Positions 1-64,000 of a stretch of 64,000 nucleotides of DNA are shown here, in pieces. Below the pieces are notes generated by a model. The model searched no databases. It was not told the DNA's origin and saw nothing but the letters and a program-made list of their open reading frames with translations. Positions within the stretch are counted from its first letter, which is position 1. The number at the start of each line of letters is the position of its first letter. The DNA lies in the IMG/VR virus record IMGVR_UViG_3300023184_000035, positions 32,001 to 96,000 of that record; one strand, given 5' to 3'. The DNA comes from a virus. A program made the translations under genes and the position numbers.

Positions 1-675
1 TTGGACGGTGAAATTGTGGGCGAGAGTTTTCAGAAGCTGATGAAACAGGCACATCGCAAAAGCAATGCAGTGACCACAGGCATGACCTATCATATCTTTG
101 ACATGTTGCCCTTGAGCAGTTTTCAAGAAGGTCACTTTAACGCACAACAACACAAACGTATTGAGAGCCTGGAACGTGCTCGGGCTCGACTGCCCGAACA
201 TGGTCCTTTGCAGATCATGAACGGCCTGGACGTGGACCTGGACACAGCCGAAGGGCATGACATCATGCAACGCTATGCCGAAGCTGCCATTGAAGGTGGT
301 TTTGAAGGCATCATGATCAAGAGCATGGACGCACCGTACCTGTGCAAACGCACAGATTCATGGATGAAATGGAAACCCACAATCACAGTTGACCTGAACA
401 TTGTGGGATTTGAACAAGGTACTGGTCGCAATCTAAACCGCCTGGGTGCTATAATCTGTGAAGGAGATGACAATGGACGACATATACGAGTCAATGTTGG
501 TAGTGGCCTGTCTGATAGCGATCGTGATGAGTATTGGAACAGCAGGGACACTCTTCTTGGTCACTTGGTGGAAGTGCAGGCTGACGCAGTTACGCAAAAC
601 CAAGACGGATCATACAGTTTGAGATTCCCAAGATTTTTACGTTTCAGAGATTTTGAAGCCGGCGAAAAAGTATGA
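1..675 (+). CDS. ATP-dependent DNA ligase, C-terminal part (5'-truncated by window)
   Basis: Ligase motifs DGE, YHIFD, EGIMIK, WMKWK and OB-domain SLRFPRF. Confidence 0.93.
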   Translation: MDGEIVGESFQKLMKQAHRKSNAVTTGMTYHIFDMLPLSSFQEGHFNAQQHKRIESLERARARLPEHGPLQIMNGLDVDLDTAEGHDIMQRYAEAAIEGGFEGIMIKSMDAPYLCKRTDSWMKWKPTITVDLNIVGFEQGTGRNLNRLGAIICEGDDNGRHIRVNVGSGLSDSDRDEYWNSRDTLLGHLVEVQADAVTQNQDGSYSLRFPRFLRFRDFEAGEKV

Positions 676-959
676 TCAATCTTAACTTTAACCTATACAA
701 TCCCTGGAGCCGTCGTTGGGATATCATGTGGAACCGGTTCCTTTGGACCAAACACGGTACGTTGACCACACACAAAGTCTGCGAATTTAACGGCTATCGC
801 ACCAACCATGTCATTGACTTGGAGTTTGATCTAACATTCCGAGGTGACCATGCCGGCGCCAGAGTCATGCTGGGCGTGTTTGGATATAGTGTTGAACTGC
901 ACGTCTACGACACCCGACACTGGGACTATGAAACCGACACCTGGGAAGTGTATGACTAA
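672..959 (+). CDS. hypothetical phage protein
   Basis: 95-aa ORF, ATGA overlap with ligase stop. Confidence 0.7.
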   Translation: MINLNFNLYNPWSRRWDIMWNRFLWTKHGTLTTHKVCEFNGYRTNHVIDLEFDLTFRGDHAGARVMLGVFGYSVELHVYDTRHWDYETDTWEVYD

Positions 960-1419
960 GAGACTCTACTACGAAAAACGTGGGCGTAGGTATGTACCTG
1001 TTGCGGAACATGACTACGAACTACATGATGCCATGCCCAAGGGCAACCATTTGATCATGTGTTATCCTGGCGGGCGTAGCACACGCTACAACATTGAGCC
1101 GGCCTTGGCTCCCATGATCGCCGCTGGCCGTGTGGCCGAAGATCGCATGTGTGCAGCAATGCGTAAGGCCAGTGAAATGCGGCCATCTCGTACACCTATC
1201 ACTCCAGGACAGCAAAGAGCTTGGAAAAAGTTAGCCAAAGAATTTGGAGACGAGCTGGCCACATTGAACGGTGCTAGTTCCAGAGACATAGCCGAAGCCG
1301 GCTTAAAAGCCATGCAAGAGGAAGCTGAAAAACTCTTGACCAACCCTGCTGTGAAACTGGCCTATGAGCAGTTTCTCCTAGTGTGTGAATTGACTAAAAA
1401 ACAAGTTGACAACGCCTGA
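952..1419 (+). CDS. hypothetical phage protein (start probably MTKRLYY at 952)
   Basis: ORF overlapping the previous stop; upstream in-frame extension lies inside previous gene. Confidence 0.7.
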   Translation: MTKRLYYEKRGRRYVPVAEHDYELHDAMPKGNHLIMCYPGGRSTRYNIEPALAPMIAAGRVAEDRMCAAMRKASEMRPSRTPITPGQQRAWKKLAKEFGDELATLNGASSRDIAEAGLKAMQEEAEKLLTNPAVKLAYEQFLLVCELTKKQVDNA

Positions 1420-1434
1420 CTTGTGCAGTATAAT
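1406..1434 (+). promoter_or_regulatory. sigma70-type promoter
   Basis: TTGACA-17nt-TATAAT. Confidence 0.8.
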
Positions 1435-1440
1435 TACTGT

Positions 1441-1630
1441 GCATGACCAGGGAGATTGGGTGGTTTAATGGGTGCAACAGAGAAAGATCTTTAACCGGTT
1501 CTGTTGCATGCCGTGGCATCAGAAGCAGAAATCCCGTAGGATGAGACACTGGCTAGACCTGGCAACAGGTCAAAACACTGGCTGATACCCAGTGGAGTAT
1601 GCCCATGTAGATAAAAACAGTGTAAAGGAT
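1441..1630 (+). ncRNA. candidate structured RNA / long 5' leader
   Basis: ORF-free; stems TGCAACAGA/TCTGTTGCA, GACCTG-GCAA-CAGGTC, CACTGG/CCAGTG, ACACTG/CAGTGT. Confidence 0.5.
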
Positions 1631-1634
1631 AGTA

Positions 1635-1952
1635 ATGTCTGTTGAAATTGAAACCTCTGCGCAGAGTACGTTTGAATCCCTTGACTCTCTTAAATTAACG
1701 CCCTTGGTCATGCACCGTATTCAAGTGGAACTGCGTGACATTGCCACATGGTATGCAGTTATTCGAGAACTCAATCAGGTGTATGGGGCCAACAACTGGC
1801 GGGGCCAAAGTCATGTTCGACGACGCCTGGAAGGCTTGATCTGGGACGACAGCAAGTCTCTCTGGGTTTGGTTTGACGTGCCTGATGTGTCCATTACATC
1901 TTGGTTGGCCGTTAAACTAGCCGTCCAAGTGCGTATACCACCCAATAAATAA
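1635..1952 (+). CDS. hypothetical protein
   Basis: 105-aa ORF with AAGGA SD. Confidence 0.7.
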   Translation: MSVEIETSAQSTFESLDSLKLTPLVMHRIQVELRDIATWYAVIRELNQVYGANNWRGQSHVRRRLEGLIWDDSKSLWVWFDVPDVSITSWLAVKLAVQVRIPPNK

Positions 1953-1956
1953 ATCT

Positions 1957-3474
1957 ATGTTCCTCAGTTATTTCACATTGTTAACCGCGCTCTCTTTGAG
2001 CATGGTAGCGGCCTGGTACAGTATCTTGGGCCTTACTGCTATTTTTGCGTCAGCAGTTGTGCCCATTATCATCATGGGATCAATACTGGAAGTGGCCAAG
2101 GTCACTGTCACAGTATGGTTGCACGAATACTGGCCACGATGCCGACTGCTGATGAAAATATACCTGGTGCCGGCTGTGGGTATGCTAATGGTGATAACAT
2201 CAATGGGCATCTTTGGTTTCCTATCAAAGGCACACAGTGACCAAAATTTAATCAGCGGTGATGTACTCAGCAAGATTGCAATATATGATGAAAAGATCAA
2301 GACCCAAAAGGAAAATATTGAAGCAAACCGTAAAGCACTTAAACAGATGGATGAGGGAGTGGACTCGGTATTGGGCCGCTCAGCAGATGAAAAAGGTGCC
2401 GACAAGGCTGTGGCTTTGCGAAGAGCCCAGCAGAAAGAGCGTGTTAGACTTCAAGCTGAAATACTACAGTCGCAGAAGTCCATTGCGGAACTTACGGATG
2501 CCCGTGCGCCTGTTGCCGCCGAGGTACGTAAGGTCGAAGCAGAAGTTGGGCCAATTAAGTATATCGCGGCGTTCATCTACGGGGACAACCCGGACGCCAA
2601 TGTACTAGAACGTGCTGTGCGTTGGGTCATCATCATCTTGGTTGTGGTGTTTGATCCCTTGGCCATCATGATGGTGCTGGCTGCCACAGAGAGCATGAAG
2701 TGGGAACGTGAACGCCGAGCCGAACAACCTGCTTACGAGGCCGATGATGGGCCATTGACCGATGAACAAGTTACACAACTGCGTGAGACAGCGCAAGCAG
2801 AATTGCCCACAGGTGAAACTGTGGCCATCAGCAAGTTGTTTGATGATCCAGGTGAACATCCTGCAGACACATTTGATCATGAATTACCACAAGACCCGCA
2901 CCCGCCAGGGTGGATGTATGACGATTTGGCATCACATCCCATACTTGATGAACATGCGGTAGAAGAAATTGTTGCTGAATTTGATCACGCTCGCGCCGCC
3001 GTGGCATTCGATCAGGCGTACTTGAACGCCGTGGCACAAGACATTGAACCGGAAGATACAGACGATGTTGGGATCAAAGCCGCAATCAAGCAGTGGAAAA
3101 CTGAAAATCCTGATGGCACCATAAAAGAAGAACGTGCCAAATTGGCTCGTGGTCAGATTCAACAACTACCGTGGACACAACTGGTGGCGGACAATGACCT
3201 GGGAAGAGAGCCCACATCTGGGTTTGGCATTAGTTTTCCTAATAAGCCCATCAAAGGTGACACATACATGCGTGTGGATCAAATGCCCAATGTGCTGTAC
3301 AAGTTCAACGGACACCATTGGATTATTGTGGACAAGAATTTAACTGATAACTACACATACGACGATGCATATATTGAGCATTTGATCGCCAAGCTCACAA
3401 GTGGAGAATATGATCCAGACATGCTGAGTGACGCAGAAGCTGATGCCATTGCTCGTCGTGTAAAACCAATTTAA
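1957..3474 (+). CDS. membrane protein with coiled coil and acidic C-terminal region
   Basis: Three N-terminal hydrophobic helices, coiled-coil segment, another TM segment; preceded by TAAATA. Confidence 0.8.
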   Translation: MFLSYFTLLTALSLSMVAAWYSILGLTAIFASAVVPIIIMGSILEVAKVTVTVWLHEYWPRCRLLMKIYLVPAVGMLMVITSMGIFGFLSKAHSDQNLISGDVLSKIAIYDEKIKTQKENIEANRKALKQMDEGVDSVLGRSADEKGADKAVALRRAQQKERVRLQAEILQSQKSIAELTDARAPVAAEVRKVEAEVGPIKYIAAFIYGDNPDANVLERAVRWVIIILVVVFDPLAIMMVLAATESMKWERERRAEQPAYEADDGPLTDEQVTQLRETAQAELPTGETVAISKLFDDPGEHPADTFDHELPQDPHPPGWMYDDLASHPILDEHAVEEIVAEFDHARAAVAFDQAYLNAVAQDIEPEDTDDVGIKAAIKQWKTENPDGTIKEERAKLARGQIQQLPWTQLVADNDLGREPTSGFGISFPNKPIKGDTYMRVDQMPNVLYKFNGHHWIIVDKNLTDNYTYDDAYIEHLIAKLTSGEYDPDMLSDAEADAIARRVKPI

Positions 3475-3476
3475 AT

Positions 3477-4685
3477 ATGAAATCATCTGACACGTTAGAC
3501 AACTGTAGTTTCTGCGGCAAACACAAAGACAGTGTGGCCAAACTCATAGTAGGTAATGAAGTCTCTATCTGCAACGAGTGTGTGGACTTGTGCCAGACCT
3601 TACTTGTAGAAGAACTGCCTGAGAAATCAAAAGAAATCACAGACGACACTTTGGATCCCAGAGCCATCAAAGATCACTTGGACAATTATGTGATTGGGCA
3701 GGATCATGCCAAAATGGTATTGAGTGTGGCCATTGCCAATCACTACAAACGCATAGCCAATGCTGATCCAGATGTGGAAATTGAAAAAGCCAACATCCTT
3801 ATGTTGGGGCCAACCGGCTCAGGTAAAACATTGTTGGCACGTACAGTGGCACGTTACTTGGATGTGCCATTTGTGATTGCAGATGCTACAAGTTTAACCG
3901 AAGCCGGCTACGTGGGCGACGATGTAGAGAGCCTGATCACAAGACTGTACACAGCAGCCGGCGGCGATGTGGCAAAAACTCAGCGCGGTATTGTGTTTGT
4001 GGACGAAATTGACAAGATCAGTCGGCGTAGCGAGAGTGCCAGTATCACTAGAGATGTGTCAGGCGAAGGTGTACAGCAAGCATTGTTGAAACTGGTGGAG
4101 GGCACCCGGTGCAGAATTACCCCACAAGGTGGTCGCAAGCACCCGCAAGGTGAAACTGTGGAAATTGACACAGCCAACATATTGTTTATTGCTGGCGGCG
4201 CATTTGTGGGACTAGACAGCATTGTCAAGAGTCGTGTTAAAGGCACCAGCATAGGATTCAATGCCAAGGTCAGTGTAGACACCGGTGCACACCTGGATCA
4301 AACCACACCTGAAGATCTAATCAAATTTGGCATGATACCTGAGTTTGTGGGACGTTTCCCCAGTTGGGTGGCCTTGAATGAGCTTACCAAACCGGACCTG
4401 ATACGTATACTTCAAGATGTCAAACACAGTTATGTCAGCCAGTATCAGTGGATATTCAAGCGAGATCAAGTTGAACTAAACTTTAGCCCAGACAGCCTAG
4501 ATCTCATTGCTGAACGCACTATTGCCAACAAAACTGGTGCCCGTGGGTTACACAGCGAACTAGAACGTGTGCTGTTGCCACACATGTACGACTTGGCTCG
4601 TTATCGCAAAGGCGGCATCCAGACCTTGAATATCAATACTGACCTGGTAAATAATCCTGAATCACTTCGGGAAATAAATGAATAA
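3477..4685 (+). CDS. clpX: ATP-dependent Clp protease ATPase subunit ClpX
   Basis: Zn domain CSFCG..CNEC, Walker A GPTGSGKT, Walker B VFVDEIDK, RKH and IGF loops, GARGL. Confidence 0.97.
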   Translation: MKSSDTLDNCSFCGKHKDSVAKLIVGNEVSICNECVDLCQTLLVEELPEKSKEITDDTLDPRAIKDHLDNYVIGQDHAKMVLSVAIANHYKRIANADPDVEIEKANILMLGPTGSGKTLLARTVARYLDVPFVIADATSLTEAGYVGDDVESLITRLYTAAGGDVAKTQRGIVFVDEIDKISRRSESASITRDVSGEGVQQALLKLVEGTRCRITPQGGRKHPQGETVEIDTANILFIAGGAFVGLDSIVKSRVKGTSIGFNAKVSVDTGAHLDQTTPEDLIKFGMIPEFVGRFPSWVALNELTKPDLIRILQDVKHSYVSQYQWIFKRDQVELNFSPDSLDLIAERTIANKTGARGLHSELERVLLPHMYDLARYRKGGIQTLNINTDLVNNPESLREINE

Positions 4686-4902
4686 ACCACATGCTAGATC
4701 AGTCATAGTACAAGACAACAATGTTGAAAAAGCCCTGCGCAAGTTCAAGAAAAAAGTGCAGAACTCAGGCATACTGAATGATCTCCGTGAACGTGAATTC
4801 TACATCAAACCCACCACAGAGCGCAAACTCAAACGCAGTGCAGCCCGAAATCGTTGGCGCAAGTACATTGAAGGTCAGCAACTGCCCCCACGAACACATT
4901 GA
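4678..4902 (+). CDS. rpsU: 30S ribosomal protein bS21
   Basis: NVEKALRKFKKKV..SGIL..LREREFYIKPT signature. Confidence 0.93.
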   Translation: MNKPHARSVIVQDNNVEKALRKFKKKVQNSGILNDLREREFYIKPTTERKLKRSAARNRWRKYIEGQQLPPRTH

Positions 4903-4905
4903 ATA

Positions 4906-5856
4906 ATGAAATGTTTGATAAGCCATAGAGCTGATCAGTATATTACTCATCGCCTTGAACAAAACTTTGAAGTGGTCAGAATTGATCTTGCACAGGTGCA
5001 TGAGTATGATGCTAGAAATCATGTGGTGTTTGTGGATGTGTCAGACACCGAGTTAATTAGCCAACTACGCAATCAAGGATTTGGGCTGATCATATCCAAG
5101 TTTTATGATGAGATACTGGATGATGCTCGTGGTACGTACACAGAAGACAACTGCTTGTACTTGTACGCAAGAAACTGGTGCCGCATGCACAGTGCCACAA
5201 TATGGACCAAGGCACAATACAATTACATTAGACCCGCTGCAACGCCTGACCAATTCTTTTTGCTAATGATGAATTTGCAAAGGGAACACCGAACTCAATT
5301 GTTTGACGCTACTCAGCCCTATCACGCAGAGTCATTGTACAGTTACATAGAGCAAGGGCATTACTTGCCAGATGATGCTCCACTGTCCGCGCAAAAACGT
5401 GGCACCAGCGATCAACATTTTTACAACCCTGCTTGGTATACAAGAACCAATTTCAGCATGGTATCTGAAGCAAGAGTGCAGTGGCCGTCACGATCCGCCA
5501 CAGCACGATTTGTCACTGAAAAAACGTTTAAACCCATTGCAGCACAACATCCTTTTATGGTGTATGGAACTCCGGGCACACTGGCGTATTTGCATGAGTT
5601 GGGATTTGAAACATTTGATCATGTGATTGATGAAAGTTATGATCATGTAACTGATCCGGCAGCACGGCTTGATGCAATTAAAAAAATACTTGATGCACTG
5701 TATCAACCATATCAACAAGGTCAGCAGTTGTTTGCTGATACAATATCTCAGCAAAAAACACTGCACAATTATTATAATTTTTATGATCCAGGCAAACTAA
5801 ACCAGCTGTGGACCACAGAAATTATCAATCCCATTGGAGAGTTTTTAAATGCATAA
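4906..5856 (+). CDS. hypothetical protein with GT10-like C-terminal motif
   Basis: VSE..FVTEKTFKPI..HPF..GFETF..IDESYD; paralog of 23698..24903. Confidence 0.6.
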   Translation: MKCLISHRADQYITHRLEQNFEVVRIDLAQVHEYDARNHVVFVDVSDTELISQLRNQGFGLIISKFYDEILDDARGTYTEDNCLYLYARNWCRMHSATIWTKAQYNYIRPAATPDQFFLLMMNLQREHRTQLFDATQPYHAESLYSYIEQGHYLPDDAPLSAQKRGTSDQHFYNPAWYTRTNFSMVSEARVQWPSRSATARFVTEKTFKPIAAQHPFMVYGTPGTLAYLHELGFETFDHVIDESYDHVTDPAARLDAIKKILDALYQPYQQGQQLFADTISQQKTLHNYYNFYDPGKLNQLWTTEIINPIGEFLNA

Positions 5857-6541
5857 ACTGGGCTTGATTGGCAGTCGTGGATTGTTTGGTAATGAAATTT
5901 GTAAATTTTACACCCCCACACTGGTTTACAATTCCAACAACATTAGTGATCTAGCACAGGAACAATTTGACACAGTGATCTGCGCTGCACCCGGTGCCAA
6001 CCGCCGAACAGCACAAGCAGATCCCAAAGCAGATTCTGCCAGTGTGGATCGAATCATTGCAGCTCTGAGCGCCCAACGCATACAACGTGTAGTGCTGATT
6101 GGCACAATTGATGCTGTGGTCAATCCTGATACTGCATATGGTCAAAATCGACTGCGCCTGGAAAACTTTGTCAAGCAGGAATTTGAGCACCACTATGTGC
6201 TGAGATTTGGCAACATTGTGGGGCCTGGCATAAAAAAGAATGTGCTGTTTGATCTCAAGCATGATCAATTTTTAGACAGCATAAATTTGGATTCAGTAAC
6301 ACAATGGTATCCCTTGGATCGTTTGCAATCAGATATTGAGCATGCACTGTCGCACCACAGTTACGAACACACCTTGGTGTCAGAGCCCATTCAAGTACGG
6401 GAAATTGTACAAAAGTTCTTCCCTGAAAAGCTCAGTCAGGTAGGCACCGCACCAGGACCAAGAGCCAATTACAACCTGCCTCCCAGTTTTTCAAAACAAT
6501 TGGTGTTTGAAAAAATGGCACAGTACTGCCAAAAAAATTGA
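5849..6541 (+). CDS. NAD-dependent epimerase/dehydratase-like protein
   Basis: N-terminal GxxGxxG (GSRGLFG), YGxNR motif. Confidence 0.7.
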   Translation: MHKLGLIGSRGLFGNEICKFYTPTLVYNSNNISDLAQEQFDTVICAAPGANRRTAQADPKADSASVDRIIAALSAQRIQRVVLIGTIDAVVNPDTAYGQNRLRLENFVKQEFEHHYVLRFGNIVGPGIKKNVLFDLKHDQFLDSINLDSVTQWYPLDRLQSDIEHALSHHSYEHTLVSEPIQVREIVQKFFPEKLSQVGTAPGPRANYNLPPSFSKQLVFEKMAQYCQKN

Positions 6542-6610
6542 CTTCAGTTGAAATTTGTGTTATAAATATACATGTAGTGCCCATAGTGGGGCTACAAATC
6601 AAAAAGTCAT

Positions 6611-6627
6611 CTTGCTTAATAAAGGAG
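6611..6627 (+). promoter_or_regulatory. ROSE-like RNA thermometer hairpin over hsp20 SD
   Basis: CUUGCUU pairs with AAGGAG with bulged G (UUGCU motif). Confidence 0.6.
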
Positions 6628-6634
6628 AAAACAA

Positions 6635-7093
6635 ATGACAAAAACTCTAACCCTTCGCACATTCGATATTCCCTCAATTCACAAATTTGGTATTGGTTTC
6701 GACAACCTGTTTGATGATCTCATGCGTGTGAATGCCCAACAAAGCAGCAACAACTATCCACCTTATGACATTGTGCAAATCAATGATGATGAGTACATGA
6801 TCAGTTTGGCTGTGGCTGGTTTTGGACCGGACAACCTAAGTATTACCAAGGACAAAAAATTCTTGATAATTGAAGGCCAGCACAGTCGTGAGACCGTGGA
6901 CAACGAAGATTCAACTGCAAAGTACTTGCACAAAGGCATCAGCGAACGAAGTTTCCGCAGGGAATTTCAACTGGCCGATCACGTGGAAATCAGCAATGCA
7001 CATCTTGAACTTGGTATCCTCAGTGTTCATCTAAAACGTGAAGTTCCTGAAGAAGTCAAACCAAAGACCATTGCGATCTCTTACAAAGAGTAA
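6635..7093 (+). CDS. small heat shock protein Hsp20 (IbpA-like)
   Basis: IGFD, NYPPYDI, LAVAGF, YLHKGIS.RSF.REF.LA. Confidence 0.95.
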   Translation: MTKTLTLRTFDIPSIHKFGIGFDNLFDDLMRVNAQQSSNNYPPYDIVQINDDEYMISLAVAGFGPDNLSITKDKKFLIIEGQHSRETVDNEDSTAKYLHKGISERSFRREFQLADHVEISNAHLELGILSVHLKREVPEEVKPKTIAISYKE

Positions 7094-7158
7094 TATAATG
7101 TAAATACAGTGACAGCAATCCTGCTGTCACTGATTGTGTAACAATGCAAGGAATACAA

Positions 7159-7470
7159 ATGTCACAGAGCGATACCCGCACAAGAATCAAACCATCAGAA
7201 GCTGTGAAAGAGCCGCCTATGTTTAAAGTTATCTACTTGAATGATAATCAAACCACAATGGATTTTGTTGTAGACAGCCTGATTGAGTACTTTGATTACA
7301 CTGCTGAAACTGCTGAACAAATCACTGTAGATATTCATCAAGCAGGACAGGCCACTGTGGCGGTGTTACCTTATGAAATCGCCGAACAAAAAGGCATTGA
7401 AGTCACGCTGAGTGCAAGATCACAAAGCTATCCACTGCAAATCAAACTGGAACCTGAAACTGTAAATTAA
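7159..7470 (+). CDS. clpS: ClpS adaptor protein
   Basis: PPMFKVIYLNDNQTTMDFVV, IH..G, EIAEQK, YPL. Confidence 0.93.
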   Translation: MSQSDTRTRIKPSEAVKEPPMFKVIYLNDNQTTMDFVVDSLIEYFDYTAETAEQITVDIHQAGQATVAVLPYEIAEQKGIEVTLSARSQSYPLQIKLEPETVN

Positions 7471-8255
7471 TCGTCTACAACAATGCGTAGCGGATGGTAC
7501 ACGTACTGACGCCACTCAGTATCACCCCGGCCCCTGCAGTTGTTGATAAAACGCACACCTTGACGTGCTTGGTCCACACTTCCGTGATAATGTCCAAAGC
7601 ACCAGGTGTGTATTTTCTTTTGTGTGTCTGCACTCAATGCTCGCATCATGAATCCATTGCCCATGGTGTTGAATCGCAGTGTGTCAGCAAGCCCAATGTC
7701 GTGTGCAATCAAACTTGAATTGGGTACTGTATGTGTCACACACACAATCTTTCGAACATCATTATGAGTTTGCAATCGTTTGATACTTGTGACCATGTAA
7801 GTGGCATCTGTTGTGGCCAGGCGCCCAGTGGTCTTGGCCACTTGCGCACTGACTTGGCATTGATTCTGGAACCACAGTGATGTTTGCTCTGCATCTATTG
7901 ACGGGTCAAGGTTGTAAGTCCACCAACCATTGGTGCCTACTATTGCAACCCCATCTACTACCACAACATTATCTTGCAAAAACACAACGTTGGGTATGCG
8001 CTTTATTCGATGTGCAAGATCAGCATAACTGGCATTCAAGTCATCATAGAAGTACCGGTGCTCATCATTGCCATCTACGTAAAACACTGCTTGATAACAA
8101 CTGCCAAGATGCCGCAACATGTCAATCACAGTGTCGCGATCTCGTGCAAGATCTCCTGCTACAACACAATATGGACTGGTGGCACGGCCAGACCAATCAA
8201 AATCAGGCCAAGTTTCTGAGTGAATATCAGAAATTAAATCAAATGCAAAACTCAT
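7467..8255 (-). CDS. calcineurin-like metallophosphoesterase
   Basis: SDIH, AGD, GNDE, THTVP, FGHYH motifs. Confidence 0.85.
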   Translation of the reverse strand: MSFAFDLISDIHSETWPDFDWSGRATSPYCVVAGDLARDRDTVIDMLRHLGSCYQAVFYVDGNDEHRYFYDDLNASYADLAHRIKRIPNVVFLQDNVVVVDGVAIVGTNGWWTYNLDPSIDAEQTSLWFQNQCQVSAQVAKTTGRLATTDATYMVTSIKRLQTHNDVRKIVCVTHTVPNSSLIAHDIGLADTLRFNTMGNGFMMRALSADTQKKIHTWCFGHYHGSVDQARQGVRFINNCRGRGDTEWRQYVYHPLRIVVDD

Positions 8256-8279
8256 GATACATATTTAAAAGGAAACTGT

Positions 8280-8639
8280 ATGAACATTATATTTGGCGAA
8301 GCCCTTGACACCATCCCTGACAACTATGTGGTATTGGAATTGGATACATTTGTATTGCCCCCGGACAGTAGAAAAGTCACATCGTATTGTGTGGTTGAAA
8401 AGATCGCCCTGCATGATTTCCCTGTGTTGGAGTCATACAAAAAAGTACACGCAGACTTGATACAGGCATATCGTGATCAAAACTGGGAGTACTGCGAGCA
8501 TGCCATCAAAGGGTTACTGGGCCGTTGGAATGGCGAAGCGGACACTTTTTATGAAAACTTGTTGACACGAGTGCAGGAATTCCAGGCCACGCCACCTGGT
8601 GACTACTGGACTGGCTATATCGACAAGACTGTGGCTTAA
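8280..8639 (+). CDS. hypothetical protein resembling C-terminal tail of class III adenylate cyclases
   Basis: LELD, YR.QNW, FY..LL.RV.E...PP..W.G pattern; no catalytic core. Confidence 0.5.
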   Translation: MNIIFGEALDTIPDNYVVLELDTFVLPPDSRKVTSYCVVEKIALHDFPVLESYKKVHADLIQAYRDQNWEYCEHAIKGLLGRWNGEADTFYENLLTRVQEFQATPPGDYWTGYIDKTVA

Positions 8640-8923
8640 ATATTGTCAGGGTTGCTGCCAACTGTACCTGATCCCAGCACACATGCAGTGGTGTCTGTGT
8701 ATTCTACCACGGTCCAGGTTTTCTTTTGTTTATTTGCCAGCAATGTGATATGACTGTTGGTATCTGATTTGCCCACCCATACTGGTGTTTCTCCAAATTC
8801 TTTGGCAAAATGTGGTATCACAAAGTCTGCATTGCTACATTTTAATGGCTTTTGTAATTGAACAAGCTCTTGTGCTTGGCCAGTTAAACAAACCAATAAT
8901 GACAGTGCTAATAATTTTTTCAT
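8636..8923 (-). CDS. secreted hypothetical protein
   Basis: Signal peptide; paralog of 8920..9237 (C..FGE..WVG..TVV.Y...AC...SG). Confidence 0.75.
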   Translation of the reverse strand: MKKLLALSLLVCLTGQAQELVQLQKPLKCSNADFVIPHFAKEFGETPVWVGKSDTNSHITLLANKQKKTWTVVEYTDTTACVLGSGTVGSNPDNI

Positions 8924-9237
8924 TGTATACTTCCTGGCTCGGGACTACTTGAGGGTCCTGATGAATGTATACATGCAACATGAGCACTGTATTGTACCAC
9001 TGTAAATGATCCTGTAACACTATTACGCATGACTGCAATAGTTGTGGGCGATTTAGTTAGTTTGTCTTGTCCTACCCATATTTGTTCCTGACCAAATTCT
9101 CTAGCCAAGAACTCTAACATAGTTTGTGCCGGAGCACAATTCAATTGCACTTCTGCTTGGAACATGCGATCTGGTACTTGGGCGCCGGCTATAGAGCTAA
9201 TTAGGCAGAATAGGAACGCCATTATTAATTTTTGCAT
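8920..9237 (-). CDS. secreted hypothetical protein
   Basis: Signal peptide; paralog of 8636..8923. Confidence 0.75.
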   Translation of the reverse strand: MQKLIMAFLFCLISSIAGAQVPDRMFQAEVQLNCAPAQTMLEFLAREFGQEQIWVGQDKLTKSPTTIAVMRNSVTGSFTVVQYSAHVACIHSSGPSSSPEPGSIQ

Positions 9238-9763
9238 AATGGATCCTTAAAATATTATTTATTGCGTTGGGTTAGAGAGACAGCTTCTTTGTACTTCATT
9301 TAACATCATATAACGTTCACGCTGTCCGTGATAAACGTTATAAATTACCTCGGCAATGTCCCGAGTGATCTGCATGAATTCTGGATTACAATGATGCGGG
9401 AATGTTTGTACGAATGTTTTCTTTGTGTGGTCCCAGTTATTATCTCGCATGATGAATGCGTAATGTGTGAGTTCGTGACCCAGGCCCCAATCTATCATCT
9501 CATAACCATAATGTTTCAGTGTTTCGGGAGAGATGATGATTTGCATATCATAGTCAGAATCATCTGGTATGGGAAATTGAAACATCATTCTTGCTCCGGC
9601 TGGCAGCGTTTCAACAGTAATCGGAGGCATGGGTAAATCTACAGGGGCGCCCACACGCTGTTTGATAAATTTCCACTCTAGTTCAATCACTGGCCAATCT
9701 AAATCCGATATTCCCGGTTGGACGTTGGCTATAGAGCTAGTTAGGCAGAATAGGAACGCCATT
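9187..9763. repeat. 37-bp direct repeat (9187-9223 and 9727-9763) encoding shared signal peptide
   Basis: GGCTATAGAGCTA(A/G)TTAGGCAGAATAGGAACGCCATT, one mismatch. Confidence 0.9.
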
Positions 9764-9777
9764 GCTATGTATTTCAT
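9259..9777 (-). CDS. secreted putative zinc metallopeptidase
   Basis: Signal peptide, HExxH (GHELTH). Confidence 0.6.
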   Translation of the reverse strand: MKYIAMAFLFCLTSSIANVQPGISDLDWPVIELEWKFIKQRVGAPVDLPMPPITVETLPAGARMMFQFPIPDDSDYDMQIIISPETLKHYGYEMIDWGLGHELTHYAFIMRDNNWDHTKKTFVQTFPHHCNPEFMQITRDIAEVIYNVYHGQRERYMMLNEVQRSCLSNPTQ

Positions 9778-9802
9778 AGTGGCTTCTCCTGTTGCATATT
9801 TA

Positions 9803-10801
9803 TTACACAACAGGCACTAAATTATCCCTAAAAATTTCCCAAGCCCTGTCCCAGTTCCACCGCTGACTGCCATCAAATACCCGATGTCTGGGCAGGAACA
9901 AACAGTCAGTAACTGCTTGTTTTAACTGAGCATTGATACAGCCTGTTATACCTTCATCTATTACATCTAATGGACCTGTAGCAGGATACGCAGCTACCGG
10001 TGTGCCACAGGCCATGGCTTCGATCATCACAATGCCAAATGTCTCCCACTGGCTGGGAAACACAAACACATCTGCCAAATTGTAATAATATGCTAGATCA
10101 GCGCCAGTTTTGAATCCCACAAACTCCACGTCAGGATATCGAGACTCTAACTCTGCACGATATGGTCCATCCCCTACCATGATCTTGCGTGAGTTGGGGT
10201 AACTCATGCCGCAGAAATCATCCAGGTTTTTTTCTTTGCTGACTCTGCTGACACACACCAGCGTGGTCTTGGCATTGGGCAAGCGTTCTCTGGGATAGAA
10301 CACAGTGCGATCAACACCGCGTGTCCAGGAAATAATTTCTCCATCAAATCCATGTGCTTTTAATTCTCGAACCATGGTGTCAGTCGTGGTCAGCACCTTG
10401 CCTGAGTGTTTGTGGAACCAACGCACTAGAGGCCAAGTAACTGCTTCAGGGATGCCAAACAGTTTTCTAAGTCCTTCTGGAAACTTAGTATGATAAGCAG
10501 TATTGTACCTATAATGACGTTTGTCAAGATATTGTCTAACACGCAGACCAATAGGACCCTCGGTGGCGATGTGGATATGATCCGGACGGATCTCCTCAAG
10601 TATCGGGCCCAGGTTCCGCGGAAAGGCAATCTTGACTTCGTTGTAGCCAGGGCAATCAACATAGCGGAACCTCCGGGGATCAAGGTATACAACACGATAG
10701 TGATCCCGAATCGCACACGCCTCAATATTTTTGTAAGTGGTAACCACGCCATTGATCTGATCCGGTAAGTTATCTGTGACTATTAAGATTGTTTTTTGCA
10801 T
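9803..10801 (-). CDS. GT4 glycosyltransferase, Agt-like (glycosyl-diacylglycerol synthase type)
   Basis: ILIVTD...QINGVVTT, HIATEGPIG, YHTKFPE, RVSKEKN, ETFGIVMIEAMACG. Confidence 0.88.
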   Translation of the reverse strand: MQKTILIVTDNLPDQINGVVTTYKNIEACAIRDHYRVVYLDPRRFRYVDCPGYNEVKIAFPRNLGPILEEIRPDHIHIATEGPIGLRVRQYLDKRHYRYNTAYHTKFPEGLRKLFGIPEAVTWPLVRWFHKHSGKVLTTTDTMVRELKAHGFDGEIISWTRGVDRTVFYPRERLPNAKTTLVCVSRVSKEKNLDDFCGMSYPNSRKIMVGDGPYRAELESRYPDVEFVGFKTGADLAYYYNLADVFVFPSQWETFGIVMIEAMACGTPVAAYPATGPLDVIDEGITGCINAQLKQAVTDCLFLPRHRVFDGSQRWNWDRAWEIFRDNLVPVV

Positions 10802-10956
10802 TCGCCCGTTACCTTGAATGTTTTAAACTTTAACTCATATCGCATGGTCGCCAGCACCTGTTCGCAACTGAGTTGATTTGGGAAAACTAATTCTATTCTT
10901 CCGGGTTGATCTTGCGGATTCGTTGTGTGTACTGCTATCAATATCATCAACCACAT
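10783..10956 (-). CDS. small secreted/membrane protein (57 aa, MWLMILIAVH...)
   Basis: ORF read by hand; overlaps plcP-like tail and agt-like start. Confidence 0.5.
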   Translation of the reverse strand: MWLMILIAVHTTNPQDQPGRIELVFPNQLSCEQVLATMRYELKFKTFKVTGECKKQS

Positions 10957-11707
10957 TGTCAGTCTCCTGTGTCCACGTTACAATTTCCCATGTGCCATCA
11001 TGCCGTTCTACCAAGGCAGTGCATGATTCTACCCAGTCGCCGTCGTTCATGTATACAACGCCATCTATATCTTTGATCTCTGCGTGATGTATGTGTCCGC
11101 AGATCACACCATCAAACCCACGCTTCTTGCAGTACTGTGCAAGATTGTGTTCAAAATGAAATATAAAGTCTACTGCTTTTTTGACCCGATGTTTAAGGAA
11201 CAGGCTAAGGCTAAAGTACCCAAAACCAAAATGATGACGAATCCAATTAATCCGAGTATTGAGTCCAAGAATGAAATCATATGCTTTGTCTCCCAACATT
11301 GCCAACCACGGCGCCAGTCTAGTGATGCCGTCAAACAGATCACCGTGTACCACAAGATAGTGCTTGCCGTCGGCACCTATGTGTTCAGTTTGATTTACCA
11401 ATTCAATTATGCCAAACCCAATGCCATATTGCATGAAGGGCCTTAGAAACTCGTCATGATTACCAGCCACATATACCACACGAGTACCACGTTTGCTATG
11501 ACCCAGCACACGGCGAATGACGTTGGTGTGACTTTGTTTCCAGCGCCATTTGTTTTGTTTGATTTTCCAAGCATCAATAATATCTCCCACAAGATATAGT
11601 GTTTCGCAAGTGTTGTGTTTGAGGAAGTTGTTGAGTTTGTCAGCCTGGCTGTCTTTAGTGCCAAGATGTACGTCGCTGATGAAAATGCTGCGATAAGTTT
11701 TTTGCAT
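10835..11707 (-). CDS. PlcP/LpxH2-family metallophosphoesterase (putative phospholipase C)
   Basis: FISDVHLG, GDIID, GNHDE, HGDLFD, ICGHIH, YMNDGDWVESCTALVE; adjacent to Agt-like GT4. Confidence 0.88.
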   Translation of the reverse strand: MQKTYRSIFISDVHLGTKDSQADKLNNFLKHNTCETLYLVGDIIDAWKIKQNKWRWKQSHTNVIRRVLGHSKRGTRVVYVAGNHDEFLRPFMQYGIGFGIIELVNQTEHIGADGKHYLVVHGDLFDGITRLAPWLAMLGDKAYDFILGLNTRINWIRHHFGFGYFSLSLFLKHRVKKAVDFIFHFEHNLAQYCKKRGFDGVICGHIHHAEIKDIDGVVYMNDGDWVESCTALVERHDGTWEIVTWTQETDNVVDDIDSSTHNESARSTRKNRISFPKSTQLRTGAGDHAI

Positions 11708-11728
11708 ATATTATTTAAATCTAGATGT

Positions 11729-11746
11729 GTTACAATAGCATTACAA
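11729..11746 (-). promoter_or_regulatory. Pho box upstream of plcP-like gene
   Basis: Minus strand TTGTAAT-GCTA-TTGTAAC, then 10 nt, then TTAAATAAT. Confidence 0.7.
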
Positions 11747-11791
11747 ACTGGTATCACACAAATGTGTAATATATTGGCACATAAATACCCC

Positions 11792-12433
11792 GTGAAACCC
11801 ACCATAGCCCTTTTCATATACGATCCCAAATGCTCGGTGCAGAGCGGGAATGGGGTTATTCGGGCCTTGAGCCCACATTACAACATCAAGCTATTTTCAA
11901 AAAATCGTGTGGAAGATGTGTTCTTCAATGATGTAGACATGATTGTTGTGCCCGGCGGGTTTGGTGATGCAGATAGTTATGCCAGCCTGTTCAAAAACAA
12001 CGAAAAAAAAGTCAAAGATTTTGTTGCTGATGGGGGCAGATATCTGGGCATTTGCATGGGTGCATACTGGGCAGGCAGTCACTATCTTGATGTGTTGGAT
12101 AGTGTGGATGCAGTACAGTATTTGACACGCCCGGGCACAGACACACGCAGACCACATGCCAAGTCCATTAATGTGATGTGGCGGGGTCAGGCAGATCAGA
12201 TGTTTTGGTATGATGGGTGTGCGTTAGTTGGGGATTCAACAAAGTTTGAAACTGTGAGCACATACGCCAATGGTGATGCTATGGCCATCATACAGAACAG
12301 AATTGGCCTAATTGGCTGCCATCCCGAAGCAGACCGATTCTGGTACGACAGTTACTCATGGATGCGCCGACACTGGCGTGGCGGACATCACAACGTGCTG
12401 TTACAGTTTGCTGATGAGTTGATGACGAAGTAA
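11792..12433 (+). CDS. BPL_N / class I glutamine amidotransferase-like protein
   Basis: VVPGG, GGRYLGICMGAY, GCHPE; GTG start just after ATAAATA. Confidence 0.8.
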   Translation: MKPTIALFIYDPKCSVQSGNGVIRALSPHYNIKLFSKNRVEDVFFNDVDMIVVPGGFGDADSYASLFKNNEKKVKDFVADGGRYLGICMGAYWAGSHYLDVLDSVDAVQYLTRPGTDTRRPHAKSINVMWRGQADQMFWYDGCALVGDSTKFETVSTYANGDAMAIIQNRIGLIGCHPEADRFWYDSYSWMRRHWRGGHHNVLLQFADELMTK

Positions 12434-13051
12434 TGTAACACCGTTTTCAAACGGAAAGTCCATGACTTGTATGTTGGGCTGTGTCTTTAGCTGATCAATG
12501 TAATCGCATACTGAATAATGGTACACTTGATCTGCACCGTAAATTCGGGAAGGATTTCTAGTCATGCTGTCATGGAACACCACAATGCTGTTGGTACTGA
12601 GTTGATCAACAAAGGCTTCATGATCGTACTGTGCTTGTTCAGCACTGTGATATCCGTCCACAAACAGTATGTCAATGTTGTGCAAATTGCGATACACATT
12701 GCTTTGCACAAACTCTTGAGTGGTTTTCTTGTGGTGTGTGATGTTGTTGGCATCGTAATGATCAAACCATTCACTCACACGTTCGGGCGACTGCCAGTGA
12801 TCATCCACCATGCCCGGATCCACAAAGTGTACTGTGCCGGCTTGGCCATTGTCCTGAATGCCACGGGCAAACATCATGGGCACAAACCCACGCCATGAGC
12901 CAATGCACACCACTGTGACCGGGCGGTACATACGTGCCAGTGCATAATACATCCAGCCCATACCCAAGTTCTTGTCCTCAGCACGTTGGCCATGCCCCAT
13001 GCTCATAAGTTCAGGATTGGCAACAATTTGTTCCAGCCAGGCGTTATTCAT
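12401..13051 (-). CDS. class I SAM-dependent methyltransferase (Methyltransf_24-like)
   Basis: CIGSWRG, DILFVDGYH, VVFHD. Confidence 0.85.
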   Translation of the reverse strand: MNNAWLEQIVANPELMSMGHGQRAEDKNLGMGWMYYALARMYRPVTVVCIGSWRGFVPMMFARGIQDNGQAGTVHFVDPGMVDDHWQSPERVSEWFDHYDANNITHHKKTTQEFVQSNVYRNLHNIDILFVDGYHSAEQAQYDHEAFVDQLSTNSIVVFHDSMTRNPSRIYGADQVYHYSVCDYIDQLKTQPNIQVMDFPFENGVTLLRHQLISKL

Positions 13052-14810
13052 TTCTGTACACTTTCAAAGGTTTGATATTGGCACTGTGTGGTGCAACCCA
13101 GTTCACAACATCATCGGGGTTTTCTATTAGGATTTGATCAAACTGATCCAAGGGCAAGCCCAGTTCTGCAACTTCGGCCTTGGTCATAATGCACACAGCA
13201 GACTCGACTTGTTGGTCAAATATCACTGCTCTGGCTGCGGTAAAGCCATTGGCAAAAGGTCTGCTCATGCACTTGCTGTTGATCCAAATGCCTGTGCTGG
13301 CACTGAATGCATTGCTGCCAGTGATCGCAGCCAGTTCATGTGCCAAATGCAAGTCATCTTGGCCCCATGATTCAACTATGACCATGTGCATGGGCACACG
13401 CACACCAGTTTGAAAAATGTGATCCACTATCTGTGTGATGCCATGATTGTAACCCACTTGTGGCACAGCATTTACTTCGCAGATCAGTGCGCCAGTTTCC
13501 AGCCAGCTTTGTGTGATGTCTGGAATCAACAGGTCAATGCCGGCAATGTCCAAGTCCATGACACGGGCAGCACGTAAACACAGTTGTTGATTGTCGGGAT
13601 GTACTGTGCTTTTGTCAATGGCCTGTGTGACACCACCTGCACTGGCATTGTTGCGTCGGCGCAGTTGCAGTTGTTCACCTGCTGACGGCACAGTGTTCAA
13701 CGTGTGTGACTGTTGTGTGAGCATGCCCACAACTTCATCGTCCACAGTCAAGGGTGGCACAGCGGATCCTATCAAGATAAATGGTTCTCCACCTTCGGGA
13801 CGTTTGATGTATCGTGATGGTCCTTGTTGTGCGTCAATCAGTTGTTGCACTGTGCTGACACCATCTCCTGTGACAGTGGCCGACAGTTTCTTGGTCACTG
13901 TGATGATGTTTTGATCCACAATGGTGATTCTGTGTCCCACACCTTCAAAGTGTCGCTCTACCAGGAACTGTGGCACAATCTTTGTGACTTCTGTGTAGGC
14001 ATGTTGCAAGTCTGCCTCTGTGGTGATACCAGCATACACGCCCTGACCATTGTCACGGTCATAAGGTTTGATCACTACAGGATAACCATAGTGCTGGGCT
14101 GCTTTGACAGTTTGTTCCCAGGTTGACACCACTTGATGTTCACTGCCCGGTAACCCTGCTAGGTTCAACAATTCAGCAGTGGAAATTTTGTTCTTGGCAT
14201 ACAACACAGCCTGTGCTGATGTGCGGCCAGTCATGGTGCTGCTGATGCGCTGTGAGTATTTTCCAGTACCCACCATGTGTGTGCCCGGCCATATTTGATT
14301 CACGGGCATGGCACGTTTCATGCACAGGGTCAACAAGAAGCCTTGATTCTGTCCTGGTAATCCATAACGGTCAAGATTGCTGGAAGCCCAGGCCACCAAG
14401 GGTTCAATGTCATGCGGTGCCGGTTGTGAGTACAAGTCAACAATGTCATTGGCAAATTTAAATGCTGTGGCAGTGGCATCCGGATTGGTCACACTCACTG
14501 CCACACGAAAACACACTGCACCTGCAGCAGACTTTTCACGGGTCAACACTTGATAACGATTGGACACAACCACACGATTCATGCCTTGCACAAAACAAGC
14601 CAGACCAATGCCGCGATGCAGCAGTTGCAATTCAACGTCATCAGTGTCAATGTGACTGACAAATCCCAACACACGATCCAGGTCCGCATCCATTGTGTCT
14701 TGATCAAATTGATCGGGTCGTTGTACAATGATATCCAACACAGCCATAGGCCCAAGTATGCCCAGGGCACTGCCTTCACAGGCCGAATACACTGTGCCAA
14801 GTTCAAGCAT
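13044..14810 (-). CDS. cyanophycin-synthetase-like ATP-grasp ligase lacking Mur-domain P-loop
   Basis: GTGKYSQRI, YPVVIKPYD.DNGQGV, GDGVSTVQQLI, N.SAGG, VHPDN, LDIAGIDL, EVNAVP. Confidence 0.85.
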   Translation of the reverse strand: MLELGTVYSACEGSALGILGPMAVLDIIVQRPDQFDQDTMDADLDRVLGFVSHIDTDDVELQLLHRGIGLACFVQGMNRVVVSNRYQVLTREKSAAGAVCFRVAVSVTNPDATATAFKFANDIVDLYSQPAPHDIEPLVAWASSNLDRYGLPGQNQGFLLTLCMKRAMPVNQIWPGTHMVGTGKYSQRISSTMTGRTSAQAVLYAKNKISTAELLNLAGLPGSEHQVVSTWEQTVKAAQHYGYPVVIKPYDRDNGQGVYAGITTEADLQHAYTEVTKIVPQFLVERHFEGVGHRITIVDQNIITVTKKLSATVTGDGVSTVQQLIDAQQGPSRYIKRPEGGEPFILIGSAVPPLTVDDEVVGMLTQQSHTLNTVPSAGEQLQLRRRNNASAGGVTQAIDKSTVHPDNQQLCLRAARVMDLDIAGIDLLIPDITQSWLETGALICEVNAVPQVGYNHGITQIVDHIFQTGVRVPMHMVIVESWGQDDLHLAHELAAITGSNAFSASTGIWINSKCMSRPFANGFTAARAVIFDQQVESAVCIMTKAEVAELGLPLDQFDQILIENPDDVVNWVAPHSANIKPLKVYRNE

Positions 14811-15732
14811 CACCATCCTCCAGACGTTGTTCAAAGTAATCAACAAGATAGCGTTGTAATTCGGGTTGTGGCCTTGCCCAGTGCCAAGCACCGTTGTTGC
14901 CAACCACAATATCTGTGGCAGGATCAAATCCCAGTTGTTGTACAGGATCAAATCGATTCCAGTATCCGCGATTGGGTATTTCTCCGTGCCACAAATGATA
15001 TATGGTATGATCAATGTAACCCACACTGCCTTGCACAGTGGCGTAAAAAGAGTGGGCCCACTTCAAATAGTGTGCAAAATGTGCATCAGTCATGGGCACT
15101 GTGGTGGGTTGTCTTGCTAACTCACCATACGCCGCATGCAAGAACATTCGATCTCCTGCACCCACAATCATGGCGTCATACCACCCGTGTTGATCTATCA
15201 CATCTCTGCGTATGCACCAGGCCAAGCCCGGCATCACTGTGCGTCGAGGATGTCCCCAGGTGTACTGACTGCGTCGTTCTATGGCACCGATGCCATCAGA
15301 TTCAATCTTGGCAACAATGCTTTGTGCGTAATGCTCGTGACTGATTGAGATGTCGGTGTTGCCACGTTCAAGATCCACACTGCGAGAAAACAACTGCACC
15401 GCTTGGTATTGTTGAAGTTGTTGTTGCGCTTTTTCTACCCAGGAATCACTGTCAAACAACACATCACAATCAATCCAGGCCACGGCGTCACAGTCTGGCG
15501 GCAGGTGTTGCAGTGCAACGTTCAGCAGCCGTTCTTTTTGCCACAGCACAGCGCCACCATGCAGTTGTACCATGACATCGGCGTCGGTGGGCGCAAGTTC
15601 AAATTCTCCGTCAAAGCTGAGTTCCACAGTGATCAGTGGCACAGCCAGTTGTTTACGGAACCGTCGGTAATTGTTTAATTTGGTTTGATACCGGGCTGAA
15701 TTGAAATAGGTGGTGATTGCATACAAGTACAT
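14803..15732 (-). CDS. GT-A fold glycosyltransferase-like protein
   Basis: LWQKERLLN, AWIDCD (DxD), GAGD, HLWHG. Confidence 0.7.
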   Translation of the reverse strand: MYLYAITTYFNSARYQTKLNNYRRFRKQLAVPLITVELSFDGEFELAPTDADVMVQLHGGAVLWQKERLLNVALQHLPPDCDAVAWIDCDVLFDSDSWVEKAQQQLQQYQAVQLFSRSVDLERGNTDISISHEHYAQSIVAKIESDGIGAIERRSQYTWGHPRRTVMPGLAWCIRRDVIDQHGWYDAMIVGAGDRMFLHAAYGELARQPTTVPMTDAHFAHYLKWAHSFYATVQGSVGYIDHTIYHLWHGEIPNRGYWNRFDPVQQLGFDPATDIVVGNNGAWHWARPQPELQRYLVDYFEQRLEDGDA

Positions 15733-15768
15733 GTTGTAATTATAACATGTCGGCCCAGTAGTGTCAAA

Positions 15769-16476
15769 TTAATAGCCAAATCTTGTTTTGTATGTGGCGT
15801 ATAGGGATTGTACAGTGGTCAAGTCCAACACACCGTTGTAAACTTTGATGAAACCTATGTTGCCAGTTTGCACTTCACTGCCGGCTGATCTACTGAACAT
15901 TCGCAACTGATTGAAACCACCGCCGCCCGCATTGGTTGTAGAAAATGCCACAGCGGATGGCTGAGTGTTTGTTGCAGTGTACAGTTGTCCCAAACTGGTT
16001 GTGGTGTTCCAGGTGGCCCAACCAAAGTGCCATATCAGGTCAGCGCCAGACCCGGGCAAGTTCACTGACACGTTGGGATAGAATGTGTCAGGGTTGCCGT
16101 TGTACAAGCCCATGAGCCAATCTTTTGATGCTTCACTTTGAGTGTTCAACAATCTACCATTGGCCACGTTGGTTCTTTGATAGGCCATGAACACACTGTA
16201 ACTCTGGCTGGTAACGTAATTAGGACCTCCATACATGGTGTCTGTGGTTGAGGTGCCGGATCCAGTGAAAGTAAAAATTCCACCATTGGTGGCGCTCCAA
16301 CCCAGTCTACTGCCAGCATTGGCCACTGTGATGGTATAAGCACCTGTGCCAGCCACTGTGCTTCCTGTAGTAGGCACAGCCGCATAGTTGGCAGCATCTA
16401 GGTCATACACCAATGTGGGGGCAGATGACACTGCTGGCCTCCAGTTGCTGATAGCAGACTGCATGATACCACTCAT
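15769..16476 (-). CDS. LamG/concanavalin-like virion-associated protein
   Basis: YDLDAANY start, GNIGFIKVYNGVL...Y...KTRFGY end typical of phage LamG modules. Confidence 0.7.
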   Translation of the reverse strand: MSGIMQSAISNWRPAVSSAPTLVYDLDAANYAAVPTTGSTVAGTGAYTITVANAGSRLGWSATNGGIFTFTGSGTSTTDTMYGGPNYVTSQSYSVFMAYQRTNVANGRLLNTQSEASKDWLMGLYNGNPDTFYPNVSVNLPGSGADLIWHFGWATWNTTTSLGQLYTATNTQPSAVAFSTTNAGGGGFNQLRMFSRSAGSEVQTGNIGFIKVYNGVLDLTTVQSLYATYKTRFGY

Positions 16477-19400
16477 CAAGTGACTCCTGTGCCGTTGATA
16501 AACCAAGTGTTGGTAGCCACTTTCATAATGGTGGCCATTCCGTATGTGCTGACAACTCTGTTGCCTGCGGTTGAGTTACCAGCAAAGTAAAGTGTTGTGC
16601 CTGCTTGTGTGACCACCAGCACATTGCCTGCTGCCTGCACTACTAGGCTGAGTGCTGTGCCCACAGGGAATGCCACGTTGGCATTGTCTGGTAAGGTCAG
16701 TGCTAAGTTGCCAGCTGTGGTTGAATAGTAGTGTTTGCCAGCATCGGTTAGTGCTGCTGTGGCATTGGCAGAAAAACTCACCTGTGGAATATCTCTGTAA
16801 CCAATGGCAAATCCAGCTGTGTTGCCTGAAATGTTACCTGTACCAGATATAATGCCTGTGCCAAACAGTATGTTGCCACCTGTTATATTGCCAGTGCCAC
16901 TCACAATGCCTGTGCCAAATAACACGTTGCCACCAGTGATGTTGCCTGTGCCACTCACGATGCCTGTGCCAAACAGTATGTTGCCACCAGTGATATTGCC
17001 TGTAGTTGACACAGTAGTTCCAGTTACATTGCCAACGTGTGTGCCAAGTATATTGCCACCTGAAATATTGGCAGTGGTGGTGATGTTGGCAGCACTGACC
17101 AGAGCACTAACAACATTACTAGATAAACTCAATCCAGCTGCATTCAAGTTGCCACCAGTGATATTGCCTGTAGTTGACACTGTTGTGCCAGTTACATTGC
17201 CCACATGCGTTCCAAGTATATTGCCACCTGAAATATTGGCAGTGGTGGTGATGTTGGCAGCACTGACCAGAGCACTTACAACATTACCACTGAGGCTCAA
17301 TCCTGCACCGTTCAGTGTATTGGCACTGGTGATGTTACCTAAGGCACTTATGGTGCCGCCAGTGATGCCTGGACCAACTCTGATGTCCAGGGCTATGACA
17401 TTGCCTGTGGTAGAAATATTACCACCTGTGTTGATATTACCACCTGTGACATTGCCTGTGGCCGAAACTGTGTTGGTGGACAACAGCACACCTGACACTG
17501 CAATGTTACCACCAGTGATATTGCCGGTGCCTGACACTGTGCCAGTAGCAAATGCCACATTACCATTGAATGTTGCACCATTCACATTGCCGCCGGTGCT
17601 GATCACACCCGATCCTGCCAATATGTTGCCACCTGTGATGTTGCCGGTAGTGCTTATGGGATTTGTGCCCAGCGCAGCCAAGTTGGCCACTACGTTGGCA
17701 TTGCCATAAGAACCTGTGATTCCTGTCAATTGACTACCATTACCCAGTATGTAACTGCCTGTGATGTTGCCAGCCACACTTATAGCATTGCCGTAAGTGA
17801 TTTCTTTTGAAGTGGCATTGTAGAACATCACATTGCCAATGTTGGCCACATCATTGCGCACCGGTGCCACAGTGAATGTGTTGGCAGTGGTCTGATTCAG
17901 GTTAGCGCCAGTGGCGTTCAGAATGATTGAGTTATTGCCTTGTGAGGTTGCACCAGCGTATGCACCAATAGCCACTGCTGCATTGCCTTGATTGGTATTG
18001 CCGGCATACACACCAATGGCCACTGCATTTGCGCTTTGCAAGTTAAAGCCAGCCTGGCTGCCAATGGCTATTGCTGAAAAACCTTGTGTGAATTGACCAG
18101 CACTGGCACCAATAGCTATAGCTTGATCAGATTGTGTAACTCCACCAGCTGTGTCGCCAATTCCTATCGAGTATCGACCTTGTGTATCATAACCAGCGGC
18201 TGCACCAACTGCCACAGAGTTATTGCCTTGTGTGGTCTTGCCAGCCCACCAACCAACTGCTACTGCAAAATTCTTTTGTGTAGTTGCACCAGCTTCTCGT
18301 CCAAATGCTACTGCATTGGCAACGGTGTTTGTAATTGTTGCACCGTTTGTGAGTGTGATCATGCCAGTGCTGATGTTGCCGCCGGTGATGTTGCCAGCCA
18401 CACTTATAGCATTACCATAAGTGACTTCTTTTGTGGTGGCATTGTAAAACATCACATTGGCAATATTGGCCACATCATTGCGCACTGGTGCCACAGTGAA
18501 TGTGTTGGCTGTGGTTTGATTTAAGGCCACACCTGTGGCGTTCAGAATGATTGAGTTATTGCCTTGTGAGGTTGCACCAGCGTATGCACCAATAGCCACT
18601 GCTGCATTGCCTTGTGAGGATTCGCCAGCTGACTCACCAACTGCTACTGCACTATTGCCTTGTGAGACATAACCAGCACTGGCTCCAACTGCCACTGCTG
18701 CATTGCCTTGTGCAGTATTGCCAGCATAAGATCCTATGGCCACTGCTATAGAACCTTGATTGGAAAATCCAGCCTGGGTACCAATTGCTATTGCATTGGC
18801 ACTTTGATTGGACGACCCAGAATCAGTGCCAATTGCCACGGCATTGATACCCTGATCTTGATAACCAGAATGATCGCCCACGGCCACTGCTGAGTTGCCT
18901 TGTAAATTTTGACCTGCAGCATAACCAATGGCCACAGCGGCAGTGCCTTGTGGCTGCCAGGCAGTCCATTCAGTGCCTGGGTCAGGAGTTCCGGTAATGG
19001 CCTGACTGAGGTCTAAAAATTCACCAGTCGGGTCAATGTTCACAACAAAAGTGTCATCCGGCACAAATTCGCCAGTTATGCGCTGTCCAATTCTGATGTC
19101 TGCGTTTGGAGAGATTGTTATCGCAGTGCCACTGCCGCTCTGGTATAGTATACCAAATGTGGTGCCTGCAGCACCAGCACTATCACCAATAGCCACTGCC
19201 GTGATGCCCTGGAAATTTTGACCAGCAGCATAACCAATGGCCACAGCGGCAGGTAGTTGATTGTAGAGCCCAGCCCAATAACCAACAGCCACAGAATTGG
19301 CACCTTGTGAGGTATTGCCGGACAGTTCACCAATGGCCACAGCCGACGAACCTTGTGCATACGAAGCTGCATTGGCACCAATTGCCACTGCTGATAATTG

Positions 19401-20915
19401 TTGACTGACTAGACCAGCACCATAACCAATGGCCACGGCCTGTTCACCTTGACCACTGGTCCCGGCTGTGTTACCAATGGCCACAGAGAAGCGTCCTTGA
19501 CTGAATTGTCCGGCCTTTTGCCCAATGGCCACAGCGTCTTCACCTTGAACATTGTATCCGGCGTCTTCGCCAATGGCCACTGCACGGGTACCTTGTTGGT
19601 AGTAACCCGCCTTGTAGCCCACGGCCACAGCATTGACAGCTTGAGTAAACTCACCAGCATTGGCGCCCACAGCCACTGCATTGGCACTTTGATTGCTATA
19701 ACCAGCAAACTCACCAACAGCCACTGTTCTTATGCTTTGATTCTGCCGACCAGCTGAATAACCAATGGCCACTGCACCATCAGCCTGGAAAGAATATCCT
19801 GCTTGATAACCAACGGCTGTGGAGTATGGACCTTGTCCTATGGTGAATACAAGACTTGCACCATCTGTCAGCGGCGCTGTGGGATACTGATTCAATGTCA
19901 CAACACTGCATCCTGCGCTCTGCACAAATGTGTTGGCAGGAATGTCGGTTCCAGTGACTCGCATTGGGTATACCAAGTTGCTGGCGTCGTTGACGCCGAT
20001 CACAAGGCCCACAAATGTCAAAGAGTCACCAGATGACATGGCTGCTGTGTAGTTTGGAGTGATATCAACTCGGTCTTCGCCAGGGAATATGCCTGTGACC
20101 ACTGTGTTGGCCTGAATGTTGTTGCCAAATACTAGTTGGCTGACCGCAATATTGGCAGTGCTGGCCACATACAATCTGCTGGGCTGAGGTGCTAATACCC
20201 CAGGGGTATAAGTTGTGACCGGTCCTGATCCGCCTTGGGCATCGCTCACACTTCGGTACAAGGTTCCACCAACACCAGCTTGATATCCAATGGCCACACC
20301 GCGGCTTTGATTTTGGTATCCAGCTTGGTAACCAATGGCAATGGAATCTTCACCTTGATACAGACTGCCAGCACTAGAACCAATGGCCACAGCGTGTTGG
20401 GCTTGACTGGTATTACCGGCATTTTGCCCAAACGCCACACTGTCACCTGACGTGTCGTTGAGTAAAGCACCATTGGGCAATGTTATTTTATGATTTAATC
20501 CAAAAGACCATTGTTCTGAGCCGTTGGTAGAGACATAAGCACCTGTGTTATCGACCCACATCCAATTGAGTTCATCATTACTGCCCAATTCTGCATAACC
20601 GCCTGGCCCTGCTATTAAATCAACACCGCCACCAGCATAAGAACCAATTTTACTATTACCGGGTAATGTTAAATTACCAGTTGTGCCAAAGGTCCATACA
20701 CTGTTGGCACTGGCTGATTGTATTGTGACATTACCGTCACTGGTGGCTATGTTGATAATGCTGTTGCCATTGGCAATGGGCAATCCGCCACCAAAATAGT
20801 TGGTTAAATTTGCCCCGGTGATCTGATATGTGACGCCACCTGCCACAACAGGGATTTCAGCGGCGTCTGTCATTGTTGTCAGACTTGGTAGTTGGGAGAT
20901 TTTTACGTTTGCCAT
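16476..20915 (-). CDS. long tail-fibre/adhesin-like protein with YadA-head-like and GNITGGN repeats
   Basis: 1479 aa; MANVKISQL start; many 14-aa AVAIG..AG..Q repeats; internal duplications. Confidence 0.85.
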   Translation of the reverse strand: MANVKISQLPSLTTMTDAAEIPVVAGGVTYQITGANLTNYFGGGLPIANGNSIINIATSDGNVTIQSASANSVWTFGTTGNLTLPGNSKIGSYAGGGVDLIAGPGGYAELGSNDELNWMWVDNTGAYVSTNGSEQWSFGLNHKITLPNGALLNDTSGDSVAFGQNAGNTSQAQHAVAIGSSAGSLYQGEDSIAIGYQAGYQNQSRGVAIGYQAGVGGTLYRSVSDAQGGSGPVTTYTPGVLAPQPSRLYVASTANIAVSQLVFGNNIQANTVVTGIFPGEDRVDITPNYTAAMSSGDSLTFVGLVIGVNDASNLVYPMRVTGTDIPANTFVQSAGCSVVTLNQYPTAPLTDGASLVFTIGQGPYSTAVGYQAGYSFQADGAVAIGYSAGRQNQSIRTVAVGEFAGYSNQSANAVAVGANAGEFTQAVNAVAVGYKAGYYQQGTRAVAIGEDAGYNVQGEDAVAIGQKAGQFSQGRFSVAIGNTAGTSGQGEQAVAIGYGAGLVSQQLSAVAIGANAASYAQGSSAVAIGELSGNTSQGANSVAVGYWAGLYNQLPAAVAIGYAAGQNFQGITAVAIGDSAGAAGTTFGILYQSGSGTAITISPNADIRIGQRITGEFVPDDTFVVNIDPTGEFLDLSQAITGTPDPGTEWTAWQPQGTAAVAIGYAAGQNLQGNSAVAVGDHSGYQDQGINAVAIGTDSGSSNQSANAIAIGTQAGFSNQGSIAVAIGSYAGNTAQGNAAVAVGASAGYVSQGNSAVAVGESAGESSQGNAAVAIGAYAGATSQGNNSIILNATGVALNQTTANTFTVAPVRNDVANIANVMFYNATTKEVTYGNAISVAGNITGGNISTGMITLTNGATITNTVANAVAFGREAGATTQKNFAVAVGWWAGKTTQGNNSVAVGAAAGYDTQGRYSIGIGDTAGGVTQSDQAIAIGASAGQFTQGFSAIAIGSQAGFNLQSANAVAIGVYAGNTNQGNAAVAIGAYAGATSQGNNSIILNATGANLNQTTANTFTVAPVRNDVANIGNVMFYNATSKEITYGNAISVAGNITGSYILGNGSQLTGITGSYGNANVVANLAALGTNPISTTGNITGGNILAGSGVISTGGNVNGATFNGNVAFATGTVSGTGNITGGNIAVSGVLLSTNTVSATGNVTGGNINTGGNISTTGNVIALDIRVGPGITGGTISALGNITSANTLNGAGLSLSGNVVSALVSAANITTTANISGGNILGTHVGNVTGTTVSTTGNITGGNLNAAGLSLSSNVVSALVSAANITTTANISGGNILGTHVGNVTGTTVSTTGNITGGNILFGTGIVSGTGNITGGNVLFGTGIVSGTGNITGGNILFGTGIISGTGNISGNTAGFAIGYRDIPQVSFSANATAALTDAGKHYYSTTAGNLALTLPDNANVAFPVGTALSLVVQAAGNVLVVTQAGTTLYFAGNSTAGNRVVSTYGMATIMKVATNTWFINGTGVT
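17761..18614. repeat. 230-bp intragenic duplication (17761-17990 and 18385-18614)
   Basis: Near-identical copies offset 624 nt. Confidence 0.9.
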
Positions 20916-20925
20916 GTTGTTTTTG

Positions 20926-21066
20926 TTATTCCGTTGTTAAATCATCACCAGATTCGGTTTGTAAATCAAATCCGTCTTCTGTGATGATCAGCAGGATGGG
21001 AATAGGCTCTGAACCTATAAAGATTCCAGGGCCTATAAAGATTCCGGGTCCGATTTCTATATCCAT
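20926..21066 (-). CDS. small virion-associated protein (46 aa, MDIEIGPGIFIGPG..LITEDG.DLQTESG)
   Basis: ORF read by hand, after ATAAATA and AGGA SD. Confidence 0.6.
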   Translation of the reverse strand: MDIEIGPGIFIGPGIFIGSEPIPILLIITEDGFDLQTESGDDLTTE

Positions 21067-21097
21067 GCTTTTTCCTGCTCTTTGTATTTATGCGGCC

Positions 21098-21126
21098 AAA
21101 AAAATAGCACCCCAGGGGGTGCTATC
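21098..21126 (-). terminator. intrinsic terminator after porin
   Basis: Minus strand ATAGCACCCC-CT-GGGGTGCTAT then T-run. Confidence 0.8.
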
Positions 21127-21185
21127 CAAGCTGGTTACGAGTTCCAGCGCCGCTCTATCGTTGCGGTCGGTTTATCTAATGCTGA

Positions 21186-22337
21186 TCAGAAGCGGAACTG
21201 CATGCCAATCGCCACAGCGTGTTGGGCATACTTGCTGTCTGAGTATGTTGATCCGTCTGCATTGGGAATCCAACGATCATAGATTGTGAATGGTGAAACT
21301 GCACCACTAGCACGATCAGCTCTTACATAATCAATAAAGATTTCTGTACGCTTATCAAATGCGTAGGTAGCACCAACAGCAGCCATTTTCACATTGTCAA
21401 TACCGGCAGTGATTTTATCTGTCACACTGTAGTAACCACCGTTCAGGCTCACACGGTCCGAAACTTTGTACTTGGCACCAACAAACCATGTGTCTGCGTC
21501 TGTCTTACCATTTGCATAGCTTGAGCTAGAGTAGTATGTGGTCTGTGACGTTGGGTTACGTGTTTCTGCATAGCCTGCGTTTAGTGTCAATGCAGGAGTA
21601 ACAGCATATTTGGCAGCAACCAAGTCAATGTTTTCGCTGACTACTGTATTGCTCAAACGTGCTTCTTCGTGTGTGTATGCTAGATCCAATGGACCATCAG
21701 TGTAACGAACACCTGCGTTGTAGCTGGACTTGTAGCTGGTGTCACCCAATTGGTTGCCGGCTGCGTATGCATAATCAAACTTCAAACCACCAAAACTGGG
21801 TGATGTGTAACGAATCATGTTGTCAAATCTGCTAACACCTGAACCTGAGTAGAAACCAGCATAACGAGCTACTGATTTAGCACCACCAAAGTTCCAGTTA
21901 CCACGTGAGTCAAACTCATCAAGTACGTTGTACAAGAAGTTCTTGCCACGACCCAATTGTAATTGGCCGTATTCTTTGTTGCTTAGTGCCACGTTGGCTT
22001 CACGGTCAAACAATGTTGTGCCTGCTGAACCTGTTGCGCCAGAGTCTTTACCGGCTGCACCAGTACGTGCGCTGAAGTTACCTTCCATTTGGAAGCTGGC
22101 CTTGAAGCCGTCACCCAGGTCCTGTGAACCTTTGAAGCCAAAGCGATTGCTGTTGTGTAGTTGTTCACCTACACCTGAAAAGTCTTGATTGCTAGAACCA
22201 AAACCACTTCCACTGACTGCGCCAACACCAATAACACCATACAATTCTGTATTGCGAGCTGCGTCCTGTGCCTGTGCTGCGCTGGTAGCGATACCAACGG
22301 TCAACAATGCGGCTAGAACAATTTTTGTAAATTTCAT
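21186..22337 (-). CDS. Gram-negative trimeric porin (Neisseria/Burkholderia type)
   Basis: Signal peptide, LYG, SNRFGFKGSQDLG, LFDREANV, RFDN.IRYTSP, C-terminal F. Confidence 0.92.
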   Translation of the reverse strand: MKFTKIVLAALLTVGIATSAAQAQDAARNTELYGVIGVGAVSGSGFGSSNQDFSGVGEQLHNSNRFGFKGSQDLGDGFKASFQMEGNFSARTGAAGKDSGATGSAGTTLFDREANVALSNKEYGQLQLGRGKNFLYNVLDEFDSRGNWNFGGAKSVARYAGFYSGSGVSRFDNMIRYTSPSFGGLKFDYAYAAGNQLGDTSYKSSYNAGVRYTDGPLDLAYTHEEARLSNTVVSENIDLVAAKYAVTPALTLNAGYAETRNPTSQTTYYSSSSYANGKTDADTWFVGAKYKVSDRVSLNGGYYSVTDKITAGIDNVKMAAVGATYAFDKRTEIFIDYVRADRASGAVSPFTIYDRWIPNADGSTYSDSKYAQHAVAIGMQFRF

Positions 22338-22365
22338 AGTTTCTCCTTTTTAATTTACTCTTAAT

Positions 22366-22393
22366 AGTATAACATATTATGTAGCTTTGTCAA
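22366..22393 (-). promoter_or_regulatory. sigma70-type promoter for porin
   Basis: TTGACA-16nt-TATACT on minus strand. Confidence 0.6.
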
Positions 22394-22404
22394 GCCTGCA
22401 TAAT

Positions 22405-23421
22405 TTATTTCTTGATCTGTGTCCAAACGTCACTGCGGATGCGATCCGTTAGTGATTTTGGCAATGGCACGTAATCAAGATCAGCAGCCATTTTACCACC
22501 ATTCACAAATGCCCAGTCAAAGAACTTGATGGTTTCTTGGCTGTTCTTTGCATTTTTTGGTTCACGGTACATCAACACAAATGTTGCGCCTGTGATGGGC
22601 CATGATTGTGCGCCCTTTTGATTTACCAAACTGATACCCATGCCTGGAACTGAGAACCAGTCTGCACCCTTGGCAGCTGACGCAAACGTTTCATCATCAG
22701 GTTCCACCCACTTGCCATCGCGATTTTGCAATTTAACATGGGTCATTTTGTTCTTTTTAGCATAAGCATATTCCACGTATCCAATTGAATTCTTCACACG
22801 ACTCACATTGGCTGCAACACCCTCGTTGCCCTTGCCACCCACACTACTGGTAGCAGGCCATTTGACAGCGGCACCCCGGCCAACTTCTTCTTTCCAAACG
22901 GCGCTGACTTCAGTCAAGTAGTCTGTGAAAATAAATGTTGTTCCTGACCCATCTGCACGATGCACCACTGTGATGTTGGCATCGGGCAATTTTACTTTGG
23001 GATTTAACTCTTGAATACGTCGGTCATTCCACATAACAATGTGACCAACAAATATCTTGGCCAAGACTTCACCAGTTAACTGTAACTCGCCAGGTTTAAC
23101 GCCTTCTACATTGATCACAGGAACAACACCGCCCAGCACTGTGGGGAATTGTACAAGTCCTGCGGCTGTTAAATCATCACCTTTAAGGGGTGCATCTGTT
23201 GCGCCAAAGTCCACTGTGGCTGCTTTGATTTGCTTGATACCACCTGAACTGCCAATGCTTTGATAGTTAAGTTCAATGCCAGCTTTTTCCTTGTATGCTT
23301 CTGACCACTTGCTATAAATGGGAAAGGGGAAGGTTGCGCCTGCCCCTGTGATTGTTTCTGAATTTGCCTGCGGGCTCATCAAATACAATGACGCCGCAAT
23401 TACTGCTAAGATTTTTTTCAT
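22405..23421 (-). CDS. pstS: phosphate ABC transporter periplasmic binding protein PstS
   Basis: GAGATFP, YQSIGSSGG, VDFGATD, HRADGSGTT, GKGNEGV, IGYVE. Confidence 0.97.
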   Translation of the reverse strand: MKKILAVIAASLYLMSPQANSETITGAGATFPFPIYSKWSEAYKEKAGIELNYQSIGSSGGIKQIKAATVDFGATDAPLKGDDLTAAGLVQFPTVLGGVVPVINVEGVKPGELQLTGEVLAKIFVGHIVMWNDRRIQELNPKVKLPDANITVVHRADGSGTTFIFTDYLTEVSAVWKEEVGRGAAVKWPATSSVGGKGNEGVAANVSRVKNSIGYVEYAYAKKNKMTHVKLQNRDGKWVEPDDETFASAAKGADWFSVPGMGISLVNQKGAQSWPITGATFVLMYREPKNAKNSQETIKFFDWAFVNGGKMAADLDYVPLPKSLTDRIRSDVWTQIKK

Positions 23422-23473
23422 GTGTTTGTTCCTTTGTGAATGTGCAATGCACAAATTATTTAAACACAAAGAT

Positions 23474-23491
23474 GTTACAGTAGTGTTACAG
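23474..23491 (-). promoter_or_regulatory. Pho box upstream of pstS
   Basis: Minus strand CTGTAAC-ACTA-CTGTAAC, then 10 nt, then TTAAATAAT. Confidence 0.85.
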
Positions 23492-23638
23492 TTTCTTGAC
23501 TGATTTGTTCTTTTTGACAGGACCAGTTGATTTGGCTTCTTCCAGCATGCGCTCTGTGGCGGGAGTGTTTTGGGGAGGATGATATACGTGGGGTTTCGGG
23601 GGTTCGTGCCGTCTTGGGGCTCGCTTAAACCAACTCAT
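23486..23638 (-). CDS. small basic hypothetical protein (50 aa, MSWFKRAPRR...)
   Basis: ORF read by hand with AAGGA SD. Confidence 0.5.
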   Translation of the reverse strand: MSWFKRAPRRHEPPKPHVYHPPQNTPATERMLEEAKSTGPVKKNKSVKKL

Positions 23639-23697
23639 AGGCGTTTCCTTTGCAGGTTAAAATACTTATTACATGTGTTTGAGATATAAACTCCCAG

Positions 23698-24903
23698 TTA
23701 TTGCTGGTTTATAAGTTCTTCAATTTGAGCAAGATGTTGCCCTGTACAGTGTTGTTGCATTGTGCGCATGGCATGATCCATGTTTGCTTTGTATTCATTT
23801 ATGACTTGATCATGCAACCCATTGAAAAATCGCTGTTTGTTACGCTTGGCAATGGCATTCAACTTGATGTAAAGTTGATTTTTTGATTCAAGACTCATTG
23901 AAGAAATCCTGGTCATTTCTGCAATCACAGCCTGCAATCTCTGTCGGTGATTGACAATTTGATCATAACTCTCGTCAATCAATTCACCAAAAGTTTCAAA
24001 TCCGTATTGTTTTAAATATTGTAAACTTCCTGGAGTGGCCATCAATATAAAAGGTTTGCCACAGGCAATGGGTCGCAAAGTTTTTTCAGTCAAGTGCCAG
24101 CGATGATCATCAAACACCGTCTCCAGCACAACTTCAATGCCAGTGGTAGCATAATCTTCACTGCAATAGTCTGCGCTGGCCGCAGAGTCATGTGTATTGA
24201 GTCTCAGCTCATCGTGCAGATTGTAGTTGACAATTTTAAACTGATCATTTGCAAATTGATGGGTGCTGTAATGCTCGCCGTCTTCGGGATCAAAGCTGAT
24301 GTTGCAATATTGTTCTAGTCTGTTGGCCAATAGTTGTTCCGCAAAACACAGTCGATATTCTCTAGTGCCAGCCCAGGCCCGATTGTAGATCAAAAAATCT
24401 TGTTGGATCGTTGACAGGTCAAACTCCAGCATGGGATCATGTTCAGCATACCTAAACCAATCTTGTGCAATCACAGCATGGCTCCAGTAGTAAACAGGAA
24501 CAAATCCACACTGTGCAAAAACATCAACTTCTGCACTGTGCCATTCAGAATGCACCAAAATTGTAAGATCGTACTGATTCACACAACATGTTATTCCTCT
24601 AAAATGTTGCCGGGACAAGTAGTCCAGCACTGAATTGGCCAACATTGCTGGCCGATTATCACGCAAGAACAACATCTCTGCACAATTCTTTATTTGTTCT
24701 GCGGAGTAAAAAGCATGATTCAATGGTTCTTGATCATGAAATACAGCAATTGGACTGTGATACCATTTGACTTCTGGGTAATTCATCAGTTGGTCCAGAT
24801 CTTCAAGTTTTCTTGAGCCATGTGGTGCCCAGCGATAAATTAGTAAATCATGGTTGACACAGTCAGCCAAATAGTGATATAATCTGTCTAAAGGAACACT
24901 CAT
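23698..24903 (-). CDS. hypothetical protein with GT10-like C-terminal motif
   Basis: VVLET..HLTEKTLRPI..KPF..GFETF..IDESYD; paralog of 4906..5856. Confidence 0.65.
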   Translation of the reverse strand: MSVPLDRLYHYLADCVNHDLLIYRWAPHGSRKLEDLDQLMNYPEVKWYHSPIAVFHDQEPLNHAFYSAEQIKNCAEMLFLRDNRPAMLANSVLDYLSRQHFRGITCCVNQYDLTILVHSEWHSAEVDVFAQCGFVPVYYWSHAVIAQDWFRYAEHDPMLEFDLSTIQQDFLIYNRAWAGTREYRLCFAEQLLANRLEQYCNISFDPEDGEHYSTHQFANDQFKIVNYNLHDELRLNTHDSAASADYCSEDYATTGIEVVLETVFDDHRWHLTEKTLRPIACGKPFILMATPGSLQYLKQYGFETFGELIDESYDQIVNHRQRLQAVIAEMTRISSMSLESKNQLYIKLNAIAKRNKQRFFNGLHDQVINEYKANMDHAMRTMQQHCTGQHLAQIEELINQQ

Positions 24904-26145
24904 ATGAAAAAAATTGGTTTTATTGGGATTGGCAAGTTGGGTCTCGATTGTGCAGAAGTCATGGCTGAGAAGCATGAAGTACGGGGTTACGATATTTACC
25001 CACGCTCTAGCGACTCAGTAAAAGTCTGTGGCATTGACGAGCTAGTGAACGAAAGCGAATGGATCTTTATTGCTGTGCCCACACCACATGCACCAGGCTA
25101 CGATGGATCAGTGCCCAGCAGCCACATGGAGCCTCGAGACTTTGGGCATGACGCTGTGATTGATGCTATTAAGAATGTGAACCGGTATGCAACCACACCC
25201 AAAAAGGTTGTGTTGATCAGTACTGTATTACCAGGTACCACACGCAAACACTTTTATCCATTACTGGATTCAAAACATCAGTTCCTGTACAACCCTTACT
25301 TGATTGCCATGGGCAGTGTGAAGTGGGATATGATTAATCCTGAAATGGTCATGATTGGAACAGAAGATGGCAACCCCAATGCCTTGGCAGGTGAACTAAT
25401 AGACCTGTACAAGACCATCATGGCGAACGATCCACGTTACGAAATTGGCACCTGGGACGAATGCGAAGCCATCAAGATCTTCTACAACACATTCATCTCT
25501 GCCAAAGTTGGCTTGGTCAACATGATTCAAGACTTTGCACTACGCATTGGCAACATCAATGTTGATGTAGTTACAGATGCTCTAGCACGTAGCACCATGC
25601 GTATCATGGGACCCAAGTACATGACAGCAGGCATGGGCGATGCAGGTGCATGTCATCCCAGAGACAACATTGCCCTGCGTTGGTTGGCCAAGGAATACAA
25701 CATTGGATATGACTTGTTTGACACTGTGATGCATGCACGTGAAGTGCAGGCCAAGAACTTGGCCATGTACTTGTTGGACCTGAGTGTGATGAACAACGAT
25801 ATGCCCATTGTGATCCATGGCAAAGCATACAAGCCTGATGTTGAGTATTGCATTGGATCTTACTCAACACTTGTGGGACACTACATTGAACAAGAAGGCC
25901 GTCAAGTTGTATACGTTGATCCCTTGGCAGATGATCCCACTAATGTTGTGGCCACTGTGGACACTCCGGCAATCTTTTTGTGGGCACACAACCGCAAAAT
26001 CACATACGAATACACAGGTGATCAATTGGACACACTGCCCTACTGCAACATCATGTCAGGCAGTATCATTGTTGATCCATGGCGCAAACTAACATCAACT
26101 CCCGAGGTCGAAGTTGTCCACTACGGTAACACCCGAGTTCATTAA
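24904..26145 (+). CDS. UDP-glucose/GDP-mannose dehydrogenase family protein
   Basis: GIGKLG, FIAVPTP, ISTVLPGTT, YNP, E.IKIFYN, GACHPRD, AYKP. Confidence 0.92.
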   Translation: MKKIGFIGIGKLGLDCAEVMAEKHEVRGYDIYPRSSDSVKVCGIDELVNESEWIFIAVPTPHAPGYDGSVPSSHMEPRDFGHDAVIDAIKNVNRYATTPKKVVLISTVLPGTTRKHFYPLLDSKHQFLYNPYLIAMGSVKWDMINPEMVMIGTEDGNPNALAGELIDLYKTIMANDPRYEIGTWDECEAIKIFYNTFISAKVGLVNMIQDFALRIGNINVDVVTDALARSTMRIMGPKYMTAGMGDAGACHPRDNIALRWLAKEYNIGYDLFDTVMHAREVQAKNLAMYLLDLSVMNNDMPIVIHGKAYKPDVEYCIGSYSTLVGHYIEQEGRQVVYVDPLADDPTNVVATVDTPAIFLWAHNRKITYEYTGDQLDTLPYCNIMSGSIIVDPWRKLTSTPEVEVVHYGNTRVH

Positions 26146-26641
26146 GTATCACATCCCAGTGTTCTGGGATGATGAGTACTGCAGGCTGGACTATGTTAAC
26201 GAATCGTTTAACGACCCAGCCAGCGTGGAACTATGGACCAGCCAAGGCTACACCAATCAGTTCACTGGTGACATGTGCGATATGCGCAGTCAGCAACCAA
26301 GGTGGAACAAAACATTCCTAGACATCTATACTGAAATGGGCTGGAAAGACATCGGCACCAGTTACTACAGAATGAACACTGGCACAGTGTTGCCCATGCA
26401 TCAAGACTTGTACGTGAAATACATCCGGTTATTCAACTTGGCAGGTCAAGAACATCGCATACGCAGAGCCATTGTGTTTTTGGATGATTGGAAAAGTGGA
26501 CACTATTTTGAAGGTGCCCAAGCACCGGTCACACAATGGAGAGCTGGTGATGTGATTGAATGGATGTATGATGCACCTCATATGGCTGCCAACATTGGAC
26601 TAGAGCCCAGATACACACTACAAATAACAGGATGGGTATGA
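26114..26641 (+). CDS. putative 2OG-Fe(II) oxygenase/cupin
   Basis: PMHQD and distal HMAAN..RYTLQITG. Confidence 0.65.
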   Translation: MSTTVTPEFIKYHIPVFWDDEYCRLDYVNESFNDPASVELWTSQGYTNQFTGDMCDMRSQQPRWNKTFLDIYTEMGWKDIGTSYYRMNTGTVLPMHQDLYVKYIRLFNLAGQEHRIRRAIVFLDDWKSGHYFEGAQAPVTQWRAGDVIEWMYDAPHMAANIGLEPRYTLQITGWV

Positions 26642-27555
26642 TTTCAACATACAACGAATGGGACCCACTGAAACGCATTGTGGTAGGTCGTGCTGACACT
26701 GCCAACTGGCCTGTGAATGATCCTGTGTTTAAAAACGAGGGCGAGAAGACCACCTGGAAGGAAACTCCTGTACCGCGTGGGCCTGTGGCACAATGGATTA
26801 TAGATGAAGCCAATGAAGACCTTGACATCTTGACCAAGACATTGCAGGACTTGGGGGTTGTTGTAGAACGTCCAGATCCTTGTTTGAACTTTCAAACACA
26901 TGACGGTCTCAGTGCCTACTGCCCTAGAGACCGGTTGTTGGTATATGGCAGTACCATTGTGAATCCTGTGATGATGTACCCCTGCAGAGACATGGAAGCA
27001 CAGTGCTACTACGACATCATTGACAAAGCTGAACACTACCTGCACATGCCCAGAAACGAAGGCATGGTGCTGGAAGCAGCCAATGTGTGCAGACTCAATG
27101 ATTCATGGTTGGTATTGGAATCTGCAGGATGCAACACACCTGCCTTAAACTGGTTGCGGGATCACTTCCCTGACGTCAAGATAGAAAGTTGCAACTTCTA
27201 TGCTGGTGTGCATATTGATAGCACCATTGTGCCCATACGTGAAGGTTTGGTGCTGTTGAATGGTGCCAGAGTAAATGACAGCAACTGCCCAGAAGTGTTC
27301 CGTACATGGGACAAGATCTACGTGGATGATGTTGTGGCACAAGGATTTCATGAGTATCCTTATGCATCAAAATGGGTGGGTATGAACATGCTGGCCGTTA
27401 ATCCAAATACTGTGATTATGGATCGGAACCAACCCAACCTAATTGCCCAACTAGAACAACGCAACTTCACAGTGATTCCGTTGGAATTGCGCCACAGTCG
27501 CACACTGGGCGGTGGATTCCATTGTGTCACACTGGATCTTGTGCGTTCAAATTGA
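26638..27555 (+). CDS. amidinotransferase (AGAT/StrB1 family)
   Basis: YNEWDPLK.IVVG, CPRD, HIDST, SRTLGGGFHCVTLD. Confidence 0.92.
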   Translation: MISTYNEWDPLKRIVVGRADTANWPVNDPVFKNEGEKTTWKETPVPRGPVAQWIIDEANEDLDILTKTLQDLGVVVERPDPCLNFQTHDGLSAYCPRDRLLVYGSTIVNPVMMYPCRDMEAQCYYDIIDKAEHYLHMPRNEGMVLEAANVCRLNDSWLVLESAGCNTPALNWLRDHFPDVKIESCNFYAGVHIDSTIVPIREGLVLLNGARVNDSNCPEVFRTWDKIYVDDVVAQGFHEYPYASKWVGMNMLAVNPNTVIMDRNQPNLIAQLEQRNFTVIPLELRHSRTLGGGFHCVTLDLVRSN

Positions 27556-27592
27556 GATTGACCAATAAAGACAATTCATGTATACTACACAC

Positions 27593-28621
27593 ATGAACAC
27601 ACCTAAAATTGGCTTTTGTTGCAAGTGGCTCAATGATCCGTCCGAATGTGGCGGCATGAAGGTCAATGCAGTGGACCGTGACTTAAACGGCAGATCAACT
27701 ACCATGAGGTGGCTCCGCGAACACGCGGGCGAAGCCGAGCAACGTCAGTGGGACATTATGAACCACAATGCTGCCGCGGCTGTGCGACTGATTGAGCGGG
27801 TAGGCACACTGCCGCCTGAACGGCGCATGGTACGTTTAGGTTCAGAAATGCTACAAGGCTACACTGAGCCATCGTGGATTGACTGGTGGCAACGTGCAGA
27901 AATACAAGAACACTGTGCCAAGATCTTTGCTCCTGTGGGCGAAGCCGCAAGACGACTGGGTGTGCGTATTTCGTTCCATCCCGGACAGTTTTGTGTGCTG
28001 GCGTCAGAGTCGGACGAGATTGTTCGACGCAGTATCTTAGAGTTTGAATATCATGTGGATATGGCACGTTGGATGGGCTACGGCGCTGGCTGGCATGATC
28101 ATGGTTTTAAAATTAATGTGCATTTGTCGGGCAAAGGCGGGCCTGCCAAGTTCCTACGCACCTTGGGTCAGCTGACCCCAGAAGCAAGGAATTTAATCGC
28201 TATTGAGAATGATGAGATGTCAAATGGTTTGGACGTTACTCTTGCTGTGGCTGATAGTGTGGCTCTTACTTTGGATATTCATCACCATTGGATCAACACC
28301 GGAGAATATATTCAGCCCCGGGATCCACGTGCTCAACGGGTTGTTGAGTCTTGGCGTGGTGTGCGCCCTGTTTGTCACTACAGTGTTAGCCGTGAAGATG
28401 TTGTTGTGGGACACAATACCTTTGTTAGACCAGACTTATCAGCCCTCCTCAGTGCAGGCTACAAAAAGCAAAAACTGCGAGCACACTCAGACTTCATGTG
28501 GAATACCGCTGTGAATGACTGGGCATTGACTTTCTTGGATCAGTGGGACATACAGGTTGAAGCCAAAGGCAAGAACTTGGCCAGTGAAATGCTGTACAAT
28601 CAATGGAAAGCCAATGCCTGA
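27593..28621 (+). CDS. uvsE: UV-damage endonuclease UvsE
   Basis: RLGS, SFHPGQF, IENDE, LDIHHH, HYS, AHSD, VEAKGK. Confidence 0.92.
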   Translation: MNTPKIGFCCKWLNDPSECGGMKVNAVDRDLNGRSTTMRWLREHAGEAEQRQWDIMNHNAAAAVRLIERVGTLPPERRMVRLGSEMLQGYTEPSWIDWWQRAEIQEHCAKIFAPVGEAARRLGVRISFHPGQFCVLASESDEIVRRSILEFEYHVDMARWMGYGAGWHDHGFKINVHLSGKGGPAKFLRTLGQLTPEARNLIAIENDEMSNGLDVTLAVADSVALTLDIHHHWINTGEYIQPRDPRAQRVVESWRGVRPVCHYSVSREDVVVGHNTFVRPDLSALLSAGYKKQKLRAHSDFMWNTAVNDWALTFLDQWDIQVEAKGKNLASEMLYNQWKANA

Positions 28622-28904
28622 TATTTTAGCTGGAATTTTTGAATGGATACGAAATGACTATCGTACTAATCGCACTAGGTTTGCTGTTGAGCTCTTGGCT
28701 TGGGCTATCAGTATTGGGTGCTCGGTTACCATGGCACTCACCGTACCAACCCCTCCTCTTCTTTACATGTATCCTGTGTGGATTAGTGGTTGTGCCATGT
28801 ATGCTTGGGCTGCCTATACTCGAAAGAGTTTTGGCATGCTGGCCAATTACATATTGTTGACTACAATAGATTCAATTGGCCTGGCACGGATGTTGTTAAA
28901 CTGA
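28614..28904 (+). CDS. small membrane protein
   Basis: Three hydrophobic segments. Confidence 0.7.
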   Translation: MPDILAGIFEWIRNDYRTNRTRFAVELLAWAISIGCSVTMALTVPTPPLLYMYPVWISGCAMYAWAAYTRKSFGMLANYILLTTIDSIGLARMLLN

Positions 28905-29258
28905 TTTCTTTTTAGCAGGTGCTTTTTTGGCGGCAGCTGGCTTGGCTGCCGTTTTCTTGGCTGCTGGCTTTTTGGCCGGGGTCTTTTTAGCAGGTGCTTG
29001 TTCCACAACTGGTGCAGGTGCTTCTACTCGATTCTCACTGCCTGTGGGCTCTGCAGGTGCCACCGGTGCTAAATCAGACACTTTGACATGAATTTTGCCT
29101 TCAGGCAATTTCTCGCCGTAAGGCCAAGGTTTGTCAGTCAAATGCATTTCTTTGGGCGGCTCCCAAGTCTCAATAGAATCCTTTGATTTGTTGGCCTTGT
29201 CTCTGGCCCAAACCACTGCAATCAACGCAATCACTGCCAATACGATAATAATTTCCAT
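28896..29258 (-). CDS. membrane-anchored protein with histone-H1-like PAKK tail
   Basis: N-terminal TM; C-terminal PAKK/AAKK repeats. Confidence 0.75.
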   Translation of the reverse strand: MEIIIVLAVIALIAVVWARDKANKSKDSIETWEPPKEMHLTDKPWPYGEKLPEGKIHVKVSDLAPVAPAEPTGSENRVEAPAPVVEQAPAKKTPAKKPAAKKTAAKPAAAKKAPAKKKSV

Positions 29259-29332
29259 GTGTAAATCTCCTATGAAATATTTAGTGACAGAATTAGTGAG
29301 CCAACACTAAAATGACTCAAAGAACCAAAAAG

Positions 29333-29364
29333 ATGTTGCACTGCAACATAAATAATGTTACAAT
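29333..29364 (+). promoter_or_regulatory. promoter with palindromic operator (PhaR-box-like)
   Basis: ATGTTGCA-C-TGCAACAT overlapping -35 TTGCAC; TACAAT 17 nt later. Confidence 0.6.
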
Positions 29365-29430
29365 AGAAGCACAAGACGCTGAATGGTTCGGGTCTTGTGT
29401 TCTAGAACTTGCTTAATTTAAGGAGAAAAC

Positions 29431-29688
29431 ATGTTCAATTCCGTAATCGAATCTGTGCAAAATGCACAAAAAACTTTTGTCAATACCTTTGTCACCAACG
29501 AGGAAATTGCCAAGCCCATGATCCGAATGATCGACAGCCAGTATGACACTGCCAAGTTGACTGCTAAAGCAGTGTTGGATATCAGTACAACCCTGGCCTC
29601 AGCAACAACTGAAAAAGTGCAGGAAGCAATGAAGTTTGACGTGACCAAATTTGCTGACACCTTCAAACCAGCCGCTGTTAAAAAGTAA
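29431..29688 (+). CDS. phasin-like small helical protein
   Basis: 85-aa amphipathic Ala/Thr/Lys-rich protein; TGC-N3-GCA operator upstream. Confidence 0.55.
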   Translation: MFNSVIESVQNAQKTFVNTFVTNEEIAKPMIRMIDSQYDTAKLTAKAVLDISTTLASATTEKVQEAMKFDVTKFADTFKPAAVKK

Positions 29689-29763
29689 TACTCAAGTAGT
29701 ACTTTTGAAGACCCTGCTGAGTGCAGGGTTTTTCTTGACCAGAATTTACCGATCTGCTATAAT
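29685..29763 (+). promoter_or_regulatory. palindrome-terminator-promoter cassette copy 1
   Basis: GTAATACTCAAGTAGTAC, CCCTGC-TGAGT-GCAGGG+T-run, TTGACC-17-TATAAT. Confidence 0.85.
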
Positions 29764-29769
29764 ACGGTT

Positions 29770-29946
29770 ATGAAAACAAAAAAGGAAGAAATCATGCAAT
29801 TTTTCTTAGTGTCAAGTGTAGATGGTAGTGTGGTTCTTCAAGCAAGAGATCAAGAACATGCATTTGAATTAGCAGACGAATATGACTTTGATTGGGACAC
29901 TATAGAACCAATTGAAGTGTATTTCACAGAAGAAACTGGAGAATAA
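29770..29946 (+). CDS. small acidic hypothetical protein
   Basis: 58-aa ORF right after promoter. Confidence 0.55.
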   Translation: MKTKKEEIMQFFLVSSVDGSVVLQARDQEHAFELADEYDFDWDTIEPIEVYFTEETGE

Positions 29947-29947
29947 A

Positions 29948-30175
29948 ATGGAAAAAGTTAAAATTGCAGTAAATGATCTGGTGTACTACCGAAGTACCGC
30001 CGGCAATCAATGCATGGGACGAGTACGCAAGGTAAATCGAGTGAACTCCAAAGTTCAAGTATTGGCGGTCAATGGCTGGATAACTTTGCACTCAGACACA
30101 AAAGTGGTAAACAAGGGATTCTTGCGCCGTGCTACCTCCGGCATGGTTGAACTTGCCAATGAGTATGATTTATAA
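29948..30175 (+). CDS. hypothetical protein (SH3-like pattern)
   Basis: GGAG SD; ORF. Confidence 0.6.
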   Translation: MEKVKIAVNDLVYYRSTAGNQCMGRVRKVNRVNSKVQVLAVNGWITLHSDTKVVNKGFLRRATSGMVELANEYDL

Positions 30176-30218
30176 TCAAAGGCTTGACCAATAATTACCA
30201 ATCTGCTATAATTACAAC

Positions 30219-30368
30219 ATGAAAACACTAAGCTTCACTATACAACTGCCCCGACAGCGCCGACGTGCGGTGGAGTTGTATAGCCGTGACACTCCGTTCA
30301 AGCCCAAGGTTGAACAGAACAAGACAGTGTACAACCGCAAAGTCAAGCATCGGAGCCGTGATGAATAA
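30219..30368 (+). CDS. small basic ArfA-like protein (49 aa)
   Basis: TPFKPKVEQNKTVYNRKVKH; 6 nt after TATAAT of promoter 30184-30212. Confidence 0.55.
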   Translation: MKTLSFTIQLPRQRRRAVELYSRDTPFKPKVEQNKTVYNRKVKHRSRDE

Positions 30369-30609
30369 ACTGTTGATTGCTTTACTGGCTGTGGCAGCGA
30401 CCGGATGTGTCAGTGTGGTGCAACGTGCCCCACTGGACGCATCTCAGATTCCAAATGACTGTGCAAATAGAAATGCCATAATTGGCTGGCTGGAACAAAA
30501 TGCCCGAGTCCCCCAACAAACCACTGAGTCAAAGGAAGACTATGAAAGAAGTCGCGGACAAATTCGCTCGCGTATCTGGAGCATGCGTTATACTTGCCAG
30601 CCTGTGTAG
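30361..30609 (+). CDS. lipoprotein
   Basis: Lipobox ATGC. Confidence 0.7.
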   Translation: MNKLLIALLAVAATGCVSVVQRAPLDASQIPNDCANRNAIIGWLEQNARVPQQTTESKEDYERSRGQIRSRIWSMRYTCQPV

Positions 30610-30832
30610 TGGTTGCGCTTCAGGAACCCCCAGTGCTCGGCCCATGGCGTATGAAGATCTCAACTACTTTCAAGTTGACTGTAGAATTGCAGTGCAACAA
30701 CGAGCCATGTTGATGAATATGAGACAGACCCGTGACGAAGTGGCTCTGGATCGACTGACTTTTTGGGACCGTCAAGGCAACATCAACCGACAAATTGATC
30801 GCAACTTATTTTTACTGAGGTACTGTTCATGA
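30542..30832 (+). CDS. putative lipoprotein
   Basis: Hydrophobic stretch ending CSGC. Confidence 0.55.
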   Translation: MKEVADKFARVSGACVILASLCSGCASGTPSARPMAYEDLNYFQVDCRIAVQQRAMLMNMRQTRDEVALDRLTFWDRQGNINRQIDRNLFLLRYCS

Positions 30833-31389
30833 AACGACTACTAGTTCTTGCACTGATTCCTGCCACTGTGTGGGCATCCGAATGTGTGTTACAAGATCGC
30901 ACGGTGAGTCGCTCAGCGGTGACCATTGCAGAACGTAGCCGAATCACTCGCGAGGTTGTTCCCAGCATCAACAACGGTAAGAAGTGCATGGTCACGTTCC
31001 GTGTACGCATTGGCACAGATTGGCACAGTGCTCATGGTGAATATGAATGGGCTGGAGACCGTCCACGTGAAGAAGCCTGTGCTGTGGCCGTGAGCCGTGC
31101 AGAGGATGAAGTACGTGCCAGAGTAGGCCGCTCACAGACTGTGAGTGAAAAGACCATGATATGTAGTGACCGTCCAGACTTGGATGCATTGCGTAGCACC
31201 AATCCCGGAACTGTGGCAGAACTGCACCAATTCCGACCACATCCAGACTTTCCAAATGAATTTTGGCATAATGGCGCACCCTGCAGATACTTTTTGGACA
31301 GTGCATACGTCCAAAAGGATGTGCGCACCTTTCAAGGAGTGATCTGTCGAGTGCATGACTCACGCTGGGTTGTGGTGGATAAATGGTAG
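30829..31389 (+). CDS. secreted Cys-rich hypothetical protein
   Basis: Signal peptide (VWA), ATGA overlap. Confidence 0.75.
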   Translation: MKRLLVLALIPATVWASECVLQDRTVSRSAVTIAERSRITREVVPSINNGKKCMVTFRVRIGTDWHSAHGEYEWAGDRPREEACAVAVSRAEDEVRARVGRSQTVSEKTMICSDRPDLDALRSTNPGTVAELHQFRPHPDFPNEFWHNGAPCRYFLDSAYVQKDVRTFQGVICRVHDSRWVVVDKW

Positions 31390-31449
31390 TTGACCAATTA
31401 TTCACTCTGTGTTAAACTTGTGTTATCGTAAACTGTTCAAAGGAACATC

Positions 31450-32082
31450 ATGAAAAAAGTATTTGCAATTCTTCCGTTAGTAGCTCTTGTGGCGTGTAGT
31501 GCAACCAAGCCTGCTCCAGTAAGCACGGCTCCTGTATTGCCCACAGAGCAATACGAAAATCGTGTGGCACAAGCACAGGTTGCTCGTGAGGCTCATGTTG
31601 AGCGAGCCATTGTTCAGGCTCCCAAATGGATGACTGACTTGCCTGTGAGTAACAGTGCAGTATATGCCAATGGCTCAGCAGTGAGCTCGGACATGAGCAT
31701 GGCTGACTACAAGGCCAAACTGTTTGCGTTTGGCAAGATCTGTATGGCGGCTGGGGGTAAAGTCAACCAGCAAGCCAAGGTGTACATGCAGGACACCACA
31801 GAAGCCAGCACTGAGATTTCTGAGTTGGCCATCAAGTCAATGTGCCCTGCTGTGGACATCACTGGCGTAGAGATCAAGGAAGTCAAACGCATTTCAGAAG
31901 GCGGCCGATTCCGTACTTACATGCTGGTTGCACTGCCCACAGGCGATGCCAATGCACTGCAAAAGCGCAAAGATCAGCTCCGACTGAAAGATCGTGCAGA
32001 GCAACGTAACACAGAAGTGTTTAAAGAAATGGACAAAAACTCTGAACACATATCGTTGTATCCGGATCCCACTGCACAGTAA
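31450..32082 (+). CDS. LPP20-like lipoprotein
   Basis: Lipobox LVAC, APKW, Y.NGSA.S.D..MA..KA. Confidence 0.75.
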   Translation: MKKVFAILPLVALVACSATKPAPVSTAPVLPTEQYENRVAQAQVAREAHVERAIVQAPKWMTDLPVSNSAVYANGSAVSSDMSMADYKAKLFAFGKICMAAGGKVNQQAKVYMQDTTEASTEISELAIKSMCPAVDITGVEIKEVKRISEGGRFRTYMLVALPTGDANALQKRKDQLRLKDRAEQRNTEVFKEMDKNSEHISLYPDPTAQ

Positions 32083-32132
32083 TAAACGGCGTATAAATAA
32101 AAGCGGCTTCTGAGCCGCTTTTCTCACTTTAT

Positions 32133-32702
32133 ATGATCACCGAAAACGAAACAGTTCAAACCCACAGTCAAGCTCTGCAAGAAAATGGCATGTACGTTTT
32201 CATGGGCGAAGTCAATGACGAAAATATCTGTCCCATTGTGGAATGGATCTTGCATGAAAACTTTGTGGTCAAGAAAAAACGCAAAGAACTGCTGTTGATG
32301 ATTTGTTCGGAAGGTGGAGAAATGGGCGCTGCCTTTGCCCTGATAGATGTCATGCGTAGCAGTATCATACCAATCAAAACTGTGGGCCTGGGCATGATAG
32401 CCAGTGCAGGGCTGTTGATCTTCATATCTGGCACTCCCGGTCGCAGGGTGCTCACACCCAATACTTCAATTCTCAGCCATCAATTCAGCTGGAGCAATGA
32501 AGGCAAGGCACATGAACTGTTTGCCACCATGCGAGAATTTGAACTCACACAACAACGCATGTCCTCACACTATCAGTTATGCACAGGACTAAGTGAAGAA
32601 GAGATCAAGAAGCATCTGTTGCCACCACATGACATATGGCTGTCAGCAACAGAAGCCCTGGGTTTAAATGTGTGTGATCACATTTCAGAACTCACACGTT
32701 AA
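32133..32702 (+). CDS. divergent ClpP-like protease
   Basis: ICSEGG, IASAG (Ser), SHQ (His), HDIWLSA.EA (Asp). Confidence 0.88.
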   Translation: MITENETVQTHSQALQENGMYVFMGEVNDENICPIVEWILHENFVVKKKRKELLLMICSEGGEMGAAFALIDVMRSSIIPIKTVGLGMIASAGLLIFISGTPGRRVLTPNTSILSHQFSWSNEGKAHELFATMREFELTQQRMSSHYQLCTGLSEEEIKKHLLPPHDIWLSATEALGLNVCDHISELTR

Positions 32703-34300
32703 CGACTGCGGCGTTCCCTACCCAACACATCAGCACTCATTTTGGGTTCACTCTTGGCCTTGGCAGCCTTGGCACCTGGACCAGTTAGACGTTTGTTGGT
32801 AACTTGATCCAATTCATCTGCACCCATGTTGTCTACCATTTCGCCAGCGTCACTGTCTCCAGGTGCATCAGTGGTGGAACTCTTTTCAGTGTTGGCCACA
32901 GCCTTGGGTTCTTTGTTGATGCTGAATACCAACTTGCCACCTGAGCTGGAAGTTGAACTGTAGCTCTTCTGTGCTTCCAGTGTGACGTTGGTAAACAACT
33001 TGCTGGGCCATATGGTATTGAATTCTAGCACAAACTGACCATCTTTGGTTTTCTTGGCTTCGGTATACATTTGCACAAACGCGGAGTTGTTGAGAATGTC
33101 AGCGGCTGCTTCTGAGAAATTGGTCTTGGTGTTGATCTCATTGCACACCTTATATGCAATAGAACTCACCAGGTGATTGAGTGGAACAACTTTGCTGGGA
33201 TCATCTGCTGAGCGGTCTTTGTACAGTGTCTTTAGATTTTTTGATATTTTGACATCATCTATGTTGAATTTTTTAACACCAGCATACTGTGCCAGCGACA
33301 TCACTTGTGGAATTTCTGCTTCAGAAATAATGCCATATTGCACTGCTAGATTCAACGGACCAGAGTCATGATTACCATTGTGAATGGTCTTGAGCACAGC
33401 AATGGGTTCGGCATACTTCTTGGCAAACTGTGTCATGCCAGCTGCTTCTAACTCTTGCACAGCCTTCAACAAGTTCACTGAGCTGGCCATGGCACCTTTG
33501 GCACCCTTGCTGGACAACTTGATCTGTTTGCCTTCGGGGCTGATCAACAACGAATCATATAATTCGCCGCTAACGTGTTCGTTAAAACTCACAACACAGT
33601 CAGAGAATCCATTTCGGCCCATGAACAATGCGGCTGCTTCTCCAGCATTGCCTCGAACTTGGCCGCCATTGATCAGCACAGCAGGCTGCAACATTTCGCA
33701 AAAGTAGTCACGGAACCCAGTGAAGTCCATACTACCACCATCCACAGCCACAGGGAATGTGGGAGAATTTACTATGGTAGTGGCTGCTTGATATTCTGTG
33801 CTTTGGTCGCCAAACTTGGCACCAATCTGTGCCAGTATACTTTCAGGAGTTTGACTCTTGAAATTGGTCAACACATCACTGGGCTTGTATCCGGCTTTTT
33901 CTTTGGATCCACGAGCGTCAGTTTGGCTAAACTCGCCTGGAATGTCTTTGGTCTGAAAAAATGTATTTTGTGTTCTAACTGGTTTGATTTCTTTGGTGAA
34001 CTTGGCCAGATATCTAGTGCCCACAGCAGTGTCAAAGGCTGCAATACCAAATGCTCGCAAGCCTGCATTGGGCTGATTGATCACTTCAATTGGATGCCCG
34101 GCCTGCTTTTCTACCCGTTTAAACGCAGCCATGGTAGCTTCGGGAGTTTCATAACTGCCAACTTTGGGGTAAAAGGTCAGGGACTGGAATTCAATTTTGT
34201 CATCCGCAGTGTCGCCCCGGGAATATACTTCGCCTGGATCGCGGGCACTGAGGCCACGGCTCTCAGTTAAGTTATCGAATAAATTGAGTAAGTCGCGCAT
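32699..34300 (-). CDS. large hypothetical protein, possible virion-packaged PD-(D/E)XK-like nuclease
   Basis: 533 aa; [13 protein letters not shown] leader; LYDSLL...IKLSSKG motif. Confidence 0.65.
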
Positions 34301-34351
34301 TGGTGTTTTCCAAGAATTGTGTTATACTTATGCTTTCAACAAGGAGACCCT

Positions 34352-34945
34352 GTGCCAAATTTAGTACCCATAGTTTTAGAACACACTGCCAAAGGTGAAC
34401 GCAGTTATGACATTTACAGTCGCCTGCTCAAAGATCGTGTGATCATGCTGGACACAGAAGTTTCAGAGCACTCAGCCAGTTTGATTGTGGCACAACTGCT
34501 GTTTTTGGAAGCAGACAATCCTGACAAGGACATTTCGCTGTATATCAACTCACCGGGCGGAAGTGTCACAGCAGGCATGGCCATTTACGACACCATGCAG
34601 TTTATCAAGTGCGATGTACATACCATTGTGATGGGGCAGGCCTGTAGCATGGGATCTCTGTTGGCACAAGCAGGTGCACCAGGCAAGCGTTACATGTTGC
34701 CCAATGCCAGACACATGATTCACCAACCGTCAGGCGGCGCACGTGGGCAAGCAACAGACATGTTGATTCAAGTGGAGGAAATTTTGTCCATGAAGAAAAA
34801 TTTAACAGGTATATATGTTAAACACAATTCAGCCAACAAAACCTTTGAACAACTCACAGCAGACATGGAACGTGACAACTTCATGAGTGCAGAACAAGCA
34901 GTTGCATACGGATTAGCTGACAAAGTTATAGAAAACCGTAAATGA
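34352..34945 (+). CDS. clpP: ATP-dependent Clp protease proteolytic subunit ClpP
   Basis: [40 protein letters not shown]. Confidence 0.97.
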
Positions 34946-36222
34946 CCTTAAAAACTAATTTTTGCTCAAGTCCCTGGATTCACATGAGAATCACAAACTC
35001 GGGCAATTATGAGTTTTGTCGTTGGTCTGATGAGCATACCAATATCAACATACGTGAGCACACCCCACTAGAGTTTTTTCAAACGCACATGGCACCTGTT
35101 CGCAGTGCCATGTTGCAAGGTGAGCAGGTGCCTGCTTGCAAAGACTGCCGCCACATGGAGCAACGCCACAAGGTAAGTGGCCGTCAGCGGCAGTTGTTGA
35201 AAACTGGTATTGCTTTGGACAATTTTGAAAAGTCCATGCGCAGTAGCACATACTGGTCAGCATTTGCACAATCCAACTTTACCTCTGGCACAACTGATCT
35301 CAGTCCTGTGGATTGGCAAATTGATCTAGGCAACCATTGCAACAGTGGGTGCGTGTATTGTGCCCCAGAAAGTAGCAGTAGGCTCTCACAAGAATTTAAA
35401 AAATTAAAAATCTCACAGGCAGAACCAGCACCAAATTGGGCAACTGATCCAGAGTTGATAGATCAATTTGTTGCCTGTTTGACCAATACCAATCGACTGG
35501 CATACCTGCATTTTCTCGGCGGCGAAACCGTAATCACTCCAGCATTCAAGATCATACTAGAAAAACTCATTGCTGCCAAACTCAATCACAAAGTCAGCAT
35601 TGGGTTTACCACCAACTTGACTGTGTGGGACCAGGGCATTGTTGACTTGTTGACACAATTTGATCAAGTGCATCTGGGCATGAGTATTGAATGTTTTCAT
35701 GCTGTAAATGACTACGTGCGCTGGCCCAGCTCGATCAAATCAGTTGAGACCATGTTGTTGCAATGGATTGCATTGGGGCAACAGCACCGCTGGTACATGT
35801 CTTTGAGAACCACACCCACAGCACTGACCATACCTTACTTGATCACAGTGTATGATTTTGCACATCGGTACAATGTTGGGATTGAAAGTTGTAATTTTTT
35901 ACACAATCCAAAATTTCTTAGAATGAGTGTATTGCCCATGCAGTATCGGCAGGTGATTGCTGATCGAATACAAGCCTGGGTTGATCAACAAAATGTTTTT
36001 TCTACCACGCAATTAACCAATTTAAGAGACCCCAATCAACTGCATTTGCAAATCACACAAGATGCCATGAGTTATGTTGATTATTTGCGTACTGCCCCGG
36101 ATGAAACACATCTGCTGCCCGAATTGGTGGCATACTTGAAATTGCTTGAGTCCTCAAGATCCAACAGCATACTTGATTGTGAGCCCGAATATGAACACAT
36201 TCTCAGATCTGCAGGCTACTGA
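34942..36222 (+). CDS. radical SAM protein with N-terminal twitch/SPASM-like domain
   Basis: [12 protein letters not shown]-terminal C..PW / CKDC. Confidence 0.88.
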
Positions 36223-36625
36223 GTTTGATTTAGATCTGCGCTTGCAGGTACGGGCAATAGGTCGGCCCAGATTGAGAATTTCAATCAATCAAGATATTGT
36301 GTATCATGACATTTTAACACACACGTTTGATCTCAACCGTCAGTTGCCGTTGTTGCAACCTTTTGCGGTGACAATTGAATTACTGGATAAAGATTACAAC
36401 AGCGCTCAAGAAACAGCGGTAGTGATCGAGCAGTTGTCTATTGATCAATTTGAATTGGTACCAGCCTGGACTCAATTGGCCACGTATACCAATGATCACC
36501 AGTACACTGATCCTACAAATTATCTAGGGTTTGTGGGCACATGGCAGTTGCTGGTTGATTGCCCATTCTATCAATGGGCACACACCATGACCAATCAGGG
36601 CATGTTGTTGCAGATAGGTCAGTAG
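36191..36625 (+). CDS. hypothetical protein
   Basis: ORF overlapping radical SAM end. Confidence 0.65.
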   Translation: MNTFSDLQATEFDLDLRLQVRAIGRPRLRISINQDIVYHDILTHTFDLNRQLPLLQPFAVTIELLDKDYNSAQETAVVIEQLSIDQFELVPAWTQLATYTNDHQYTDPTNYLGFVGTWQLLVDCPFYQWAHTMTNQGMLLQIGQ

Positions 36626-36707
36626 TAGTAGCGGTAGCCTTTGCGATATGCATCAGCCTGTTGCTCACGATTGGCAATAACTGCGTCAACCAGCCGTTTT
36701 AAAAATT

Positions 36708-36872
36708 TCATATCACACCTTGACGTTGTTGTTCATATTGATACTGGCGTTGCAAGTGTTCAATGTCCGCGGCATTTTGTGGGTTGCGGTTGGCAATGTA
36801 ATTTTCCATTCTGCTTTGATAGCTGTTGCCGGGGAATATCTCCGCCAGGCGGTGTAGTAGGTTTGCTAACAT
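36708..36872 (-). CDS. small DUF3563-like protein (54 aa)
   Basis: Hand-read ORF ENYIANRNPQNAADIEHLQRQY, AGAGGA SD; followed by 30-aa ORF 36619..36711. Confidence 0.5.
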   Translation of the reverse strand: MLANLLHRLAEIFPGNSYQSRMENYIANRNPQNAADIEHLQRQYQYEQQRQGVI

Positions 36873-36950
36873 AATTTTTCCTCTGTGTTTGCATTGATAT
36901 TTATCTCATGGTTTCTACTGAGTACTACTTTAGCACTGGTTTTGGGGTGG

Positions 36951-36979
36951 TTGACCAATAATTCCCCAAGTGTTATAAT
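36951..36979 (+). promoter_or_regulatory. early promoter
   Basis: TTGACCAATAATT...TATAAT, 17-nt spacer. Confidence 0.85.
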
Positions 36980-37010
36980 TGTCACATACAAACAAACAAA
37001 GGAGTATTGT

Positions 37011-37235
37011 ATGGACATCCGAGTCAAAGCAGCCGCTATTGTAGCAGGTATCACTGTTGGTACTGTGGTGGGCATCAGAGCAATCCACGCCGCTGCCACC
37101 TACATTGGATCAGAAAATACACTGAAAGTATTAGGTTTTGGTGTGTTAGCATTTTTGTTTTACCAACTGTATACTTTGGTACTAGAACACTTGGTGCGTC
37201 AAGAACGTTATAAAGAAATGTCAGATCGCGGTTGA
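37011..37235 (+). CDS. small membrane protein
   Basis: Two TM segments, AAGGAG SD. Confidence 0.7.
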   Translation: MDIRVKAAAIVAGITVGTVVGIRAIHAAATYIGSENTLKVLGFGVLAFLFYQLYTLVLEHLVRQERYKEMSDRG

Positions 37236-37290
37236 CCAATAATTGCCCAAATGCTATAATATGGACATATTGTAACAAAAGGAGTTGGAA
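37232..37290 (+). promoter_or_regulatory. early promoter + conserved leader/SD
   Basis: TTGACC-17-TATAAT-ATGGACATATTGTAACAA..GGAG; repeated at 50829 and 51776. Confidence 0.88.
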
Positions 37291-37617
37291 ATGATTGCAC
37301 TTGAAAACATTGAATCAATTCACAATACTGCTACTGCTGCCGCACAACGAGCAGAAGCTGACTTCCGTGCCAAACACGGCGAGCCCGGCTATTGTGGCTT
37401 TGCCTGGGTCAAGGTAAGCGAAAAAGCTTCTACCAAACTGGGCCGTGCGCTGAAAACTGTGGGCTTCCGTAAATCTTATAATGGTGGACTGGACTTGTGG
37501 AACCCTGGTGGCAGTGGTACTCAAAGCATGGACATCAAAGAAGCGGGTGCAGAAGCCTATGCTGAAGCCTTGCGTGGCTTTGGCATCAATGCGTATGCAT
37601 GTTCACGTGCCGACTAA
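37291..37617 (+). CDS. conserved early phage protein (CGFAWV motif)
   Basis: CGFAWV...QSMDIKEAGA. Confidence 0.75.
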   Translation: MIALENIESIHNTATAAAQRAEADFRAKHGEPGYCGFAWVKVSEKASTKLGRALKTVGFRKSYNGGLDLWNPGGSGTQSMDIKEAGAEAYAEALRGFGINAYACSRAD

Positions 37618-37626
37618 GGAGTTGAG

Positions 37627-37899
37627 ATGCGTACAAAAACAGTGTTTCATGGATTGAAAAATTCTCAAAAAGTTCGTGTGATTTTCAAAGGTGACGGATC
37701 TGAAAATGATATCGGGATGTATTTGACAGTCAAACAAATTACCGAACAATTTGCAACAGTCAATGCCCGTTCATTGTGCTTTGATGCAATGTACGAATTG
37801 GTTCAAATGCGCTTCCTTGCAGAGACTGGTAAACAGCCGGTCCCAACTGGCCTTGGAACTACAATTCGTGGCAAACAAATTCAAGTTGATTTAATTTAA
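37627..37899 (+). CDS. hypothetical protein
   Basis: AAGGAG SD. Confidence 0.7.
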   Translation: MRTKTVFHGLKNSQKVRVIFKGDGSENDIGMYLTVKQITEQFATVNARSLCFDAMYELVQMRFLAETGKQPVPTGLGTTIRGKQIQVDLI

Positions 37900-37908
37900 G
37901 GACTAATC

Positions 37909-38064
37909 ATGGAAAATAATTCAATCCGTTGGAACGTGCCTTACACTGCGTGGCAACCCATGTTGAACTATGCTCAAACAAAGGAACAAGCGATTGAGCA
38001 AAAACTGGCAACAGAAGATCTCTCTGAGGCTCGTACAGTGTTAAAACGGATCATGGCATTATGA
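37909..38064 (+). CDS. small hypothetical protein
   Basis: Hand-read 51-aa ORF with SD, ATGA overlap. Confidence 0.55.
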   Translation: MENNSIRWNVPYTAWQPMLNYAQTKEQAIEQKLATEDLSEARTVLKRIMAL

Positions 38065-38411
38065 AATGGTTTGCTGAAACTACAGAATGGCCCGGTGTCA
38101 CTGCACCCAACCATGTGTATCTCTTGGATGACTCAAAGAGCAAGATGTTTGCCTACGTAAAGTTTGGCACAGGACTGCCTGAAAAATTCAGCAAACCCAT
38201 TCGCATTGACATCCGTGGCCGCAAGTTCAAACTCAATCCCGAGCAGTTTGCAATCGACGTTGAGGCCGAAGTGCCAGAAGGTCGTGTGATTGAAGTGCAA
38301 GGCAGCAAGGGCGATGTGTACAAGGTCACAGAACTGCGCGGCCAGTACTCATGCACTTGTTCGGGATTCAAATTCCGTGGTGACTGCCGACACATTCGAG
38401 GTGTGCAATGA
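38061..38411 (+). CDS. SWIM zinc-finger protein
   Basis: GSKG..Y.V...CTC.GF.FR..CRH. Confidence 0.8.
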   Translation: MKWFAETTEWPGVTAPNHVYLLDDSKSKMFAYVKFGTGLPEKFSKPIRIDIRGRKFKLNPEQFAIDVEAEVPEGRVIEVQGSKGDVYKVTELRGQYSCTCSGFKFRGDCRHIRGVQ

Positions 38412-38752
38412 TTGATTGGCGAACTGATGATCTGCGAAACATGGGCATGGAACTGTCTTTGGAAACGCAACAAAGCATTGAGAGTTATTTGCTCCGTGGT
38501 TGGGCTCCTGGCGGCTACGTGACAGCCATGTTGGCGCACGATTACGAACGTGCATTTGCATGTGCAGACATTGCCAATCGACAAACCATTTGGGTGCTGT
38601 GGCGCTGGATCACAGACTATGCACCTCCACTGTGTCATGGCAGTTACAAAGCCGTTGACATGTGGCGTGATGATGTGGGTGGTTGCAGAAGCAATTATGT
38701 AAAAAAGGTAGAACAAACCGCCATGTGGAAAAAATTAAAAACTGTGGCCTAA
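38408..38752 (+). CDS. hypothetical protein
   Basis: PGG..TAML..D...A...AD..N pattern. Confidence 0.7.
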   Translation: MIDWRTDDLRNMGMELSLETQQSIESYLLRGWAPGGYVTAMLAHDYERAFACADIANRQTIWVLWRWITDYAPPLCHGSYKAVDMWRDDVGGCRSNYVKKVEQTAMWKKLKTVA

Positions 38753-38848
38753 AACACCCAAAAAAGCCTGGAAATATCCGGGGTTTGTCGCTTGCTACTT
38801 AAATATTTGTCCGCAAACTATGAAGTTTGTTTTTTAAAGGAGTCTTAA

Positions 38849-39079
38849 ATGGACAAAGCGTTTGAAATGGCCTCAGGCCTGTTGGGTCACGTAGTTGATC
38901 TTGGTGTTAAGTTGATTGCAGTTGGTGTTGTGCTCCAAATCTTGTTTGGTGCCGCAGTGCCGTTTTTGGCAATCGATGTTGTGACTAGCATAGTCAAATT
39001 GGTAACTGCACTGGGCAGTCAAGGTTTGGTTGGACTGGTTTCAATTGCAGTGATCTATTGGGCCTTCAACAAGAAATAA
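38849..39079 (+). CDS. small hydrophobic membrane protein
   Basis: Strong SD, TAAATA upstream, highly hydrophobic. Confidence 0.75.
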   Translation: MDKAFEMASGLLGHVVDLGVKLIAVGVVLQILFGAAVPFLAIDVVTSIVKLVTALGSQGLVGLVSIAVIYWAFNKK

Positions 39080-39098
39080 ACTTCTTGCCAGACTCATA

Positions 39099-39123
39099 AA
39101 AAAACCACCCTAGGGTGGTTTTT
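39099..39123. terminator. bidirectional terminator
   Basis: A-run ACCACC-CTAG-GGTGGT T-run between convergent genes. Confidence 0.8.
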
Positions 39124-39128
39124 CTTTG

Positions 39129-39356
39129 TTACGCAGCGTCTATAAACTTCTTGAGTTCTTCGGCCTTGGCCACAATATCCGTACTGGACGGAAAATCTGG
39201 CATGGTTGGGTACGGAAGGATTCCACGATTGGCATCATTCAGTTTGGAATGATATTCATCGCTGAGTCGACTACGTTGTTCGTAGACTGGCGCTTGGAGG
39301 ATTTCTTTGGCCAGGGTGAGAAGTTCGAGACGTATCTCGTAAGGTGTTTTGCTCAT
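39129..39356 (-). CDS. conserved phage protein (TPYEIRLELL motif)
   Basis: AAGGAG SD; motif common in T4-like phages. Confidence 0.75.
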   Translation of the reverse strand: MSKTPYEIRLELLTLAKEILQAPVYEQRSRLSDEYHSKLNDANRGILPYPTMPDFPSSTDIVAKAEELKKFIDAA

Positions 39357-39524
39357 ATTTTTCTCCTTGTGTGTATGTGTGTTTAACACGAGCTGTGACT
39401 TTCATCACGCAAATATTTAGTCTGGCAAAACTCATGCCCAAAATTTCTTGCATTACAACACAAACCCATGTATACTTGTGGAATGCTGTGATGCAACAGC
39501 TAATTTTATTTAAAGGAGTATTTT

Positions 39525-39791
39525 ATGCATTTCAATCCCGAAACCAAAACCTACAAACTGTTCCATGCCTTGTACAATGGCGAAGCAGTGACTGCCAGCC
39601 AAGCACAACACCGCTTTGGCATCAAGAACATCTCGGCTGAAGTTAGCCGTGTTCGCCAAGCTGGTTATGCAGTTTACGCCAACAGCCGCAAAGCTGGTAA
39701 CGGCGTCAAAGTCACTGAGTATGCAATTGGCAAACCCAGCCGCAAGCTGATTGCTGCCGGTTACAAAGCAATGGCACTTGGTTTGGCCTAA
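39525..39791 (+). CDS. winged-HTH DNA-binding protein
   Basis: L..GE.VT.......FGIKN.SA.VS.VR..GY. Confidence 0.75.
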   Translation: MHFNPETKTYKLFHALYNGEAVTASQAQHRFGIKNISAEVSRVRQAGYAVYANSRKAGNGVKVTEYAIGKPSRKLIAAGYKAMALGLA

Positions 39792-39890
39792 ACCAACTCG
39801 CTGTCCAATTCACACTGGACACTACGACAAAACCCTGCAACCAGCAGGGTTTTTTCTTGACCGATAATTCTGTATCGTGTATAATACACT

Positions 39891-40349
39891 ATGATTAAAG
39901 AACTCTTTCAACGTTGGGATCGGCACCGTGTGATCATGGACCGTGTGAATGGCGAACCTTATTTGGAACGCTACTACGTGTTCCTCAAAGATCGCAAGCG
40001 TTTTCCATTCAACATCTTTGTGCATAAATTTTTGAAGTCTGATCCGGACGATGTGCATGATCATCCCTGGCCCTACTTCACTGTCATATTAAAGGGTGGC
40101 TACTGGGAATGGATTCCAGTGTTCAACACACGTGGCGAGAAAATACATGAATATTGTGTTTGGCGCAGACCTGGCAGTTTTAGATTTTCTGGTGCCAACA
40201 CCTATCACAGAATTGAATTGGATCCAGCAGTAGAATGTTGGACACTATTCATGCCCGGTCGTAAACAACGTGACTGGGGATTCCTGGTCAAGAACAAATG
40301 GGTGCAATGGCAAGATTATTTGGCCTTGCGCAAGAGTCAATCAACTTGA
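39891..40349 (+). CDS. cupin-like phage protein
   Basis: HDHPW, GGYWE, HRIEL, WGF; follows promoter 39857-39885. Confidence 0.75.
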   Translation: MIKELFQRWDRHRVIMDRVNGEPYLERYYVFLKDRKRFPFNIFVHKFLKSDPDDVHDHPWPYFTVILKGGYWEWIPVFNTRGEKIHEYCVWRRPGSFRFSGANTYHRIELDPAVECWTLFMPGRKQRDWGFLVKNKWVQWQDYLALRKSQST

Positions 40350-40359
40350 AAGTAAATAT

Positions 40360-40767
40360 ATGACAGACATAGGACAGTTTCTCATGGAATTTGGCGACTT
40401 TTTGATTTATGCTGGCATTGGTTGGTTGCTCACCAGCCTGACACTAATGGTATTGGGAATGTTTGTGCGTTGGTATCTTGAACGCCGAATCGGCCAGGAA
40501 CTAAACTCTGTGGGACAGGCCCTAGACGAAGAAAAGTTAATTGCACTCACAGTGGAGGTTGACCAAAATCAATATTTCTGTTACAATTCACTCACAAGTG
40601 ATTTTGTTTGTCAAGGTTCAGACTTGAAGGAAATACGTGAACGATTTCGTGAGAGATATCCTGACAAAGATGCAGCCATATATGACGGCGACGAGTCCGC
40701 AGTGACCACACTAAAATCGCAACTCAAAGATTTAAAGAAACAAAATGAAAATAGCATTAGCATCTGA
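40360..40767 (+). CDS. membrane-anchored hypothetical protein
   Basis: N-terminal TM. Confidence 0.65.
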   Translation: MTDIGQFLMEFGDFLIYAGIGWLLTSLTLMVLGMFVRWYLERRIGQELNSVGQALDEEKLIALTVEVDQNQYFCYNSLTSDFVCQGSDLKEIRERFRERYPDKDAAIYDGDESAVTTLKSQLKDLKKQNENSISI

Positions 40768-41578
40768 CGTACACCTGGAATTTGGTGACCTAGACTTTGA
40801 CAACACAGACAACGCTGACGTGTTGATCTTGGGCGGTGACATCTGTGTGGGCAACGACATCACACAACGTGATCCTTACAACACCATGGGCGAAGAATAT
40901 CGTAGCAATCGTTATCATGATTTCTTTCAACGATGCAGTGCTAGATTCCCGCATGTGATTTTCATTGTGGGCAATCACGAACATTATCATGGTGACTTTG
41001 CCAAGACTGTGCCGCACTTCAAAGATGTCCTGGGTTATTTGACAAACCTGCATGTTCTTGAAAAAGAAACTTTTGTGCTGGATGATGTCACATTCATTGG
41101 CGGCACCTTATGGACCGACATGAACCGGCGTAGCATTCGTACCTTGCATGAGATTTCACGCATGATGAACGATTTTCGTTGTGTAGACAACAGTGCCAAA
41201 AGCAGTGATCAGCGTGGTTGGAATCCTCGCTTCTCCACAACAGACGCCGCAGATGATCATGATGCCATGCTGGAATACATTCGCCTAGTGATCGAAGGCA
41301 AGTTTGATCAGAAGTTTGTGGTGGTGGGACATCATGCGCCCAGCAGACTCAGCACACACCCAAGATATGCCCATGAGTCCATTATGAATGGTGGCTACAG
41401 TTCGGAACTGGATGACTTTATTCTGGATCATCCACAGATCCGGTTGTGGACACATGGTCACACTCACGAGGATTTTGACTACTGCATTGGCAGTACTCGA
41501 ATCCTGTGCAACCCAAGAGGTTACATCAACTATGAAGAAAGGGCAGATCAATGGCGACTGAAAACAGTGGAAGTGTAA
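40745..41578 (+). CDS. calcineurin-like metallophosphoesterase
   Basis: SDVHLE, GGDI, GNHE, GHHAP, HGHTH, NPRGY. Confidence 0.9.
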   Translation: MKIALASDVHLEFGDLDFDNTDNADVLILGGDICVGNDITQRDPYNTMGEEYRSNRYHDFFQRCSARFPHVIFIVGNHEHYHGDFAKTVPHFKDVLGYLTNLHVLEKETFVLDDVTFIGGTLWTDMNRRSIRTLHEISRMMNDFRCVDNSAKSSDQRGWNPRFSTTDAADDHDAMLEYIRLVIEGKFDQKFVVVGHHAPSRLSTHPRYAHESIMNGGYSSELDDFILDHPQIRLWTHGHTHEDFDYCIGSTRILCNPRGYINYEERADQWRLKTVEV

Positions 41579-43285
41579 AAAACTGGTTGCGTTATTCGGG
41601 ATTCAGTGTTATACTAATAGGAAATCCTTGTCATTGGAGTTGGCTGCCTTGGGCACGACAGGAAGCCAATGACGGATGGCCCAGCCCTAACGAACGCACA
41701 TACAGCGTGGGTTGGATTTTTTTAACTTTGAGAATATGGATTGATGATGGAAGCTGGTAAAACAAAAACTCGTTTTGACATGGAACAAGAAATCATGCAG
41801 GCCTGGCAAGTGCTGGATGATATCAAGATGTTGAGTGCTCGTGAGGGCACTGAGAAGGAAGACTGGGACGCAGTGTATCGACTGTATCAAATACGTTTTG
41901 AAACGCTGTTTGAAACATTTGAACAACTGATCAAAGCAGGCACTATACTGTGATGCGCAGAATGATCCTGACCCGCCATCAGTGGGAACAGGTAAGTGTG
42001 TGGTTGGCCTTGAATCAACAGGTGAACGAAATAGAGATTGTGGAATCAAAGACCACAGGTATTGGACTGGATCACACTGCCAAGTTCTTTTACAAAGAAC
42101 ATATATTGTTGAGTGAGATGGACATAACTGATACATCAACTTGGTAAGGATCTGAAATGATTAGTGCAGTACTATTTTTAATTGCCTTAGTGGGCTGGGG
42201 GTGGCTGGTGTTTGGAAATCATTTTACATGGGCAGAGCGCCGTAAACAATTATGTAGTATCGGTGAACACTGGTTGACCGGCACGGGAACGATTTGGCAT
42301 AACAAGCACGGCGAGTACTTCACTGGACGGCATTGTTGTGCCTGCGATTATTGGGAAGTCACAAAGGTTGAAGAATGAAAATGTATAAACACAGCAATGG
42401 TAAAATACATTTCTATCCTGAGCATATTCCCCAAGGATGGGTGGTGTTCCTGGACCCAAGAACATTTGAATCAGTATGGCGTAGGATTCGAGGTAGACAA
42501 TGACTCCAGAGCAACAGATCAAAGCCGCTGAAGAATGGGCTAGACTCAGAGTAGAAGCTGCCGAAGCTGATCGTGACTATGCACTAGGCTTGGCCAGTGC
42601 CGCACACCTGGAATTGATGCAGGCCATCAAGTATGGATTCAATCCCAAGTCTGCACACAGTACGCTGATCAGCATTGGTAAACTGAGCCCAAGGCTAAAT
42701 CAAATAAGAGAAGCATATGAACGAAAAGTTTAAGCAACTGGCTCTCGAGGCCAAGATGGCGACTGCTGATTTTGATGCGGGCTCATACTATGTGGCCACA
42801 CCAGACCGCATGCAACTGTTTGCCGAGCTGATTGTGCGAGAATGTGCCCTTGCCGGTTTAGAAACTCACGGTAATTATGATGTTCATGATGACATTTTGA
42901 AACATTTTGGATTTGGAGTTGAAGAATGAGCAATGAAATCACAACAGAAATGCTGGACCGCAAGATTGCATGGTGTGAGCAAAACGCATTTTGGGGTCGA
43001 GGTTCTGCCATACAGCGTATGCAGGATTTCTACTTTGAAAAGACCCGTGACACAGTGAATGAGCCTTGGCCTGAAAGTTTTACCCTGGACGATCTTGCCA
43101 AAGCATTGAATGTGGAACGTGTGAGTTATAGAATCTACTATAGCCGAGATAATCTTACATTGAGACTGTTTGTGTTCCGTGCCCACTGCACCGAGTCTGA
43201 AGAGCAAAAGATGTTGGCCCTGGGATTTGTACATGCCAAAGACGGCGACACTGAAAATATACCTAACAAGGAACTTGTAGAATGA
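41551..43285 (+). CDS. run of small hypothetical genes (41551-41760, 41741-41953, 41950-42147, 42157-42378, 42500-42733, 42717-42929, 42926-43285)
   Basis: Tightly packed/overlapping same-strand ORFs. Confidence 0.6.
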
Positions 43286-44007
43286 AAATTTACATCAGCG
43301 GATATCGAGATCATTGGATCTCACCTTACACCATGTTGGACTATGTGTTCTTCTGGACTGACTGGTCCAAGTGTTCTCGTTGGACTACGGAACAAGCACT
43401 TGAAGATTATCGCCGAGAAAAATCCCAGTTTGTGGAACGTCCTGACTGGTGTGAAACATGGAGTGACCGTCTTACACCCGTCAGTCAGGCCATCATGTGG
43501 GTGCTGGATCGTGTGCATCCAGCCATCAACTACATCAAGATTGACCGCTACGATACCTGGAGCATGGATTCGACCTTGAGTCCCATTATCCTGCCCATGC
43601 TGAAACAACTGAAAGAAAAAAAGCATGGCGCACCGTTTGTGGATGACGAAGATGTGCCCGAACACCTGCGTAGCACCGCCGCCCCGCCCAAAGAAAACGA
43701 ATATGATACTGATGATCACCACTTTGCACGTTGGGACTGGGTCATGGATGAAATGATCTTTGCATTTGAGTGCAAGGTAGATAACTCATGGGAAGATGCT
43801 TTCCGTGAAGGTGAACATGACCTACTTTGGATACCAGTAGACAAAGACGGCAATGAAGTGCCCAAAGGTGAACACAAGTATTATCAAATGGGCAAAGGTC
43901 CCAAAGACACCTACAAGTGCGATTACGAAGGCATGAAAGTGGTACAAGCACGTATCAGCAATGGTTTCCGACTGTTTGGCAAGTACTACGAAGGCCTGTG
44001 GGACTGA
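43282..44007 (+). CDS. conserved hypothetical phage protein
   Basis: IDRYDTWSMD.TL, W..VMDEMI.AF, GF.LFGKYY..LWD. Confidence 0.8.
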   Translation: MKIYISGYRDHWISPYTMLDYVFFWTDWSKCSRWTTEQALEDYRREKSQFVERPDWCETWSDRLTPVSQAIMWVLDRVHPAINYIKIDRYDTWSMDSTLSPIILPMLKQLKEKKHGAPFVDDEDVPEHLRSTAAPPKENEYDTDDHHFARWDWVMDEMIFAFECKVDNSWEDAFREGEHDLLWIPVDKDGNEVPKGEHKYYQMGKGPKDTYKCDYEGMKVVQARISNGFRLFGKYYEGLWD

Positions 44008-44529
44008 TGTTCGGCACCAACTACAACGATCACAGAGCGGCTGCTGGATTTGCTGAAAAGAGTCAACGGGAAGCTGATGCATTCTTTTATTACAAAGCCG
44101 CCTGGACCCTACAGTTTGCATGGAGGCCACATCGTTGTGAACTTACCAAGAAAATTATTTGGTTGCAGTCGGCCTATCAAGGCTGTGCCAGTTACGGTGA
44201 TCCGAGTGAAGCAGTATATGAATATCGTTGGCATGATCGCCATGAACATTTGATTTGGGTATTAAAAGGACCATATGGGTGATACAGCATTTGAAAATAT
44301 GATGTCGGATTTGATGGACAGGGATGCCAGAGTGGAACGACAACACAGTATTTCTGAAACAGATTATCATATGTGGCAGAGAGCATTTACATTTGAAGGT
44401 ATCAAGGGTCAACGATACGGACAGAGTTTTTGCAATCATTTTGACATCACAGACTATGTGCTGTTTTACAAAATAGATTGGGAAAGTGCTGACCAACACA
44501 TAAGGACAGTGTATCTTGACCAGTGCTGA
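44007..44529 (+). CDS. two hypothetical genes (44007-44282, 44275-44529)
   Basis: Overlapping ORFs. Confidence 0.6.
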
Positions 44530-44743
44530 TCACCCACATGGCCTGACACTAGATTGGGTACCGACAGATATCATAGAACTGTGGAACCAGCGCATGGCCC
44601 GAGTAGTAGAACTGTTTGGCTTGCCTGGTGATAGATATGTCACAGACATCAATGTAAATGAAATGACCTTTTGGTTCCGCGACGCCAACGATGCACTGCT
44701 GTTTAGATTGTGCCATGGAAACAGTAGACTACGTACGGCTTAA
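44516..44743 (+). CDS. small protein, F-x-F-x4-D..F.L family
   Basis: C-terminal FWFRDANDALLFRL. Confidence 0.65.
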   Translation: MTSADHPHGLTLDWVPTDIIELWNQRMARVVELFGLPGDRYVTDINVNEMTFWFRDANDALLFRLCHGNSRLRTA

Positions 44744-44942
44744 TTGTGGTTCTCAACAGGCCTTGGCCTACAAGCATCAGTTGGATATTGACGGACTCAT
44801 AGTCAACCAAGACTATACCTGGCGATATCAAAAACCTGTGTACGATGAGTTTGCCTGGACTGATTCGGAAGTCAGCAATGTCACATTCACATTCCGAAAT
44901 CCCATGTTGGCCACATTCTATCAGTTAAAGTGGTGTCGGTAA
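44715..44942 (+). CDS. small protein, F.LxW family
   Basis: C-terminal FTFRNPMLATFYQLKW. Confidence 0.65.
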   Translation: METVDYVRLNCGSQQALAYKHQLDIDGLIVNQDYTWRYQKPVYDEFAWTDSEVSNVTFTFRNPMLATFYQLKWCR

Positions 44943-44949
44943 ATATCCC

Positions 44950-45741
44950 ATGCGATATTTACTATTGACCCTGCTATTCACAGCAACCACAGCACTAGCA
45001 CGTGAGCCCAGTGTTTACGTATACAACGAAACCTCAGATCAAATTGAATACCAACGCAACTCAACAGAGTATCGGCCCATTGCCAGCATCACCAAGTTGA
45101 TGACAGCCATGGTGGCCCTGGACCACAGCAAAGACCTGTTTCGTCAGCTGCCACTCAACACCACTGTCAAAAGCAACTTGCCACGTGGCACATACACACG
45201 CCAAGAACTGTTTACGGCCATGCTGGTGCGAAGTGACAATGCAGCCGCAGAAACCTTGGCTGGGGACTATCCCGGTGGTAGGAAAGAGTTCGTTTGGCGC
45301 ATGAATCAACAGGCCAAGGAGTGGGGCATCAATGCTGTATTCCGTGACCCCACTGGCTTGGACGCACACAACATGGCCACTGCTGGCGATGTGGGCACCA
45401 TGGCTGGGTATGCCGCGGGCTACTGGGTCATACGTGATGCTAGTGTTAAAAAGACTGTGGCCTTTGAACGCAAATTCAAGAAGCGACTACGCACAATACA
45501 ACTCAACAACACCAATAGACCCATACTAATGGAGTTTGATGAAATCATTGCGTCAAAAACTGGTTTCACCAATCCAGCAGGATACTGTGTTGCCCTGGTG
45601 GTAGAACATCAAAAACAACGGCGAGTAATTGTGGTTCTGGGTGAGCGCAACAAATCACGCAGAATAGACACTGTGCAGGACATCATGTACAATCATGTGC
45701 TGGATCAAAATTTGCAGGATCCAAGTTATATCAATAATTAA
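44950..45741 (+). CDS. D-alanyl-D-alanine endo/carboxypeptidase (peptidase S11, PBP7-like)
   Basis: Signal peptide, SITK (SxxK), SDN, KTG. Confidence 0.92.
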   Translation: MRYLLLTLLFTATTALAREPSVYVYNETSDQIEYQRNSTEYRPIASITKLMTAMVALDHSKDLFRQLPLNTTVKSNLPRGTYTRQELFTAMLVRSDNAAAETLAGDYPGGRKEFVWRMNQQAKEWGINAVFRDPTGLDAHNMATAGDVGTMAGYAAGYWVIRDASVKKTVAFERKFKKRLRTIQLNNTNRPILMEFDEIIASKTGFTNPAGYCVALVVEHQKQRRVIVVLGERNKSRRIDTVQDIMYNHVLDQNLQDPSYINN

Positions 45742-45746
45742 AGTTA

Positions 45747-45980
45747 ATGCAACTGTTAACTCAAGGCACCATACGTCTCAGCGCAAGTTTCACTCACGCA
45801 CAAGAAATTGCCCGACCTTTTGGCCAAATTGATCGAATCATAGAGTGGTGCAAGACCGAACTCATTGGCGACTGGCGCTGGCAAGTGGTCACAACCAGCA
45901 GTGACCGTGCCCCGGGACGCTACATTTTCTACTTTGACTCAGACCGTGACGCTGCCGCGTTTGCACTGTTCTGGTCCTAA
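45747..45980 (+). CDS. small protein, F.LxW family
   Basis: EWC...W; FYFDSDRDAAAFALFW. Confidence 0.7.
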   Translation: MQLLTQGTIRLSASFTHAQEIARPFGQIDRIIEWCKTELIGDWRWQVVTTSSDRAPGRYIFYFDSDRDAAAFALFWS

Positions 45981-46053
45981 AACCAATACTTTTTACTGCT
46001 TGACTGAATATTCCTGATCTGTTAAACTACAGGCATACGTTAGGAGTTGAAGA

Positions 46054-46930
46054 ATGAAAGTGATCAAACTCAATCGGCGATTCAAAGTACACAAGGCACG
46101 AGGTCATGAAGTGGCTGTGAAGTTTGTCAGCTATTTTGAGGCCAGAGAGTTGGAACTGGTGTGCCGGGCTCGACTGGGCGAAAACTTCATATGGAACCCA
46201 GAAGGCACCTGGTACGGGTGGTATGGAAAGAAACGCTACGGTCACTATGCCCCACCATATTTCATCTCATTTCAGAAACAATCAGACTTGACTTTTGCGT
46301 TGATGTGCTTGACCAATAAATGAATCTACTGTATAATAGCGGTATTGTATTGCAAAGGATTGAAATGAATGACTGGGACCGTAATAACCTGCATTTTATT
46401 CTGGATAGTGATGAGGCTACCCTAGAGGATTTTTATTCCTGGGCCACAGAAGATGACCTGGCCTATGCCCTGAGTCTTGTGCGTGAAGCCAAAACAGAAC
46501 TGCTGTTGCAAGAAGCCGACATCTTGGATGAAATGTTGATCGCGGCCACAGAGGATGATGTGTCAGAAGCCAGCGCCATGTTAAAGCAATTTCAACTATG
46601 AGTCATCAGTTTTTGATCATGTGGTGCAATGAAGGTCTTGAGTGTTGCATAGATGTCACAGAAGACCAACAACAACGCATGTGGGAACGGCTCAAAGGTC
46701 AGCCACTTCGTGAGACTGCTATTCCCAACTACAATCATTTGTTGCTACGTGCTAGAGTCAATAGCCAACGCCACTATGAGGTCTATACTTGTGAGGCCAC
46801 AGATGGCATCACTGCTGAGGATATCAAGGAAATGTTCGAAGCCAGCCCGCAGACTGCGGCTGACACAATTCGACGCCTGGGACACTGTTTGCACAGTGAC
46901 CGGGCCACAAACAAGGTGTTGATCACCTGA
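46054..46930 (+). CDS. three hypothetical genes (46054-46323, 46365-46601, 46598-46930)
   Basis: SD sites; promoter TTGACC-17-TATAAT at 46309. Confidence 0.65.
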
Positions 46931-46938
46931 AAGAACGT

Positions 46939-47130
46939 TCCGCTTGGTTCGCGGATACTGTGACCCGCAGGATGAGAAGTGAGGTGACTCTCAAGGGTGG
47001 TACCACTCCTACCGAAGTGGCGCTGGCAATGCGAGAACGGACCCTGTCGGGAAGCGGGTGGAAGGTGTGTGAGATTTGCGGGGCAACCCAAGAGATGATA
47101 CACTAAATTACCGCCGGGGGTCGCAGAGCA
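46939..47130 (+). ncRNA. candidate structured ncRNA
   Basis: GC-rich ORF-free region closed by CTGTGACCC/GGGTCGCAG with several internal stems. Confidence 0.55.
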
Positions 47131-47228
47131 TTTTGAAAAAACATATGGTTGACATACAATTAAAAATGTATTAAACTATAAGCATGTTGGTAACAACATA
47201 CATCAATCTTTTTTTAAGGAAATAAACT

Positions 47229-47441
47229 ATGTCAGATAAAAATTATGTTATTGTTGCACGTATCAAAGGCACACGTCAACACGTAACTTCCTTCTCTAAT
47301 AATGTCAACCAGCGTATCAAACGCCTAAAAGATGACATTCTCAAACAACAGGACGAGCGGTTTAGCATTTTTAAAAATGTTGATAGCAACATGATTGAAT
47401 TTGTGGTTGCACCTGTATCACGTTCTATTGAATGGGCTTAA
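47229..47441 (+). CDS. hypothetical protein
   Basis: Promoter TTGACA-17-TAAACT and AAGGA SD. Confidence 0.65.
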   Translation: MSDKNYVIVARIKGTRQHVTSFSNNVNQRIKRLKDDILKQQDERFSIFKNVDSNMIEFVVAPVSRSIEWA

Positions 47442-47442
47442 C

Positions 47443-48201
47443 ATGACTAAAACAAACCACCGCGCTCTCGATGTTGAGCTTCAGCGACAACGTTACGGCG
47501 AAAACTCCGAACTGCTTAAAGGATTAGGATACAACACTGATGTCATGAACATCAAACGCATGTCCAAGGACCTAGCAACACAAGACACTTGGCGTTACAT
47601 GCAATCCAAGGATCTTGAAGATCTCAAAGACTGCATCACTGACTATGATTTGTATGAGTGGGCAGTCGGCACACAACTCAACAACAGTGGACTTGTTCTT
47701 GAGTTTGGCACTGCTACGGGCCGTACTCTAAATCAGTTTGCGCATTGGTTGCCGCACAACACCATCTATGGTTTTGACAGCTGGCAAGGGTTGCCAGAAA
47801 AGTTTAACGATTTGCCTGCTGGACACTTTGCACAAGAATTGCCCGAGGTGTTGCCAAACTGCAAACTAATACAAGGTTGGTTTGGTGCAAGACCCGCACA
47901 AGATCAATCCAGTATTCCAGAATTTACTGCGCAAACCTTTGCAAATGAACACAAGGAACCCATTGCATTGTTGCACTTGGATGCTGACTTGTATTCCAGT
48001 ACCAAGACAGTGCTGGATGTGTTTGCAAAACAAATTGTGCCAGGAACTGTGATTTTGTTTAACGAGTATTGGAATCATCCAACTTGGCTCAAACATGAAT
48101 ACAAAGCCTGGCAAGAGCATGTAAAAACTTTTGGACGTGATTACGAATATATTGGATATGCTAGTGATCATCAAGAAGTGGCAATTCGAGTAACCAAGTA
48201 G
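47443..48201 (+). CDS. TylF/MycF-like O-methyltransferase
   Basis: LEFGTATG, GFDSWQGLPE, LHLDADLYSST, VILFNEY. Confidence 0.88.
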   Translation: MTKTNHRALDVELQRQRYGENSELLKGLGYNTDVMNIKRMSKDLATQDTWRYMQSKDLEDLKDCITDYDLYEWAVGTQLNNSGLVLEFGTATGRTLNQFAHWLPHNTIYGFDSWQGLPEKFNDLPAGHFAQELPEVLPNCKLIQGWFGARPAQDQSSIPEFTAQTFANEHKEPIALLHLDADLYSSTKTVLDVFAKQIVPGTVILFNEYWNHPTWLKHEYKAWQEHVKTFGRDYEYIGYASDHQEVAIRVTK

Positions 48202-48326
48202 TCGACCAATAAACACATTTGTCGTATACTTGTTTCAAGCTAGGAAACTAGCTCAACGCTGACAATAAAAATAACGCAGTGACATAGGGTTGCTGTGTTA
48301 TATTTGTCACCAACAAGGAGTCTCTA

Positions 48327-49532
48327 ATGGCAACAGCCACACCTACCTACGCGGCACTGCGCAACGCAAAATACCGCAACACTTCCAGTCACTTTGTGGA
48401 CCTGGTACAACGTCTAAACGACACCATCAACAACCTTCCCAAGCGAGCTCAAACCAATTGGACTAGCAGTCTCAAGAAAGCCATTCAGTCGTTCAAGAAA
48501 AGTTATCCCAACGTAAAAAACTTCAGCGATCGCAAACTGTTTCGCTTGTGCAAAGCCTACGACATTCCACTCATGGACATCATGGTCGATACCACCATGC
48601 AACGTGAGCCGGACTTGCAGTGGATTTTGAAGATCATCACCAACTTCCGTGCCTATCAAGCACAACCCATGCAGGTGTTTGCCACAGCAGATGGTAAATG
48701 GGGTGCCTGGGATAGCCAGCACACTGCCCTGGCCATGTATTTGATTGCAGAACACGCACTGGGCTTGGACTTGACCACTGTCATGGTTCCAGCTAACATT
48801 TACGATGTCACCAGTCGTGCGGACCTGCGCAACTTGTTCATCAACATGAACACCACTACAGGCAAGAACGCTGGTAAAAAGCCCTTGGACATCATTGACA
48901 TCTATGAGCAAATGATCTATGGTGTTGAGGTAGATGGCGTTACTGAACAAGACTGGGTGGATGCGCACACCAAATGGCAACACCTGGCAGCAGGTGGCAT
49001 GTTTGTCACTGCGGAAAAGTTCAACAACACAGATGAAACCGGGGCAATCAGTCGTCTCAATGAGATCATGGACTCCAGTCCAGAAGTGGTGCGCCAATTT
49101 GCCGTGTACGGCAAATATGTGGTTGAGTCTCAAGACACAGTAAAAAATCCTCGCAGTATCAACAGCAAGGAAATTCCCATTATACTTGAGTTTTTGAATT
49201 TGTGTGAACAAAATCAAATCCGATACAGTGATGCAGTGATTGAAGATCTTGCACGACATTGCATTGACTTGTTTGACGCCAATTTTGACGCCAAAGGACC
49301 TTACTGGATTCAAGTACATGACGCCAACGTCAACGCCTACAACAAGGCTCACAAAGGTATCCCCAAGCACATGTGGCCTGAGGCTCCTCGCAATGCCAAG
49401 AACACACCGCAAGGCACTGCATTCTTTTGGCATCAGCTCATGAAGAGCTGGGTGCCCAATCAAGCTGCCGGCTTTAAGTTTCCCAAACAACCATTCAGTG
49501 TGTATACACCTGACGTCAAGGACCTTTACTAA
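48327..49532 (+). CDS. ParB/Srx-superfamily (DGQH-like) protein
   Basis: VDTTMQRE and WDSQHT motifs, F..MN. Confidence 0.6.
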   Translation: MATATPTYAALRNAKYRNTSSHFVDLVQRLNDTINNLPKRAQTNWTSSLKKAIQSFKKSYPNVKNFSDRKLFRLCKAYDIPLMDIMVDTTMQREPDLQWILKIITNFRAYQAQPMQVFATADGKWGAWDSQHTALAMYLIAEHALGLDLTTVMVPANIYDVTSRADLRNLFINMNTTTGKNAGKKPLDIIDIYEQMIYGVEVDGVTEQDWVDAHTKWQHLAAGGMFVTAEKFNNTDETGAISRLNEIMDSSPEVVRQFAVYGKYVVESQDTVKNPRSINSKEIPIILEFLNLCEQNQIRYSDAVIEDLARHCIDLFDANFDAKGPYWIQVHDANVNAYNKAHKGIPKHMWPEAPRNAKNTPQGTAFFWHQLMKSWVPNQAAGFKFPKQPFSVYTPDVKDLY

Positions 49533-50053
49533 TGAGCCACTTTTTATACATTCACCCCTGCATGGCTGGTACTCCCAATGTATGGAAAGTTGGTGTTACA
49601 AAAACACCTTACTCAGCAGTGCGTGGTCGTCAAAAGTACACCTGGACCAAGTTCGGTCTGACTGATTTGTACTTTGGTGATCCAGTTGACATAGCTAGAT
49701 TGGAACAAAGAGTCAAGAAAGAATTCAAACACTTGTCAGGCAAAGTACTTCAAGGCTATGGTATGGAACTGTTTCAAATTGACAAAAAAATATTGAAACA
49801 ATCAATCGCGTCCCATATTGAACGTGGTAGTTTGCGTGTGAAACAGTTTGCTCTCAAAGAGCCTTACACTGCGTCCAGTAGTGGGCATTGCCCTTTTGGG
49901 ATTCCTGGTGAGAGTGAAGCTGACCAATGGTTGCATGAGAAATTTGTGAAAATGTTTAAATCTCATCCAACTGGTCAAGTCATAAAAAAACGTGTATTTG
50001 CACGAAACATGTTCCCTGAATTATATGAATACAACTCTTTTAGAACGTCGTGA
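49532..50053 (+). CDS. GIY-YIG-like (T5orf172-type) nuclease
   Basis: FLYI..WKVGVT..R..LE..VK..ELF. Confidence 0.6.
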   Translation: MSHFLYIHPCMAGTPNVWKVGVTKTPYSAVRGRQKYTWTKFGLTDLYFGDPVDIARLEQRVKKEFKHLSGKVLQGYGMELFQIDKKILKQSIASHIERGSLRVKQFALKEPYTASSSGHCPFGIPGESEADQWLHEKFVKMFKSHPTGQVIKKRVFARNMFPELYEYNSFRTS

Positions 50054-50585
50054 AGGCATTGCACAATTTGTGCAGACCAAGTACACCAACGTGGTACGCA
50101 ATGGGCTCAGTTACGACCAAACACGCGAGTGGGCGCACGCCGGTATCACTCGCTGTTTGGCTGAAATCAAGGCACTGCCCGCGCAAGACCAAGCCGCACG
50201 TCTCAAGCGCGATGAGCTGGAAAGCTATTTGCTTCGATACCACATCTACTGCATCAAACAAAACATTGGAGCACATTACCGTGAGGTTGGTGCTGCCAAA
50301 AAAGACTGTGACTTTGAGCATGTGATTCCCAAAGCAGTGGCACGTGAGCTTATGATCTATGATTTGATGACTGTGGATGAAGCATTGAACTTGCCAACTT
50401 GTCTGTTGCGAACAAAGAACCATGTCAAACTCAACAAAAAATCTGCCAGTACCACTCCAGACATTTGGGATTTTTGGGCTCGGTATCGTAACACGCTCAA
50501 GATCAAAATTGAAACACATGATGGCACCCCAGTGGACATGACAACATGGAATCTTGAAACGCATTATGAATATTTCAAAGGATAA
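50025..50585 (+). CDS. HNH-like (EHxxP) nuclease-domain protein
   Basis: DFEHVIPK...CLL....H..LN. Confidence 0.55.
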   Translation: MNTTLLERREGIAQFVQTKYTNVVRNGLSYDQTREWAHAGITRCLAEIKALPAQDQAARLKRDELESYLLRYHIYCIKQNIGAHYREVGAAKKDCDFEHVIPKAVARELMIYDLMTVDEALNLPTCLLRTKNHVKLNKKSASTTPDIWDFWARYRNTLKIKIETHDGTPVDMTTWNLETHYEYFKG

Positions 50586-50590
50586 CTCCT

Positions 50591-50782
50591 GTGCAAAAAT
50601 CAGACATTGAACAACGCATGACCAAGCTCATGGCTCCTGTGGACCAGCAGATCATGATGTGTGATGACCGAGAAGACCTGCTCATGATGGCCTGTGCTAT
50701 GTTGCAACGTGTGGACGAAATATTCACAAAAGAGCTTGGTGAACGCGGGCGAGAACAAATGTTCCGGGAACAATTAAAGTAA
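50591..50782 (+). CDS. small hypothetical protein
   Basis: AAGGA SD, GTG start. Confidence 0.65.
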   Translation: MQKSDIEQRMTKLMAPVDQQIMMCDDREDLLMMACAMLQRVDEIFTKELGERGREQMFREQLK

Positions 50783-50888
50783 TACTCAAGTATTACCTTT
50801 TGTAACCCTGCACTCAGCAGGGTTTTTCTTGACCAAATATTGCCCAAATGCTATAATATGGACATATTGTAACAACAAGGAGTCAGCA
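50779..50888 (+). promoter_or_regulatory. palindrome-terminator-promoter cassette copy 2
   Basis: GTAATACT-CA-AGTATTAC, CCCTGC-ACTCA-GCAGGG+T-run, TTGACC-17-TATAAT, conserved leader. Confidence 0.88.
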
Positions 50889-51155
50889 ATGAAAGCACTC
50901 GACGCATACATTGACCAGCAAAACAGTTGGAACGCCATTTTTAATGGTGTCAAGTTTGAAATTCACACTAGTGAAGGTCGCAAACGTGTGGCGCAAAATA
51001 TTGATGCCGCACTGAGCCCCGAAAATCTCAGCTGTGACGGTGAACTGCCCCGTGCGCAAGTGCAAGCCCGTTATCGCTCACTCACAGCGGCTGCTCGGGA
51101 CTTGGTGCGCCTGGACCCCAGCGTGGCTCAGTTCATGTACGAATTTGGAGAATAA
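50889..51155 (+). CDS. conserved early protein (LSPENLSCDGE motif)
   Basis: SD and promoter. Confidence 0.75.
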   Translation: MKALDAYIDQQNSWNAIFNGVKFEIHTSEGRKRVAQNIDAALSPENLSCDGELPRAQVQARYRSLTAAARDLVRLDPSVAQFMYEFGE

Positions 51156-51156
51156 C

Positions 51157-51357
51157 ATGTGGACCATTGCTGTAATCTTTGCCAGCTCTGTGCAGAACAT
51201 AGGGCAGTTTGCAAATCAAGCCGAGTGCGACCGTGCCTTGGCACAGTTCCAAAAACCTGGCGTGGTAGCGGGTTGCATCAAACAACCTACCCCGGAGCAA
51301 AGCCTAGCACAGGCGCAACGCATGATGAATTCCTTTATCACCAGCATGGAAAAGTAA
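51157..51357 (+). CDS. small hypothetical protein
   Basis: GGAG SD. Confidence 0.6.
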   Translation: MWTIAVIFASSVQNIGQFANQAECDRALAQFQKPGVVAGCIKQPTPEQSLAQAQRMMNSFITSMEK

Positions 51358-51440
51358 TACTTTTTTAGTACTACATTTCGGTTGACCGAATATTCCCAAA
51401 ATGCTATAATAATGGCATACAAAGCAAAAAGGAGCCTGCA

Positions 51441-51770
51441 ATGATTAAAGAAAAAGAACTCAACTCACGTGCCGCTGGTGTTTATGCATGGGCGGCTGCA
51501 CAAGACGCTCATCGCTACAGTGATGAGTGCCGCATGCGTTACACATCTGCGCAACGTGCCCGGGCTGAGACATTTAAAGATCTTGTAGAGATGGCATACA
51601 CCAATGTTCGTCCCGAGCCCACTTATCGTAAAAAGTTTGTGGTAATCAAAGTTGAGCACGGACAAGTCCGGGACCGTAAAATGGCACAAGAGATTGATGC
51701 TATTGTTGCCGAGCGCAATTATGAAAAAACTGTGACCCCACAAGGGTTTAACTTTCGTATTACTTTTTAA
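51441..51770 (+). CDS. hypothetical early protein
   Basis: Promoter 51382-51410, SD. Confidence 0.72.
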   Translation: MIKEKELNSRAAGVYAWAAAQDAHRYSDECRMRYTSAQRARAETFKDLVEMAYTNVRPEPTYRKKFVVIKVEHGQVRDRKMAQEIDAIVAERNYEKTVTPQGFNFRITF

Positions 51771-51835
51771 AACGGTTGACAGGTAATAGCCGAAATGCTA
51801 TAATATGGACATATTGTAACAAACAGGAGTTGGAA

Positions 51836-52309
51836 ATGAGCACAAACAGTCGTATCGCAGTCATGCATGGCACAGTTTGCAAAAGCATCTACTGTCATTG
51901 GGACGGTTACTTGCACTTTAATGGACGTATCTTGCAAGAGAGCTACGACAGTTCCAAGGCCAATCACCTTGTGGCACTGGGTGACTTGAGCAGCCTGCGA
52001 GCCACGATTGGCGAGAAGCATGCGTTCAGTCAGTTTGAAGTTCCTACTGAAGAAGTAGAAGCATACAAGACGCTGACAGAAAACATGTGTACCTTTTACG
52101 GTCGCGATCGTGGCGAGAAGCACACTGAGCACAAAGTGGCAGTGAACTTCGAAACTTTCCTGGAACAGTGCAACATGTGCGGTGCCGAGTACTACTACAT
52201 CATGGAAGATGGTCAGTGGTACTATGGTAGCATGCACGAAAGCGATCCTTTCTACAAGCGCCTGGTGTTGTTGAGTGACGCACTGGAATCTGAAACGGTT
52301 GACCAATAA
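51836..52309 (+). CDS. conserved early protein (MSTNSRI..IYCHWDGY)
   Basis: Promoter 51776-51804, SD. Confidence 0.78.
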   Translation: MSTNSRIAVMHGTVCKSIYCHWDGYLHFNGRILQESYDSSKANHLVALGDLSSLRATIGEKHAFSQFEVPTEEVEAYKTLTENMCTFYGRDRGEKHTEHKVAVNFETFLEQCNMCGAEYYYIMEDGQWYYGSMHESDPFYKRLVLLSDALESETVDQ

Positions 52310-52357
52310 TTCCCAAAGTGCTATAATACGAACATACAAAGCAAAAAGGAGTTGACA

Positions 52358-52582
52358 ATGCAAGACGCACAAGAGATCTATTACGGCATGTTTACAGATG
52401 CTGGCAATCAAGAAGTTGCCGCTATTGTAAAACACGCCAAGGCAAAACAACTTACGTGGGCACAGACTTACAAACTGTTGTCACAGTTGGCAATGGTTTC
52501 AGATTATGCTGAAGCCCTGGACACCATGGTGCGTGAGATGGTGTATGACGCAATCGGCGCTGATGGCCCTTTTTACATCTAA
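52358..52582 (+). CDS. hypothetical early protein
   Basis: Promoter 52299-52327, SD. Confidence 0.72.
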   Translation: MQDAQEIYYGMFTDAGNQEVAAIVKHAKAKQLTWAQTYKLLSQLAMVSDYAEALDTMVREMVYDAIGADGPFYI

Positions 52583-52589
52583 GGAGACG

Positions 52590-52784
52590 ATGATGAAAAT
52601 ACGCAACGAATATTTGTGGCTGGTACTGTTGGTGGCTGTGATTGCAGGTGGTCCGCTGTTGAGCATCTGGGCCTTGAATACACTGTTTCCTGTGTTGGCT
52701 ATTCCTTACACCCTAGAGACCTGGGCCGCAATGGCCTTGGTTGGTGGCGTATTTCAAAGTTTGAAAATTGGTAAGAAAGACTGA
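52590..52784 (+). CDS. small membrane protein
   Basis: Hydrophobic; IWALNTLFP. Confidence 0.7.
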   Translation: MMKIRNEYLWLVLLVAVIAGGPLLSIWALNTLFPVLAIPYTLETWAAMALVGGVFQSLKIGKKD

Positions 52785-52785
52785 T

Positions 52786-53553
52786 ATGTTTGTAGATGTC
52801 TCTAACATGACAGCCCGCGAAATACAACGCCTGGGCCACGAGGACGATGAGGGGCCTGTGCAACGCCGGTGGAAGCCACGTACTACTGCCGGTGGTGGGC
52901 ATCGTGGCTACAGTGTAAGCGATGTGTGGGGTGCCGCATGTCATGCACAATGCATCAACGGTGTGTACGTCAAAGAAGATTTATGGGAATGGCCCTCAGA
53001 GTCAGCAACTGCTATGCAACTCAAACGCAAAAGCAATCGCAACATCATGATGGATGCATTAGAAAATCCTTTCATGATCACAGACGAAGATCGCTCAGCA
53101 GGCGAGCAGTGCATGAAGTTCATTTCTAATGACATGACGTTCCGCGCACTGCAAAACAAACTCACAGACTTTGACCGCAGTGTGATGAAGATCACTGCTG
53201 TGACAGATCGATTCTTTCCGCAGGCGCATAAATTAGAATTGGCCACTGTGGCTTGTTTGCCCAACAGTCATCAACGTGCCCTGACACGCATTGCGGAACA
53301 GGACAGACTCAATCAGACTGCTGGTTATATAGGTGCTGTGGGCGACAAGGTCACCATCAACGTGGACATTGTTCGCTGTGTATTCAGTCAGAAGTGGAAC
53401 ACCTACTACGCAACTGGTATCACCAGCAACAATGAAACAGTGTTCTTTTCCATCCGTGAACCGCTAAACACAGGCACCTTGCTGTCAGTGCAGGGCACTG
53501 TGAAAGCGCACCGGGATGGACAGACTCAACTCAACCGCGTGAAGGTGCTATGA
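52786..53553 (+). CDS. protein with C-terminal OB-fold
   Basis: YIG.VGDKV...GTVKAH...QTQLNRVK. Confidence 0.7.
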   Translation: MFVDVSNMTAREIQRLGHEDDEGPVQRRWKPRTTAGGGHRGYSVSDVWGAACHAQCINGVYVKEDLWEWPSESATAMQLKRKSNRNIMMDALENPFMITDEDRSAGEQCMKFISNDMTFRALQNKLTDFDRSVMKITAVTDRFFPQAHKLELATVACLPNSHQRALTRIAEQDRLNQTAGYIGAVGDKVTINVDIVRCVFSQKWNTYYATGITSNNETVFFSIREPLNTGTLLSVQGTVKAHRDGQTQLNRVKVL

Positions 53554-53808
53554 GATTGGTGTTGGTTGTGTTTGCGTTGACAGGGTGTAGTGTGTTTCAC
53601 GACGCCCGAGATGAATTCAAGAAAGAAGTAACTGGTGTTCAATCAGAATTTGCTAGACTTTACAACAAGGAGAACTCAAATGAGTAAGATTTTAATTGGT
53701 TTTGTGTTGGGATTGATTGTGGCTAGTGTGGGCTTCTCGGGCATTGCCCGAATTGCCGACCGAGGTGTCCAAACCATCCAAACACAGAGCAAAGAATTGG
53801 CCCAGTAA
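53550..53808 (+). CDS. small lipoprotein (53550-53687, LTGC) and small membrane protein (53680-53808)
   Basis: Hand-read ORFs, overlaps and SD. Confidence 0.5.
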
Positions 53809-53937
53809 ATTGGGCAAATCAAATCTAAATTGTGCAAAAAGTGGTTGACACAGATACCGTTTTGTTGTATAATTTGGATATGCTGAAGCACAGCATGTTT
53901 CGTAATTTAACTTTAGGCAACTCAGAAAGGCAACAAA

Positions 53938-54294
53938 ATGTCAAATGACAAACTCTTTACCGTAGCAGGCACCGCAACTCACAAAGGCGTGACCAAGGTA
54001 CGCTTTGCAAACGACTTGGTGGCTCGCATCAAGATCCTGGCCAAGGCCGGCGCAACTGATGTCAACTTGGTGGAACTGCCCCAAGCTATGACCAAACTGC
54101 AAGCACTCAAGTACTTGCAAGAACAAGGTATCACTGCTGGTGATGCTGGCTTTGCTGTGGCCAACAAACTGGCTGAGAAAAGCAAAGTGGCCAAGAAAGG
54201 CGAAGTCAAAGTGTCTGCAAGCGGCACCAAGGCCAAGTCTAAAACTGCTCCTGCAACTGTTCGATCAGATGCAGTTGAAAGCACCAACGCCTAA
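53938..54294 (+). CDS. basic hypothetical protein (KVRFAND motif)
   Basis: Consensus promoter upstream, terminator 54314-54338 downstream. Confidence 0.78.
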   Translation: MSNDKLFTVAGTATHKGVTKVRFANDLVARIKILAKAGATDVNLVELPQAMTKLQALKYLQEQGITAGDAGFAVANKLAEKSKVAKKGEVKVSASGTKAKSKTAPATVRSDAVESTNA

Positions 54295-54366
54295 TACAAA
54301 CAGGCTCCCAACAACGCCGTCAATGACGGCGTTTTTTATTGACTCGTCAATCGAGATAATTACTGT

Positions 54367-54872
54367 ATGCTGGAATTTGAAGATGACCCCATTTACGAAT
54401 ACGCCAAGACTGTGATGTTTCAAATCATGACAGTGCTGTACATGAACGGACGCACAGAAGCACACGTGGGTGCCATAATGCGGCTGTTGGGTGTGGATGA
54501 AGACCATGCTAGACTGCATGATGATGAACGCATTGAGCTGGACGAAAATTTTGCCCGGATGGCTGCGGAATTAAATATGAATGAGCTTGTGTCTGCTCAA
54601 GTCCCCCAAGGAACCACAATCCATTAATGTCTATCCCCACATACCGTGCAGTTGAACCACTGTACATTGTGATGTTGCGCAACAACCAAGCTGAGCCCAT
54701 GTTCAAGACTTGGATACGCCGACATCAAATTGAACATGCCAATGTCACTGGCAACCGAATGATGCTTCATCACCAGCAAGCCTTTGATCGATTTCTTGTG
54801 ACATGGACACATGAGTGGACTGCCATCACTGTGTGGGACACTTGGAACCGCAGACACATCTACATGGACTAG
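54367..54872 (+). CDS. two hypothetical genes (54367-54627, 54627-54872)
   Basis: TAATG overlap. Confidence 0.65.
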
Positions 54873-54954
54873 GCAGGAGTGCCAAATTCCTGTGTTTTTC
54901 TTGACATGCTGTGATAATGCATGTATAATTACTATTCATAACAAAGGAGTCATA

Positions 54955-55146
54955 ATGACCAATCATGAACAAATCGTAGCCGCTTACGACACATACATTG
55001 CGGAAAATGAAAAATTCACAGCCAAGGGTGTGAAAGCCGCGGCTGCCCGTGCTAGAAAAGCCTTGCAAGAAATGACCAAAGGTATCAAAGAGCGCAGAAA
55101 AGAAATCACAGCAGAGAAAGAAGCACTTGCGGCAGCACCCAAGTAA
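54955..55146 (+). CDS. Hc1-like small basic DNA-binding protein
   Basis: KF..KG.KAAAARARKALQE..K..KE.RKEI. Confidence 0.72.
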   Translation: MTNHEQIVAAYDTYIAENEKFTAKGVKAAAARARKALQEMTKGIKERRKEITAEKEALAAAPK

Positions 55147-55295
55147 CGCTCAGCCTGAGATGCAGGAGTTACATTCGTGGCCCTTGCATCTCACTGCCGA
55201 CTTGCGGCAGCGACTGTTGGATGATAAAATGCGTCGAGCCCAGCATTACTGGCAGGCGCAGGAAAAAATCCGCAGTGCCAAAAATCCACAAAATC

Positions 55296-55784
55296 ATGGC
55301 AATCACAACTGATCAAATTCCCACCATAACCATAGATGAACTAAGCGATCATCTCGATCATCTAACCAGTGGCGTCAGCACCGACACCATAACCTGGGGC
55401 AACAGCTCAATCTGGAGCACAACCGGAACAGTGGTACCGGGCTATGGTGCTGCTATTGGTGGTCAAAATGCTTACACCTACGCAACCAATACCACTAGCC
55501 CTTGGATTAGCGTTAGCAATGGTGGCACTGGGTCAATCAACCCCAGTGCCAGCATAGAAATCAAAGGCGAAGACGCTGACATCAAGATCAATGGCAAAAG
55601 CATGGTGACCTGGATGGAGGCGGTAGAAGAACGACTTAACATACTCACACCCAATCCTGAACTGGAAAAAGACTGGGATGACTTGCGCAGACTGGGGCAA
55701 CGCTACAGAGCCTTGGAAAAGAAATGCAAGGAAAAAGCACAGATGTGGGCGGCCTTGAAAAAAGTACAACCTCGACAACCATGA
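55296..55784 (+). CDS. hypothetical protein
   Basis: DADIKINGKS..IEERL.IL.PN pattern. Confidence 0.7.
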   Translation: MAITTDQIPTITIDELSDHLDHLTSGVSTDTITWGNSSIWSTTGTVVPGYGAAIGGQNAYTYATNTTSPWISVSNGGTGSINPSASIEIKGEDADIKINGKSMVTWMEAVEERLNILTPNPELEKDWDDLRRLGQRYRALEKKCKEKAQMWAALKKVQPRQP

Positions 55785-57166
55785 GCACATGGGCAGAGTT
55801 TTACAATCAAATCCGAGATCCTGCATGGCCTGACTGCAAACAAGAACATCAGTTCTCACAACTACCCGAACATATTCAAAAAGAATGCTGTGAAGTATTT
55901 GGGTATGTTCCGGGTGCATTTAAAAAACAATCCAAGCTGCCCAATCGGGTGTTTCCAATCAACACAGCAACAGCTTGTCAGTTAAAATGGAACTGGAGCA
56001 CAATATATCTTACCACAGAAGACACAGCCAGTTGTCATAGAACCACTCATCATAAATTTGACACTGACACGTTTGATTTTCACAACACGCCTAGTAAATT
56101 GCAAGACCGGCGGCACATGTTGGCGGGCAAATGGCCCGAACATGGTTGCGAATACTGTCGTGATATAGAGCAGGCAGGTGGACAAAGCGATCGTATTACC
56201 AATTTGGACTTCCCAGGTATACATGCGCCTCCTGAGCTAGATCAAGATCCTGTGGCGGTTGATGTTACTCCTCGTATACTAGAAGTATATTTCGACAACA
56301 CTTGCAATTTAAAATGCCTGTACTGTGGTCCTCACTTTAGCAGTCTGTGGGACGCTGAAAACATTCGACATGGCGCTGGGGCATTTGCCAAGAGTGCCAA
56401 TATTGAAAGCAACAAACAAAAGATATTTTCTTGGTTGAGGCAACATGGGCACAACCTTACAGTGTTCAATATTTTAGGTGGCGAGCCACTGTATCAAGAC
56501 GAACTTGATCAATGCTTGGATTTATTTGAGCAGCATCCTGCACCCGAACTTAAATTACAAATATTTACAAATCTCAATGCCAAGTTGAGTCGTGTAAAAA
56601 ATTTAGTTGAACGTGTTAAACAATTGATTGATCAGAACAAACTGAGAGAATTTGAAATAACTGCCAGTTTGGATTGCTGGGGTACACCGCAAGAATATGT
56701 GCGATACCCATTGGATCTCTCTGTATGGGAAAAGAACTTTGAATACTTGGTAGACCAACCTTGGATAAATTTAATTATTAACTCCACAGTGACACCACTC
56801 ACTGTAAAAACTCTACCTGATTTACTGCAAAGAATAAATCAGTGGAGTACAACTAGAAAAATATATCACTATCAAAATTCTGTCAACGGCCCCAGTTACA
56901 TGTTTATTGACATATTTGGCGGAATTTTTCAAAATGATTTTGATCAAGCCCTGGCCATCAAGCCAACTAATACTCCAGAAGAACAATCTAGTACTCAGTA
57001 CTTGAAAGGCATTGCACAACAAAGTTTGCATCGTGGCCCCAACGTGCCTGAAATAAAAAAACTTTTTAATTTTTTAAACGAAAATGATCGTCGACGTAAT
57101 ACCAGCTGGTCCACGGTGTTTCCTTGGCTGGTTGAAGAATTTGTCAAATATGATCTAAAAATTTGA
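55781..57166 (+). CDS. radical SAM protein with twitch-like domain
   Basis: CNLKCLYC, GGEP, CEYC. Confidence 0.88.
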   Translation: MSTWAEFYNQIRDPAWPDCKQEHQFSQLPEHIQKECCEVFGYVPGAFKKQSKLPNRVFPINTATACQLKWNWSTIYLTTEDTASCHRTTHHKFDTDTFDFHNTPSKLQDRRHMLAGKWPEHGCEYCRDIEQAGGQSDRITNLDFPGIHAPPELDQDPVAVDVTPRILEVYFDNTCNLKCLYCGPHFSSLWDAENIRHGAGAFAKSANIESNKQKIFSWLRQHGHNLTVFNILGGEPLYQDELDQCLDLFEQHPAPELKLQIFTNLNAKLSRVKNLVERVKQLIDQNKLREFEITASLDCWGTPQEYVRYPLDLSVWEKNFEYLVDQPWINLIINSTVTPLTVKTLPDLLQRINQWSTTRKIYHYQNSVNGPSYMFIDIFGGIFQNDFDQALAIKPTNTPEEQSSTQYLKGIAQQSLHRGPNVPEIKKLFNFLNENDRRRNTSWSTVFPWLVEEFVKYDLKI

Positions 57167-57197
57167 CACACAATACAAATCATTATATAATGCTATT

Positions 57198-58010
57198 ATG
57201 ATACCCAAAACACCTAAACAACGCATCAAACACATCGTCAAGTGGATCCAAGACTATGCTCGCAAAGCAAAGATTAATACCTTGGTGGTGGGTATTTCAG
57301 GCGGCATTGACAGCTCAGTTGTGAGTGCCTTGTGTGCTCGAACTGGCTTGAAAACCATTGTGGTACAAATGCCCATTCGCCAGAATAAGAAACTGGACAA
57401 CTTGAGTTCAGCACACGCAGGCTGGCTGTTGAATCATGTGCCCAGCTTCAGCATCACGCACATGATCATGGATTTGACCCCAGTGTTCACAGCATTTGAG
57501 AAAAAGCTCACACCTTTTGGCGACAGTGAACTGGCATTTGCCAACAGCAGAGCCCGACTGCGCATGATGACCCTGTATCAAATTGCACAGAGTCATGGTG
57601 GCATTGTGGTGGGCACAGGCAACAAAGTGGAAGATTTTGGCGTGGGATTCTTTACCAAGTACGGTGACGGTGGAGTGGATATCTCTCCCATTGGTGACTG
57701 TTTGAAAACTGAAGTCTGGGACATGGGACGAGAACTTGGCTTGCTCCAGGAGATCATCGATGCCCCGCCCACCGACGGACTCTGGGCCGATGACCGTAAC
57801 GACGAAGATCAACTGGGCATGAACTACCCTGAACTGGAACGCATGATGAGCATTGACTTTTTGAAGCGAGCCAAGATCGTGGATTCAGACATGCCTGGCA
57901 GCGCCAAACTCAATGCTGACGATCGAAAAAAATTAAAACGTTATCAAGAACTACGTGCTCAGAACATGCACAAGATGATGTCTATCCCTGTTTGTACAAT
58001 GCCCCGTTAA
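57198..58010 (+). CDS. nadE: NH3-dependent NAD+ synthetase
   Basis: GISGGIDS, N.RARLRM, GTGNK.E, FFTKYGDG, PPTDGL. Confidence 0.95.
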   Translation: MIPKTPKQRIKHIVKWIQDYARKAKINTLVVGISGGIDSSVVSALCARTGLKTIVVQMPIRQNKKLDNLSSAHAGWLLNHVPSFSITHMIMDLTPVFTAFEKKLTPFGDSELAFANSRARLRMMTLYQIAQSHGGIVVGTGNKVEDFGVGFFTKYGDGGVDISPIGDCLKTEVWDMGRELGLLQEIIDAPPTDGLWADDRNDEDQLGMNYPELERMMSIDFLKRAKIVDSDMPGSAKLNADDRKKLKRYQELRAQNMHKMMSIPVCTMPR

Positions 58011-58085
58011 CTACAATGTTAATGGCAAAAACACACCATTTTGACAGTTTTTTGACAGCCTTACAGCTAGATCAAATAAGTAAAA

Positions 58086-58390
58086 GTGGTGGTAGAACAA
58101 CACATTGCAATCTAATAGGATCTTCTACTGCTGATTGGTATCTTGTCCAATTGAATAAAACAAGTACCCGTGACACCAAAAGAGGTTTGTCCAAGCCAAA
58201 TTGGTGTTCGAAAGAGACTCTCGGAAAGTCTCTTCGTTGACAACTAGAATTGGACAGGCTCATTTCTCAGGACGCGAGCTTGTCCCAAACGAGTATGCCA
58301 AGGAGGCCCGAGGTCTATCTATGCTCATCTCAACTGCACTTTTGTCAACGTGATCTACTCGGGACTCCGCGTATAGCCACGTATTGGCAA
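58086..58390 (+). ncRNA. candidate large structured RNA / leader of cell-wall hydrolase
   Basis: At least 5 long stems and a 9-bp potential pseudoknot; follows ATAAGTA. Confidence 0.55.
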
Positions 58391-58404
58391 GAAAAGGAAA
58401 TCAA

Positions 58405-58980
58405 ATGAAAGTTAATACAAATCGGCCCAATGCATTGGCATCGTGGTCATCTCGAGTTATCAAACTACTGGGACTGTTTTTGGTCATGCTGGTGGTTTGG
58501 AATGTGTGCCAAAGCAGATTGGCCTCACTACGAAGCGACCGGGCAGCCGGCATGGTGGGCTATGTGTCAGCAGAAGACAAATTACGACAATTGGATTGCC
58601 TAACCCGCAACATCTACTGGGAAGCAGCCTCAGAGCCGTTTGAGGGCAAAGTGGCAGTGGCGCAGGTCACGTTAAATAGAGTAGAGAGCGGCAGATTTGC
58701 CAACACTGTGTGCGGTGTGGTCTATCAAAAGAACGTGTTCTATGAAAAGGTAGTTTGCCAATTCTCGTGGTTCTGCGAAGGCAATCACAAGGTCCGAGCA
58801 GTGTATCAGCCCATGTGGCAAGAAAGCGAACTAGTGGCCAAAAAAGTACTATTGGAGAACTTCCGATTGCCCGGCATGAAAAATGCGTTATACTATCATG
58901 CTGACTATGTAAATCCCAACTGGCACAAAGCCCGAATTGACAAAATTGGTCGTCACATCTTTTATGGAGAAAAATCATGA
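58405..58980 (+). CDS. SleB-like cell wall hydrolase (Hydrolase_2)
   Basis: CL..NIYWEA..E, AVAQVTLNRV, CGVVYQ, CQFSW, YYHADYVNP.W, IGRHIFY. Confidence 0.93.
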   Translation: MKVNTNRPNALASWSSRVIKLLGLFLVMLVVWNVCQSRLASLRSDRAAGMVGYVSAEDKLRQLDCLTRNIYWEAASEPFEGKVAVAQVTLNRVESGRFANTVCGVVYQKNVFYEKVVCQFSWFCEGNHKVRAVYQPMWQESELVAKKVLLENFRLPGMKNALYYHADYVNPNWHKARIDKIGRHIFYGEKS

Positions 58981-59288
58981 ACGCCTGGCCCTTTAACTTA
59001 CAAATTGTTCGAGACTTTTTGAACAATCACCTGCACAAAATTTCAGCAGACACCCTGGGCTGGTTGGCAGCCATTGTGTTGCACTGTGCCACAATTCCTT
59101 CACTGCTGGCCTTGATGACTGGACTGAGTGATCGAGTGCCCAGCCTGGATGTGGTGGCGTTTCTTTGGGCAGGCCTAGTACTGCTGTTCCTGCGAGCCAT
59201 TGTGCTCAAAGATACCCTGAACATCATCACAATTGGTCTGGGGTTTATAGTGCAAGCCGGGCTCATGGCCCTGATCCTGTTTAGGTAA
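58977..59288 (+). CDS. 3-TM membrane protein
   Basis: Hydrophobic helices, ATGA-coupled to hydrolase. Confidence 0.7.
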   Translation: MNAWPFNLQIVRDFLNNHLHKISADTLGWLAAIVLHCATIPSLLALMTGLSDRVPSLDVVAFLWAGLVLLFLRAIVLKDTLNIITIGLGFIVQAGLMALILFR

Positions 59289-59330
59289 TACTTCAGTAGT
59301 ATTGACCAATAATTGCAATCCTGCTATAAT
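59285..59330 (+). promoter_or_regulatory. palindrome + early promoter
   Basis: GTAATACTTCAGTAGTA abutting TTGACC-17-TATAAT. Confidence 0.8.
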
Positions 59331-59361
59331 ACAGCATGATTAGCAACTCTGGAGTACTGCA

Positions 59362-59754
59362 ATGACCATGCATCTTGAAGGCCCATGGCTCAGCATGAGC
59401 GGCAAAAAGCGCGGCAAAGTAAAGTTTCGCAACGCTGAAGAAGCCCGACGTGCTAGAGAACTTGATGAGTCATGGCGAGAACTGCTGAAACGTCAAGGCG
59501 TGGAAGCAGAGCAAAAGCGTCAGACTCGTGCTATGACAGCACCCCCACTAGATTACAAGCTGACCACACCCGTGGGTCGTACCAACACACATCACATTCC
59601 CAGCCGTGACACAGGTGGCAACGCCACACTGGCCGCACCCAAAGTTTACACAGGTACCAAGGTCAAGGGCATTGCTACCATGCACAAGTCAAATGCTGTG
59701 CCGGTGTTCTCGGACGAGGAGGCAGTAGAAATTTCAAGGATGCGCCGTGGCTAA
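59362..59754 (+). CDS. conserved phage protein (GIATMHKSNAVPV motif)
   Basis: YTG..VKGIATMHKSNAVPVF. Confidence 0.78.
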   Translation: MTMHLEGPWLSMSGKKRGKVKFRNAEEARRARELDESWRELLKRQGVEAEQKRQTRAMTAPPLDYKLTTPVGRTNTHHIPSRDTGGNATLAAPKVYTGTKVKGIATMHKSNAVPVFSDEEAVEISRMRRG

Positions 59755-60315
59755 AATTAATCGTTGCACTTATTATTTTGAACTGCTGAAAAACCGTAGT
59801 GATGGTATCAATTCTTGGAAAGCCGGTGCATACTCAGCCGCAGGTTATGTGGGTGCATATTATGGCGGGCAAAGTAGACTGTCACATAACTGTGACAGGG
59901 TATGGATGCAAGGACCACGCGGTGGTGTCAAGATTATAAAAGATAGAATAAACTGGTACGGCGGTATGTATGGAAGATACATCACAAACAACAAAAAAGC
60001 CATGAAAGAGTTTGCCTGGATCAAACTGTCAGCACGGCCCTTGGAGTTAGGATGACATATCATTACTACGGTGTCAAAGGTGACTTTGCATGGAAATTGG
60101 CAGTGGACAATAAATTGCGCTCAACCAATATCAACCACGTTCCCCGACTCATGCGTGAAAGCGATCAAGTGTGGTGTCAAGGTCCACGTGGCGGTGTGCA
60201 GTTGATCAAGGGTGCATACTGGAACTACTGGGCCACATACTTGCGCCGGGATTCAGAAAAAATGAAACAGTTTACTTGGGTAAAATTACGAGCAAGGGCA
60301 TTAAAACAATCATGA
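59747..60315 (+). CDS. tandem paralogs (59747-60055, 60052-60315)
   Basis: Both have D.VW.QGPRGGV and MK.F.W.KL.AR. Confidence 0.75.
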
Positions 60316-60893
60316 ACTTTATAACATGGATTTTTAGACGAATCAAAAACAGTCAATCAGATTGGGTACGGGGTTATCACCGTTTGATCCTAGAGGAAAC
60401 ATTCCTGAGTATAGTGTTTACACTTGTGTGTGGAATTTTTTTGTATATTGTACCTGTGGGATTTCTGTTGATGCCCTACGTTGACCGTGCAGACACAGTC
60501 GTAACGATCATATGGGGTCTTGTAGCATCGGTTGTGATGTTCTATGTGTATCATTGGCTCATGGCCCTGCATGAAGTTTACCTGCTGGAAAGACAGAAAA
60601 CTTGGAACGCATTGTCCAGAAAGTAAAGTATGATCTACTACAAAATTCGCAAGAAGTCAGACCCTACTCAGTTTCGCAAAAGTGATGGCTCTTACAATAG
60701 CTCAGGCAAAGTGTATGACACCCTGGGCAAACTCAGAGCCGTTATTACCCAGCACATGAACGCTCACAATGCGTATTTTCGCGATCAACTACAAGATTGG
60801 GAGTTTGTGGAATACGAAGTAGTCGAGCGTGAAGTCCGGCAACTGGTTGATGTTGTGGACAAGAAAAAGGTCTGGGAGATACTGAAGCGATGA
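60312..60893 (+). CDS. membrane protein (60312-60626) and hypothetical protein (60630-60893)
   Basis: ORFs in operon. Confidence 0.65.
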
Positions 60894-61897
60894 TCAAACA
60901 AGAATTTCCCAACATTTACAAAATGACATTTCCTGAACATGCCGCTATGGTGATGAGACTTAATCTTCCATACACTGCTTACATTGATGAGCACAAGCAT
61001 ATTGCGGCCGAAACATGGTGCCGACAAACATTTGGCAGCAGATGGAGCATTGCCAGCACCGCTGGTAAGGGTGGCGTTTGGGCATGCAGGCATGGCGGTG
61101 TGGGTCATCACTGGCAATATTTGTTTGGCTTTGCTGAAGAAAAATACAAGACATGGTTTGAATTGAGGTGGTCATGAACAGCAAGCAAAGACGAAATCTT
61201 ACCCGTAAATTAAAATATCATATTACACTGGGATTTGATCCTGGAAATTATAATATTGAATTTGATGAAAATGTTGATAAAGCAATTGAATGGTGTATGA
61301 AGAAAACTACAGGGGCTTACCATATTGATAGTGACACCTACTTTGAAAAGGTTATTTTTAGATTTGAAAAAGAACGTGATGCGGTATTCTTTACGTTGAG
61401 GTGGGTATGAATACGGAACAAAGACGCAAAGCAATCAAGAAAAATCATGCCACAATGTTTGGACATAGTGTATTGCTTGACAGTGTCAGAAGTGGCTGGG
61501 CAAGGACTTGGTGTGAACAACAGTTTGGAAAACGCTACGAGGCTGTGGACAACGAACAAGGGCGGTGGGCATGTTTCTGGGGCGGCAGAGACCATCCCAG
61601 TCATTACAGATTTCATTTTGCAGATGATCAAGATCGTATGTGGTTTGTGTTGAGGTGGTCGTGATGTTGCTGGGACATGGCACAGTGTATGGCGCACAGT
61701 ATTATACTGTGGCTCCACCCATGGGCGGTACGCCCTGGCGTGATATGGAGGCCTGGTGCCAGGCGACATTTGGCGCCAGCACTGGCAGTATTTGGTCAGC
61801 CTGGCAGAAATCCAGCGAACGTTGGTATGTCAACAACAGCAAGTTTTGGTTCCGTGATGAAGCAGATAGAACCTGGTTCTTGTTGAGGTGGTCGTGA
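60890..61897 (+). CDS. four tandem paralogs ending F.LRW (60890-61177, 61174-61410, 61407-61664, 61664-61897)
   Basis: WC..(T/Q)FG..W and F.F..E.D..WF.LRW(S/V). Confidence 0.8.
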
Positions 61898-62052
61898 AGA
61901 ATTTATTGATAATGTATACTGTGTTGAGTTTGCAGGGCTGTGCTACAGCATTTGCAGTGGCCGATGTGGCTGGTGCCACTGTGGTGTATGCAGGAAAAAC
62001 TGTGGTCAACACAGTTGATGCCATCACCCCAGACATTGTAAACAAGAAATGA
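61894..62052 (+). CDS. small lipoprotein
   Basis: Lipobox LQGC. Confidence 0.55.
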   Translation: MKNLLIMYTVLSLQGCATAFAVADVAGATVVYAGKTVVNTVDAITPDIVNKK

Positions 62053-62285
62053 AAAAGTACTACGGTGGCATGAACGGCACTCAGAATCCTGATTTCCCAT
62101 ACCAGGTGCGTGTGATCAATTTCACTACTGAAATGTTTGCGTGGTGTGAAGACTATGATGATCAAGGTGACCCGTTGTGTAGATTTCACGTGAACTGGGA
62201 TTTGTATGGTAACGATTATGATCGTGTGACATTTGAGCAGGCGGCGCCGGCCATAATGTTTGCACTGAGATTTGGACGAGCATGA
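62049..62285 (+). CDS. small protein, F.LRW family (divergent)
   Basis: M..WC; VTFEQAAPAIMFALRF. Confidence 0.65.
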   Translation: MKKYYGGMNGTQNPDFPYQVRVINFTTEMFAWCEDYDDQGDPLCRFHVNWDLYGNDYDRVTFEQAAPAIMFALRFGRA

Positions 62286-62320
62286 GAAAGAAAAGTTTAT
62301 TAACTGCAAGAGGAGATTTT

Positions 62321-62740
62321 ATGGAAAACCCATTACCTTGGGAACAGCAAGAAGTATTTAGATTGTTAAAGGCACAGCCCGGCACCAGCTATCAAGAATC
62401 AGACGAAACAGGTCGACACATTTTTAGAGACTGGGTGCGCAACCTGTTGAATGTGAGCGAAATCACTGTGACGTTTGTCAAAGCAGATGGCAGTATTCGT
62501 GACATGCGATGCACCTTGGATGGTGATCGTATTCCGCCTCAACCCCCAAGAGCAGAAAAGCCGGCCAAAGAAGCACCTGTAGACGGCTTAAGGCAACATG
62601 GCTTCTTGGGAGAGGCTAAAGAAGTCACCAAACCCGAAGAATCGCACACCCAAAAAGTGTTTGACTTGGACGCAGGTGCCTGGCGCAGTTTCCGTTACGA
62701 TCGGCTCAAAAAGGTCACAGCCAGCATGAGTTTTGAATAA
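62321..62740 (+). CDS. WYL_2/Sm-like domain protein
   Basis: VTFVKADGS.R.M.CTL...VFDL....WRSFR. Confidence 0.8.
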   Translation: MENPLPWEQQEVFRLLKAQPGTSYQESDETGRHIFRDWVRNLLNVSEITVTFVKADGSIRDMRCTLDGDRIPPQPPRAEKPAKEAPVDGLRQHGFLGEAKEVTKPEESHTQKVFDLDAGAWRSFRYDRLKKVTASMSFE

Positions 62741-62747
62741 GTAACGC

Positions 62748-62966
62748 ATGGCCAAAGAAGAAACAATCAGCATGGAGGGCAAGGTTCAAGAAATCCTGCC
62801 CAACACCATGTTTAGGGTATTGCTGGACGATGTCAACACAGAAGTAATTGCATATCTATCGGGAAAAATGCGCACACACAACATCAAGGTGTTGCTGGGC
62901 GATAGAGTTGCTATGGAGTTCAGTCCCTATGATTTGACTCGTGGCCGTATCACACGCCGTAGATGA
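62748..62966 (+). CDS. infA: translation initiation factor IF-1
   Basis: MAKEE.I.MEG.V.E.LPN.MFRV..SGKMR...[17 protein letters not shown]. Confidence 0.96.
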
Positions 62967-63688
62967 TAACAAGCACCACAAATCAAGTTCCGGAGTTGCA
63001 AGGGTTAATTCTCATTGACTGTTGGGAACCAAGCCAGAAAACCCGCCTGGTCATAAATCAATTCTATCAAAACATAATTGACAGCACTGTACAACACAAT
63101 TTTGTTTGTGTCATCAACAGCGGCAATAATATTTTGTTGGATTTAACAGATCACAGTTTTGCAAATTTGTTTTACCATCACTGCAACAACCGGTTGACTT
63201 GGCTGCCGGAACATTTACAACAACGACACAATCGTGTGATTGCCAACAGTTGTAGGTGGGCTGGTCAAAGTCACATCAACAAAGAATCACAAAGCAATTC
63301 TAGCTCTAGACTTTTACACAATCATTTCTTAACCCAGGAACGCGGAATCTACATCATGGATCCGTTGGATCTTGTGTTTCATAACCAATTGGTATTTTCA
63401 GGCCAGGTCAAAAATTGGTTAATTGTTGGCCGTAGTTGGCAAATGTGTGTTCACAGCAATGGCCTAGGGCTCAACAATCTAGCAGAATTATCCAGCAGGT
63501 TTGACTTGAATTTTTATGCCACAGATTACAGTTTTTTAAAAGAAGATAATGAAACCATGGCCACGCATGCGGATTTTGAATCTGATGAACTGGAGTGGGC
63601 AGTTGTGAGCAACTTTGGGTATCAATTGGTACCGTCAACCAAACGCAACCGATACTCTGAAATACTTGCTAAATATCTTTATGCGTGA
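62963..63688 (+). CDS. hypothetical protein (isochorismatase-like motifs)
   Basis: [17 protein letters not shown]. Confidence 0.55.
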
Positions 63689-64000
63689 ACACATCAACCT
63701 GGTAGAAGCCAGCACCAGACCGGCAAAATTAGAAACCACTCCCTTGCCCTACGGACCCAAGGACCTGGCACCTGTTATGAGTGCCGAAACCATTGATTAT
63801 CATTTTGAACATTTGGCCAAAGGGTATGCCAAGCGTTACAATGCCGGAGAAGGCAATGCAGATTTCAATCGCGCTGGTAGCTTTTTACACAACAAGTTTT
63901 TCCCGCAACTGCAACCGGTCAAGGGCGCCAACAGACCTCGTGGTGCTGCACTTGCGTTGATTGAAGAGCACTTTAAAACCTACGAAGATTTCAAAGAAGC
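63681..64000 (+). CDS. Fe/Mn superoxide dismutase (3'-truncated by window)
   Basis: PLPY...LAPVMSAETIDYH, FN.AG..LHN.FF, I...F..YEDFK. Confidence 0.88.
   Translation, partial: MREHINLVEASTRPAKLETTPLPYGPKDLAPVMSAETIDYHFEHLAKGYAKRYNAGEGNADFNRAGSFLHNKFFPQLQPVKGANRPRGAALALIEEHFKTYEDFKE

Follow-up and report, generated by a model that had tools for sequence, protein, structure and literature searches.

Can a phage draw phosphorus from the membrane of its host by exchanging phospholipid for glycolipid, and would it do so under the control of the host's own phosphate response? The question is raised by two neighbouring genes in a 64,000-nt stretch of DNA (the window), which forms part of an IMG/VR virus record of 148,133 bp. 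Phosphorus-related auxiliary genes known from phages serve uptake (pstS), phosphatase activity (phoA) and nucleotides (mazG, phoH). A phage PlcP accompanied by a glycosyltransferase would open a new route, in which the membrane becomes an internal phosphorus reserve during infection. We consider it reasonably likely that the two genes form a phage operon of bacterial origin, made up of a PlcP and an Agt-related GT4, that swaps phospholipid for glycolipid under phosphate starvation. That the genes are phage-encoded, as proposed by an earlier reading of this DNA (the sequence-only reading), is borne out by the IMG/VR virus record and by a virion structural protein, which scores 820 bits against phrog_5838 and shares 37-44% identity with proteins of cyanomyophages. 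CheckV estimates the completeness of the virus fragment at about 42%, and its parent is a large T4-like (Kyanoviridae-like) myovirus.

Both genes lie on the minus strand. The upstream one (10835-11707) encodes a 290-aa metallophosphoesterase of the PlcP family (Pfam Metallophos, E 9e-11), and the downstream one (9803-10801) a 332-aa Agt-related GT4 glycosyltransferase (Glycos_transf_1, E 8e-23; Glyco_transf_4, E 4e-12). The genes, the box in front of them and its spacing were all found where they had first been described. The claim that the pair is co-transcribed also holds up: the 33-nt gap between esterase and GT4 carries an AAGG ribosome-binding site and contains no terminator-like hairpin, and the two genes look like a single transcription unit. 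A further ORF downstream of the GT4 (9259-9777, minus; 172 aa), which has an AGGAG site of its own and whose N-terminus is hydrophobic and resembles a signal peptide, may be co-transcribed with them; it belongs to no Pfam family, and tblastn gave no match to it in any of the related loci fetched. On the other side, a divergent BPL_N / class-I glutamine-amidotransferase-like gene (11792-12433, plus; 213 aa, GTG start) has its own TAAATA at 11782-11787, 4 nt 5' of its start, together with a degenerate box. It is a common neighbour: in about 35 of 80 viral loci, no more than 3 kb separate it from the esterase.

Bacterial members of the PlcP-Agt pathway include S. meliloti SMc00171, Phaeobacter MED193_17359, PB7211_983/960 of SAR11 HTCC7211, P. 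aeruginosa PA3219/PA3218 and B. cenocepacia BCAL2364/2365 (PMC4796936, PMC8528852, PMC13691135). The phage locus resembles these systems in holding both families, in the order plcP then GT4, which has been called the 'type 2' plcP-agt layout (PMC4796936), and in having a Pho-box-type site upstream. It differs from them in being virus-encoded and in the absence of a dagK gene from the phage.

By its sequence, the esterase belongs with PlcP and not with LpxH. Identity to characterised PlcPs is 49-55%: the P. aeruginosa reference, which occupies the PA3219 position, matches at 55.5% (247 aa aligned), and the only homologue in S. meliloti, likely at the SMc00171 position, at 49.4% (245 aa aligned). 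Both references come from mislabelled PLSDB records, and their equivalence to PA3219 and SMc00171 is based on synteny, not on locus tags. The P. aeruginosa reference has cyaB and a GT1-family gene on one flank and azoR3 on the other, which we take to be the PA3217-PA3223 arrangement. By comparison, the identity of PA3219 to its counterparts from S. meliloti and Phaeobacter is only 46-47% (PMC8528852). In a tree of these proteins the phage esterase nests among the PlcPs and apart from LpxH: both PlcP references and all phage copies form one clade, from which four genuine LpxH sequences split off on a branch scored 100. The scores against the LpxH equivalogs point the same way, reaching only 45.9 bits for NF003743 (cut-off 134) and 36.6 bits for TIGR01854 (cut-off 190), as against 250-345 bits for genuine LpxH from four genomes. 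Moreover, a search of four gammaproteobacterial genomes showed that a true LpxH coexists with a paralogue of the esterase in three (G001, G002 and G003). An LpxH identity was rejected on the equivalog scores, this coexistence and the separating branch; the proposal of a PlcP-like esterase is thereby upheld by the identity to the references, the tree and the shortfall in LpxH score. All the expected motifs (DxH, GD, GNH(D/E), H and GHxH) are present, as D12/H14, G41/D42, G82-N83-H84-D85, H121 and G204-H205-x-H207, and the metal and catalytic residues D12, H14, D42, N83, H84, H121, H205 and H207 do not vary among 37 sequences from phages and bacteria.

It is nevertheless as LpxH that annotation pipelines label the esterase, and the cluster members of its bacterial homologues are labelled either MAG or LpxH only. 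The two families do have in common a core of the calcineurin-like metallophosphoesterase type, into which a helical, lipid-binding cap is inserted. An AlphaFold2 model (pLDDT 77) displays this LpxH-like core and helical cap, residues 249-290 forming a disordered tail, and its best 25 solved-structure matches are all LpxH, which is thus the nearest solved fold. Were the protein an LpxH-type UDP-2,3-diacylglucosamine hydrolase, or a related pyrophosphatase for sugar nucleotides or lipid-linked substrates, it would act with the glycosyltransferase to alter lipid A, LPS or capsule, e.g., to change a receptor, and surface polysaccharide is a frequent target of phage glycosyltransferases. This is hardly credible for a protein that is about 18-22% identical to LpxH, falls far below both equivalog cut-offs, belongs to a separate clade nested among PlcPs, has paralogues living side by side with a true LpxH, and has both its Pho-type control site and its neighbourhood in common with pstS. 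For the PlcP-type esterase, the predicted reaction is the cleavage of phospholipid (PC, PE or PG) into diacylglycerol and a phospho-head group. In virome surveys, 'lpxH' has been entered as an auxiliary metabolic gene (PMC9611531); phage genes now filed in this way under LPS synthesis are probably plcP.

The second enzyme, judged from its residues, is related to Agt without being a strict member of the Agt/GTcp group, because its catalytic Asp is replaced by Glu. Its length (332 aa versus 334 aa for GTcp and about 330-350 aa for the group) and its GT-B domain, recognised by Pfam, are accompanied by most of the Agt/GTcp signature, with counterparts at H104, T160/R161, RVSKEKN, FPSxxxTFG and W317/W319. 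The GTcp signature comprises GRVAxEKN and FPSxTDTFG, and its diacylglycerol pocket involves Thr162, Arg163 and Trp320 (10.1101/2021.03.25.437072). SRVSKEKN of the phage protein is a near match to the first motif, FPSQWETFG differs from the second at 2 of 9 positions, and T160/R161 and W317/W319 align to the pocket residues. The catalytic dyad is incomplete: H104 is kept, but Glu occupies the position (FPSQWETFG) at which 20 aligned plcP-linked proteobacterial GT4s have Asp (PSxTDTFG). In GTcp the dyad is His104-Asp256, with Asp replacing the usual GT4 Glu, and the D256E change abolishes more than 90% of the activity (10.1101/2021.03.25.437072). The products of the Agt/GTcp group are glucosyl- or glucuronosyl-diacylglycerol. 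Given the loss of activity in D256E, glycosylation of diacylglycerol by the window's GT4 is likely but not assured. The Asp is retained in a sister subclade of phage GT4s.

With the P. aeruginosa protein that occupies the PA3218 (Agt1) position, the GT4 shares 38% identity (329 aa aligned); PA3218 and the MED193 Agt are 41% identical to each other (PMC8528852). Unlike the bacterial enzymes, the phage GT4s form a clade of their own (scored 100) beside the plcP-linked bacterial Agts, in a tree that holds a polytomy at this point and was built without an unrelated GT4 outgroup, and the window's branch is the one with Glu. The earlier description of the protein as Agt-like thus stands as regards most signature residues and the identity to the PA3218-position protein, and gives way at the catalytic Asp.

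The esterase is found on at least 597 IMG/VR viral contigs. Among 65 distinct viral loci, a GT4 lies directly 3' of it in 29, bearing out the pairing in related phages, and about 1 kb away in 3 more. At another 25 (about 40%) the place of the GT4 is taken by an unrelated partner absent from the bacterial layout, a 238-aa GT2/GT21-like enzyme that is not homologous to it. A neighbouring gene for a phosphorus-free lipid (agt, pgt or btaAB) is expected of a plcP; setting aside the loci that end at a contig edge, 57 of 61 have a glycosyltransferase partner, either GT4 or GT2. Three near-complete genomes (G006, G008 and G009) have no GT4 and were considered as cases of an esterase without any glycosyltransferase, which is ruled out by the GT2 gene directly 3' of the esterase in each. 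In most alphaproteobacterial homologues a GT4 likewise lies directly downstream. Both genes are conserved in phages and under purifying selection, dN/dS among phage copies being 0.09 (esterase) and 0.145 (GT4).

Who would switch the operon on is suggested by the DNA immediately upstream. On the minus strand, 5' of the esterase, stands the direct repeat TTGTAAT-GCTA-TTGTAAC (11729-11746), two 7-nt half-sites with an 11-bp period, followed by 10 nt (11728-11719), TTAAATAAT (11710-11718), AT and the ATG at 11707. A -10-like TAAATA core (11717-11712) begins 11 nt after the box (or 10 nt, if TTAAAT is taken instead) and ends 4 nt before the ATG; because of this short distance, the esterase mRNA would be leaderless or nearly so. 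The pstS gene is preceded by the same arrangement, CTGTAAC-ACTA-CTGTAAC at 23474-23491 (minus), then 10 nt and TTAAATAAT at 23463-23455, with a 33-nt leader carrying AAGGA between TTAAATAAT and the ATG at 23421. The likeness of the two promoters (box, 10 nt, TTAAATAAT) had been pointed out in the sequence-only reading and is confirmed. In a PhoB-dependent promoter the Pho box replaces the -35 element, some 10 bp 5' of the -10 element; neither box promoter here has a -35-like hexamer, and the box occupies that place.

The pattern YTGTAAY-N4-YTGTAAY has exactly 2 matches in the window, compared to a mean of 0.46 in shuffled sequences, of which 7 in 100 had at least 2; the full 148,133-bp record contains the same two sites and no others. 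The Pho box consensus is CTGTCAT-N4-CTGTCAT (PMC8528852). Its half-site bases are matched at 10 of 14 positions by the esterase box and at 12 of 14 by the pstS box, bearing in mind that the host's own Pho box may differ; the half-sites here are TGTAAY, against the canonical TGTCAY. Comparative conservation is a stronger argument than the shuffle counts that the box is not due to chance. Related viral contigs provide 64 distinct sequences upstream of the esterase, and in 27 of them the full pattern TGTNAY-N5-TGTNAY-N11-TAAATA lies no more than 100 nt from the start of the gene, the 11-nt spacing from box to core being fixed in all 27 across several different upstream contexts. Elsewhere in the related loci, over 777 kb, the pattern was met 13 times, in 8 cases directly 5' of a neighbouring pstS. 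Half-sites in these loci vary between TGTAAC, TGTAAT, TGTCAC and TGTCAT, and those bacterial homologues of the esterase that were fetched have TGTCAY repeats upstream too. These comparisons support the direct repeat as a Pho-box-type site common to the esterase and pstS promoters and conserved over many related phages.

The core that follows the box is not peculiar to these two promoters. Throughout the genome TAAATA behaves like a promoter core: of 72 copies, 28 fall in the 6% of the sequence that is intergenic, and the motif stands 5' of about 40 genes here, structural genes included. Genes for a late sigma factor of the gp55 type are present in three near-complete relatives. PhoB acts through sigma-70, and the late type of the promoter core counts against a role for PhoB. 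The joining of the box to a phage late-type core, together with the almost leaderless start, also sets the locus apart from the bacterial plcP-agt systems. As TAAATA is the general promoter core of the phage, expression need not be confined to phosphorus-starved hosts, and the earlier claim that the operon is expressed only when the host is phosphorus-limited finds no support as worded: the core appears generic and T4-late-like, and late expression independent of PhoB is quite possible.

One could go further and suppose that the direct repeat does not function as a PhoB site at all, that the operon is a late gene unit driven by TAAATA, and that the repeat is the site of another regulator, of phage or host, or debris of a promoter from the donor bacterium. 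To the abundance of TAAATA and the late sigma factor of the relatives can be added the departure of the half-sites from TGTCAY, the earlier failures of Pho-box predictions in phages (PMC10976474) and the fact that about 45% of related phages have no box. Some of the latter have a two-hairpin element instead, for which a search of Rfam gave nothing meaningful. What makes this explanation unlikely is that the spacing of 11 nt is kept exactly in 27 upstream regions differing in sequence and upstream gene, that the box recurs 5' of pstS, a core gene of the Pho regulon, that the virus fragment encodes no OmpR/PhoB-type regulator, and that the variation among TGTAAC, TGTAAT, TGTCAC and TGTCAT fits a degenerate PhoB site.

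The pstS gene (22405-23421, minus), encoding a periplasmic phosphate-binding protein (NCBIfam NF008171, 418 bits versus a cut-off of 339), is placed by its promoter in the same predicted regulon as the esterase-GT4 operon. Directly 3' of it lies a gene for a Gram-negative porin (21186-22337, minus; Porin_4, E 5e-37), the sole matches of which in the plasmid collection are Burkholderiales porins at about 30% identity. The box-core layout is also found 5' of pstS in the related phages G011 and G006 and in front of 8 further pstS genes neighbouring the esterase. It has been shown experimentally that genes of T4-like cyanophages can be under host PhoB control (PMC10976474). Like pstS/phoA of cyanophage P-SSM2 and the PhoB-bound genes of S-PM2d (PMC10976474), the present phage has host-type Pho boxes before phosphorus-stress genes and carries pstS. 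In contrast to those phages, the cargo here is a lipid-remodelling pair in place of a gene for uptake, a phosphatase or nucleotides; the box follows the proteobacterial TGTCAT type, theirs being the cyanobacterial PyTTAAPyPy(T/A); and pstS is of the enterobacterial type, the phage PstS sharing 53% identity with enterobacterial PstS versus 37% with cyanophage PstS.

Since both enzymes of a lipid swap are present under a control site common to pstS, the phage probably taps the phosphorus of the host membrane. With the families of the two proteins, their order, their conservation and the promoter layout shared with pstS as the observed basis, we infer the substrates, the binding of PhoB, where the phosphate goes and what the phage gains as follows. 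In a phosphorus-starved host, phosphorylated PhoB would bind TGTAAY-N5-TGTAAY at the -35 position, 11 nt 5' of the core, and turn on or boost the operon along with the pstS-porin unit, the 5' end of the operon mRNA lying at the ATG or a few bases off. PlcP would then remove the phospho-head groups from host phospholipids, leaving diacylglycerol, and host phosphatases would liberate phosphate for nucleotide synthesis by the phage. The glycosyltransferase would convert diacylglycerol into a phosphorus-free glycolipid, keeping the membrane intact up to lysis. As the core of the operon is that of the phage late genes, it may also be transcribed late irrespective of PhoB. A UDP-glucose-dehydrogenase-like gene (24904-26145, plus; TIGR03026, 130 bits, below the cut-off of 189.8; phrog_9148, 295 bits) has no box upstream; that its product supplies UDP-glucuronate for an acidic glycolipid, and so is tied to the operon, is conjecture.

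Counting against phosphorus salvage is that the product of PlcP would be phospho-head groups, not free phosphate, and that no phage phosphatase acting on the released head groups was identified. The pairing with a glycosyltransferase, moreover, is retained where the box is absent. The two genes might accordingly remodel lipids without any salvage, blocking superinfection or predation, stabilizing the cell or timing lysis, with PhoB serving as a mere cue to host physiology; lipid renovation is linked to phage susceptibility and grazing in three papers (PMC9804370, PMC9938194, PMC9457565). We judge this improbable in view of the control site shared with pstS, which often adjoins the operon and indicates a role in phosphorus economy, and of the large phosphorus demand of genomes of 160-360 kb.

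Phosphorus salvage remains the reading that we prefer. The related contigs appear to originate from lake metagenomes. The porin gene points, weakly, to hosts of the Burkholderiales type, and the closest bacterial relatives of the esterase are from alphaproteobacteria and SAR324. No match to the AmoC family was found in the fragment, a result that is weak as a negative since the control genomes matched none either, and papers on pmoC- and amoC-phages make no mention of lipids or pstS.

As to novelty, the sequence-only reading had known of no Pho-regulated pair of this kind in a phage. This stands insofar as no paper describing plcP, or a pair for lipid remodelling, in a phage was found in a body of literature that was incompletely covered, and a blastn of 4 kb against GenBank phage records gave no match. 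It does not stand for the esterase by itself, homologues of which are annotated as LpxH in cultured phages and virome surveys. A protein-level search retrieved Mosig_00120 of Pelagibacter phage Mosig EXVC030M (MT647606.1), 47% identical, and QPX48289 of Synechococcus phage S-SRM01, a cyanophage, 36% identical. Both are annotated LpxH, neither is discussed in the genome paper and, in contrast to the present locus, neither has a glycosyltransferase annotated beside it.

A wider proposal, to which we would give somewhat less than an even chance, is that an entire, abundant clade of large T4-like phages from lakes, along with at least one cultured myophage of SAR11, carries a phosphate-stress module that makes host phospholipid a phosphorus store for phage DNA. 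Its parts would be interchangeable around a constant PlcP, the glycosyltransferase being GT4 or GT2 and the control element a Pho box or a leader with two hairpins, and host PhoB would act on a core otherwise read by the phage late sigma factor, giving leaderless transcripts. The esterase is common, and the large genomes that carry it have a large phosphorus need. If the proposal is true, virus-driven lipid remodelling would be widespread in phosphorus-poor waters and hitherto unmeasured, and infection may account for part of the glycolipid to phospholipid ratios seen there. The promoter, for its part, offers a tractable example of a host response regulator grafted on a phage promoter core. 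A cultured pair for tests exists in Pelagibacter phage Mosig and HTCC1062. In Mosig, Mosig_00120 and pstS stand back to back; an ATAAATA core lies 5 nt 5' of the Mosig_00120 ATG, and the intergenic repeats are TTAACA, versus TGTAAC here.

The source of the stretch is, judged by its gene content, a phage. The window takes up bases 32001-96000 of an IMG/VR record (148,133 bp, G+C 46%, end repeats absent, CheckV completeness about 42%). One protein of the record gives 820 bits against the virion structural family phrog_5838 and shares 37-44% identity with T4-like cyanomyophage proteins; members of head-decoration, tail-fibre and ribonucleotide-reductase families are encoded as well. On the minus strand, a metallophosphoesterase of 290 aa (10835-11707) is followed 33 nt downstream by a GT4 glycosyltransferase of 332 aa (9803-10801); between the two genes there is an AAGG site and no terminator-like hairpin. 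Upstream of the esterase stands the box TTGTAAT-GCTA-TTGTAAC (11746-11729, minus strand), then ten bases, TTAAATAAT (11718-11710, minus strand), AT and the ATG. The pstS gene (22405-23421, minus strand; NF008171, 418 bits against a cut-off of 339) is preceded by CTGTAAC-ACTA-CTGTAAC (23491-23474, minus strand), ten bases, TTAAATAAT and a 33-nt leader containing AAGGA. All the elements described by the sequence-only reading are present at their positions, and the layout is repeated at pstS.

That reading had placed the esterase in the PlcP/LpxH2 family; the tree, the LpxH-model scores and the identities to reference proteins point to PlcP rather than LpxH. Both references came from PLSDB records that look mislabelled. 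The Sinorhizobium meliloti 'pSymB' record (L140, CP090106.1), at 3.7 Mb of chromosome size, holds a single esterase homologue; a LuxR-type gene lies about 2.7 kb away, and the position is probably that of SMc00171. The P. aeruginosa 'plasmid' (L141, CP075839.1) has a seemingly chromosomal region with cyaB, a family-1 glycosyltransferase, the esterase homologue and, three genes on, azoR3; we take this to be PA3217-PA3223 synteny, the middle genes being presumably PA3218 (Agt1) and PA3219 (PlcP) by PAO1 numbering. The phage esterase shares 55.5% identity with the PA3219-position protein (247 aa aligned) and 49.4% with the S. meliloti homologue (245 aa aligned), while PA3219 is only 46-47% identical to the S. 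meliloti and Phaeobacter PlcPs (Jones et al., PMC8528852). An LpxH identity is rejected on three results: scores of 45.9 and 36.6 bits on two LpxH equivalog models with cut-offs of 134 and 190; a branch (support 100) separating four LpxH sequences from the esterase side; and a genuine LpxH (250-345 bits) in 3 of the 4 gammaproteobacterial genomes searched that hold an esterase relative. On the esterase side stand all phage copies, the two reference proteins and 34 sequences taken from records of bacterial genomes, and the viral copies form one clade (support 98) nested among bacterial PlcPs. From these comparisons the esterase can be assigned to PlcP with good confidence. Three of the 34 bacterial-record sequences are probably misbinned: the esterase and GT4 copies on short MAG contigs of Haliscomenobacter, Bacteroidia and Competibacteraceae (L001, L002, L010) fall within the viral clade, at 64-80% identity to those of the window, and these contigs are probably of phage origin.

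The metal-binding residues of the esterase are invariant in the alignment, and the alignment of its family profile with LpxH extends through the cap. An AlphaFold2 model (pLDDT 77) combines a metallophosphoesterase core with a helical insertion (residues 124-195) and ends in a disordered tail. The 25 solved structures that match it best are all LpxH (TM 0.47-0.62). The modelled architecture fits a lipid substrate.

For the glycosyltransferase, the reference is the SAR11 GTcp clade, which is less than 25% identical to other GT4 enzymes and is defined by the catalytic dyad His104-Asp256, the motifs GRVAxEKN and FPSxTDTFG, and the diacylglycerol-pocket residues Thr162, Arg163 and Trp320; the D256E change costs GTcp more than 90% of its activity (10.1101/2021.03.25.437072). 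Aligned to these features, the window GT4 has H104, T160/R161, SRVSKEKN and W317/W319, and its second motif reads FPSQWETFG, with Glu for the catalytic Asp. The Asp is kept in 20 aligned plcP-linked proteobacterial GT4s and in a second phage subclade, which shares about 54% identity with the window GT4; the phage enzymes form one clade (support 100) with an Asp and a Glu branch. Because the catalytic Asp is replaced while most of the other signature features are present, the enzyme is, on its sequence, Agt-related and not a strict clade member; over 329 aa it shares 38% identity with the P. aeruginosa Agt1-position protein.

The esterase is encoded by at least 597 IMG/VR contigs. For both proteins there are thousands of close homologues (75-96% identity), found on contigs that reach 513 kb and look phage-like in gene content. 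Among 65 distinct viral loci, the gene directly downstream is the GT4 in 29 and an unrelated 238-aa GT2/GT21-like enzyme in 25; the GT4 lies about 1 kb downstream in three more, the contig ends after the esterase in four, and something else follows in four. Since the glycosyltransferase family is swapped while the pairing is kept, there is good evidence that the product of the esterase would be glycosylated. Ratios of dN/dS among phage copies (0.09 for the esterase, 0.145 for the GT4) indicate purifying selection on both genes in phages. A GT4 is also directly downstream of most alphaproteobacterial esterase homologues, the gene order that Sebastian et al. (PMC4796936) class as 'type 2' plcP-agt.

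In the whole record, the repeat pattern matches only before the esterase and pstS. A comparative pattern (TGT[ACG]A[CT] half-site, N5, half-site, N11, TAAATA, at most 100 nt from the esterase start) recurs in 27 of the 64 distinct upstream regions compared, always with 11-nt spacing and behind differing upstream genes. Outside these positions, 777 kb of the same loci hold 13 copies, eight directly before pstS genes and one before the divergent BPL_N-like gene, and the pstS promoters of the related phage genomes G011 and G006 share the layout. The half-sites (TGTAAC, TGTAAT, TGTCAC, TGTCAT) vary around the proteobacterial consensus CTGTCAT, and TGTCAY repeats lie upstream of bacterial plcP homologues. 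There is no -35-like hexamer, as expected of PhoB-dependent promoters from what is established for the E. coli Pho regulon. On comparative evidence the box is a well-supported predicted regulatory site. Host PhoB has been found by gel shift to bind promoters of one T4-like cyanophage, and the same study cautions that Pho boxes predicted from sequence frequently do not hold up (PMC10976474).

Fifteen related phage loci have, in place of the box before the esterase gene, a conserved element in which two 5-bp hairpins adjoin (L111:2958-3000; equivalents in L067, L072, L077, L084, L088, L099, L105, L106, L109, L114, L115, L120 and L122), whose 9-nt loops contain CGATAA and CCGTAA and whose pairs show compensatory changes in 6 of 10. 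The element has no Rfam match and is a candidate for a cis-regulatory RNA, so far undescribed, that acts on the esterase gene.

The TAAATA core is not specific to the two box promoters, since it precedes about 40 genes, structural ones included; of its 72 copies, 28 lie in intergenic DNA, which makes up 6% of the genome. Its distance to the start codon is either 17-27 nt, with a ribosome-binding site between, or only 4-8 nt, as at the esterase; about a dozen genes start at this shorter distance without a ribosome-binding site. Examples of the core are found at 11782-11794, 1946-1959 and 44940-44952 (plus strand) and 8255-8267 (minus strand). This suggests many leaderless, late-type transcripts in this T4-like phage, and the spacing points to a near-leaderless esterase start. 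The core resembles the T4 late promoter, TATAAATA, and a gp55-type late sigma factor is encoded by all three near-complete esterase-carrying relatives (E 4e-53, 4e-51 and 9e-8). The operon may therefore be transcribed late from this core at any phosphate level, and PhoB would then increase expression or bring it forward; the proposal that it acts only when the host is P-limited is not upheld.

Both genes of the pair are identified with good confidence. The most economical reading of the sequences is that PlcP would take phosphorus from the host membrane and the glycolipid would patch it. A virus-encoded PlcP or lipid-remodelling pair was not found described in the literature searched; a Lake Baikal survey filed viral 'lpxH' under LPS synthesis (PMC9611531). 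Homologues annotated LpxH occur in two cultured phages, in Synechococcus phage S-SRM01 (36% identity) and in Pelagibacter phage Mosig (47%), back to back with pstS; the Mosig genome paper is silent on it. The Mosig intergenic region (L138:3841-3992) shows TTAACA half-sites that recur about every 11 bp, and 5 nt separate an ATAAATA core from the ATG of the esterase homologue; this is possibly a SAR11-type counterpart of the window's box.

As to the host, the box is of proteobacterial type, pstS is of enterobacterial type (53% identity to enterobacterial PstS versus 37% to cyanophage PstS), and porin matches in the plasmid collection are Burkholderiales only, at about 30% identity. The nearest bacterial relatives of the esterase are alphaproteobacteria and SAR324, so the gene may have come from a donor other than the present host.

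The BPL_N-like, class-I glutamine-amidotransferase-like gene (11792-12433, plus strand) is no more than 3 kb away from the esterase in about 35 of 80 related viral loci. Its orientation varies, it sometimes sits behind its own degenerate box and TAAATA, and it may be a third module member. A second metallophosphoesterase (7467-8255, minus strand; phrog_1649, 84 bits; TIGR03729 'putative phosphoesterase', 38 bits) has a leaderless-type TAAATA start with no box seen upstream, and might process phospho-head groups released by PlcP. Near the pstS-porin unit, a UDP-glucose-dehydrogenase-like gene (24904-26145, plus strand; phrog_9148, 295 bits) is a possible source of UDP-glucuronate for an acidic glycolipid.

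Follow-up and report, generated by a model that had tools for sequence, protein, structure and literature searches.

A pseudoknotted RNA family ahead of the endolysin gene in freshwater jumbo phages: a candidate leader of the lysis mRNA

The 64,000-nt window (the whole stretch of phage DNA analysed here) contains, in the 394-nt spacer between an NAD synthase gene (57198-58010, PF02540) and a SleB-like Hydrolase_2 gene (ATG at 58405), a real structured RNA of an uncatalogued family, which is neither a chance fold nor a coding sequence. The family numbers about 70 phage contigs in IMG/VR and more than 69 contigs in metagenomes, has a fold with strong covariation, and is linked, among the matches listed, exclusively to an endolysin gene. 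We think it rather likely that the RNA is the cis-acting 5' leader of a two-gene lysis mRNA, gating its translation by sequestration of the SD and start codon; such a leader would probably control the timing of lysis protein synthesis. This reading is favored because the RNA ends at the SD without a terminator, because, among the matches listed, it is found only upstream of SleB-like genes, and because its 3' module can sequester the SD.

Genomic context

The source record is a 148-kb IMG/VR virus, ~42% complete, whose relatives are 200-365-kb contigs from lake metagenomes; the carrier of the leader is a freshwater jumbo phage. The preliminary description of this DNA had placed an RNA just after an ATAAGTA sequence and ending next to the SD of the SleB-like gene, and the region is indeed arranged in this way:

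58086-58404, + strand: structured RNA region, from homologs and covariation
58394-58407, + strand: SD (AAGGA, 58394-98) and ATG (58405-07) of the SleB-like gene
58405-58980, + strand: SleB-like Hydrolase_2 endolysin with an N-terminal transmembrane segment (PF07486, E 1.5e-25; phrog_938 endolysin, E 2.5e-20)
58977-59288, + strand: 103-aa protein with three hydrophobic segments, its start overlapping the SleB stop (ATGA)

The 103-aa ORF is conserved immediately 3' of SleB in 175 of 191 related loci. Its product has no match in Pfam or PHROG, and we infer that it is likely a holin of an unclassified family. Directly after it, a near-consensus sigma70 promoter (TTGACC-17-TATAAT with a TG extension, 59302-59330) opens the next unit. 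The overlap of the SleB and 103-aa genes, together with this strong sigma70-type promoter behind them, indicates that the spacer heads a two-gene cassette of endolysin and holin-like protein. The promoter is also one of the repeated early promoter units in the window. A terminator was sought between the RNA and the SleB-like gene, with none found, so that the RNA runs straight into the cassette. The leader RNA is single-copy in this genome.

Family size and distribution

Folding of the single sequence is only mildly better than that of shuffled ones (z of -2.2, and -2.3 for the reverse strand), and the case for an RNA therefore rests on its homologs. In seven close contigs, the spacer is 88-94% identical at the nucleotide level and the flanking proteins 74-88%. 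A 23-nt core motif matched 66 IMG/VR contigs, and a covariance model (R1) confirms 58 distinct IMG/VR members; two IMG/VR pattern matches (L192 and L220) were rejected by the model as chance. In metagenomes, where there are at least 120 motif matches, it confirms 69 of 80 loci among those listed, for a family of at least 69 metagenome contigs. A search with another, independent core motif brought in just two more contigs. A scan of GTDB genomes with the core motif gave 39 pattern matches, 38 of them chance by the covariance model; the only genuine member (L263; CAITCX010000170.1, 2370 bp) is a contig that had been assigned to a Dehalococcoidia MAG, most probably a piece of phage DNA binned there by mistake. 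With one real GTDB match, on a 2.4-kb contig, the family is taken to be phage-restricted. The spacer has no blastn match in the GenBank phage collection.

The linkage to SleB is consistent throughout. Of 60 unique IMG/VR matches, 57 have the start of a SleB-like ORF 110-196 nt past the motif, and so do all 53 metagenome members with enough flanking sequence, among the matches listed. Of the three remaining IMG/VR matches, one locus is cut at a contig end and two are chance matches. None of the IMG/VR and metagenome matches listed places a family member away from a SleB start, even though the linked hydrolases include some only 33% identical to the one in the window.

All 4227 models of Rfam 15 were run against the whole 64-kb window, with no match at gathering thresholds. 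A permissive search (57900-58500 of the window, and locus L165, 60-520) yielded only noise from eukaryotic lncRNA and miRNA models, at E 5-10. No description of this RNA was found in the literature. The preliminary description saw no hallmarks of tRNA, tmRNA, RNase P, or group I introns, in agreement with the finding of no tRNA, no tmRNA, and no Rfam match. It also proposed that the RNA was undescribed, a proposal that a lack of covariation in homologs or a match to a known Rfam family would have counted against; covariation in homologs is strong, and no family matched at either the gathering threshold or E<=10. A group I intron or self-cleaving ribozyme was rejected, there being no Rfam match and the element being intergenic, interrupting no gene. 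So was a small protein gene: in close relatives candidate starts are lost, frames are broken by stops, and single-base indels are present, while variable sites are spread evenly across codon phases (21/19/18).

Secondary structure and covariation

The element as a whole is 190-330 nt long in different members, and is made up of an optional 5' domain, a universal core of ~190 nt (Pa, Pb, Pc, and PKa), and a 3' module. In the window, these are arranged as follows:

58089-58131, + strand: P1 helix, 58089-97 with 58123-31, supported by covariation
58134-58164, + strand: 5' H-type pseudoknot, S1 ATTGG 58134-38 with CCAAT 58147-51 and S2 CTTGT 58142-46 with ACAAG 58160-64
58174-58206, + strand: P3 hairpin, CACCAA/TTGGTG plus GG/CC, with conserved loop TTTGTCCAAG at 58186-95
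58212-58234, + strand: Pa hairpin, 58212-18 with 58228-34, loop UCUCGGAAA; 99% paired, with 2-3 covarying pairs
58219-58313, + strand: PKa pseudoknot, Pa loop 58219-24 with the GGCCCGAGG strand at 58308-13
58235-58350, + strand: Pb long-range helix, 58235-43 with 58342-50, closing the core and stacking directly on Pa
58252-58285, + strand: Pc hairpin, GGACAGGCTC 58252-61 with GAGCTTGTCC 58276-85, inside Pb
58358-58368, + strand: CTCGGG.CTCC segment, at the site of the Pd hairpin of other members, with an anti-SD-like CUCC tetramer at 58365-68
58369-58388, + strand: 3' H-type pseudoknot, S1 GCGT 58369-72 with ACGT 58379-82 and S2 GCCA 58376-79 with TGGC 58385-88

In the covariance-model alignment of 58 core sequences, 89.6% of cells are paired, vs. 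78.9% after shuffling. The covariation score of 0.348 (0.171 shuffled) was reached by none of 500 shuffles, controls slid along the alignment scored at most 0.095, and 25 pairs show double changes. Two of the pseudoknot helices (PKa and 3' S1) and the helix closing on the SD lie outside the covariance-model structure, and their counts are therefore not fitted. An unfitted MAFFT alignment of the core agrees (87.1% vs. 78.0% paired; covariation 0.318 vs. 0.175). RNAalifold on the plain MAFFT alignment recovered Pa alone, because the variable stems are misaligned there, and an all-against-all scan of alignment columns was dominated by phylogenetic noise.

Within the core, covariation upholds the hairpin at 58212-58234 (Pa) that had been seen in the single sequence. 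The pairing of CGTTGACAA (58235-43) with TTGTCAACG (58342-50) also stands, as Pb: it is 95% paired, with one pair exchanging among AU (27-30 sequences), GC (12-15), and GU (10-13). It had been described as a pseudoknot linking two domains, however, and in the present model it is a nested helix. Pc shows double changes at all family pairs, and a CG to GC swap inside the close clade. PKa is 95-96% paired in 49-58 sequences; its strands are mostly invariant, with one covarying pair. The core junctions are highly conserved and unpaired, beside stems that covary freely, and a pyrimidine-rich single-stranded linker also lies within the core.

Downstream of the core, the Pd hairpin of other members (GCCCA/TGGGC type) covaries at five of five pairs. 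The clade of the window has instead the CTCGGG.CTCC segment, which is invariant and complementary to 58302-12. In the 3' pseudoknot, which ends 5 nt before the SD, all five S2 pairs and two of four S1 pairs covary (CG in 34 sequences, GC in 15).

The 5' domain is absent from some members, in which the distance from TAAGTA to the core is just 35-75 nt. Where present, it is 88.7% paired in a plain MAFFT alignment, vs. 76.0% shuffled, with 18 of 22 pairs covarying. A helix of 58088-58097 with 58123-58132 had been proposed here, and covariation bears out nine of its base pairs (58089-97/58123-31) as P1, with double changes at all eight column pairs tested (43 sequences, plain MAFFT). The 5' pseudoknot covaries at five of five pairs in S2 and two of four in S1 (for example CCGG/CCGG, CTGG/CCAG, and ACGG/CCGT). 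The hairpin first drawn at 58172-58208 is recovered as P3, at 58174-58206: even inside the 93%-identical close clade its stem (58174-79/58201-06) shows the compensatory changes CG to UA, AU to GC, and UA to GC, and distant members have analogous hairpins carrying the P3 loop.

Pc and the three pseudoknots (in the 5' domain, PKa with CCGAG, and the 3' H-type) are thus covariation-supported helices that the preliminary description lacked. Three pairings that it did contain clash with supported helices. The first, 58142-52 with 58248-58, is an 11-bp duplex invariant in eight close relatives, but it is not family-wide, and its strands covary with other partners, in the 5' pseudoknot and Pc. One other lineage has such a duplex at 11 bp and two at 9 bp, while elsewhere complementarity is at chance level (4-7 bp). 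In the second lineage (L165, L175, and L193) the 11-bp complementarity is of different sequence (GCTTGTGCCGT/ATGGTATGAGC), and each of the two is too long for chance. Going by the sequences, the duplex may be a lineage-specific alternative conformer, which would link a strand of the 5' pseudoknot to the junction and the 5' strand of Pc. The other two pairings, TGCCAA/TTGGCA and GGAG.CCCGAG/CTCGGG.CTCC, are present and invariant in the clade, but family-wide they are paired in 62% of cells, vs. 60.9% shuffled, and show no covariation. All three could be clade-specific alternative conformers.

Pairing of the translation start

The 3' module of most members has the order CUCC-[pseudoknot]-AAGGAG, and CUCC pairs with the SD in 41 of 58 MFE folds of this module. 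The CUCC-GGAG pairing shows no covariation in the 58-sequence core alignment, because both strands are conserved. Many members have TTG (UUG) starts. All three bases of the start codon are paired in 26 of 49 members, as against a mean of 11.4 (maximum 21) for shuffled sequences and 1 of 27 leaderless relatives. In several loci (L165, L181, L176, L216, and others), the first ~25 nt of the SleB ORF form a hairpin burying the start codon, with arms such as TTGAA..TTCAA, TGACT..AGTCA, and GAGAA..TTCTC; as the arms differ between lineages, this amounts to covariation inside the coding sequence.

The clade of the window is atypical in having neither Pd nor a start-codon hairpin, a weaker SD (AAGGA), and an ATG start. 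Its SD is predicted to be mostly unpaired (probability 0.09), and its CUCC is complementary instead to the upstream GGAG, in the helix of the preliminary description. For the family, predicted pairing of the SD and start suggests that translation initiation is repressed by default, as would suit a lysis cassette.

The ATAAGTA box and relatives without the RNA

Two conserved sequences precede the RNA, and the second of them recurs in the genome:

58018-58058, + strand: upstream box GTTAATGGCAAAAAC..ACCATTTTGACAGTTTTTTGACAG, invariant in eight close relatives
58076-58082, + strand: ATAAGTA box, conserved ahead of the RNA
23660-23669 (- strand), 34322-34331 (- strand), and 62737 (+ strand) of the window, and C1:120808 (+ strand) of the genome: other ATAAGTA boxes

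The upstream box is probably promoter or operator DNA, outside the folded RNA; related boxes are found before TAAGTA both in other family members and in relatives without the leader. TAAGTA itself is upstream in 62 of 64 metagenome members (among the matches listed) and in most IMG/VR members. A sigma70 scan at the leader gave no canonical promoter: the window has TTGACA-N17-AATAAG without the -7 T, and other members have no -35. From its position and conservation, ATAAGTA would be a -10-like phage promoter element, with transcription starting a few bases past it and the RNA 5' end set at about 58086-58090. The four other ATAAGTA sites in the 148-kb record lie 11-32 nt before start codons, several of which have an ACCATG-like context and no clear SD. 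The boxes probably represent a phage-specific promoter class; PHROG annotation of the genes behind them gives no indication whether it is a late one.

Most contigs with a NAD synthase-SleB gap of ~81 nt are relatives without the RNA. They keep the upstream box and have the sequence ...GAGTAAGTAAAACTACCATG, with TAAGTA 8 nt before the SleB ATG and no SD, and would, from this spacing, make a near-leaderless lysis mRNA. The arrangement is seen, for example, around 2880-3012 in L008, L013, L014, L017, L021, L025, and L028, and the box in leaderless relatives can be written as TTAATGGCAAAA..ACCATTTTGG, a covarying GGCCCGG/CCGG hairpin, and then TAAGTA. Two further loci (L047, 2530-2970, and L063, 2560-2975) have a gap of 414-440 nt that holds a small ORF instead of the RNA; by eye, its C..C..C...CP motifs suggest a Cys-rich ferredoxin.

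In a tree of SleB proteins, the leader is present with 57 of 111 sequences. Its presence changes six times on the best tree, and at least two changes are forced by well-supported branches. Since the same cassette is found without any leader in many close relatives, the RNA is dispensable.

Possible functions

If the RNA is a cis-acting leader, a possible mechanism can be outlined. From the start past ATAAGTA, the first ~320 nt, presumably continuous with the sleB message, would fold compactly into 5' domain (where present), core, and 3' module. Pa would stack on Pb, with Pc inside and the Pa loop knotted to the GGCCCGAGG strand. The 3' H-type pseudoknot would abut the SD, in most members with CUCC pairing to the SD GGAG around it, and in many members the weak UUG start codon would be held in a further hairpin. 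With the SD and start codon so engaged, the folded leader should hold translation initiation off. Initiation would then be released when some signal remodels the leader; a ligand or a protein might provide it, as might an event in folding or processing. The near-invariant core junctions and the pseudoknots look like a sensor, to judge from their conservation.

A more specific form of this explanation is a riboswitch for a metabolite or second messenger, which we regard as a tentative possibility: Pa, Pb, Pc, and PKa would be the aptamer, and the 3' pseudoknot and CUCC the expression platform. Conserved 5'-UTR structure beside an expression platform is the general mark of riboswitches, and here the core covaries and the 3' module overlaps the SD. 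The highly conserved, unpaired junctions beside freely covarying stems would be expected of an aptamer, as would the several pseudoknots, and the core is of a size typical of complex aptamers. Cell-wall hydrolase genes are, moreover, among the classic targets of the c-di-AMP (ydaO) riboswitch. A ligand might conceivably make the GGCCCGAGG strand change partner, from the Pa loop to the CUCGGG/Pd strand or back, freeing or trapping the SD; the alternative helix 58302-12/58358-68, which can form in most members (67.6% of cells), would do so at the expense of PKa and Pd and set the anti-SD free. This helix has no covariation, however, either family-wide or in the clade. Similarity to known aptamers was not found in Rfam down to E<=10, and the gene context gives no clue to a ligand, the NAD synthase neighbor not being conserved with the RNA. 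That the leader is a riboswitch class confined to jumbo phages, timing endolysin-holin translation by a host or phage metabolite or nucleotide messenger, is a speculation on the doubtful side.

Structure might also serve without any switch, as an mRNA stabilizer, a processing site, a ribosome standby platform, or a damper keeping translation low. The dispensability of the RNA in many relatives fits such a constitutive role, as do the pyrimidine-rich linker in the core and the fact that no alternative structure is supported by covariation. It is nonetheless unlikely: a ~190-nt core with three pseudoknots and near-invariant junctions is unexpected for a stabilizer or damper, and the fold persists among lineages with SleB identities of only 33-60%.

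An independent, possibly trans-acting RNA that merely shares the lysis promoter, for instance a processed, stable RNA acting as decoy or regulator of host or phage factors, appears quite unlikely. Its fold is large and ornate enough for this, its 5' domain is modular, and the whole element has come or gone in one piece in the stretch from the constant promoter box to the ORF. But it never occurs away from a SleB start among the matches listed, its 3' helices reach the SD, co-adapted start-codon hairpins lie inside the ORF, and there is no terminator.

Control of transcription, by a put-like RNA polymerase-modifying antiterminator, an attenuator, or a self-cleaving ribozyme, is very improbable: the pseudoknotted core does lie directly after a probable promoter and ahead of lysis genes, as late antitermination does in lambdoid phages, but the leader has no intrinsic terminator within it or behind it, ribozyme and other family models gave no match even at E<=10, and the cassette has only two genes before the next sigma70-type promoter.

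Comparison with known RNAs and significance

The leader reading can be set beside several known systems. The c-di-AMP riboswitch (ydaO-yuaA, RF00379) and the orphan lysM-type and NLPC-P60-type motifs are likewise structured, pseudoknotted leaders of peptidoglycan hydrolase genes, with a presumed cis action; the ydaO-yuaA model, whose architecture is pseudo-two-fold and includes conserved ligand pockets, gives no match even at E<=10, however, its helix plan is different, and the present family is phage-only. An H-type pseudoknot at the SD with a pyrimidine anti-SD is also found in the SAM-II (RF00521), preQ1-II (RF01054), and fluoride (RF01734) riboswitches, and control of translation initiation is the likely output here. 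In those, the small pseudoknot is the whole aptamer, whereas here it is the tail of a multi-domain RNA of ~190-330 nt without an Rfam match.

Among phages, mRNA structure at the start site restricts lysis-protein translation in the lambda S gene (the sdi stem-loop) and in MS2 (occlusion of the lysis gene). These are single hairpins without a conserved tertiary fold, unlike the large covarying family with three pseudoknots described here. GOLLD (RF01998) and ROOL (RF03087) are similarly ornate RNAs of phages, prophages, and lake metagenomes, but they are 500-800 nt long, free-standing, and not tied to a gene, while the present RNA is 190-330 nt, is fused to an SD, and matches neither model. The element resembles riboswitch-type leaders and belongs to none of the families compared.

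Large multi-pseudoknot folds with covariation support are rare, and most of those known are riboswitches, ribozymes, or RNP scaffolds. The present family is restricted to uncultivated jumbo phages of fresh water, where it is tied to the start of the lysis cassette. Because the leader alternates in evolution with a near-leaderless arrangement, these phages offer a natural with-and-without comparison for the translational timing of lysis, and the ~190-nt core is a compact candidate sensor RNA. Were it only a constitutive damper, the known regulatory RNAs of phages would still gain a well-defined family; were it a riboswitch, an RNA sensor would decide when the cell is lysed.
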